Below, in pieces: positions 1-64,000 of a stretch of DNA of 64,000 nucleotides. The stretch is from Eledone cirrhosa. Taxonomy: Eukaryota. The translations under genes and the position numbers were made by a program. The DNA lies in contig OZ024743.1 in NCBI GenBank assembly GCA_964016885.1, forward strand, positions 239,754,001-239,818,000, given 5' to 3'. The notes under the pieces were generated by a model. That model saw nothing but the letters and a program-made list of their open reading frames with translations, was not told the DNA's origin and ran no database searches. The first letter of the stretch is position 1. Each line of letters starts with the position of its first letter.

Positions 1-101
1 ATATATATACATATATATATATATTTATATTTATATATATATATATGTATATATATATGTATATATATATATATATATATATGTGTATATATATATATGT
101 A

Positions 102-142
<41 letters not shown>

Positions 143-196
143 GTATATATATATATATACGTATGTAAAAGCTAAACAGAATCGGTACAGTATATG

Positions 197-235
<39 letters not shown>

Positions 236-465
236 CGCGCGCGCGCGTGTTTGTGTGTGTGCGTGAGAGAGAGAGAGAGAGAGGGGAGGGGTGGAGACTG
301 GGGGAGAAACAGACAACCAGAATTAGACGGACATAAGCAGAGAGAAAATGTGACTAGATATCTGTGTGTGCAGGGATAGGTTTAAATATAACGGGAAACA
401 ATACTCTATATTAATAAACATTAAACAAAATACACAATAAAATCTTGTGACATTTACTTTCTTAC

Positions 466-543
466 CTGTTCGGGCGAAATATGACGAAGATAATTTTTCA
501 TCCCAGTGTCGCTGTATACACAGCAGTTGGAGCAGCATAAACT
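466..543 (-). CDS. candidate host coding exon (EFMLLQLLCIQRHWDEKLSSSYFART)
   Basis: Unique sequence. On the minus strand it is bounded by an AG acceptor and an ACAG|GTAAGA donor, with an open frame. No recognisable homology. Confidence 0.3.
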
Positions 544-1742
544 CTCTTAATATAAAATATATATAGGTAAATGGACCTCCGTTCACTTCGACGATGTGTG
601 TTTCAATAGTTTGATAAAAGGAACAGCCTGTTCGTGAATTCTATGAGCAATTAATAGTTGAGCATTTTACAGACATGTGTGCACTTAATGTAATTTTCAG
701 GGAGATTCAGCGGTGACAGTGAACGCGTCTCGGCTGGCTGTTTGAATTACGGGAACGGTCCAATCAACAAGCTTCCAAACAGTTTCCGTTTATTCAATTT
801 CATTCCAAAAAAATTGGGTCGATCCGAGGCTACAGTAAATGCCACTTGCCGGATATATTGGATCAAAGCCGGCGATGTATCGAGTAGTTACACTAATACA
901 CTATTACACTAAATAAATATATTAGTACATTATTCGCACACAGAAAAATATTGAACTTGTCTTTATATGATTCACGCATTGTTGACTATTCATCAGAAAC
1001 ATGTACTCTTATTTTCCGTCCACGAAGAGAATTATATTGGAGAAGTGAAGGCTTAGAATTATTTACACGTAGTGTATGCCGACATAAAACATGTCTCATA
1101 ATTGTTTTACTAGACTCGTTAATGTGCGTAAATGATAATTATCTAATTAATCATATCACCAACAAAAGAATGCTTTGCAAGTTATATATACCATTTCAGT
1201 TGAGTCCCTGTTTGTGTTTCATATAAATATCTATTTGGTATAACTCCTTTCGTAGGCACAAAATTAAGTCGTTTTCAGATGAATAACCAATACACTATGA
1301 AACATGGGAAGTCAGTCCTAAATATCTTCCGTGTGCGAAGATGGTAATACATATAAGTTTGCTTACTCTTCCACAGTGAGATTAATTTAAAACTATAGGT
1401 ATTAATATTGTATATTAATAGTGCATATTAATAATCAGATTTATTAATATACACAGTGTTGTGCATAAATATTTATATTTGACATATATATTTGTATGTA
1501 TGGGCATGTGTGTGTGAGGGAGGGGGGGGTCAACATACCTTTCGATTTATCTTATGTAAAGATACTAAGTGCCCAAAACATTACAGTGCAGTTAACATAA
1601 TATAATCTATTATACTTCCAGGGTATAATATACGAAGTACAGAAAGAATTGTGAATATTAATATTTAAATAAATATCAAGTATCTACATTCATATATAAA
1701 CTGTCACATCACAGAGATAAATACATGTATATATATATATAG

Positions 1743-1846
<104 letters not shown>

Positions 1847-1847
1847 C

Positions 1848-2125
1848 ATGTAAAGTTATATTTAAAAATTGTTGGGTTACAACTAGTAAATATTTATAAC
1901 TGATATAAAAGCACTCGACAAATATTTGGAGTATATTTACAATATTAAATAAATGGAAAACTATATTTATAAAACCATATTTATTTCATTATATATATTT
2001 CGGGGATATCATATTAACAATATGCTATGCCTTCATCAGACAAAATACAATATAAACAGTTTTATAGATAAATATATTCGACATACCGTAATAAACATCA
2101 ACTTCATTTGAAGAGGTTTAGTCTA
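1848..2125 (-). mobile_element. PLE pseudo-LTR fragment, family C, single arm
   Basis: Near-identical to 28418-28700 and similar to 62590-62830. Abuts (TA)n and carries an HHR. Confidence 0.75.
1982..2047 (-). ncRNA. type I hammerhead ribozyme, family C
   Basis: Minus strand reads tattttgt-CTGATGA-A-GGcatagcatatt..aatatgatatcCCC-GAAA-TATATA-TA-atgaaata. Helix III is palindromic. Confidence 0.8.
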
Positions 2126-2307
2126 GCAGTGAAAATACAGAGAGAAAGAAAGAGAGAAAGAAAAGAGGGAAAAAACGAAAGAAAGAAAGACAAAACGAAG
2201 AAAAGGAAGAAAAAGAAGAAAAGAAAAAGAAGAAATGCATGGAACAAAATAGAGAGATGGAAAAATAGATAAAGTGAAAAATAAATATAGTTTTCCATTT
2301 ATTTAAT

Positions 2308-2365
<58 letters not shown>

Positions 2366-2601
2366 CATACATATATACATACATATATACATATATAAAT
2401 ATATACATATATACATACATATATATAAAATCGAAACTTTGGCAAAGTCGAGCAAAGTCGACCTACAATAAGGAATGAGTAGCAAAGCACTCAATAAGGG
2501 TAGGTCCTTAGAGTAATAACATACGTTTAAATAGCTTGACAAATTGAAAATAGCAGTAGGCAAAACCCAAACACACAATACCAAAGTAACGAAAGAACTA
2601 A

Positions 2602-2664
<63 letters not shown>

Positions 2665-2668
<4 letters not shown>

Positions 2669-2815
2669 AACGAAGGAATTGTGGTAAGGAATCAGATGCA
2701 CCATAACGCACCAGAGTACTCAATACTTAGGGTAGCAGAGTGAGTAATAGGAAATAGTCCAGAAATAGCCGTCGAAACGGCTTGAGCTCTGCTGTCGGCG
2801 TCATACTTTTTCATA
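2665..2815. mobile_element. PLE pLTR family A, short inverted copy in (TA)n
   Basis: Shares aacgaagga..gagtactcaatacttagggtag and gccgtcgaaacggcttgagctc with the other family A copies. Confidence 0.75.
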
Positions 2816-2913
2816 TATATATATATATATATATATAATATAAAACGAAAAATCAGTGATGCATCTGGACTCAATTTATTGTGTTACAATGGAAGCATCA
2901 TAGCTGCCATTAA

Positions 2914-3309
<396 letters not shown>

Positions 3310-3316
3310 TTTTTTT

Positions 3317-3822
3317 AGTATATGTTGGTTGTTTACCGACACCTCAGTATGCATATTGGAGCACTCGACGAAGTACGCAGGTTGGTTTGGTTACTCCGGA
3401 GTAATGTAAAATAAAGTAATTAAGTCAAATATTTAAGATTTGGCTTCGTTTATTAAAGATGTACTGCTATATATATTTCGGTGACATCCATCATTGGCTG
3501 TGACCTCTTCAGGCAGTTCGAATTGGTGTGGTAGAGACCGGTACAGATGTTGTTAAAGTGTTTTACACATGTTGTTAAAGTGTTTTAATCATATATGATT
3601 CCAGTTCCTCAGAGAAATAACAACCCAACAAGGAGCTGGACATATCGGAGTATTGACGGAGTAAAACACTTTAACAACATGTGTACCTGTCTCTACCATA
3701 CCAATTCGAACTGCCTGAAGAGGTCACAGCCAATGATGGCTGTCACCGAAATATATATAGCAGTACATATTTAATAAACGAAGCCAAATCTTAAATATTT
3801 GACTTAATTACTTTATGTTATA
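3317..3822. mobile_element. PLE pLTR family B palindrome with an HHR on both strands
   Basis: Arms ~3405-3590 and ~3663-3820 are reverse complements. HHRs at 3463-3517 (-) and 3710-3764 (+). Confidence 0.8.
3710..3764 (+). ncRNA. minimal type I hammerhead ribozyme, family B
   Basis: actgc-CTGAAGA-GGTcACAGCCA atga TGGCTGTcACC-GAAA-TATATA-TA-gcagt. Confidence 0.85.
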
Positions 3823-4040
3823 TATATATATATATATACTTATATACGTTGCTCCAGTTTACTCAGCTGTAGAAACGTGTTGCGACGTCATGGGTGCCAA
3901 ACTGTATCGGTCATTGCCTTTACATTAGACAATATCGGTAACGTAAAGAGGGTGGTATCCACGGACATCTGCTGCCCTTCCACAAATAACCTTACTCAGT
4001 GCAAATAACCTTTCTATGTGCAAATCCCATGGTCATTTTT

Positions 4041-4133
<93 letters not shown>

Positions 4134-4691
4134 GTACAAGTCAAACCAACATAAGCCTTTTATTTCTAAATGTTCTAAACTATCTAAGTATTTGACTCTA
4201 ACCATTATCTTAAGTATTACCACCCCACATTAATATCTCAATTTGTATATGTGGATGTGTGTGTGTGTCTGTGGAGGTGGGTGTGAGTGTACGTCCAAGC
4301 CAACCTACATAAGTCTTTTTATTTGTAAATTTTCTACTCTAACCATAATTTTCAGTAGCCCCACTCCACATAAATTCCTCAATTTAAGAATGACCTGTAG
4401 TATCTATTTCATACTATTAACCTTAATTGAATATACATCTGACCAAGAATGCTTTTTGTGAAAATTAGTCATATGGGACTATTGTCATCTTGCCTGACGG
4501 TTTGAACTTTACAACAACACCTGCCTCTTTGAGGTCAAATACCAACCCTACTAGTATCTACAAACTGACCAATGAGAATTAAGACTATTCCTGCTGACAA
4601 CATTAAATTATTCCTAACAAGCTCATATGTCCCAAGGCTCTGATACCATCAACACTATAAACACAGAGCTGGCATATCTAAGAACTGACTA

Positions 4692-4747
4692 ACTGCCTGA
4701 TGAGGTCATAGCCATTCAGTGGCTATCATCGAAATATATATAGCAGT
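4692..4747 (+). ncRNA. minimal type I hammerhead ribozyme, family B variant
   Basis: actgc-CTGATGA-GGTcATAGCCA ttcag TGGCTATcATC-GAAA-TATATA-TA-gcagt. Helix II shows compensatory changes relative to the 3710 copy. Confidence 0.85.
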
Positions 4748-4788
4748 AAATAAAGGATTATGAGTTTATGCAATTGACTTATGTTTCG

Positions 4789-4872
<84 letters not shown>

Positions 4873-4986
4873 CATACATAAATACATATATGTATATATG
4901 TACATATATGTATACATATATATATATAGATGTATATATATATATATATGTATATATATATGTACATATGTATATATATATGTTTA

Positions 4987-5086
<100 letters not shown>

Positions 5087-5122
5087 AATATATATATATG
5101 TATATATATATGTATATATATG

Positions 5123-5154
<32 letters not shown>

Positions 5155-5776
5155 CATATATATATACATATATACATACGTATACATACACACACACCCA
5201 TATATATATATATAAATATATATATATATGGGTGTATCGTAGGGGGGGGGGGGGTACACGTCTATTAGAAGACAGATATCTTCTGCGAACGTGTGAAAAT
5301 ATGTATGCAAATGGCTGTGTGTTCGTTACATTTTTCAGTCTTACTCGTATATATCAGTCATATTCTCATAATAATACAATTCTCATAATAATGTGCCTGA
5401 ATATATGTGGTGGATGGTCCATTTATTAAATAAGGTTTTGCTAAGACGAATTTGAGGGGAAAGAGTTCGCCGGACATTGTAGGTCAAATAACCATAGTTT
5501 TATCTGGTACTTGTTACTTGACTGAAAGTGCATGGTTTAGTAGTTAAGGTGGGTTGTTCTCGATTGTAAGTACGTCAGACTCAAATCCAGTGCCGATTTG
5601 GATTCTTGTGCAAGACAGCTGCAAAAATAAGTTGGACTAATAATTCAAAGGGCAGCTTTTATATATATATATATATATATATAACAAAGGAATTGTGGTA
5701 AGGAACCAGATGGACCATAGCGCACCTGAGTACTCAATACTTAGGGTAGTAGAGTGGGAAATAGGAAAAAGTATGA

Positions 5777-5870
5777 CCCCGACGGCAGAGCTCAAGCCGT
5801 TTCGGCGGCTATTTCTGGACTAAATTAGAATGTTTAGCCTGGTGACTAAATAGCCGAACTTGTCAAGGGG
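5777..5870 (-). ncRNA. type I hammerhead ribozyme, family A, U3-A8 core variant
   Basis: cccc-TTGACAA-Gttcggctattt...aaatagccgcC-GAAA-CGGC ttgagctct GCCG-TC-gggg. Cleavage triplet GUC. Confidence 0.75.
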
Positions 5871-6520
5871 GTACTTCCTTATATGGGAAGATTGTAGTTG
5901 TCAAGAGGATTGGTTAAAATTTGTTGTAAACACAAATAAGTCTATCATGGCATTTGGTGGGTGGTAGAGGTGGCTGAACTTGCCTGTAGAACAATAGGGG
6001 AGTTGAGTGGAGCGGTCAAGCGTTGAAGGTGATATGTATACGGCAGATTCTAAGGATAGTGTATGAAGCGGAGGAGGGAGGTTATAGAATAGGTAAATCG
6101 AATGAGAGTAAGAGACAATAAAAGATAATAGAAAGAAATAAAAAAATATATAAAATTAGATAGTGAGAAATGAATAAAAAAAATCACAATGCTATCTTAC
6201 AATTACAGGTTAATAAGTTGAGAATAGAAAAGAATTGTAGAAATTGAGTAGTACCAGAACTGATACAGAATTAAAGGGGTTTAACACGTCTGCTATAAGT
6301 AGTTAGTAAAACGTATTCGGCCAATTCTATATTAAAATTACAGAGGTGGGGAAACTGATGCTACAGAAGCCCGATGGGCTGCATCGGGGTAGGCGAAAGG
6401 GGAAAAGCAGACGAGGAGGAAAATAGGGGGTGGAAGGAAGTGATAGTATGAGACAGGGGGGAGAAGAAGACTGGGGTTTCCCCTAACTTATTCGGCATGT
6501 GGGGGGTTATCAGCCCTTGT

Positions 6521-6740
6521 CTACCCACCCGGGTCGTTATGGGGTTTGTGGGCGAGGTAAGTCCTACGCAATCTGTGTTTGCATGCGGTTACCAGTTCGT
6601 CTTTCTTGTTTAGGAGTTTGTCCTTCGAAAACAGCATATGTAATGTTTCCTCCGAGCATAAGCTACATGGACGGCGTCTTCCCGTGTAAGAGTTAGCCCT
6701 GGACAGTAAGCTCCAAGTGAAATTGTAGGTTATATTATTA
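6521..6740 (-). pseudogene. C-terminus of PLE GIY-YIG endonuclease ORF
   Basis: [10 protein letters not shown]...CSLCSEE....[14 protein letters not shown] matches, from memory, the W-x-I..A..Y..C-x-LC..EK..LLNKR.EL...CRH C-terminal motif of Penelope-like elements. Confidence 0.7.
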
Positions 6741-6766
6741 CCTCTGCCGTCGGGGTCATACTTTTT

Positions 6767-6815
<49 letters not shown>

Positions 6816-6832
6816 GTACATACATACATATA

Positions 6833-6904
<72 letters not shown>

Positions 6905-6906
<2 letters not shown>

Positions 6907-7415
6907 GATAAATCTACCAAGAATCTACCAAGAGTTTACGGTAGTGTCCAATCCGTATGAAGAACTCAATGTATTCCGGATATCATGGAAAGAAGAGATG
7001 TAATGAAAATCCAATTTCGGTGAAAGATAAACCGGTATACAGAGTCAAGATAAAATATTAAACAAATAATGAACAAACATTCCTTATATTAAACAAAAAA
7101 AGTTCACTATTTAACGATCGTTTCTAGGGTATATATGTGCTATAATTGGTATGCATATTTAACAGATCTATGTACAAAATTATACAAAATTATACAAATT
7201 ATCAAGATTAATATACATACCTAACACATATATACGTCGTCTTCAGAAATAATCGTATTATTTCTGAAGACGGCGTATATATGTGTTAGGTATGTATATT
7301 TAATCTGATAATTTGTATAATTTTGTATAATTTTGTACATAGATCTGTTAAATATGCATACCAATTATAAGCACATATAGAACCCTAGAAACGATCGTTA
7401 AATAGTGAATCTTTT
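6905..7415. mobile_element. palindromic pLTR family D with long-helix-II HHRs on both strands
   Basis: Inverted arms 7103-7409, centred near 7255. attt-CTGAAGA-(~120 nt)-GAAA-CGATCG-TT-aaat at 7260-7403 (+) and 7109-7250 (-). Confidence 0.7.
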
Positions 7416-7615
7416 NNNNNNNNNNNNNNNNNNNNNNNNNNNNNNNNNNNNNNNNNNNNNNNNNNNNNNNNNNNNNNNNNNNNNNNNNNNNNNNNNNNNN
7501 NNNNNNNNNNNNNNNNNNNNNNNNNNNNNNNNNNNNNNNNNNNNNNNNNNNNNNNNNNNNNNNNNNNNNNNNNNNNNNNNNNNNNNNNNNNNNNNNNNNN
7601 NNNNNNNNNNNNNNN
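7416..7615. other. assembly gap
   Basis: Run of 200 N. Confidence 1.
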
Positions 7616-7664
7616 CGCAAATAGTTTGAACGAATACCTGTTCTCTTACGATTGTACTGATCCA

Positions 7665-7810
7665 CTACCCTAGACTGGTAATATTTGTTTCGACATCAGA
7701 AGAATGAGAGAATGCCTTTTTCATTGATCTACGGCGGTATTTTAACGCAAATACCTCAACTTCGCATCTTTTCATTTCAGGAGTTGATAAAATGAAATGC
7801 CAGCTAATTT
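7665..7810 (-). CDS. candidate host exon (EISWHFILSTPEMKRCEVEVFALKYRRRS...SLG*)
   Basis: Open frame after a TAG acceptor, phase-compatible with exon 8253-8338. The polypyrimidine tract is weak. Confidence 0.3.
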
Positions 7811-7842
7811 CTAGAACCAGATTATTATTTTTTATAAACATA

Positions 7843-7945
7843 ACCCCGCCGAGGTTAACTTTGCCTTTCATCCTTACGGGGTCGATAAAATAAAGTACCA
7901 GTAATGCACTGGGTAATTGCTGGCCTTGTGCCAATAGTAGAAACA
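7843..7945 (+). mobile_element. 5'-truncated tRNA-SINE (SINE-1) with ~19 bp TSD
   Basis: Core gccgaggttaactttgcctttcatccttacggggtcgataaa. Direct repeat attatttttt(t)ataaacata at ~7824-7842 and ~7946-7964. Confidence 0.8.
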
Positions 7946-8252
7946 ATTATTTTTTATAAACATATGTTTTTCTGTGTTTGGCTAGGGTGGGACTCAACAA
8001 GGAACAGTCAATTATATATATTTAATACTTAAAGTACAAGACAAATTAATGGGGTCTATCTATACAATTGTCTGTTCTCTGCCCCCAAAGTTGCTGATCC
8101 TATTATGTAAGAAAGGAATTATATTAGCCATACAGGTGACGAACCTCGGGAGTATATACAAATTTGAAATTGATAGCTGCTGAGGTGCCTACAAGATCTA
8201 ATTGAATGATTTAATCCTCAAGACTAAAACAGTAATTTAATAAACTACATAC

Positions 8253-8338
8253 CTGTGAATTTGTAAAATTCAAGTTTCATTAATCTCCCCAACATGTATG
8301 CGGCCATGCACAGGCTCTTATTCGTTTCTAATTCGAAC
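8253..8338 (-). CDS. candidate host coding exon (FELETNKSLCMAAYMLGRLMKLEFYKFT)
   Basis: CAG acceptor, CAG|GTATGT donor, 86 nt, open frame. Confidence 0.45.
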
Positions 8339-8951
8339 CTGGTACCAAAATATCTCTCAAGTTACCCCTATGTTAGATCTTTATCCAGGTATTGACTACC
8401 AATCTAATATATCTTAAGAAACTAGGTTGAAGAAATGTTCGATAACATCCCTTAAAGAAATGTTCGATAACACCCGAAAAGCCTTAAACAACACCGGAAA
8501 CTTCCACCGGTTCCTATACAGAAGAATAAAATGTGGAAGGAGTTATCAATATAGACAATTGCTATTGAAGTAGGTTTTAACAGAGCGTATTAATTTGAGG
8601 TCATTTTTATAGAATATCCTTGTAGCAGATCCTTGATATAAATCAGAGTTATTGATGGTCATTAATATAAACCACCGTTATATAAAGTCATCAATAGGGA
8701 CTATCGATTTCGGCTGTTATAGACCAGGGTTTGGTTGGGTTATAAATATATAGCATCGTTATAGTCATCTTTATAGAAAATCGATATAGATCAGAGTTGT
8801 AGGAAGTCATCTGTATAGATTGTGGTTATAAACCTTCAATATAGACAATTTTTGTAGGATAAGGTAGATTTTAAGAATGAAATTGATAGCGATGTTTTGA
8901 GGGGTTAGACGTAAACAGTCATTATTAATAATTAAATAAACATTCACAAAT

Positions 8952-9050
<99 letters not shown>
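8952..9050. repeat. (GATA)n microsatellite
   Basis: Direct tandem repeat. Confidence 0.95.
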
Positions 9051-9064
9051 CATTACATACATAC

Positions 9065-10300
9065 AGACATGCATCTGCACAGCCATCTGAAATCTCTGCG
9101 CACAATAAAACAGAGGCTCAAATGTATTTGCTGTGCTTGTCCTAACACCAACGTTTGGAATACTCGCTTGGACGATAGACGAAATCCGAACAATTGATGT
9201 TAAAACCCGAAAAGCCTTAAACAACACCGGAAACTTCCACATCAACAGTGACATAGACCACCTAGACTTGAAACTCAAGCAGGGAGATAGGGGCGTAATA
9301 TCAGTTCAGACAGCATTTGAATGTTGCATCATATTCTTTCGACAGCATCTACGAACCTCGAAGCGTAGGAACCCATCTTTTGAGCAAGTCTGTCTGCATG
9401 AAACAGATACGCTCATGAGAATGGGAAGAATCTCCTTGAAAGATACTCCCTACATGATTATCAAAAACTCACACCCAGGGAAATTGCCCAGCAATACCGC
9501 AGTGAATCCATGGATAAAAAAGTGTATGCTGATCAGCAAAAAAATCATTTATTGATATGATGCCAGGAGGTTCCAGAGTGACAGTAATATAGATAAGCAA
9601 AGTAATCTATTTTGGACCAACGATCGCTATATTGGCTCTCACTTTGAAGGATACGCTTTTGCAAGCCAAGATCAGGAAATCAATACAAAATGCCTGATTC
9701 ACAAAAGAGATAGGGATGCAGGCAAAATACCTGGATGCGACAACAAATGCAGACTCTGCAGAATTAACTGGAAGATGTCACCCACGTTATAAGCAGCTGT
9801 CCAAAGATTCCATCACGGTACTATCTACCTATGAGGTATGATGTAGTGGTCAAAACAATGCAATCCGTAGAAAAGATAGCCCCGACAATAAATATAATAA
9901 CAGTTACAGCAGTGTGAAAAACATATAGATACACAATATGAAAGTGTACTAGTGGAATGTTCCAATCAAAACCCCAATAAAATGCAAGCATAACAAACCA
10001 GATATAATGATATGGGACACGGCAAAGAAGGTATGCACAGTTGTGGAAATCAGCTGCCCAGCAGATGGCAATATAGTATTGAAGATTAGCGAGAAAAAGA
10101 ATATATATGCAGAACTAATGAGGAATCTACAGATACTCCACTCTGACTATACATTCAGATTTATACCTGTGCTTATTGGGGAAATAGGATATATTACTAA
10201 CTGCCACAGTACAAATCTTGAGAAGCTAGGCTCAACAGAACCAGAAAGAACACGAATAGCTAGGAAATTACAAGCACAATCCATTAATGGATTAGTAAAA
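9065..10300 (+). mobile_element. decayed RLE-type non-LTR retrotransposon 3' part (R4/Dong-like)
   Basis: SDID.L.L....GDRG thumb motif, C-RLC...HVISSC zinc knuckle, RYDVV, and KPDIMIWD...VVEISCP.D...EK..Y restriction-like endonuclease motifs. Contains frameshifts. Confidence 0.85.
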
Positions 10301-10693
10301 ATTCTGCATCTAATAACTGCATGTGCACATGTACAGATACAAAACATATACACTTGCACACATAAAACTCAAAACATCCACACTCTCACATACAGTAGCA
10401 CCCATACCTGCACACACACGTATGCATGCAGACATGCAAGCATATCTACCAAGTTGGTGTTGTCTAAATTCCAATGGAATTTATATTGCAGCTGCAGTTT
10501 AAATTACCATTGTACTTGAAATACTCAAACATTAACTGATTGAATGAACCCCCAACAACTTTACGCAGTGTAAATTGTATCATTCGAAGATAAAAGGGAT
10601 TTATTTGCGCCATCTCGCTGCTATCTGAAAGAACGAAACTCTAATTTCGAAGTCACTGCAAATTATACACACACACACACACACACAAACACA

Positions 10694-10800
<107 letters not shown>

Positions 10801-11136
10801 GTCAAATTCTCTCAAAGACAGCGATGGGCAATAATTCCTTAAAGGACAGAGACAAGAGGCCAGTGTTCGACAGAGAGATAATCCGCGAGGTGGGCGACAG
10901 GCAGATGTACAGAGCGTATTGAAAGAGGCAGAGGACAAGGAGAAATGTGCCGGCGCACAGAAGTAACTGGAAGAAGGTAATAAAGAAATGTGCTGTACAA
11001 GACAAATTTACACACACACACACACATCTTCACCCTCATCAGCTCTCAAACCACCAAAATTGTTATATATATATATATATATATGTAAATATATATATGT
11101 TATATATATATATATGTGTTATAAATATATATATGT

Positions 11137-11216
<80 letters not shown>

Positions 11217-11220
<4 letters not shown>

Positions 11221-11836
11221 GCCTAACTTAACTACCAACTACACAGCCATCCTATTCTCCATATATTTTACCATGTTTCGCTGTAACCAGTCTTCTCTCT
11301 CCCTCTACCTACCTATTTCATTACTATCTACTCTTCCCCCTCTTTCTTCCTCTCCCTTTCTCCCTCTTACTCACTCACCCTCTCTCTCCCATCCACCTCA
11401 TTGTTTCCCTCACCTGACCTTATAGCAGTCCTTTTCTCACTTACACTCGCTGGGTTCAGTCGTGTCTTTTTTTCGTTCGCCCACACGCTCTAGAACTTCA
11501 GTTATGTTACCGCTGTGGTCTTGGACTTCCTTACCTTCAGTTGCTGCACATTTCTCGGTTTGTTGTTTTTTTCGCTGTTTTCTCTTTTCTTCCCTTTTTC
11601 CCTTTTCCCTTCTATTTTCCTTCTCTCCCTCCTCCGTTTTCCTAATAACTTATCCAGTTATTGAACGCTCTGGGGGTAGATATATTGTCTTTAAAGCGTT
11701 GAAATATCCAAGACCCCCAGTAGACAACTGACGAGGCAAACTCCCCCACCCCTACCCTGTTCTTGCTTTCTACTTATTCTCGTTCCATTTTTAAGCCTAA
11801 CTTAATAGCAACTACACATCCATCCTATTCTCCATA
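11217..11836. mobile_element. element in (TA)n with ~48 bp terminal direct repeats, probable PLE remnant
   Basis: ttaagcctaacttaa..caactacac..ccatcctattctccatat at 11217-11265 and 11791-11836. Isolated CTGACGAG near 11728. Confidence 0.45.
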
Positions 11837-12048
11837 TATATATATATATAGTGTTGATAGGCAATTAATAGATTAACCTTTGCTGGATTAAATGGATTAC
11901 TATTTGAACTTAGTGAATTATTGTAACTAGCAGAAAAACTACACTACTAGAGTAATATATATATATATATACATATATATATACATATATATATACATAT
12001 ATATAGGTTCTTGAGAACCGTTGAAATAATTATAATGAATAAAGCATG

Positions 12049-12109
<61 letters not shown>

Positions 12110-12521
12110 GCACACACACATACAAATATATATATATATATGTGTGTGTGTGTGTATATATATATATTTAAATATATAGACATACATATATGTGTGTTTT
12201 TGTGTGTATTCGTGTGTGTTTGTATATATACAAATATATATACGCATACATACACACACACTCAAACAGTGAGAAACTTAGTTCAGAGGTCTATCCATTT
12301 TACAATTCCGATTCACTTAAATCAGATATTTAATAATCAAGAATATTAGAGATAGGTTTATAGAAAGTACAACAGAATCATTAATAAAACTGTCTTTTTA
12401 AATCCGACTGGTGAAAAATAAATTTAATCTGTGTGTATAATCAATTAAGTGTATATATATATTTATATACATGTGTGTGTATGTGTGTGTCTGTGTGTAT
12501 ACATATATATATATATATATA

Positions 12522-12615
<94 letters not shown>

Positions 12616-12678
12616 TATATGTATATATGTACAAGTATATATAGATATATATGTACGTATATGTATAAATATATGCAA

Positions 12679-12726
<48 letters not shown>

Positions 12727-12821
12727 TAAAAGGGTATGGATATTCCAACAGGGACTAGGTACCTATAGAAATCGTTTTTTAATTTATTTAAAAGATTGTT
12801 TGATAATTGCTTGCTCCGCTC

Positions 12822-12898
<77 letters not shown>

Positions 12899-12964
12899 TA
12901 GATAGATATATATAGATAGATAGATATATGTACATATACATATATATATATATAATTATAAATA

Positions 12965-13516
12965 CTACCAGAAAAACCACCCTTCCGTTGGTTTTCTGCT
13001 AGTAAGTGTAGTGTATATATTGATATTATACGCAAGTATATATATATACATGTAGATATGATACATCAAATAAAATTGTAATTGACAATATAAACAGAAA
13101 TTGAACGAAGACGTTGTTACACTGTCTTATGTAATCAGTAACGTAATCCATGATACGTTAAAAAAAGACGATATTATATATAAACTGCATTAGGAGAAAA
13201 TTAGTGACAGAAAATTAGTATGTTTATTTAAGTGATCGCCACCGGAAGTGTTGACATCACACACTCTCTCTTTCTATATATATGGTAGTTGAAGTGGTGG
13301 TGGTGGTGGCAACGATATACCGGAAGTACAACTTTGAAAAGTAGTCAATTTTAAATTATTTATTTTTACGAAATTATTTTTGTTTACGAAATTTAGTAGA
13401 TAAATTATGTAATATTCATTCATTATTTATTCAAATTAATCCAACTTATTTTACTAACGGGTTAAAATAAATAAACCGTACGCAGTCCCGCATACCTTCC
13501 TTTATTATAGTTTAGA
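12965..13516 (-). mobile_element. non-autonomous Helitron, copy 1
   Basis: Minus strand starts A|TCTAAACTATAATAAAG and has a subterminal hairpin aaaacca..tggttttt. The terminal CTAG is mutated to GTAG. Matches 38354-38896. Confidence 0.65.
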
Positions 13517-14264
13517 TAGTTTAGTAAATGTTTCAACTTTCATTATATCGATGGCAAATTTTCAAAACTGATGATTCCTTTTTGCTTTTGAAATTCGATT
13601 TATGATCCTAACTTAAATTAATCCATAAATTTTACACAGAGTTTAACAATATTAATGGTATCGTTTTTGTTTGTAGTCATAGGTGAAACCTGATTAATTA
13701 GGCAATTCAACCGTGAACAATTGTTCATGTTTACTGTTGTATGAAGAAAGGATTATTCTCACAGGCATACAGCATTTGAAATTTTAATTAGTAATTCATG
13801 AAAATTCCCTTGTTAGGAAGTATTTGAGCATAAGATAATGAGGAAGCCTCTATGCCGTCTCGTGACCTGCTAGAAATAGCTAACAAATCTCATCTAAATC
13901 AGATGCACTACTGCTACTGAAACAGCGTGCTTATATATACTTAAGTATTAGTATACAAAGAGAGATGAGTTCTGCTCGACTAGAGACTATACCTGGCTAA
14001 ACAACTATTCGAAGAAGACCTGCAGCATGATAAGAGTTACATCAGATAAGTTCTGATGTACTGAATGACGTACATATGAGTGTATGGACCCGTAGGGGTA
14101 TCGTAGTGACATAACCCATTTTGCTTTTAGTGGTATTTTTGGACAAGTGGAACCTATCGCTTTCCAGGTCTGAACAACATCGAAGAGAGAAAGAAAAAGA
14201 GAGAGATAGGGAGAGATAGAGATAGAGAGAGAGGGGGGGGGGCAGAGTGAAAGAGACTGATGAA

Positions 14265-14350
14265 AAATCGACCCCAGTCCTGCACTGGTACTTTTTTTAT
14301 CGACCTCGAAAAGGAGAAAGGCAGAGTTGACTCCGGTGGGATTAGAAAAC
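14265..14350 (-). mobile_element. diverged SINE-1 fragment
   Basis: ctggtactt..tatcgacctcgaaaaggagaaaggcagagttgactccggtgggatt. Confidence 0.6.
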
Positions 14351-14439
14351 GCTGGCACCCTTACCCCTGTATCAGATGTTAAGGGACCCTGGAAAAATGG
14401 ATGGTCTAATGATGGTGATGATGATGGACCCTCCGTCGG

Positions 14440-14730
14440 TTTCGGCATGAGCATTCAGCAGTACTATCAAATGAACACTTAGTTCGGAATTAACGAGTAA
14501 GTGACTATGTATTCAATTGAATCAACGTGACAGAATGTGTGAGAAAGCTTGACTTTTGAATTCCAGATACATTCCATCCAGGAATCTTCTATGCAGTTTC
14601 TGTTTACTTAATATACCTCAGAACCCTTGAGCCGATCCGAGGCGATGGTAAAAAAAAACTTGCACAAGATGTCCCGCAGTGGGATCAAACCTAGGGCTTG
14701 GTGATTATGAAGCGGACTTCTTAACCAATC
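14440..14730 (-). mobile_element. old tRNA-derived SINE (second family)
   Basis: Minus strand has an A-box-like tggttaaga and a B-box-like ggtttgatccc. Related decayed sequence near 620-860. Confidence 0.5.
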
Positions 14731-14914
14731 AGGTGATGGTGATGAGGGTGATGATGATCAGATGATTATGACAGAAATATATATGATTAACATCCTCATC
14801 ATTATCGTCTTCGTAATTACGATGATGACGATGGCAAAAATGAAGCTCACCCTAATGTTGTTAACAGTCTTTATAAAGATAGAGTTGCAACTGTTGATAT
14901 GATGATGGTGATAG

Positions 14915-15420
14915 TGAATATTAATAATACCGACAGAACAATCAAGGCCAACAGACCTGATATGAGGACCATACAGAGACAATATGTTTCTTAATTGACA
15001 TGAGCATTACGTCAGATTGTAACATCTCGATAGAGTTCGGAAAGCTCAGTCAGTATAAAGATCTATTAATTGAAATTGAGAAAATGTGGCATCTTAAGGC
15101 CTGTACAATACCAGTGATAGTCGGCGCGCTTGGAATGATAAAAAAGGGAACCAAAAAATATTTAGACCAGATACCTGGAAAGCCATCTCTGTAAGAGATT
15201 CAGAAAATAGTGCTGACTGGTGCTGCCCATGTCCTGGGAAGTGTATTATTTATTTTAAAACCTTGCAAAGACATTTACTGATATTTGTGCTCCTGATACG
15301 TATGACAATTGATTGTAAAATGTGTGTATTATCAAATTTAACCTCAGGTGTCATGTTGACACTCGGCATGATTTGAGAAGAATCAGAATTCAAAGGAGTT
15401 TCAAATAATAATAATGATAA
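14915..15420 (+). mobile_element. 3' fragment of RLE non-LTR retrotransposon (R4/Dong-like) ending in TAA-type repeats
   Basis: IKANRPD....LIDMSI..D.NI....GKLSQYKDL.IEIEKMW.....PVIVGALG. Flanked by (TGA/TAA)n, consistent with Dong-type targeting. Confidence 0.8.
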
Positions 15421-16640
15421 TAATAATAACAATAATCATGATGATTTTGATGTTGGTTTCGACAATGATGATGATGATGGTGATAATGTTGGTACTGGTG
15501 ATGATAATGATGATGATGATGGTGATGATGATGGTAATAGTGGTGGTGGTGGTGGTGTTTAAGATCCACAACAGGCTTATCATATCTGACATATAATATC
15601 CGTGTATTGTAATTAAGATTGGTGAGAACTAAAGACGGCAGAGTACAGAGGATTCGTTAATATCTCACACACTCCATGTATATATATATATGAAGTGTTT
15701 ATGATGCAGAAACCGGGAAGACTGTAGATCATTCTAGTACCCCATGAATATTTAGGTGCAGAGTTCGTAGAGTAATTAGTAAAATCTTAACGGAGGGTCC
15801 ATCTTATGTCGGCTAGCCTGCAAGCTGAATGGCTTTGAAACTGTTTACTTCTAGTGGAAACTCAATTAGTCATAGATTACTGTCAGTGAACAGATGAGTC
15901 GATTAGAAGAATTAAGGCGGGCCTTCTGAAGTTCGTATATGTCTCGATATCCCAGATATCGTTCGTGGGTATTTTACTTTCTCCAGGTTCGCGTCTTCTC
16001 GATTAGAGCACCCAGGAATTATTTTCTCTTTCCCGGTAAGGTACTTTTTCTTCGGTTTTATATAAATGCAATTACCTTGTAATCATCTACATTTTGGTCG
16101 AGCTATATCAATCTCCTCTTGAACGATTGTAGTTTATAGCAAAGTTTCACGGGAATTTATTTGATTCAACACTCACTGGAGCAGCAAAATGTTGTAGAAA
16201 CATCCAAACATCCGGCATTTATTTGAGATACTTTCCTTCTGGTCACTTGCTTAATGCAGACATTGATCATAGGCATACATGATTTCTAATTGGCTACACT
16301 AGAGACAAATTGATGTGTGCCTTGTAAAATCCATGTGTGCCAAATTATCATATATGTATATACATATATATAAATCAGAATGGATGCAGTAAAAACCTGT
16401 TAGACCCTTACTTACTAGAGTACTCGATACTTGGGTAGTAGAGTGTGTATATATAATGATAATAGTAAGTAAAAACGAGGTGTCAAAGTACCAATATTAA
16501 GGTTATTCAGGTGTGACGCGCCTTTCGCGATTGGTTAGCCCAGGGTACGATCCATATTGATCGGACACGATTCTGGAATCAGGATAATACTTTGGCACGT
16601 CAAAAAACATGTTTCTTTGTGGTTGATTGAATGATATACA

Positions 16641-16687
16641 CGTCATCTGATGAGGGTCCAATTAGATTCGAAAATCGATTGAAGATG
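16641..16687 (+). ncRNA. hammerhead-like motif, family E (G at cleavage position)
   Basis: CTGATGA-GGGTC caatta GATTC-GAAA-ATCGAT-TG-aagatg. Related minus copy near 30729-30770. Confidence 0.55.
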
Positions 16688-18329
16688 TTCATAATTTTTT
16701 TTTATTTTACAGGGAAATTCGTAATTTCTGGCATGTTTCTAAGCGTACATATTAGATATTTATATACATTTATACACGTTTGTTCAGTCTCGGTAACACA
16801 CTGTGTATTTATACAGATATAACTTTATCGTGCACTTCGGCTGCTAGCACACCTCTTTATATATATATATTACATTCATAGTATTGTAATAAGTCTTAAT
16901 CTCCACATAATATACATAATACAACTTGATCAGCTGATAATAAACCTTATTCTCTTGTTACAAATGTTCCTTAGCTTCTTATGGAGGAGACAGATTCTGC
17001 AGGTCAGGAGGTTCAATGTGCTGTCAACACCCACTCTAGAGTGGATAGTTTTGGAATGCTGTGGATGATGATAGATAGTCACGCATTGTGACTCGCTCGT
17101 GGTAGATATTACTTAACAAAACATGGCAGCGTACAGATATATTTACCGTTCTTGCAACATGTCTTTCGGCAGCTCATCCTATTTACCAAGCTTCAGCTCT
17201 GAATGAAGCACCGACGGGTGTTCGATGTTTGACATCATGAACATTGTCAACACCTAACAGCACTGTACCAGCTGAACAAGGATGCATTGTTGCAAAGTTT
17301 ATGCTGGAGCTGTCAGCAACGGAACGTGTACGAGATGCAAACAAGGTGATCCATCTATCAGAGATTCACTCATACAGTGTCCATTCTTTGCTTATTTTTA
17401 GCTTTATGTCACATAGGTTATTTCCGGAATGGTTTGACCAATCATCTAAGTCCAATGCAGAGATCGATGTACCATCTTCATTTGGTAAGGAAGAGCATAT
17501 ATTATTCCTCTGTCTCTTAGCCATAACGAAGTTGGTCGTTCGATGAAAGCGTTTGGAATATTTGGGGACATAACTTTTTCCTCTCTGCCCAAGCCCCAAA
17601 ATAAACACCTCTTGAAGTGAGTGAAAGATTATTGCTGAAAGTGAAATCCTGCCCCCAATAATTTTTATATAGGGTTGGGAGAAAGTGAAAAATTTGGCGT
17701 CACTTATTCTAATTATGTATCTGAATGTTACTGACAAGATATCTTTGAATGCCAAACTAAACCGAGATTGTATATGTGGGAATCCCCAAATTAACCCTTC
17801 AGCTTACCGCTTATCATTGTTTGGAGCCATTGTTGTTAATTTGTTACTCTATATTGTGTTGTATTTATTGTTGTTTTTATTTCTCAATGTGTGTTTATTG
17901 TTATTGTTGATCTCACTATTTTACGTGATGTAAATTACCCCCACCGTTTGTGATATTCGTTTGTATTTCGCCTGTCTACCCTTCCCCCACCGTCTTCCGC
18001 CCTTCTGGTCAATGAAAGAAATTATTATTACTCTTATTATTGTTTTGGCGTGAACGGACATATTGTCAAACATTTCCTCAGGGATTGGTTTGATGCCAAG
18101 TTTATTGAATAAAAATTATTCTATTTTTGGATTATTTTCAAGCTTAGAACTTTCCAAATTTGTGGACGCTTACATCGATACTTGCGGTTTACACAAAAGA
18201 CCTGTTTGATGCATCTTATATTTTATTTTTTTGCATTTTAATGTGTGTTTTTTTTTATTCTAGAGATGCAGGAAGATACCCCTTCCCACAAAAATGCTAT
18301 TATGAACTAACAACATAAAGAATTAACAG

Positions 18330-19400
18330 AAAAAGCTAACAGGCTCAATTAAAGAGGGAAATACATGCTCTTTATCAAATGCAAATATATCGACATTAAC
18401 AAATGAAAATAACATTTTGCAAACAATGTTATTAAAAAGAACCAATAATCTATTACCCAAATTCAAAACAAAAATATGTCAAAGTATATCACAAAATAAA
18501 TCTTCTCTTGCCTGAGGAATTCATGCGAGAACGGGCAGCGACGCCATTAACTTACTTCTGCTTTTCGATGAAATTTCCAGTTGTGCTCGAAAGAATAGTT
18601 GGAAACATCCTAAGTAATGTAAAGGACCGCATTTCCGATATTCATTACATCATTGCATATAATAGTGCATATTTGTTACATATGAAGCAGAGTACGAATT
18701 TGTGAAGAACACCGGGCAAACCAAAAATTACATGTGGTCTTATTATGGATATTAAGGTGCTAGCAAAGCACGAAGACAAAAAAGCTAATTCTGACCTTGA
18801 CACTTTGTAGGTAAAGAAAGAAAAGTGATCTGACTTGGTGGATTCAAGCAGAATTATGATGTTATGTGAGAGCCAGTAAGAGCCAGTTGAGATCTCTCCA
18901 ATTAGAGAAGTTACAGTGGACAAAGAAAATGAGCAACAGAACAGACTGCGCTAACAAAACAAAAATGGTCACAAAAATTATTTTTCCAGCTCATCATCAC
19001 TTGTATCACAACTTTACAGCTTATATCATAGTAATAGAAACTGTCCTGTCTTCAGTGCCAGCAATTACATACCAAGATTCCCTCCTTTCGATAGGGAAGA
19101 CATACAGAATGAACAAAGGTTACAAACATCCAGGAATAATCGAAAAAAAAAGGAAAAATACCCCCAAAGAAAAATAAAATAGAACATGCGGGAAGGGAAA
19201 GTGCACATTTCTTCTTTGGAATGTATGAAGTTCACGGTCATTTGAATAATGAACGAGGCACTGAGGAACAATTTGAAATAAATAAAAGAAGATTAAATCA
19301 AAACATAAAGCGATGATGCTAAAGGAAATGGGTATCAATTTTATGAATCACGAAAGAGAGACATATGGAGAAAACCACATTAAAGAGCTATGAAATGAAT
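18330..19400 (+). mobile_element. heavily decayed APE-type LINE endonuclease region
   Basis: Traces of YIDI, (I)SAY and KVI*LGGF (like ILLGDFN) motifs in the expected order, with many stops. Confidence 0.3.
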
Positions 19401-19512
19401 AAAGCTGTTTCTCAAATATTTATTAGCATTGATTTTTATTATAGTTATTTAATTTAGATCGAAAACATTTCATATGTTACCAATAATTTAACCATTTTTA
19501 TATACAGAGAGT

Positions 19513-19608
<96 letters not shown>

Positions 19609-19790
19609 GAGAGAAATGCAGGTGGGTTTCATGATATACATATCAACACTTCTAAAAGGAAGATTTTTCTTTATAAGTACTCATTAAATAGTTAGCAATC
19701 AATTACGGTTATAACAACAATGATTCCGTGAAACAAATAAGACGGAATGATGATTGTCGATTACACACAAGCATATATATGCACACACAC

Positions 19791-19863
<73 letters not shown>

Positions 19864-19873
19864 ATATATATAC

Positions 19874-19944
<71 letters not shown>

Positions 19945-19948
<4 letters not shown>

Positions 19949-20500
19949 CTTTCCCGTCGCCACAGTGCCGGCCACCTTCCACGCCATGATGCCCTCAACG
20001 AGGTCACAAAGCATGGCTTGGGCGCTGCAGGCTTCCCTTCCCAGCTCGAGCCGGTGGGGCTGGACCGAGGGGACGGCAGAAGGCCAGATGGCATGACCAT
20101 CTTCACGTTCTACAGTGGCAAACCCCTCGTCTGGTATGCCACTTGCACCAACACTTTCTGCAGCCGCAACCTGGTGCAGTTGCGACTAACCCAGGTTCTG
20201 CTGCACGTCGGGCTGAGGAGGCCAAGCTCTTCAAGTACCGGTCGCTCTCCGACAGGTTTGCGGTTGTACCCTTGGCAGTGGAGACTTCTGATGTCCTCGG
20301 CTCTAGGGCTATCTGCCTACTCACCACCCTAGGCGCTGAGCTGCCCAGCCGCAGGTGTGAGCACCGCGAGTTGGAATGGCTTTTCCAGCGCATCTGCCTT
20401 GCCGTCTTCCGGGGAAATGCCCTCTCCATTCTGTCTGCCGGGGCTGTGGGGAGGCCACCAATATAATTGACTGGCTTGTCATTTAATTAGTTATGTATTT
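19945..20500 (+). mobile_element. 3' fragment of CRE-like RLE non-LTR retrotransposon
   Basis: GC-rich island. [17 protein letters not shown]....GKPLVW.AT, then AE..K..KY......F.VVP.AVET.....FQR...AV.RGNA, with one frameshift. Confidence 0.85.
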
Positions 20501-21110
20501 GTTGGTCTTAAACGATATCAGCTGAATGTTGAGCTTATAAAACTAATCAAGTAGTTGAAATCTTCCATATACAGATAGGGAGGTAGATATTTCTTCCTTT
20601 ATTTACTATTAGTGTTTTCAAATATAGGTACAATTGATTCAGTCACTGTATTCAGAAATTTAAGAATAAGATAAGCTGTTACCGTGTGACGAGTGCTTAC
20701 TTAGAAAAACAAACATCCGTTCATATTTAAATACAAACATACGTACACACGTACGTAAATAGATACGTACCTAGACAAATGCGCACTTACGCATGTACAT
20801 GACAAACCAATTGCAATCGTTCGTGCGTGCACGTACACTTGTACACACAAGAGAAAGCTTCAAAGTCATTCGAAAATATATACATTAACGGGAATAATTA
20901 CACACGTACACATATGCAGACATATACATGTAAATGTAAATACCAAAACGCATACATGCAAACACACACACACACGCACACATGTATATATAAATATATA
21001 ATCACAAACACATATACATATATATGAATATATATTTTAGTTACCAAGGCAATGAAACATACATATATATATATATAATGATGAATGAAAAATGGCGTGC
21101 TGCGTTGTTG

Positions 21111-21172
<62 letters not shown>

Positions 21173-21177
21173 CATAT

Positions 21178-21765
21178 ATTATTATACTTTGGGAGGGTCA
21201 TGTTGCCAAAAGAAACACACGCACCAGTTGCTTTCACTCCAATTTATTATAAATAAAATTTATAAATTTCCGGTTGGTTGGTTGGTTCCATAACCGGACG
21301 GTTTTTCATATATTGTCAAAGTTCTTTCGACACAGATTCTCTGACCACTTCAGTGACTGGGGATTCTTTTCTTGGTTTTGTGCCTCTCCTTTGTTCTGTC
21401 CTACGCCCTCTTGGAAAAGCCATTCCAACTCGCAGTGCTCACACAAAAACAAGATGGCGTAGGAGAGAACAAAGGAGAGGCACAAAACAAAGAAAAGAAT
21501 CCCCAGTCACTGAAGAGGTAACAGAATATATGGCGAAAGAACTTTGACAATATATGAACAACCGTCCGGTTGTGGAACCGACCAACCAACCGGAAATTTA
21601 TAAATTCTTAAATTTATAAATTTAATTTATAATAAATTGGAATGAAAGCAACTGGTGCGTGTGTTTCTATTGGCAACATGACCCTCCCAAAGTATAACAA
21701 TATCGGTTTCAACACACGTTTTCAGATAAAGAATCTTGCTAAACAAATTCAGAAACGAAATATAT
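21178..21765. mobile_element. palindromic pLTR family F with an HHR on both strands
   Basis: Arms 21178-21410 and 21455-21700 are inverted. gtca-CTGAAGW-R-stem-GAAA-GAAC-TT-tgac at 21315-21357 (-) and 21506-21548 (+). Confidence 0.75.
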
Positions 21766-21827
21766 ACATATATATATATAGATAAAAGAAATCAAAGAAC
21801 GCCTGTATACTCAAACAATTTTTATTG

Positions 21828-21872
21828 GCTGACAATGTTTCATCCATACCGTGGGGCAGGAATCATCAGAGC
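21828..21872 (-). ncRNA. type I hammerhead ribozyme, family G
   Basis: gct-CTGATGA-T-TCC..GGA-T-GAAA-CATTG-TC-agc. GUC site. Confidence 0.75.
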
Positions 21873-22123
21873 GTTATAAACAAAAATATAGTGTTGCATA
21901 TAAGCTCTACCAAGCTTAGTCACCAGAATAATAGATATACAGTACAGGATAATAAGAGGGAGATTGGAAATGAGAAGGATGGAGAGAATGCGTAATGAGG
22001 TTGTTAATCAACATTATAGCAATATATATATATATATATCATCATCATCATCATCATCATCAACATCATCATCATCATTTTACGTGCGCTTCTCCCTGCT
22101 TGCAAGGGTGGGAGCCTATATAA

Positions 22124-22305
<182 letters not shown>

Positions 22306-22423
22306 GTGTCCTTGTGTGTGTGTGTGTGTGTAAGGTAAACAGAAATAAGAAAAATGAGAAAACAAATGGCACAGTCTATGTGAGAAATATATTAGTTTAA
22401 CGCTTGAAGTAGCAGGAAGAGGG

Positions 22424-22459
22424 TCTTAACGTTTCGGACACAATTCCTTTATCAGACGA
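22424..22459 (-). ncRNA. degenerate minimal hammerhead, family H
   Basis: CTGATAA-A-GGA attgtg TCC-GAAA-CG-TT-aaga. Second copy at 30432-30467 (CCGATGA). Confidence 0.55.
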
Positions 22460-22591
22460 TAGAGTTAGGAATCGAAAATAAAATAGAATCTAAAAAGAGA
22501 TAAGAGCAAAGAACGGGAAAAAATTAGAATAAAATGTGGAGATGAGAAACACACGTGCGTATACAGGCGGCCATCTTATAAATATATATAC

Positions 22592-22637
<46 letters not shown>

Positions 22638-22966
22638 AAGTATGAATTCCTACGTGTAAAAAATACATCTAGGGAAGCAACTACCCTGCCTTTTGTCTTT
22701 GCACACGGCACCAGACAGAATTATTTCTTTCATCATTCGTTCTCATTTCGGAATGGTTTTGTATGGCGTCAGTTTGTGATTTGAACTTGGGAATTTTATA
22801 TTCTCGGAGGGAGAGGAAACCTCTGAAGATTGCTCCCTTATCAATGGAAATCCGCTTGGATTTTCCCTTTATTCTGGAGCATGAAACCGCGGTAAAGTCA
22901 CATACAGTAAGTACTGCGAATTTTTTTTTATTTATTTTAAACTTTTTCTCTATTTGTTAGATCTTG

Positions 22967-23008
<42 letters not shown>

Positions 23009-23014
23009 CAAGAT

Positions 23015-23482
<468 letters not shown>

Positions 23483-23485
23483 TAT

Positions 23486-23518
<33 letters not shown>

Positions 23519-23895
23519 ACTATATACATATATTTATACATATATATATATATATACAATTATATATATATATATATATAAATATGATGTATATATATAA
23601 ATGTATACATATATATATATATATAAACACATTCTTATATATATATATATATAAATATGTTGTAATAAAATGAAAACGAAATTTCATTTCTCACTCTTAG
23701 TACGGCACTTACTTAAATGTAAGTATACATACATACTTATATGAATATGCATATACTGTATATATACGTATATTTATATATACGTATTATTATATATGTA
23801 TAAATATATGTATTCATTTATATATATACATTTATGTATGTACGTATATATATAAATATATACATTACATTTATATATGTACATATGTATATAAT

Positions 23896-23965
<70 letters not shown>

Positions 23966-24019
23966 CATATATATATATATATGTATATATACGTATAAAT
24001 ATATGTATACATTTATATG

Positions 24020-24064
<45 letters not shown>

Positions 24065-24373
24065 TTATGTATGTGTGTATGTATGTATGTATATATATAG
24101 GTACACCTACATATATATTTCCGTGTCGGTTGAAGTAGCAGATCCCCGCTGAATTGAAAGAAAGCTGTTCTTGGAAGTTCTCCATATCACAGAGATAACT
24201 CCTTGAAACCTAATAAGTGTAATGTAATGTTTTTTACACATTTTAAATACACGTGTAAGGGTTGCCCAGGCAAGGCCTCAATGTAGCAATGGTAAAAGAA
24301 AACATACAGTAAGAATAGAGGATATTAAATATTCATATATACTATTATATATATATATATATATATAAATATA

Positions 24374-24413
<40 letters not shown>

Positions 24414-24426
24414 TATATAAGTATAT

Positions 24427-24530
<104 letters not shown>

Positions 24531-24565
24531 ACACGCGCGCATGTATATACTCAGAGACGTGTATA

Positions 24566-24649
<84 letters not shown>

Positions 24650-25167
24650 TATAGTTATAGATATATATATATATATATATTGATGAGATGAACCACCATC
24701 AACAATGATAACATGTGGCATTTACACTAGTATCATTGCCGGTTTTTGCCCGTTTTGAAGCGCATATAACTGGTTACGAGAATATTTTCTGGAGAGAAAA
24801 TTCGGTGAAAGCTTCTAATATTTTTTTATAATTAATTCTCCACCGTTTGTTAAATAACTCACACACACATATGTATATTTACATACATTTGTATATGTAA
24901 ATATATATATGCATATATATATATTTACATGCACAAATGTATGAAAATATAATATGTGTGTGTTAGTTACTTAATATACATATACGTACACAATTATATC
25001 TATTTTTATATGAATATATATATACATGTATATATATATATAGTGGTAGAACACTGGAAGGTAATATCCGTAGTGGTAGAGCACTAAGTCCATGGGACGG
25101 GTTAGGTAGAAGTAGTTACACAACAGTTAGTTCACCATACCGAGAACAATTATATATATATATGTGC

Positions 25168-25202
<35 letters not shown>

Positions 25203-25293
25203 TATATATATGTTATACGTATACATGTATATGTATATACACTTATATATATACATACTGTACGAACATACATACATACAAACATACATGTAT

Positions 25294-25331
<38 letters not shown>

Positions 25332-25474
25332 ATATGTATATATATATAAATATATGTATATATATACATGTATATATATATATGTATATATATATATATG
25401 TATATACATGTATATACATATATACATATATATATATACATATATATATATAAATATATGTATATATATACATG

Positions 25475-25517
<43 letters not shown>

Positions 25518-25642
25518 CATAAATATATATATCATAAATATATATCGTTACTCATAAAAATACATATATATTCATAAAAAACAAATTATATATAGATAGA
25601 TAGAGAGAAAGAGAGGGCTGTGAGATAGATAGATAGATAGAT

Positions 25643-25732
<90 letters not shown>

Positions 25733-25922
25733 CAGTACTTAGACGGGGAGACCACATATCATGGGTGTACTCAATCTATTGGGTGGTGCAGAGTGTGTCT
25801 AGAGAAATGTATAAAACCAACACACATGTAAAGGATTACGGAACACCATCCGAAACCGTTACGCGTCTCGTCCGTTTTTTTAATCTTTCTCCTCTATGTC
25901 TCACTCTCTCTCTCTCGTTCTC

Positions 25923-25988
<66 letters not shown>

Positions 25989-26067
25989 AAGAAAGAAGAG
26001 TAACATGGTTGGCTGTACACGACGCGGAGTACTCTAACGGGATTACCTATAACGATAACTTGCTATC

Positions 26068-26185
<118 letters not shown>

Positions 26186-26664
26186 GTGTGTGTGTGTAAT
26201 ATACGCTTACATACATAAATATATATATATTGTAAATATGAATATATATTGTGCTGCGTCTGGGGCGGAACCACACTGTTCATCAGCTAGATTGGACTCG
26301 ACAATCTCCCTGCATCTCTTTGCCAAACGCTTAGTATAGATTCACCGGGTAGGTTTAACAAGGAGTCGGGCCCGATCGATACACATCGAACGTTGAGCTG
26401 ATAAATCGCATCGTCCATATCATATATTTAACACCTCGTCCATATATGTAAATCACGATGGATTATATATATATATATATATATCAGGATGGATTCAGTT
26501 TAGTACTGCTTAGACAGAGTACTCGATACTTGGTGTAGTAGTTTACGGTTATACGATACAGAGACGGGACACGACGTCAGAGTACGTGCCGTTTCAACAG
26601 ATAGTTCCATACAAGCTGCTGAGACCGCAAAGAGACAAACCTCGGGGCCTGACTAATGATAATA

Positions 26665-26850
26665 ATTGTTTCTACTTTAGGCACAAGGCCAGCAATTACC
26701 CAGTGCTTTACTTGTACTTTATTTTATCGACCCCGTAAGGATGAAAGGTAAAGTCAACATCGGCTGGATTTCAACTCAGATCGTAAAGGGACGTAACTAT
26801 GCTGGAAAGCATGGCGTCCGACCCTCTACCAATACTGCCAATCCACTGTC
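26665..26850 (-). mobile_element. SINE-1 copy
   Basis: Same core as 7843, plus the tRNA-like head. Confidence 0.8.
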
Positions 26851-26955
26851 ACTTATGATAATAATATTTCTATACGTATACATATATATATATATATATA
26901 ATATATTAGGACATGTTTATATATATATAATATATTTCATATAAATATATCTTCT

Positions 26956-26991
<36 letters not shown>

Positions 26992-27045
26992 AAGTTATAT
27001 TTAAAATTGTTGGGTTACAACTAGTAAATATTTATATATATATAT

Positions 27046-27121
<76 letters not shown>

Positions 27122-27163
27122 GATGTATGCATATAGGCATATATGAGATGATATATCTATCTA

Positions 27164-27220
<57 letters not shown>

Positions 27221-27252
27221 TTATATCTATATATGCATATATAGTATATATA

Positions 27253-27362
<110 letters not shown>

Positions 27363-27400
27363 TATATATATATTTATATATATATAAATATATATATATA

Positions 27401-27458
<58 letters not shown>

Positions 27459-27459
27459 T

Positions 27460-27644
27460 ACGTAGGTCCCGGGTTGAGTCGGGGATAACCACAGTAAGTA
27501 AGGTACTCAATACATGGCAGAGTAACATTTTTTTATTTTATAGAAGGAGCTTCTACAGGACTAGTACTGTTTCATTCAGATGAAATCTTCCTTATGAATG
27601 AAACAGTACTAGTCCTGTAGAAGCTCCTTCTATAAAATAAAAAA

Positions 27645-27645
<1 letters not shown>
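27460..27645. mobile_element. palindromic pLTR family I (HHR 3' halves)
   Basis: Arms ..gcttctacaggactagtactgtttcattc / gaatgaaacagtactagtcctgtagaagc. Related copies at 46645-46820, 54500-54675 and 63200-63330. Confidence 0.7.
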
Positions 27646-27705
<60 letters not shown>

Positions 27706-27800
27706 TGTAATAAACAACAATAATAATTAAGCTCTGTTGCTTACATAGAGCACTCTTTTTTCCTGGACTTTTCCGACGGAATTACTTCATTTACACACAC

Positions 27801-27850
<50 letters not shown>

Positions 27851-27952
27851 CCTACATTACCTATTGAGTACTCTGAGATACAACCGGTCCTGGTATGGCA
27901 TTGATAAATATGGTGGGTTCGTCAACTCCTTATTATATATATATATATATGT

Positions 27953-28417
<465 letters not shown>

Positions 28418-28424
<7 letters not shown>

Positions 28425-28886
28425 AAGTTATATTTAAAATTGTTGGGTTACAACTAGTAAATATTTATAACTGATATAAAAGCACTCGACAAATATTTGG
28501 AGTATATTTACAATATTAAATATTAAATAAATGGAAAACTATATTTATAAAACCATATTTATTTCATTATATATATTTCGGGGATATCATATTAACAATA
28601 TGTTATGCCTTCATCAGACAAAATACAATATAAACAGTTTTATAGATAAATATATTCGACATACCGTAATAAACATCAACTTCATTTGAAGAGGTTTACT
28701 CTGCTAGAGTAAACCTCTTCAAATGAAGTTGATGTTTATTACGGTATGTCGAATATATTTATCTATAAAACTGTTTATATTGTATTTTGTCTGATGAAGG
28801 CATAACATATTGTTAATATGATATCCCCGAAATATATATAATGAAATAAATATGGTTTTATAAATATAGTTTTCCATTTATTTAAT

Positions 28887-28890
<4 letters not shown>
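28418..28890. mobile_element. pLTR family C palindrome with HHRs 28560-28625 (-) and 28783-28848 (+)
   Basis: Near-perfect inverted arms of ~185 bp centred near 28704, plus a tail. Flanked by (TA)n. Confidence 0.85.
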
Positions 28891-28960
<70 letters not shown>

Positions 28961-29019
28961 CACACACACACATATATATATATATGCATATATATATATA
29001 TACATACATATTTATATAA

Positions 29020-29125
29020 CTGTTTCTACTTTTGACACAAGGCCAGCAATTATCCAGTGTATTACTGGTACTTTATTTTATCGACCCCGTAAGGATGAAA
29101 GGCAAAGTTAACCTCGGCAAAGTTA
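29020..29125 (-). mobile_element. SINE-1 fragment
   Basis: Same core as 7843. Confidence 0.75.
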
Positions 29126-29143
29126 ACACACATATATATACAG

Positions 29144-29177
<34 letters not shown>

Positions 29178-29272
29178 ATATATACAGATACACACACACA
29201 CACGTATATATACAGATACACACACACACACACACATATATATACAGATACACACACACACACACACACACG

Positions 29273-29308
<36 letters not shown>

Positions 29309-29333
29309 TATATATATATATACAGATACACAG

Positions 29334-29364
<31 letters not shown>

Positions 29365-29369
29365 CAGAT

Positions 29370-29404
<35 letters not shown>

Positions 29405-29407
29405 CAG

Positions 29408-29440
<33 letters not shown>

Positions 29441-29497
29441 CAGATACACACACACACACACACGTATATATATACAGATACACACACACACACAAGC

Positions 29498-29528
<31 letters not shown>

Positions 29529-29707
29529 TATCACAAAAAGGGAGGCAGAGAGAAAAATAGATGGGAGGACAACATCACGGAATGGAACGGAATAAATATG
29601 GCTGCAACCACGAGGGGGAGGGGGGCTAGAGGAATTAAAGGAGCTGGTTGCCAGGTCATATGTGGCGCCCCAACTATCCAGTAGACTACGTTGCATATTA
29701 TGATGAG

Positions 29708-29744
<37 letters not shown>

Positions 29745-29796
29745 TCTCATCATAATATATACGTATATATACATATACATATATCATCTGATCATA

Positions 29797-29886
<90 letters not shown>

Positions 29887-30163
29887 TCTCATCATAATAT
29901 ATATGTATATATATATATATATCCTTTCCATACACTGTACCGATTGTGTTGTTATTTCTATCTACCTTTTACACACACACACATATATATATATATGCGT
30001 ATTTGTACATATATATATCCATATGTATAAGTATATGCCTATGTATATACATGTATACATGTATATACATGCATTTTTGTATATGTATATATGCATATAT
30101 ATGCATATATATATATGTGTGTGAGTGTGTGTGTGTGTGTGTGTGTATGTTATATGTATATGC

Positions 30164-30323
<160 letters not shown>

Positions 30324-30564
30324 TATGTGTGTCTGTGTGTGTGTGTAATATGTAAAGAGAAATAAAAACACAATCAGTACAGTATATGGAAGGGATATAT
30401 TAGGTTAACGCTTGATATAGCAGGAAGAGGGTCTTAACGTTTCGGACGGTAGACCTTCATCGGAAGAAAGAATGAGAAATAAGATAGATTGAGGGGACGG
30501 GCGGGATGGAATTGGAAAAAATGTCTTTAGATAAAAATAACAGGTCCATTCATGTTGACATCTC

Positions 30565-30599
<35 letters not shown>

Positions 30600-30777
30600 T
30601 GTGTGAAATTATATATGTATAAATACAGACTGGGTAATAGAGACTGCACCAATATGTATATAAGTATACAAATAGATAGTAATTACGCATGCTAATATGC
30701 CAAAAAGAGGAATTTCTTTGCAAATATACCTCATCAATCGATTTTCTGAGCTAATTGGGCCCTCTTCACACACACAC

Positions 30778-30817
<40 letters not shown>

Positions 30818-31386
30818 GGGTATGTGTATGTGTATGCAAATGTGTGTGTGTGTATGTATGTGTGTGTGTGTGTCTGTGTGTGTGTGTAAATTCTGCTACC
30901 AGTATTTGCACTTTTTTAACAATAGTCCACTTATTCTAAGTATGAAATATCTACATTAATATCATTTTTTTTTCCTAAAATATTTTTGATGAATGTCGGC
31001 ACATTGAAATCAGTTCAGACATTTTTTTTTATTACAAACTAGTTCTAATAGGACTTGCAATGCAATGCAAAGATCACCTCATGTCAAATATCATGCAGTT
31101 GTCTAATATCACTACATTACATGGTCTTAGTTGACCAACAGGCGCAAACTATTTATATTTTGGAGCTTGGCCACTTAGACCAACGTGGTATATGCCCGTG
31201 AAACTTGTGTATTATGATAGAAATGTTATTACTGAATATGCTGTCTGATGATGACTTGTTGGTGGTTGCGTGATGGCGGAATTACGTATATATTAATGCT
31301 TCGTGAATATGAATTATGGCTAATTATGAATAAAATTAATTACGAATATGTACACCTGCCCTTTGCAAATATCAGTATACACACAT

Positions 31387-31423
<37 letters not shown>

Positions 31424-31691
31424 CATATACATATGTGTGTGTGTCTGTGTGTGTATACATATATATATATATATATATATATGTGTATACACACACACCC
31501 ATATATACATATATATATATATATATGTGTGTGTGTATACATATATATATATATAATAATAATACTATTTATAGTTATGTATATACTATAAACAACTATA
31601 AACAGGAAAGGTCAGTAATTCCTACTACCTTATTACCAGTAAGAGAAATAGCTCAATGTAAGAACATCAGGTGTTTTACAGAGCAGGAAAA

Positions 31692-31722
<31 letters not shown>

Positions 31723-31725
31723 ATA

Positions 31726-31756
<31 letters not shown>

Positions 31757-31759
31757 ATA

Positions 31760-31790
<31 letters not shown>

Positions 31791-31825
31791 ATATTTATTT
31801 ATTTATTTATTTATACATACGCACG

Positions 31826-31860
<35 letters not shown>

Positions 31861-31871
31861 GTATACACACA

Positions 31872-31932
<61 letters not shown>

Positions 31933-32590
31933 ATATATATATGTGTGTGTATGTGTGTATACTGATGATTGCGAAGGGCAGGTGTACATATTCGTAATAG
32001 TAATAATAATAAATTTGAAGACTAAAATCCAAAGAGGGCTTGATAAGGATATATATATATCAAATATATAAGAACCCTATAACAAATATTTATTAAAATA
32101 ACAGATTAAAGTTTAAGCAAAGAATCGCTGCTTTCACCCTTAACGGGATCTTATATATTTGTGTAAGTGTGCCAACAAAAAGTTATATAAACCGATAAAC
32201 AGATTTATTTACGATGGAAAGATATATAGATATAAAGAGTCAGATACAGAGTGAGAGAGACAGATTTTTAGTGAATCAGTTGTGGAGTTGTGAAGGGTGA
32301 CCGTATGTTTGTACTGATGTCAGTAGCGAGTAAAACAATATTATATTAGGTCATGTTTGAGCACTTGTCTGGGTGTGACCGTTCTATTGCGTTGCAGGTT
32401 GTTTCGTATATATTTATATACATATACACACACATAAACACGCACAAACACATACACACGCATACTCACACATACATATATATATATGCACACACACACA
32501 CACACGAACACACACATATATATAATTATATATATATATATTTATTAAAATAACAGATTAAACTTTAATCTGTTATTTTAATAAATATTT

Positions 32591-32650
<60 letters not shown>

Positions 32651-32937
32651 TCACACACACACACATATATATAATTATATATATATATATATATATATAA
32701 TCTGTTATTTTAATAAATATATATATATATATATATTTATTAAAATAACAGATTAAACTTTAATCTGTTATTTTAATAATTATTTGCTCTAGGGTTCTTA
32801 TATATTTGATATATATTTATCCTTATCGAGCCCTCTTTGGATTTTAGTCTTCAAATTTATTATTATTAATATATATATATATATAGTAATAATAATAAAT
32901 TTGAAGACTAAATCTGCGTTTACAGATTGACTTTGTT

Positions 32938-32988
32938 AGTTTCAGAAGATCCCGTTAAGGGTGAAAGCGGCGATTCTTTACTTAAACT
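32938..32988 (+). ncRNA. hammerhead variant family J (CAGAAGA core)
   Basis: agttt-CAGAAGA-T-CCC gttaa GGG-T-GAAA-GC..AC-TT-aaact. Further copies at 41680-41728 (-), 41900-41950 (-) and 41967-42017 (+). Confidence 0.55.
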
Positions 32989-33257
32989 TTAATCTGTTAT
33001 TTTAATAAATATATATATATATATATATTCTTTCGTTACTTTCGTATTGTGTGGTTGGGTTTTGCCTACCGCAATTTTCAATTTGTCAAGCTATTTAAAC
33101 GTATGTTATTACTCTGAGGACCTACCCTTATTGAGTGCTTTGCTACTTATTCCTTATTGTAAGTCGACTTTGCTTGGCCACAGCCAAAGTTTCGATTTTA
33201 CTAAGATTCCACTTATATATGTATATATATATATATAGAAAGATTATTATTTCATAC

Positions 33258-33371
33258 TGAGTTCAAATCCCGCCGAGGTTAACTTTGCTTTTCATCCTTA
33301 CGGGGTCGATAAAATAAAGTACCAGTAATGTACTGGTTATTTACTGGCCTTGTGCCTAAAGTAGAAACAAT

Positions 33372-33372
<1 letters not shown>
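33258..33372 (+). mobile_element. SINE-1 fragment from the B-box to the 3' end
   Basis: gagttcaaatcccgccgaggttaacttt... Confidence 0.8.
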
Positions 33373-33445
<73 letters not shown>

Positions 33446-33466
33446 ATTAAGAAAGAATATTATTTC

Positions 33467-33506
<40 letters not shown>

Positions 33507-33775
33507 ATAATCTTTCTTTAAATATACAATTTTTATTATTTTCCCTATATTTCAATTGACATTACTTCTATACTAAGACTCATAAATATTTTATGTTTTA
33601 AAAAACCATGTCTTATGTATTATATATGAATTATATGATCAGCGATATATGTGACACTATTGAGTTAGTAACAGAGAATAAGCCACTATATATATTTGTT
33701 TGTGTACACACACACACACACACATATATATTTATATTTATATTTATATACATACACACTCAGGCACACAGACAC

Positions 33776-33852
<77 letters not shown>

Positions 33853-33857
<5 letters not shown>

Positions 33858-34476
33858 TAAGTATGTACACGTACATACATATATGTATACCGACGTACAG
33901 TAGTATGTATATATATATATACATACATGCACATATATATATATGCACGTATGGATTCACCGAACATTTATTATAATGCTCGGTGTGTTTGTAAACAAAC
34001 ATCCCGTATTAAGCCGTAGTGTCTAGCAACCACCGTTGCTCGTTTGTTCAACACTGACAAAGGAACGCTGTACTAGTTTCAAGCTTGTTCGCTATCGTCA
34101 GCAACGTATACCTTCCTGCCAGATTGTTGAACGTATATACTTACCTTATGCATATTAACGGCTGAGTAGCCCAATATACATAAGGTAAGTATATACGTTC
34201 AACAATCTGGCAGGAAGGTATACGTTGCTGACGATAGCTAACAAGCTTGAAACTAGTACAGTGTTCCTTTGTCAGTGTTGAACAAACGAGCAATGGTGGT
34301 TGCTAGACACTACGGCTTAATACGGGATGTTTGTTTACAAACACACCGAGCATTATAATAAATGTTCGGTGAATCCATACGTGCATATATATATGTGTGC
34401 ATGTATGTATATATATATATACATACTACTGTACGTCGGTATACATATATGTATGTACGTGTACATACTTATATTT
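33853..34476. mobile_element. 620 bp palindrome, family K, with HHRs 34065-34107 (-) and 34222-34264 (+)
   Basis: acgttg-CTGACGA-T-AGC taacaa GCT-T-GAAA-CTAG-TA-cagtgt. Arms are ~300 bp and nearly perfect. Confidence 0.85.
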
Positions 34477-34809
34477 AAGTAACAGCCGTACTAAGAGTGG
34501 GAAATGAAATATCGTTTCATTTTTTCCGTTTATATATATATATATATATAAATGAAGAATGGCGTGCTGCGTTGTTGCGAATATGAACATATGAATAAAA
34601 ATAGACAAGGGGTAAAATTTCCTCTTCAGTAATCTGCTGATTATCGTTGGTATTCGACGCATTAAAGACTAGTCTTTAATGCGTCGAAATAACAACGATA
34701 ATCAGCAGACTACTGAAGAGGACATCTATTTTTATTCATATATATATATATATATATATACATACATATATATATATATTTATATATATATATATGTATA
34801 TATTTATAT

Positions 34810-34950
<141 letters not shown>

Positions 34951-36699
34951 TATTTTTTCACTGGCTTCAATCATCAGACTCCAGCCATAGTGTGTCACCG
35001 TCTGTGTGTGTGTGTGTGTGTGCGCGCGTGTGATTGTGTTTGTTTGTGTATGTGTGCCTTTTATTTTCATTTTTTTTTTTTTCACTGTTTATCTTTTCAA
35101 TATAATTTTGGATGTAAATAGAAAATAATTTCTATGAAAGACAGCCGAACTATTATCCCATTTAACCTATATCTTTTTTTTTAGGTGGGGCGAGGGGAGG
35201 GGTGGTCCTCGTTTACATCGTCACTTATGAATTTTATATGAAAACGAAAAGTAAACAACAACATCATATTGTGGGGTCTATATTAGAAAAGTCCATAATA
35301 AATAAATAATTGCACACTATATTTCTGTGCGCGCGCGTGTGTGTTAATATAAGTTATGAGAGTTTTCACTTAAACCGTTGTTTAATTCTCTACTTCTATA
35401 AGTTTTACTCAGATTTATATTTATTTATTTATTTATCCATTTATATATTTATTTATTTTATTTATCTATTTATATAATTATTTATTTTATTTATTTATTT
35501 ATAGATTTATTTATTTTATTTATTTATATGTTTATTTTATTTTATTTATTTATTATTTTTTTTTTTTCGCTGAAGATATACTTTATTTAGTTTCTAAATC
35601 TCATTGTCTCGAACAAGACAAATTTGTTTTGTGTTTGTGATTGTTGTTGTTGTTGTTACTGAAACCTAGGTTAGCCATGATGAAGCAGAACTACGAATGC
35701 TGACGTTCCAGACTTGACTACCCCTTATACATATATGATTAAATTATACAATGTGTTCTCCCCTTTATAATGTTCTATGTTTTCTTCAGGTGTGTGTGGG
35801 GGGGGGGGGGACTGACTGCTATTTCTAGCAGGTAAAGAGTCTAATCAGCATCTTCAGGGTTGGCTTGTGGGACGATTATTGTAATGGTTTCATATATTAA
35901 ACTCCAGACAAAAGATTTTTCGTGGGGTGGAGTGAGGTGCCAGTTAATTTATTTCGAATGTGTTGAAGTGATAGAATCTTCAGAATATCGGTTGGAATAC
36001 CTGACAGTATTTGTTCTAGCTTTCTGCACCCCAGTAACTAAATACCACAAGGTATTTATTAGATCTTTTTGTAAATAAGTTTTGTCACGCGCTAGATTCG
36101 GGGAAGGGTGTTATCGAGTTCTCAGGTAGGGGAACCACAGAAAACGAATAACTTACGACGGTTCCAAAGGACATATTCTTCCAAAACATAGGAAAAATAA
36201 AATTCACCTTGAAAATTATAGCCAACCCTATCAACTAGTTACTCTTAAAACTACGGAGACATATGTAATAATGAAAATATCCCTTGTCTGTACCGAGATA
36301 TCATCATATACCATGCGAACACAGTGGAGGCAGGAATGGCCGTGTAGTTAGGAAATTCATTTCAGGAAAGCGAGTTTCATCAGAGATACGGTCTTTCTGA
36401 ACACACAACAGTTGCGTGATCAATGAGTAATCGCGAAAATCTGAATAGCCAAATCTGTCCGTGAGCAGGAGCATTCTATAAATTATAATGGACATGATTT
36501 TTGCCAGAGTACTAATATAACATTTTACGTTTTATATGAATTTAAACGAATTTCGAATCTGTCTCATTGTCATTGTAAGTGAGCTCTGAACTAACGAATT
36601 TATCATTAAAGGCCTATAGTCCGTAGTTTTGTATAACTACAGTAACTCTGCCCAACGTCACGTGTTCTCTTTTTAAGATAGTAAGGCGTTTCAACTGTG

Positions 36700-37080
36700 A
36701 ACAACTCCATCATTTTGTGTATGTATACCTAAGCTTCGTAAACGACAAATATCGGTCTGTGAGACGCACTTTCAAGGAAAAGATATCACTATTACGAGAG
36801 GAGATAGGATCAGGAAGAACGCGATCAAGAAAATTGTAGTAAAAACAGCAGTCCAACGTCACAAAGAACAACACGAATTATAATCTTTGGACAAGTGATG
36901 GAAAAGTTAACTTAATATCTACCAACCCGCCTATCGTGAGTATAACACAAATATGTCAAACCACAAAGCATAACTGTGATCTAGTAAAGCGTTAATGTCG
37001 TCAAGGAAACCCTGATGTCACATGACATTACAATAGAAGAGGCCTTCCAAAGTGCCACGAAACGTCGGCTCATTCTCGCC
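36700..37080 (+). mobile_element. decayed PLE endonuclease 3' region with an HHR remnant
   Basis: ..IG....R..R....KTAVQRHKEQH resembles GIY-YIG helix motifs, followed by gaagaggc...gaaacgtcgg. Confidence 0.3.
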
Positions 37081-37405
37081 GTGACACATACAAGAGGACC
37101 AACGGAACGACCAAGAAAGAATATAGCAAATCTATCCATTGTGTCTCTTTTTCCATTTAGAAGACAGTAGGGAGTCCCAAGTTGAACAGTCCATGATTTT
37201 ATCGAACTTTATTAAACGATTTTGTCCCTCAATCTTGAATGGTATTTGGCTGCTCTTTCTAATTGAGCGAGGCAACAATTAGTGAATGCTACAGTGGTGA
37301 GTCAAAACATCGTTTGATTCAGAAGAGATGTAAATTAAAGCGTACTAAATTGAGCAAACGCACAGACACACACACACACTCACACACACATACAAGGAGA
37401 CAGAG

Positions 37406-37551
<146 letters not shown>

Positions 37552-37895
37552 TTGTGTGTATTTAAATATATAGACATACATACATATATGTGTGTTTTGT
37601 GTGTATTTGTGTGTGTTTGTATATATACAAATATATATACGCATACATACACACACACTCAAACAGTGAGAAACTTAGTTTAGAGGTCTATCCATTTTAT
37701 AATTCCGATTCACTTAAATCAGATATTTAATAATCAAGAATATTAGAGATAGGTTTATAGAAAGTACAACAGAATCATTAATAAAACTGTCTTTTTAAAT
37801 CCGACTGGTGAAAAATAAATTTAATCTGTATGTGTAATCAATTAAGTGTATATATATTTATATACATGTGTGTGTCTGTGTGTGTGTCTGTGTGT

Positions 37896-37943
<48 letters not shown>

Positions 37944-38110
37944 TTATATATATATATCTATATATGTACAAGTATATATAGATATATATGTACATATATG
38001 TATAAATATATGCAAATATATATATATATATATATATACACTTATATATATATATCTATATATGTACAAGTATATATAGATATATATGTACATATATGTA
38101 TAAATATATG

Positions 38111-38149
<39 letters not shown>

Positions 38150-38152
<3 letters not shown>

Positions 38153-38316
38153 GGAACCAGTAAGACCCCGACGGCTGAGCTCAGAATTAGCCGTCGAAAC
38201 GGCTTGAGCTCAGCCGTCGGGGTCTTACTGGTTCCTATTACCCACTCTACTACCCTAAGTATTGAGTACTTTGGTGCGTTATGGTCCACCTGGTTCCTTA
38301 CCACATTTCCTTCGTT
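38150..38316. mobile_element. pLTR family A short palindrome plus tail
   Basis: Same sequence family as 3021-3215. Confidence 0.8.
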
Positions 38317-38353
38317 ATATATATACATATACATATATATATAATTATACATA

Positions 38354-38896
38354 CTAGCAGAAAAACCACCCTTCCGTTGGTTTTCTGCTAGCATGTGTAG
38401 TGTATATATTGATATTATACGCAAGTATATATACATGTAGATATGATACATCAAATAAAATCGTAATTGACAATATAAACAGAAATTGAACGAAGACGTT
38501 GTTACACTGTCTTATGTAATCAGTAACGTAATCCATGATACATTAAAAAAAGACGATATTATATATATCCTGCATTAGGAGAAAATTAGTGACAGAAAAT
38601 TAGTATGTTTATTTAAGTGATCGCCACCGGAAGTGTTGATATCACACACTCTCTCTTTCTATATATATGGTAGTTGAAGTGGTGGTGGTGGCAACGATAT
38701 ACCCGAAGTACAACTTTGAAAAGAAGTCAATTTTAAATTATTTATTTTTACGAAATTGTTTTTGTTTACGAAATTTAGTAGATAAATTATGTAATATTCA
38801 TTCATTATTTATTCAAAGTAATCCAACTTATTTTACTAACGCGATAAAAAAAAAACCATACGCAGTCCCGCAGACCTTCCTTTATTATAGTTTAGA
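38354..38896 (-). mobile_element. non-autonomous Helitron, copy 2
   Basis: Minus strand A|TC...hairpin...CTAG|T gives canonical Helitron termini and an A/T target. Confidence 0.7.
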
Positions 38897-40365
38897 TGTA
38901 CATATATATATACACATATATATGAATGTATAATTATACTTATAAAAAAATATATATATATATATATACACAAATGCACGCACGTACGCACGCACACACA
39001 CATACGCACACACGCACGCACTCACACATACATATATATGTATGTATGTATATATGTACCGACATTTGCTAGTGTCTCATCACTATCTCTCTTCCCACCT
39101 AAATGTTACACAAAAGGTTAAGCCCAGATGGAAAAAAACAGAATACATTGCTGGCACCCTAAGCTATACGAGGTTTGGATGGATTTTGCTAAAGAATTGC
39201 GCCAGAACCTCTCACAGGGATTGAATACATATGACTAAGTTTGAAACTGCAGAATTATTGGTGTTTTATGGTAATTATGGTTACTGATGGTGTTGCAGTG
39301 ACTATTCATGTTTGTAGATTTTGTTGTTCTTGTATATTTCATCAGGTGAACCCCTGTTCTCAAAGATTGGATCAGATGCGATGAAACTGCGATCATCTTG
39401 TCTTTTAGTAAACATAGTGTATTGAGAATGACATTGTCCTCTATGGTCTCTCTTTATATTTAGATTGTATAGTTGGCTGTTATATCTTGGAGAGTGACCA
39501 TCTACTGACTCAATTGTTTTCGAAATATTTTAGTTGCTGTTGCTCTACTTTAAGCCGAACGATAACTGTTATAGAGCAAACGTACTTATGACCAAAAGTA
39601 ATCCACTTTTTTATTCTGACAATGTCTCGTATGTCTTTACATTTTTTGAAGAGGGCAATATGTTGATATTTTATGGGTTGAGGCACAATGTATATGCTGA
39701 TGTTACTTAAACTGTTTTAAAGGTCATCTCTGTTTAATTAATATTTCGTTGATATACTACTGAAATATATACCATACACATGGATCTACATATCTAGAAT
39801 TGGAAATCGAAATCATGTCACTATTTCATCTGTTCAAGATATTTAGATATCGCTAGGGCAGCAATAGTTACTGGTGATTTCAAACGTGTTTGTGTAAAAT
39901 TCCGTCGGTTCCAACGATGAGTGTTCCGATTGTATCCTTAATATAGTTCTCAATGAGATTCAGTGTGGCTCTTTGAATCAGAGGTAGAGCTCATTTTTGC
40001 CAGCTGGGTAGATAGGAGCACCGCAAATGTACCTATCTTCTAAAGTAAACACACCGTCAGAATCGAAATCAAGATTTAAAAGCAGGTACACACGGACACA
40101 TGTTTCAGAGGTAGAAGCATAATCCATAGAAGAGACCCCAGTAGTTGTTTAAACATTTTAACCCTTTATCAACACCTTACAGGGAAAGTGAACCAGGGCA
40201 ATATTAGAGTCAGGATATAAAGAGACGCGTCTAAATACGGTGAAGCAATTTACTTGACGTATCTTGCTAAAAATGTTGTCCGTAAATGATTTATTGAATA
40301 TGAATTTTATCAATAAAGCTCATATTAAACATCTCATTTTCAAATCTCTTAGAATGCATTATGTG

Positions 40366-40447
<82 letters not shown>

Positions 40448-40687
40448 ATTATAGAGAGACAGAAAGGAGGAACGCTACAGAGCGAAAGAGGAAGGAAGCG
40501 ATATATATATATATATATATTGCAAGCGGAATTAGTCGATCTCAGATTTACAGAAACCTAACGTGGATGTTGTATGTTGTATGTGATGTATATCGTATGC
40601 TATACGATATGCATTATATATTGCATTCGGTCTCCGCGCAATGGTCCAGGTCAGTCTCAAAATCTTTTCTTGAGTCCAACCATTTTC

Positions 40688-40701
40688 GTTGCTATGGCAA
40701 T
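40688..40701. promoter_or_regulatory. RFX X-box-like palindrome GTTGCTATGGCAAT
   Basis: 12/14 match to GTTGCCATGGCAAC, in a unique and relatively CpG-richer patch. Confidence 0.35.
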
Positions 40702-40859
40702 GCGGCTGGACTGCCGATCGCTATATTTGATTTGCAAAGCTGTCTAATCGTATTGTTATTACTCTGGGGTATCATTCTCTATCGAGCGCTAAAGATACAT
40801 TCTGAATTTGCATTCGTTAGCTTAGCCGCTGCCTAAAGCTTCGTTAATGCTATACTAAA

Positions 40860-42365
<1,506 letters not shown>

Positions 42366-42385
42366 TTTTATTTATTTATATATTT

Positions 42386-42472
<87 letters not shown>

Positions 42473-42949
42473 TGACTGTGTGTGAGTGGGAGCACATATA
42501 TATATATATATATGTGTGTGTGTGTTAGTGTGTATATCTGTGTGTCTGTGTGTCTGTGTGTGTGTGTGTATGTGTGTGTCTATGTATATGTTCCTCTGTA
42601 TCTATACATACATGTATATACAAAACGTGTGTTTGAAAAAGCATTTGCAACTATGCATAACAATAATCGTTCACATTAAAAGGCAAATTATATCTTCTTC
42701 AGCTGCTATTTTACCCCATTTTCTCAACTATTATTAATTGTAAATGACTGTTATTATGTTCACTTGCGCGGGAATATGCACATACACACACGAACATATA
42801 CAAACACACACATATATATTATTAATATTAATATTACACATATACATTTATATATCTATACCATTGGCGTGTTCTACGTCCTCCAGATATATATAGATAG
42901 ACTGCGTACCTAGCTTCGCTTGGATAAACAGACGATAAGACATCTGTGT

Positions 42950-44620
42950 TGTATAGTATTGTTGAAAATGTATAGTACAGTATTACTGTTGTAAATATAT
43001 AGTACGGTATTACTGTTGAAAATGTATAGTACAGTATTACTGTTGTAAATATATAGTACGGTATTACTGTTGTAAATATATAGTACAGTATTACTATTAT
43101 AAATATATAGTACGGTATTACTGTTGTAAATATATAGTACAGTATTACTGTTGTAAATATATAGTACGGTATTACTGTTGTAAATATATAGTACGGTATT
43201 ACTGTTGTAAATATATAGTACAGTATTACTGTTGTAAATATATAGTACAGTATTACTATTGTAAATATATAGTACGGTATTACTGTTGTAAATATATAGT
43301 ACGGTATTACTGTTGTAAATATATAGTACAGTATTACTGTTGTAAATATATAGTACAGTATTACTATTGTAAATATATAGTACGGTATTACTGTTGTAAA
43401 TATATAGTACAGTATTACTGTTGTAAATATATAGTACGGTATTACTGTTGTAAATATATAGTACAGTATTACTGTTGTAAATATATAGTACAGTATTACT
43501 ATCGTAAATATATAGTACGGTATTACTGTTGTAAATATATAGTACGGTATTACTGTTGTAAATATATAGTACGGTATTACTGTTGTAAATATATAGTACG
43601 GTATTACTGTTGTAAATATATAGTACAGTATTACTGTTGTAAATATATAGTACAGTATTACTGTTGTAAATATATAGTACGGTATTACTGTTGTAAATAT
43701 ATAGTACGGTATTACTGTTGTAAATATATAGTACAGTATTACTGTTGTAAATATATAGTACAGTATTACTGTTGTAAATATATAGTACAGTATTACTGTT
43801 GTAAATATATAGTACAGTATTACTGTTGTAAATATATAGTACAGTATTACTATTGTAAATATATAGTACGGTATTACTGTTGTAAATATATAGTACAGTA
43901 TTACTGTTGTAAATATATAGTATAGTATTACTGTTGTAAATATATAGTACAGTATTACTATTGTAAATATATAGTACGGTATTACTGTTGTAAATATATA
44001 GTACGGTATTACTGTTGTAAATATATAGTACAGTATTACTGTTGTAAATATATAGTACAGTATTACTATTGTAAATATATAGTACGGTGTTACTGTTGTA
44101 AATATATAGTACAGTATTACTGTTGTAAATATGTAGTACGGTATTACTGTTGTAAATATATAGTACGGTATTACTGTTGTAAATATATAGTACGGTATTA
44201 ATGTTGTAAATATGTAGTACGGTATTACTGTTGTAAATATGTAGTACAGTATTACTGTTGTAAATATATAGTACGGTATTACTGTTGTAAATATATAGTA
44301 CGGTATTACTGTTGTTAATATATAGTACAGTATTACTGTTGTAAATATATAGTACAGTATTACTGTTGTAAATATATAGTACAGTATTACTGTTGTAAAT
44401 ATATAGTACGGTATTACTGTTGTAAATATATAGTACGGTATTACTGTTGTAAATATATAGTACAGTATTACTGTTGTAAATATATAGTACAGTATTACTG
44501 TTGTAAATATATAGTACAGTATTACTGTTGTAAATATATAGTACAGTATTACTGTTGTAAATATATAGTACGGTATTACTGTTGTAAATATGTAGTACAG
44601 TATTTCTGTTGTAAATACGT
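42950..44620. repeat. 27-bp minisatellite, about 60 copies (GTATTACTGTTGTAAATATATAGTACR)
   Basis: Direct tandem units with an A/G dimorphism. Confidence 0.95.
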
Positions 44621-44999
44621 ACACGAATATATATATTTATTAATAGTATTAAGGATACTATTTATGGTTATGTATATAATAAAACCTTTTATGGTCATTT
44701 ATATTTAAACTCTAAATTGTGAAAGACAGTAATTCATTACTATCTTATTACCAGTAAGATAAATAGCTCAATGTAATAACATCAGTTGTTTACAGAGCAG
44801 TTATATAAAAATTATATGAATCAAAGTTCAGTTTAAATCATTTAAATCATAAATGATTTAAACTGAACTTTGATTCATGTAATTTCTATATTTATTAATA
44901 TATATATATATATATATATTAACAGTTAAAGGAATATATCCCTACCATATAATGTACCGATTGTGTTGTTATTTCTGTTCACCTGTTACATATATAATA

Positions 45000-45335
<336 letters not shown>

Positions 45336-45392
45336 ATATATATATTGTATATATATATTGTATATATATATATGTATATATATATAAATATG

Positions 45393-45473
<81 letters not shown>

Positions 45474-45555
45474 ATGTGTGTTTGTGTGTATACACAAACG
45501 CATACGTACATACATACATATATATATATATATGTACGTATGTGTTTGTGTATAC

Positions 45556-45593
<38 letters not shown>

Positions 45594-45615
45594 ATACACA
45601 AGCACATACGTACAT

Positions 45616-45650
<35 letters not shown>

Positions 45651-45700
45651 AGAGTGTGTGTGCGTATGTGTCCTTGTGTGGACACACACATTATAATATA

Positions 45701-45758
<58 letters not shown>

Positions 45759-45773
45759 TATATATATATAAAT

Positions 45774-45814
<41 letters not shown>

Positions 45815-46002
45815 CATACATATATATAAATATATATTTATATATATATGTATATATACATATATGTATATATACATATACACATATATACATATATATA
45901 TATATACATATATGTATAAATGTATATATACATATATATATGTATATATACATATATATATATATACATATATATATATAAATATATATACATATAGATA
46001 TG

Positions 46003-46053
<51 letters not shown>

Positions 46054-46071
46054 ACATATATATATATATAC

Positions 46072-46222
<151 letters not shown>

Positions 46223-46223
46223 G

Positions 46224-46260
<37 letters not shown>

Positions 46261-46299
46261 TATATAAATATTAAATGCGAATGCCTGTAATATAAAATA

Positions 46300-46470
46300 T
46301 GTGTTTCTACTTTAGACACAAGGTCAGCAACTACCCACTGCATTACTGGTGCTTTATTATATCGACCGCGTAAGGAAGAAAGGCAAAGTCAACCTCAGCG
46401 GGATTTGAACTCAGATCGTAAAGGGACGTAACTATGCTGCAAAAGCATGGCGTCCGACCCTCTACCGATT
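46300..46470 (-). mobile_element. SINE-1 copy
   Basis: Same core, with B-box reverse complement ggatttgaactc. Confidence 0.8.
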
Positions 46471-47003
46471 ATAAAATATTAAGTTTTAAGATACATTATG
46501 TAGGTGGACGTACAAATAAACAATTAATTTTGGAATACGAAACATTTTTGGTATATGAAAGAACCACCAACGGGCACTACACGCTGCACTATGAATAACC
46601 GCATGCAATGCTGCACTTACACAATATATATACATATTTATATAATATAGAACTGGGTTCTACAGGACTAGAACTGTTTCATTCGGAACAAATTATCAGG
46701 AATCTTTCTTGATGTAACAGTTCTAGTCCTGTAGAAGCCATTTCTATATTAAATATATATAGTCTGCTATGTATTGAGTACCTTACTTACTGTGGTTAAA
46801 CCCGATTGAACACGGGTTAAATACACACCCATACACACACATATATATATATATATGTATATGTGTGTATGCTTAAACTTTTCATATACACAGTGTATAT
46901 GATATGGTTCAAGGCAAAGCCAGTTACTTCTTAGCACTGGTTTCGTCGCAACTCTTCTATAAATATCCATATATGTGTATATGTATTGATATGTATATAT
47001 ACA

Positions 47004-47135
<132 letters not shown>

Positions 47136-47155
47136 TGTATACCGATAGACACATG

Positions 47156-47258
<103 letters not shown>

Positions 47259-47791
47259 CATGTGTCTATGGGTAAATACATAAGTATTAACAGGAGGGAT
47301 ATTAGTGTAAATTTTCCTTTAAATCCTCCGCTAAATGCTGAAATCTTTGTGATAGAGAATATTATTAGACCACTGTTTTGAAAGCAACAGTTTCTCCACT
47401 AAGATTGTAAGTTCACATATATACTTATATCTATCTGTGATTTAGTATGTATCTAATACGCAAAATTATAAGTACATCTATATAGGGAACAATACATATA
47501 TGAAGAACTTTTCCACTGTTCAACATGTTAGATTTCACGTCCGTTTTTATGAAAATTCTAGAGTTGCAGTATTGTTCCTTCTTAGGAGGCCCCCGCCCTT
47601 CTCCTAAGCCCGAATATAAATAATTCAAAGTAAGAGGAACATTCCTTTATACATATATACATTCATTCATGCATACTTATGTATGTACGTACATACGTAT
47701 CTTTATATGTACATATATATAAAGGCGCTTACAAACGTACATTTCTACATCAGTAGATTTCAATGCAGTAAAACAGCATGTATAAATATAA

Positions 47792-47844
<53 letters not shown>

Positions 47845-47879
47845 CACACACACATACACACATATATCTATAGCTATCA

Positions 47880-47927
<48 letters not shown>

Positions 47928-47944
47928 GTATGTATGTATGTATG

Positions 47945-48066
<122 letters not shown>

Positions 48067-48927
48067 CGTGTGTTTATATATATATGTTTATATGTGTATA
48101 TATGTATATATATCGGTTATATCATTTATATATCGGTTACAGTATAGGAAAGTTGACGGACAAAATGATATGCATTACGGCATTTTATGGCATTGAAATT
48201 ACACCCCATCCCGCTCTGGGTTCATGTCTGAGCTTGGCCCTTCATCACTCAGGTTTTTTATGAAACAAGAACCGTTTAGATGGTGGTGAATGAAAGGAAG
48301 ATCAGGAACTCTCTGCAGTTTACCTCAGAGGGGATTAAGATAAGATGATGATAATCCTAACTCTGATTAATTGAAGCCGCCTGGGGTAATCCTCATCAGG
48401 AGGTTCTTCTCCCACGGGTTTCGCCTAGGTGCGAAGAGAAGTATAGCTCATACGTCTTAAAGAGTCAGCAATGCTTGAATGAAAAGAAAAAAATCTTTAA
48501 TGAGATACTGCACAGTTTGTATTTTAGATGGATGCCATTTGATACCTTATAGACAGGTAAAGGTTGTTGTTCTATTAGGGTAATTATTAGATACCATGGT
48601 AAGGTACTTGCGTGAGTTTTCCGGTTCGGACGGTGACGAGCCGATCCAGAAACCGTTCGCACTGCTTTACATCATTACTAGTCGTAGATCATTAAATGTG
48701 ACCTGACATATAATATAGAAACACGCACACTATATAATCTAAAAGTATATCTTGATAAGAGTCGTGAAAGACGTAATAGCGAAATTCAAATTGTAAACAA
48801 TGTTTTATCATTATATTTTTGACGGAAGTGATAAACAATATTTTATTACTTCTGAACATTTACTTTAATATATCCTTCTGTGAACTACCAAAGACCCCCT
48901 ACCCCCCCCCCCACACACACACACATT

Positions 48928-48986
<59 letters not shown>

Positions 48987-50091
48987 TGTTGTTGAAGCAA
49001 ACACGTGCACAGATAATGTAGTTCTCAGGAAAATTCAGCGTGGCACGGTGTATGACAAAGTTGACCCTTTGTTATATGTATAACTCATCTTTCCACTTGA
49101 GTGGATTAGAGCAACGTGAAATAGAGAATTTTGCTCAAGGAGACAACCCCCCGACAAATGCGGGTAACTAGCACAGAACCTTACGAGCATGTGCCGAACA
49201 CCTAAACAATTAAACCATACTTCTTCAAGTACACACACTCTCTCTCTCCCTCTCCAACACACACATACACATAGACACACTTTTAGAAATAGCGCCACCC
49301 CGGTGCGGTTTCTACTGGTGTGTCAATGTGTCTATGCATGTGTGTCTCTGTATGTGTATATGTGCATGTGTGTGTGTGAGTGTCGGAATCCGGAATCTAT
49401 TAATGTATAGAAATGTATGAAAAGGGAACACTATATGATTGACATGAAAATGATACGAACACGTATCGACATATGTCGACTTGTAGTTTATTTAATTTAG
49501 TACAATAAACAATGTGTTTATTCTCTAGTAAAAGGTGAGCACACCAACTTAGGTAAATAAAGATGGCATATGAATCTGTAATAAGCAAAGACATGAAACC
49601 GTCAAGTAAAACACCCACTGTGAGGTTCGAACCTTGAGCAATTTTCGAATAAACAATTTTACACTATATTTTATTTTCTCTTGGGTACTCAATAACTTCT
49701 ATTCTCGTTGTAGAATATATTTCGTGAACGGAGAACAATACCAACTTGCGGAGCGCATCCATTTCCAAGCTGTGAATACAAACAATTTCTTCCAGAGAAA
49801 GGGGGAGAGCGAGTGTGTGTCAGAGAGGAAGTAAGAAAGAGAGATGGAGGAAGAATCAACCCTTATACTAGATTGGTAGTTTATCGGCCAAGTACGAGAA
49901 AAAAGCACAGTTTAAGCCAGTAGTATTTGAACTCAGAGCACGCGGTGAGTCAGAATGAATAATGCAAGGCATTTAATCCACAGCTGTATCAGCCGTCTTA
50001 TCTTGTGTAATACTTAAATACATTAAATGACATTTGCTGAAACCAGAGAGCCATGGGGACACACGTACAGTTATATATATATATACATACG

Positions 50092-50127
<36 letters not shown>

Positions 50128-50132
50128 TACAC

Positions 50133-50179
<47 letters not shown>

Positions 50180-50264
50180 CATACATATATATATATATAA
50201 ATATATTATGCGTGTGTCTGTGTGGTTAACACTGGTTTCTAATTTTGGCACAAGGCAATTAGTA

Positions 50265-50410
50265 TTGTTTCTACTTTTGGCACAAGGCCAGCAATTATCC
50301 CAGTGTATTACTGGTACTTTATTTTATCGACCCCGTAAGGATGAAAAGCAAAGTTAACCTCGGCGGGATTTGAACTCAGTCCGTAAAGGGACGTAACTGT
50401 GCTGCAAAGC
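50265..50410 (-). mobile_element. SINE-1 copy
   Basis: Same core and B-box. Confidence 0.8.
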
Positions 50411-50595
50411 AATTAATATTGCTAAATTCTCTGTCGATTAATGACTTTCCACTGTGGTTTACAAATGATAATTTACGCACAAAATTATATAAACAAGCAC
50501 ACACATACACATGTAAATAGCTATGTGGTCAAATAATAACCATTGATACCCAATATATTTATTCATTTATATGTGTGTGTCTTTCTGTGTGCGTG

Positions 50596-50632
<37 letters not shown>

Positions 50633-50960
50633 CTTTTAGTGTTTTCAACTTCAAGAACATTTGTACCGCAGTAATTTTGATTCCCATTCTGTCGAACTGT
50701 TAATATACGAAATAAAAATACCCACGATCCAATACGGGCTGAGACACTCACAGACACATTCACACGAGAGTGAGTGAGAGAGAGAGTGTGTGTGTGTGTG
50801 TGTGAAAGAGAGAAGAGATAAAGAAAGAGGGGGAGTCTCCTGAATTAGATAACAACATTTCACAAGGTTTGGTCAACCTTTAGATATAGTAAAAGTTACT
50901 TGCAGGAGTTACCAGGCTTTGGAAGTTAACACGAACACGCGGGATACAAATCCAACTCCT

Positions 50961-51024
<64 letters not shown>

Positions 51025-51030
<6 letters not shown>

Positions 51031-51255
51031 TCCAGTTCCTCGGAGGAATAACAACACACCCAGGAGCTGGAGATATGGATATATTTGACGGTGAAACGCA
51101 CCTCAACAACATGTGTACCTGTCTTTTCCACAACAATTCGGACTGCCTGAAGAGGTCACAGGCAATGATGACTGTCACCGAAATATATTTAGTAGTAAAT
51201 TTATAATATATAATAAACGAATAATAATTTTACATATTTGACTTACTTATTTTAT
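51025..51255 (+). mobile_element. pLTR family B arm with HHR 51142-51196
   Basis: actgc-CTGAAGA-GGTcACAG..CTGTcACC-GAAA-tatatt-TA-gtagt. Confidence 0.75.
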
Positions 51256-51650
51256 ATATATATATATATATGATCGCACACCCGAAGGGTCAAGTATTTC
51301 GCTACACAAGTATTGGGTAGCGGGTTAAATTACCGTCACCCATGTCTCAATTTAATCCATAAAATGGAAAAACGAAGGGAAAGTGTAGCAGTAAAACGTA
51401 AATCAAAGGGCCAGTCTTGTCTCACTGACCTGCCGAATAAGACCGTTAGAATGTACACGAGTCTGTGGTATATTCAGTCACTTGAATTTAAATTTTAAGA
51501 GTAGGCTGTTCTAGTGGTCGAACAATTGAAACAATTAAACAATTCGGAATAGAGAGGCATCAGTAGATACTATAAAAATATACACGTGAATGAGTAGTTC
51601 ATCAGTTAAATTTATATATATATACATACACATCCGTACACACACACAGA

Positions 51651-51699
<49 letters not shown>

Positions 51700-51702
51700 G
51701 TA

Positions 51703-51734
<32 letters not shown>

Positions 51735-51746
51735 CATATATATATA

Positions 51747-51794
<48 letters not shown>

Positions 51795-52001
51795 TATGTA
51801 TATATATACATATATAAGTTAAAACAATGAAATAAAAATTCAAGTCATTAGGAATATACATCACTGCTTTACGATCGTTTCTAGGTGATAATAATACATC
51901 GTACGCATATTTCGTTATCGAACTATGTAAGGTTAGTTACAAAATATCAAATAAGGAATATATTTAGCTACGTGTATATCGTAAGCCATTGTCAAAAGCA
52001 A

Positions 52002-52051
<50 letters not shown>

Positions 52052-52245
52052 AATGTATGTATATATACACACACACACACACACAGATGTATATATATAT
52101 ATACATTCACATCCATACAAACACCCGTATATATATATATATATAATATATGGGTGTTTGTGTGTATGTGTGTATGGATGTGTATGTATATATATATATT
52201 TATAAATTTAACTAATGAATATATATATATATATGTATATATATG

Positions 52246-52328
<83 letters not shown>

Positions 52329-52383
52329 GTATATATATATGTATGTATATGTATATATGTATATATATATATAAACACACGCG

Positions 52384-52459
<76 letters not shown>

Positions 52460-52590
52460 AGTGTAGGTGTGTGTGTATGTGTGTGCGTGCGTGTGCATAA
52501 AAGCACCGAAACGAAGAGGAGCTCCGGCGGTTAATGAATGAGTGAGGACTGTTCTGAGTTTCGTCAGATTTTCCGTATATGAATATGTAG

Positions 52591-52688
<98 letters not shown>

Positions 52689-52787
52689 ATACATATATGT
52701 ATATATATAAATATATGTATATATAAATGTATACATACATGTATATATATATATATAAACATATATATATATATATATAAATATATG

Positions 52788-52870
<83 letters not shown>

Positions 52871-53039
52871 GTATATATATGTATATTGTGTGTGTAAATA
52901 TATAATTGAACCGTTTTACTCTGCAGTTTCACCAGCAGAGTATCAATATAATTAGACAAGATTTAGCCATATTATATGAATATATAAACTGCTGTAGTAG
53001 CGAGTAATTTTACCCACGGCCATCATTAATATACCGTTT

Positions 53040-53216
<177 letters not shown>

Positions 53217-53569
53217 GGATACACAGATATATATAGTTGTATAAATATAGGTATACATATGTATATGTATATATATATATATATATATTTATATATTTAT
53301 ATATATATTTATACATATATATATATTTTATAAATTAATTATATAAATATATATGTAATTATATAAATATATATATTTATATATATATATTTATATAATT
53401 TATATATAAGCATATCTATATAAGAACATATGTGTATATCTTCGATAATATCTTTATATAAACAGGTGGTGGAGGGGAGAATATAAAGGGAAACAATGTA
53501 TGTATATACACACAAATACATTTATATAGATTTATATAGATTTATATAGATTTATATATATATATATAT

Positions 53570-53860
53570 ATGTATAAGTAAAAAAGATGAGATCGAAAAT
53601 GCAACTTAGTCTTTTTTCTTTTTTAAATATATATTTATTTGGTTCCTTTACCGGTTTCGCAGTTCTTGTGCTTTTCAAAAGTATAGTTGAGATGGGGGAT
53701 CTGTTTAGCCGCAGACCCTCCATCTCCACTCTACTTTTGAAAGGCAGAAGAACTGCGAAACCGGTAAAGGAACCAAATAAATATATATATATTTTTTAAA
53801 ATAAGACTCCAGTTGCATTTTCGATTTCAACTTTTTTCCTTATACTTTCATTCGTGTAAA
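53570..53860. mobile_element. diverged palindrome family L with U3-A8-type HHR motifs
   Basis: ctt-TTGAAAR-GCA(G/C)..CTGC-GAAA-CCGG-TA-aag at 53646-53681 (-) and 53734-53770 (+). Confidence 0.6.
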
Positions 53861-53889
53861 AAAAGAAAAAAAAAAGAAAACACCACACA

Positions 53890-53941
<52 letters not shown>

Positions 53942-54109
53942 TACTAACATAATTTTTCTTGTGATACGGTGAATGTGTGGCGGCCCAGTCCCCGACAAAA
54001 ATTGAGTACTAGTTTATGTCACTGTTGTTATTACTTTTACAAAACTCGTCCTATGGATTGGGTGCTCTTGCCCATGGATATGTCTACCAAACTTTTACTA
54101 CAATATATT

Positions 54110-54151
<42 letters not shown>

Positions 54152-54347
54152 GGTATGTATGTATATATATCCATAGATATATGTAAATACTTATATGTAT
54201 GAATATATGTGTGTGTGGGGGTGTATTTAGGTATATATATTTAAGAATATACATATATATGTACCTATATATATATATGTATATATACATATATATATGT
54301 ATATATCTATATATATATGCATATATACATATACATACATATATATA

Positions 54348-54439
<92 letters not shown>

Positions 54440-54734
54440 AATATAGTTATATATGTCAATGTATATATCAATATAGATATACTTATACATATACATATAT
54501 ATCAAGTTTAATATACAAATGGCTTCTACAGGTCTATAACTGTTTCATTGAAAAGAAATCATTAGAAAAGCCTTGATGAATGAAACAATTCTAGTCCTGT
54601 CGAAGCCATCACTATATTAAACTTGAGCTTTACACACCACTATGTATTGAGTACCGATTGAACCCGGGACTCACATATACACAGACACTTATATATATGT
54701 ATATAAATATATATATATATATATGTTTTTATAA

Positions 54735-54767
<33 letters not shown>

Positions 54768-54772
<5 letters not shown>

Positions 54773-55097
54773 ATTATGTAATAAACAACATAAGGCAATT
54801 ATTCCATTTACCAGTGGTTTCTTAAAAGCAAAAGGTTTTGCTTTCAATCCTCAGAATGAAAAATCCTGGTTTGTTTATTGAATATGGATTCTAAAAAGGT
54901 TTTTAGAATCCATATTCAATAAACAAACCAGGATTTTTCATTCTGAGGATTGAAAGCAAAACCTTTTGCTTTTAAGAAACCACTGGTAAATGGAATAATT
55001 GCCTTATGTTGTTTATTACATAATAATAATAATTAAGCTCTGTTGCTTACATAGAGCACTCTTTTTTCCTGGACTTTTCCGATGGAATTACTTCATT

Positions 55098-55098
<1 letters not shown>
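54768..55098. mobile_element. perfect palindrome family M with HHRs 54802-54861 (-) and 54936-54995 (+)
   Basis: tttcatt-CTGAGGA-TTGAAAGCAAAA cc TTTTGCTTTTAA-GAAA-CC act GG-TA-aatggaa. The tail also occurs at 27700-27795. Confidence 0.85.
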
Positions 55099-55147
<49 letters not shown>

Positions 55148-55309
55148 AATATATATATATATAATATATAAGATCAAAAGATGGTTAAAAGTGTTCCATG
55201 TTCCATCTTTTGATCTTATATATTATGCATACTCCAGTCCTACAAACTGTAGAGTGCTTCTTATCCGATATCTGCATTGCTTTATTGTACTACAATAAAA
55301 CTCACCTCC

Positions 55310-55391
<82 letters not shown>

Positions 55392-55392
55392 A

Positions 55393-55434
<42 letters not shown>

Positions 55435-55435
55435 G

Positions 55436-55562
<127 letters not shown>

Positions 55563-55666
55563 TCTTATAAATACATATATATATATAGAGAGATATATAG
55601 AGATATTTGGCACAATAGGAGTTTATATACATACCTTTCCTGAAACTTCCAGAACGGTTTATATAT

Positions 55667-55805
<139 letters not shown>

Positions 55806-55878
55806 TATACATATATATACATATATATATATATACATATATATACATATATATACATATATATATATATACATATAT

Positions 55879-55925
<47 letters not shown>

Positions 55926-56312
55926 TGTGTGAGTGTCTGTATGTGTGTATGCTTACGTGTCTGTGTTTATACAGTTAATACATGTTAATACATGTTTGTA
56001 TGTGGAAATATTCTATTATTCTCTCATGAAGTCATGTTTATATTTTTATTTGCTCTTCATTACCTCACTCGTCATCGCAATATATCAATTGTGACTGGTT
56101 GTTTTTCATTTTATTTTATTTTCTCAGTCAGGTAGATCACTTTGATTTATATATTATCTGACGTTTGAAAACGATATCTCGACATTCGGATTTACTCTTT
56201 TAATCTACTTTTGTACTACAGGCGTTATTTCATCAATTTCATGAATATTTTCCTTAAATCTGCTCAGCTCCTATAGTTGTTCGTTGCGTCTTTTATAAGG
56301 TTTTAAGTGTTT

Positions 56313-56762
<450 letters not shown>

Positions 56763-56875
56763 TATGTATGCTTTTAGTTGCTCCTTTGTTACGATAAGTA
56801 AACTTTCATTACCGTATTAAAACAATTCTCAGATCCTGAATAGAAGAAAAAATGCTTATCTATCAATATATCCCT

Positions 56876-56916
<41 letters not shown>

Positions 56917-57049
56917 ATTATATATATGTATGAATATATTATATTATATATGTGTGTATATTTATATACACACATATATATATACACGTATATATATATG
57001 TGTGTGTGTATAAAATCTGGGCGAGACATTTAACTTTTCGCTCTATCTA

Positions 57050-57114
57050 GTGCATTGTGACCCCCTCAAACTATTCGATTGGTATCTGCCCTACTGCAAG
57101 TACGACATAGATGT

Positions 57115-57176
<62 letters not shown>

Positions 57177-57237
57177 ACATCTATGTTGTACTTGCAGTAG
57201 GGCAGATACCAATCGAATAGTTTGAGGAGGTCACAAA

Positions 57238-57241
<4 letters not shown>
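57050..57241. repeat. inverted repeat flanking a (TA)n tract
   Basis: 57050-57121 is the reverse complement of 57170-57241. Confidence 0.8.
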
Positions 57242-57302
<61 letters not shown>

Positions 57303-57629
57303 ATATATATATATATATATGTGTATATATATATATACATATATATATCATATATCATATATATATTATATATGTATATGGGGTGTGCATGTGTGTGTAG
57401 ATGTGGGGGATAGGTGAGGGGGAGCAAGTTGGAGTGAACAACATCTGTGTTTCGAATAGGTATAAACCGTTGTCCCAGTTTGATGCAGTTCAACATGTAC
57501 TGTCCTCCCTTATGTAATCAATGTTTAGAAAGCAATGCGTAGAGATAAGGGCGGGGCCCGAATTGGCAGACATGTAGAAATTGAAACCGTTAACAGAAAA
57601 CATATAACTCAATTAACCAAACATGTATT

Positions 57630-57735
<106 letters not shown>

Positions 57736-57762
57736 CATACATCCTTATGCAAATATATAAAC

Positions 57763-57824
<62 letters not shown>

Positions 57825-57979
57825 GTACACGTATATATATATGTGTGTGTGTACGTGTGTACATAAATACACACACACATATGTATATATATATACATGT
57901 ATATATCTATACACACATATATATACATATATATATGTATATATATATATATGTGTATATATATGTGTATATATATATA

Positions 57980-58018
<39 letters not shown>

Positions 58019-58054
58019 TCACACACACACATATATATATGTATACACACATAA

Positions 58055-58167
<113 letters not shown>

Positions 58168-59090
58168 TAAATATCTATATATCTATATATGTATGTATAA
58201 ATCCTTTGCAAAAGAAACCAACAAAGTCACAAGTAGGTAAAACGTACGCACCTGTCTCTGTCCATTTGTATTCCGGTTGTCCAAGAAGCTGGTCTGGAAA
58301 TCAGCGTCTCGCTGGGGGCACCACCAACTCCCTGTCCCTACAGTACACTTAGCATTGCAAACCATTGCTACGTGTTCAAATCCTTCGCCAGGCTGCAAGT
58401 TATTCTCAATGGTTATACCTTTGCGTTTTTAATAAGGGCGGCTTACTTCTGCTTTCGCGCTTTTTTTCTTTTTTATATATTTTACTATTACTATTTTTCT
58501 TTTCTTTCTCGGGTTTCTATTTGGTTGTGATTGGCTATTACTATATTTTTATTAGTAGTAGTAGTAATAGTAGTAGTTGCTGTTTCTACTACTACTACTA
58601 CTACTACTACTACTATTGCTGCTGAGGCTGATGAAATTGATGATGATGACGTTTTTGTGTTTGTTTGTTTGTTGTTAGCATGTGATTTCTTTTTTTTTTT
58701 TAACAATTTCTCCACGTTTTTCCTCTCTCTAATATATATTTCCGATTCCCATTCGTTTATTTTAAATGTTCCCAATAACTTCCTTTTTTTCCCCCCTCTG
58801 ACTTTCACTTTCACTTACTCCTCACTTTTCTACTGCTACTCTCTCTCTCTCTCTCACTCTCACTCTCACTCTATCTAACTATTTCTTTCTCTCTGTATTT
58901 CACACGTTTTATCTCTCTTCGTCTTCCTTTGTTACACTATATAACTGAAGTAGTTTTCTTCCGTTTTCGCTCTCTCGTTCACTCTCTTTCTATGTCTCTT
59001 TCTCTAACTCACTCCCTCTCACTCTTTTTACCAACTAACACACAATATGTCTCTCAATTTTTCAGCCACACTCTCTCCCTCGCTCTCTCG

Positions 59091-59160
<70 letters not shown>

Positions 59161-59713
59161 TTTACATATTCTTCATCGTTCTTCTTCCTCACTTCCGCTC
59201 TTTCTGTTTTCTTTTCTTCTTGTTTCTTTCTTTCTTTCCTTCGGTTACTATTATTATTACTTTTTTTTTTGTCTCTTCTTGTTCCTCTGGACTTTATTGT
59301 TATTGCTTTTTATCGCCTTTTTACACCGCCGTTCCTTTGTAGCGTATCCTTGAATTTAGCCGAAAACCTCGTAGATTTTATACATACACGCGGATATATA
59401 CATCTTTATAGATGATGTAGATGTTGTACGTTTGTGTACGTTATATATATAAACATATATATAAACATATATATATATATATATGTGTGTGTGTGCTTGT
59501 GTGTGTGTATGATGTATGCGTTTTTATATAAATATGTATGTAGTTAAATACATACAGATATATTTATATATGTATAGATATATATATGTATATATGTAAT
59601 ATATATGTGTGTTTATGTGCGTGTTTGTGTGTGTCTGTGTGTATGTGTGTAGATGTGGATGTGCACGTGTGTGTAAATTTATATATATATATAAATGTGT
59701 GTGTGTCTGTGTG

Positions 59714-59758
<45 letters not shown>

Positions 59759-59806
59759 CACACACACACACATATATATATATATAAATATATATATATG
59801 GAAATG

Positions 59807-59905
<99 letters not shown>

Positions 59906-60512
59906 ATGTGTGTGTATATGTATATAAAATGGGGCGAAAGAGAAAAGTAGGTCTAAAAGAGAAATAATACACCAGCGACAGAAAAGCGATCACATCACAA
60001 CACTCCGGCTGGTTTGCTTTAGTTTGTGTGATTGACTGGCTGGCTGGCTCGGAGTTGACTGGCTGACCAGGCAGGCTGTTTTGCGTCCCGGTTGGTTGCT
60101 TCCACTCAGCAAGCAATTTGCATGCACACTAATCATACACTACATATACACATTCACACATATGTACGTACGTACAACACACAAATACATATATGTATAT
60201 ATGTATACAATGTATAGACTGCATACATACAATGCTTACAACCATAATTACGCCCATACATACATATAAACATACATATAAACATACATATAAATATACA
60301 TACATACATACACGATAGACAGATAGGCAAAGAGACAAGCAAAGAGACGCTATATATATGTGTATGTATGTGTTTGTGTGTGTGTGTAGTATATATTTAA
60401 GAATAGGTGTATTCACGCAAGTAGCTGGGTTTTTAAAGCCGCGTGTTTGAATGTGTTTACGTGTCTGTGTATGCACTAAATATTTGAGATTATGTGTGTT
60501 CTTGCAGGTAGC

Positions 60513-60543
<31 letters not shown>

Positions 60544-60717
60544 CTGTGTGTGTATGTGTGTGTGTGTGTGTATGTGTGTATGTGTGTCTGTGTGTGTATG
60601 TGTCTGTCTGTGTGCGTCTGCATATGTGTGTGTCTGTGTATGTGTGTGTGTGTGCATGTATGTATGTGCGTGTGTGTGTGTATGTGTGTGGGTGCGTGTG
60701 TATGTGTGTGTGTGTGT

Positions 60718-60820
<103 letters not shown>

Positions 60821-61085
60821 GCACACGCTGTGAACGAAACTGCATGTGTATAAGTACTTCTAAGTATTTGCAACAAAACTATATTTCTATGTCCAAGCCT
60901 GTGCTACTGTGTCCATGTATTTGTGGCAATCTGTATTAGTATGTGCGTACATGTTGCTTTACACACACTTATACACATATATTTTTATGTATATAAATAC
61001 GTATAGTCCGTGTGTGTGTATGTGTGTGTATGTGTATGTACATATTTATACATGTACACACAAACACACGTAAACAAACAAACAA

Positions 61086-61116
<31 letters not shown>

Positions 61117-61134
61117 CACATATATATATATATG

Positions 61135-61167
<33 letters not shown>

Positions 61168-61273
61168 TTTATAAAAATAACTTCTATAATAAAACGAATA
61201 TACCTATTTACTACTAACGTATTGAGTGCCTTTTTTTATAGTGATCGTCTCCCGATTTACACCGGGATACGAC

Positions 61274-61360
<87 letters not shown>

Positions 61361-61361
61361 C

Positions 61362-61399
<38 letters not shown>

Positions 61400-61459
61400 T
61401 AGTGTGTGTGTGTGTGCGTGTGTGCTTATGTTTGTGTATGTGTATGTACGGTTTCGTCG

Positions 61460-61730
61460 CTTCGTGGCTAGTGGGTTGGATTCACAAGCATGGTGTTAAA
61501 AGTTCGATTACCGGAGCGGGTGATGTGTGTATGTCCTTGAACAAGACACTTTTTTCCACGTTTCCTCCATTTCCATCAGATGTATCAGCCTTTGCCCTTT
61601 CGCTTGGACAACATATTATAATGCAGATGGGAGACTAGTGTGAAAAGCAACTGCTTGTCTTCCAACAAAGCCACAATGCCCAGCCATTTGCCTCGGGGGG
61701 TAAATTTCTAGATGCAAAACCCATAGATTT
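61460..61730 (+). mobile_element. old tRNA-SINE
   Basis: tggctagtgg A-box-like and gttcgattacc B-box-like motifs, then gtccttgaacaagacact. Related 3' part at 3850-4040. Confidence 0.55.
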
Positions 61731-61853
61731 TTTAGCTTGTATGAATACTATATATATATATATGTATATATACATATTTGTATACATGGATTATATACAT
61801 TAAATAGATATATATATATGCTTATATATATGTGTGTGTATATTCATACATAC

Positions 61854-61924
<71 letters not shown>

Positions 61925-62001
61925 TGTGTGTGTGTGAGTGTGTGTATGTTTGTATACATAAATACATTCATATATACATACACACACACACCCATATATA
62001 C

Positions 62002-62051
<50 letters not shown>

Positions 62052-62085
62052 TTGTACATTCACACATTCACACACACAGATACAC

Positions 62086-62149
<64 letters not shown>

Positions 62150-62639
62150 AAAATGAACGTAAAAACAAAATTTGACAGGTAGATATTTAAGTAAATCGAT
62201 GCTATATCGTATATAGACAGACTGGCAGACACACGGACAGATAGAGATGTGAGTAGCTGGAGATGATGTTAAATATTAGTTATATATATTGATAAACACA
62301 AATGTGTATTTCTTTAGATGACTGCAAGAATATATATATATATATATATATATATTAATAAGAGAAATTCCAACTTTGTCTGATTTACTCGTTTTATTTA
62401 CAATCCTTTAAAATATATAATATGGTATTATAATGAAATAGTATGATAGAATATTAAATTCTAAGTGTTAATTGAACAAGTACTTTCATGCTTTCGCAAT
62501 CTTCATGTTCATAATATGTGGTGACAGTCGAGTTTGCAATTTTCAGTTGAAATAGATAGACTATCCAGACAGCTTCCAAAAATAATGGTCGCTTATAATA
62601 GGGTACGTCAAAATTATTTATAAAACTGTTTATATATTG

Positions 62640-62704
62640 TATTTTATCTGACGAAGGCATGCCATATTTTAATATGGTATCCCTGAAATATGTATAATGA
62701 AATA
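62640..62704 (+). ncRNA. hammerhead ribozyme, family C variant
   Basis: tattttat-CTGACGA-A-GGcATGCCATATT tt AATATGGTATcCCT-GAAA-tatgta-TA-atgaaata. Confidence 0.75.
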
Positions 62705-62866
62705 AATATGGTTTTATAAATATAGTTTCCATTTGTTTAATATCGTATATCTACTCCAAAAACTTGTCGAGTGCTTTATATCAGTTATAAAATATTTACT
62801 TGTTGTACCCCAACAATTTTAAATAAAACTTTTGCATATATATATATATATGAATTATATATATAC

Positions 62867-62946
<80 letters not shown>

Positions 62947-62948
<2 letters not shown>

Positions 62949-63135
62949 CGAAGGAGATGTGGTAAGAAACAAGATGAATGATAACGCACTAGAGTACTCG
63001 ATACTTAGGGTAGTAGAGTGGGTAATAGGAAAAAGTTTTACCCCGACGGCAGAGCTCAAGCGTTTCGGCGGCCATTTCTGAACCAGAAATAACCGTCGAA
63101 ACGGCTTGAGCTCTGCCGTCGGGGTTAAACATTTT

Positions 63136-63140
<5 letters not shown>
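62947..63140. mobile_element. pLTR family A palindrome plus tail
   Basis: Centre near 63081. Flanked by (TA)n. Confidence 0.8.
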
Positions 63141-63201
<61 letters not shown>

Positions 63202-63211
63202 ACATACAAAG

Positions 63212-63260
63212 GCTTCTACGGGACTAGAACTGTTTCATTCGGTAGAAATCATCAGGATGC
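63212..63260 (-). ncRNA. type I hammerhead ribozyme, family I
   Basis: gcatc-CTGATGA-T-TTC tacc GAA-T-GAAA-CAG ttctagtc CCG-TA-gaagc. Other copies have CTG, which completes helix III. Confidence 0.7.
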
Positions 63261-63487
63261 AGCTATCCAAGTAATATGGTGGTATTTATATCTTTTCTGG
63301 TGGTAGGAGAGGGTGGTGATTGGGATAATATATATATATATATATATTAAGTAAGCATATTTTCGAAATAATAGTTCATTTTACGATCGTTTCAGGGTGT
63401 CGATTGATTAATGGAAATCAATGTATCGAATAGCATGCTAGTGGTTAAATTACTAATATTTCTAGTCTCGGAATCCCTATATACATA

Positions 63488-63609
<122 letters not shown>

Positions 63610-63749
63610 ATAACTATACAAAATGTTGTCAGAACATAGGAAGGAAATCAATCAATTGTGACTTAACAATTTTAAGATCGAAACTTCTTTTGGGTGATTA
63701 ATATTATTAGTAGCAAACAGGGGAAGAAACTCTTATAATTTTGACTCAC

Positions 63750-63922
63750 CAATGTCTTTTAGAACAATTTAAGACAATGCAGTTGGAGTGAAAATAATCA
63801 ACAATCCAAACTGGTGAATGGGACGGACATCTTTCAATCTCACCAAGGTTAGCAACTTTTTCATTTATTAATTTGTACGTCCGTTCCAATATCTTTACAA
63901 TGGTACATGCATAAGCAAACAA
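63750..63922 (-). CDS. candidate internal coding exon of an unidentified host gene (LFAYACTIVKILERTYK...CIVLNCSKRH)
   Basis: tttccAG acceptor and TG|GTGAGT consensus donor. 173 nt with only one open frame. Confidence 0.55.
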
Positions 63923-64000
63923 CTGGAAATAATTAATTACCAAAGATAGTAGTGAAATAATTCACCATAATCACTTATACACATATATATATTCTCCTCT

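Follow-up and report, generated by a model that had tools for sequence, protein, structure and literature searches.

Penelope-like elements (PLEs) occur with tandem and inverted ends, the origin of which has been named as open (PMC8557442). According to the accessible parts of that paper, the Hydra clade of EN+ PLEs is marked by RW(R/K) and DKT motifs, a CxCx5C linker, and CxxC and CxH motifs flanking E and N in a C-terminal GIY-YIG-type domain without CCHH, and its members show (TA)n insertion, a hammerhead near the 3′ end, and tandem or inverted structures with a tail at one end. The other sources are likewise cited from their accessible parts. For PAc, the Poseidon element of Anolis, in vitro work placed the tail between two internal reverse transcriptase (RT) start sites, with both target strands cut and extended (PMC11167929). 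Transcription starts inside the pLTR in Penelope of Drosophila virilis, in which tandem copies are flanked by inverted repeats of variable size (PMC2377424), and also in Chlamys-3 (PMC8557442). The Cercyon PLEs of Schistosoma carry hammerheads with the U3-A8 core, a known PLE variant, as opposite-strand motif pairs 100–700 bp apart, and a circular-RNA model was proposed for their tandem copies (PMC4209133). Hydra is not mentioned in the accessible part of PMC13282606, and the subject of 10.64898/2026.07.22.740005, as far as accessible, is tandem retrozymes.

Here, we describe a family (family A) from Eledone cirrhosa that shares the above motifs, (TA)n insertion, and tandem and inverted structures of the Hydra clade, has a predicted hammerhead near the 3′ end, and was encountered in a 64,000-nt stretch of contig OZ024743.1 (GCA_964016885.1, positions 239,754,001 to 239,818,000; hereafter the window). 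The copy at 5682–6771 consists of 1,060 nt of element sequence followed by an inverted arm of 29–30 nt, with (TA)n on either side. Element numbering starts at the long end (position 1 = window 5682), and the element sense strand is the minus strand at this site. The features of this copy are as follows:

5660–5681, no strand: (TA)n target, left flank, from the sequence.
5682–5760, minus strand: 79-nt ‘tail’ between the long end (5682) and the short end (5761), from arm-end counts, (AT)n contig ends, and analogy with PAc (PMC11167929, in part).
5776–5872, minus strand: predicted type I hammerhead ribozyme, from a motif search.
5821, minus strand: position 140, the A of TTAGTC and the modal stop of family arms, from arm-stop counts; putative capped transcription start.
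5822–6520, minus strand: 3′ UTR of this copy’s subfamily, including the 5′ half of the hammerhead, from collinearity with longer copies.
6521–6739, minus strand: end of the RT-endonuclease ORF, comprising 72 codons and the stop, with CxxC, E, LLNK, and CxH; 88% identical to the 717-aa ORF of locus L201.
6741–6742, no strand: near-blunt inversion junction, from comparison with L026, L033, and L038.
6742–6771, plus strand: inverted short arm, corresponding to element positions 109–80, 100% identical to 5790–5761.
6770–6903, no strand: (TA)n-rich right flank, from the sequence.

The minus-strand frame at 6739–6521 translates to 72 aa and a stop, with the motifs CSLC, E, LLNK, and CKH, and the adjoining 5822–6520 is collinear at 87–89% with the longer copies L026, L031, L033, and L038. 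An earlier sequence-only reading of the window had described a family A copy running about 1 kb into an ORF end with a CxxC...LLNK..EL...CKH motif, which this frame bears out; the inverted arm that it gave as 28 bp is present, at 29–30 nt. Its link to a Penelope GIY-YIG ORF holds in part, as the C-terminal end of the endonuclease is found here, whereas the VIY...YIG motif was seen only in longer copies at other genomic sites.

A search with the 72-aa peptide gave 46,659 first-look candidates in the genome (G000), 150 of which were scored, at 86–100% identity. Twenty loci picked for long frames contained ORFs of up to 704 aa, and whole units obtained from a leader search measured 3,528–3,546 nt (about 3.53 kb), with an intact 717–719-aa ORF in seven of nine units from five arrays. 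The full-length element is thus described from natural copies rather than from an assembled consensus, and these carry a 717-aa ORF with both the RT and the GIY-YIG motif sets, the two parts that the earlier reading had named for a full-length family A consensus. The unit holds only this one long ORF, with the other frames reaching 115–146 aa from stop to stop; a DDE transposase, which the same reading had named as the contrary finding, was not seen in these long units, which encode the RT-endonuclease.

The family protein contains the motifs RWR (as RLRWR, where most of 20 other full-length homologues aligned have RWK), DKT (HSDKTG), YRDD, and CxCx5C (CNCPDRSIC), followed by the endonuclease motifs VIY..YIG, R, H, E, N, and CNLC..E..LLNK..CKH, with a single C between VIY and YIG and no CCHH. 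Among 7,994 scored candidates, 803 were homologous at E ≤ 1e-20, mostly with 37–43% identity. The endonuclease pattern aligns with homologues, and by eye the protein motifs match the Hydra rows of Fig. S7 in PMC8557442. The predicted structure of the protein (pLDDT 87.5) gave telomerase as the top fold match (E 3e-8 in one search; Z 18.0, rmsd 4.2, 295 aligned in a full-model search, a kind that covered residues 1–480), and the endonuclease domain modelled alone from a single sequence had an unusable fold (pLDDT 36). Pfam, run on the 72-aa peptide, on two of the long ORFs, and on an aligned set of 23 proteins, returned no meaningful match; nor did NCBIfam and PHROGs for four proteins each, and a sequence search of solved structures gave no match.

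On these protein motifs, compared by eye with named Hydra sequences, we have filed family A under the Hydra clade of EN+ PLEs, so the earlier ‘Penelope’ label stands in the sense of a Penelope-like element and not for the Penelope/Poseidon clade. Family A also has a pLTR, and its tandem and inverted arrangements carry a tail on one side. Relative to the accessible description of the Hydra clade in PMC8557442, the unit is longer (3.53 kb against ‘generally <3 kb’, a descriptive trait), the tail is longer (79 nt against 30–40 nt), the predicted hammerhead has a U3-A8 core with a long stem II where canonical cores are given, and the stop pile-up and cap mark discussed below are not reported there. 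By eye, family A is clearly distinct from Hydra-1_Obim in both hammerhead and protein.

A BLAST search of the window with 5682–6770 recovered the terminal sequence at all six palindromes named in the sequence-only reading, the long arms being 84–90% identical to the query (E down to 1e-65). In every case, one arm comes from the 5682 end and a second, inverted arm terminates at the equivalent of 5761, as follows (no strand is assigned):

2668–2816: family palindrome, the long arm reaching 91 and the short arm running from 141.
3020–3215: family palindrome, arms 134 and 144.
28060–28361: family palindrome, arms 197 and 209, both of which include the complete hammerhead motif.
38150–38317: family palindrome, arms 136 and 113.
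45102–45295: family palindrome, arms 140 and 138.
62946–63140: family palindrome, arms 139 and 137.

The same two outer ends recur throughout the family, from 137-nt copies up to multi-unit arrays. In a random sample combined with the window (n = 79), 33 arm ends fell at positions 1–5 and 32 at 78–86, and TA runs adjoined 59 of these 65 ends (33/33 long and 26/32 short), compared with a background of 5%; 47-nt matches to L034:722–770, which belong to another repeat, were removed prior to counting. Loose (AT)n ends at the equivalent of 5761 were also present in contigs of two public runs from one study, the source of which is possibly that of the assembly. Of 73 typed short pairs, 68 have the tail on one arm and not the other (55 of 58 when tail-selected loci are excluded), and both arms belong to the same subfamily in all 73, where 33% would be expected at random. 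By analogy with PAc (PMC11167929, in part), the two fixed ends bounding the tail would be RT start sites.

A self-propagating MITE-like family, whether a DNA element with terminal inverted repeats (TIRs) or a fixed palindromic master, would share the near-uniform length of about 195 nt, the inverted repeats, and the TA flanks seen here, but we give this reading almost no credence. The inverted repeats are not terminal at both ends, given the 79-nt overhang on a single arm, and the same two-end geometry is found in five subfamily types, in a continuous series leading to ORF-bearing copies. Moreover, the junctions of 46 long-short pairs (16 random, 23 tail-selected, and 7 from the window) differ from one another at the level of single bases, some joins being blunt, some showing microhomology, and some containing added bases, rather than repeating the uniform interior of a master, and no partner DDE transposase or second ORF of transposase size was seen in the unit, its sole long ORF being the RT-EN. 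Palindrome ends merge with (TA)n, so any target-site duplication would blend into the flank. The ORF-bearing copies without transposase, the 79-nt overhang, and the varied junctions support the proposal made from the window that the palindromes are truncated, inverted PLE insertions and not TIR MITEs; that family A is a PLE in origin is, in our view, virtually certain.

The pLTR contains a predicted type I hammerhead with a U3-A8 core, for which self-cleavage is also a prediction. The motif, at element positions 191–95, comprises ACCCC, UUGANAA, a long stem II, GAAAC, a 5-bp stem III, GUC, and GGGGU; in the window copy, stem I pairs 5872–5867 with 5780–5776, the U3-A8 core occupies 5866–5860, and the predicted GUC cut follows 5781 (element position 100). 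Across 84 copies, positions 4–6, 8, 9, and 10.1 are each conserved in at least 81, position 7 varies, and position 3 is U (U3-A8) in 68 and C opposite A8 in 13. Rfam returned only microsatellite-driven miRNA noise and no hammerhead match for six loci, and the predicted hammerhead is not the minimum-energy fold, a competing hairpin winning (z −1.4 and −2.3). No clear stop peak was seen at the predicted cut among the arm stops, in which the arms are too few. The U3-A8 core and the pairs of motifs in opposite orientation are shared with Cercyon; the 5-bp helix III with its palindromic loop differs from the minimal Cercyon hammerheads, which are described without helix III in the accessible part of PMC4209133. 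If the RNA starts at position 140, no more than the 3′ half of the motif would be included, and so such a leader would not self-cleave.

The inner ends of the arms do not fall at random. In a sample of 96 arms not chosen by inner end, 55 stop at positions 134–147, with a mode of 140, so the earlier description of the palindromes as 5′-truncated is right in that the copies are cut short and wrong if truncation at random is meant. Genome-wide, an exact 31-mer reaching position 137 occurs 32,073 times (reversed control, 0), exact arms reaching 140 occur 21,897 times (followed by the templated T 13,489 times and by G 4,142 times), and arms reaching 146 occur 5,059 times, counting the two main variants only. 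There are 810 sites at which the two arms both extend to 140 and are separated by no more than three bases. In a hand tally of the first 50 of these, the centres were a single C/G at 23 and a single A/T at 2 (i.e., C/G in 23 of 25 single-base centres), none at 8, CG at 2, CT and TT at 1 each, CWG at 11, and other triples at 2; the CG and CWG centres indicate that each arm carries a C. The C is also enriched at this stop, following 10 of 16 stops at 140 compared with 15 of 86 stops elsewhere (Fisher p 0.0005). Of 30 arms with G at 141, none runs on into element sequence, and G occupies 141 in only 2 of 83 continuing arms.

These data also bear on a snap-back process, in which a single cDNA from the long end would fold back and be copied as far as the short end. 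Such a process would account for arms of matching subfamily (73/73) and for a tail restricted to one arm (68/73). However, the short arm extends beyond the depth of the long arm by 10 nt or more in 13 of 46 pairs; it thus holds sequence that the long arm lacks and was not copied from the long arm there. The extra base is, moreover, found equally on either arm (long arm 9, short arm 12; n = 21), which also argues against a fixed master junction, and a C on both arms does not fit a single folded cDNA. We therefore regard snap-back as highly improbable.

In L1, an untemplated 5′ G has been read as a copied cap (PMC9341517, in part). Taken with this mark and with the pLTR-internal starts of Penelope and Chlamys-3, the stop pile-up and the extra C suggest that position 140 is likely the capped start of the element RNA. 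Against this, the stops are spread over 14 positions (134–147), T follows in 13,489 of the 21,897 arms, and the G might derive from the opposite arm in 11 of the 30 G-at-141 arms. The upstream pLTRs of 30 leader-bearing loci also range from 45 nt to >1,500 nt with no pile-up at 140 (one of 30 ends at 143), and a second class of template, without an end at 140, must thus be assumed for long products. Terminal-transferase addition of C, wherever a template ends, could also pass for a cap mark.

Retaining a PLE origin, one could instead explain position 140 as a strong RT pause at an RNA structure or bound protein in hammerhead stem II, with the extra C an ordinary terminal addition. Position 140 does lie within the predicted upper stem II, and the scatter of stops over 134–147 would suit a pause. 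The upper stem is, however, AT-rich and weaker than the stems already traversed, C is far commoner after stops at 140 than after other stops, and a fixed structural pause would also be expected to leave a second pile-up at 140 in ORF-reaching copies, where none is seen. We consider such a pause unlikely, and prefer a capped start.

With regard to a promoter, the sequence TTAGTC at 140 may be read as Inr-like, and the subfamily variants TCAGT and TGAGT occur at position 141 in L247, L248, and L196, the former presumably a textbook initiator. No match to a DPE was seen by eye in family A, whereas D. virilis Penelope has a DPE, a 34-bp repeat, and an intron (PMC2377424, in part). In one subfamily (L027:3975–4001), the tail end followed by TCTAG resembles a splice acceptor (pyrimidine tract and AG). 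Inverted truncated copies with a tail are already known; the combination of a base-precise stop with a cap-like C or a strong-stop promoter was not found in the open-access literature searched, nor were palindromic MITE-like PLE derivatives, although absence in print is unproven for both.

We consider it probable that the palindromes arise by twin priming and run-off at the capped 5′ end of the RNA. A cut would be made within a (TA)n target, and reverse transcription would be primed from both sides of the break, each side using a different one of two start sites that lie 79 nt apart in the RNA leader. For most short arms, synthesis would run off the RNA at its capped 5′ end, which lies 140 nt from the long end, with the cap copied as the extra C, and the two cDNA arms would then be joined head to head. 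The window copy at 5682–6771 would be a mixed product, in which one arm extended 1,060 nt into the ORF and the other halted after 30 nt. Long copies and tandem arrays would come from templates without an end at 140, such as a 3′ pLTR, read-through RNA, or hammerhead-processed circular RNA.

Twin priming is the process by which LINE-1 elements acquire 5′ inversions, through priming on the second strand. LINE-1 primes at the poly(A) 3′ end with an internal and variable second primer, whereas both starts are fixed in family A; the likeness lies in the 5′ inversion and in the extra G read as a copied cap (PMC9341517, in part). The arrangement is also similar to that of PAc, in which two internal RT starts bound the tail, both target strands are cut and extended, and the hammerhead cut lies about 90–100 nt upstream of the far start site; the start sites are within the ORF in PAc and at least 92 nt upstream of the ATG in family A, and neither short palindromes nor run-off at a capped 5′ end are discussed in the accessible part of PMC11167929.

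Family A is abundant. We sampled ten large contigs at 100 evenly spaced stretches of 10 kb each and counted 42 end-bearing clusters (about 42 sites per Mb), and family matches covered 17,785 of 999,951 sampled bases (about 1.8%), which extrapolates to roughly 100,000 sites and 1.8% of the genome. A DNA search with the tail of a second subfamily gave no matches, likely because common words were skipped. The arrays at L201–L204 (G000:C1) contain at least 4.6 head-to-tail units with intact 717–719-aa ORFs, the units differing by 0–1 nt in one array and 2–7 nt in the other. These arrays are very young and fit rolling-circle or concatemer copying, the near-identity of the tandem units fitting an RNA that is circular or concatemeric, as put forward in PMC4209133 (in part). 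In L203, where array C1b starts, a 55-nt segment from within the ORF (unit 1615–1672) is repeated in tandem about 50 times at the 5′ truncation point, possibly through recurrent RT slippage or as a minisatellite born from the element. In L211, L213, L215, and L183, a sample selected for the leader, arms stop (three near 134–140 and one at 1147) and resume at unit ~150–230 just inside the ORF, which could reflect template jumps onto short leader RNAs.

More tentatively, and at somewhat less than an even chance, the stubs that exist by the tens of thousands may be viewed as PLE strong-stop DNA. A single RNP would prime both (TA)n break ends at two fixed sites in the capped leader RNA, each stub would record the transcription start and cap, and the 40-nt redundancy between positions 140 and 100, or a circular monomer, would lead to full units and arrays. 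As each stub would begin at the start site, stubs may themselves be transcribed and re-mobilised as mini-PLEs; some may stem from re-mobilisation as RNA by the PLE enzyme.

The window holds other repeats besides family A. Self-inverted stretches unrelated to it by BLAST lie at 3404–3823, 7098–7415, 21176–21703, 28371–29018, 33852–34477, 41524–42173, 53572–53845, 54766–55031, and 56354–56588; these may include stubs from further PLE families, and that at 7098–7415 has a CTGAAGA hammerhead-like half near its centre. A dispersed repeat ending in GTCGATAAAATAAGTACCAGT, which we take to be SINE-like, is found at 7842–7957, 26661–26833, 33257–33448, 46221–46469, and 50264–50411, and is also inserted in L034. 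A 27-nt minisatellite (61 copies, 95% matches) spans 42960–44617, and 12924–13517 and 38317–38897 form a 594-nt direct duplicate (94% identical), one copy of which adjoins the 38150 palindrome.

Because Pfam and Rfam miss family A, about 1.8% of the sampled DNA would be mislabelled as MITE or left unclassified. The family gives base-level predictions, namely a start at 140, a cap-derived C, two start sites, and a hammerhead cut at 100, which, together with its young intact copies, make PLE end formation testable in vitro. If true, a capped start at position 140 would explain the mirror-image ends of this class of elements.
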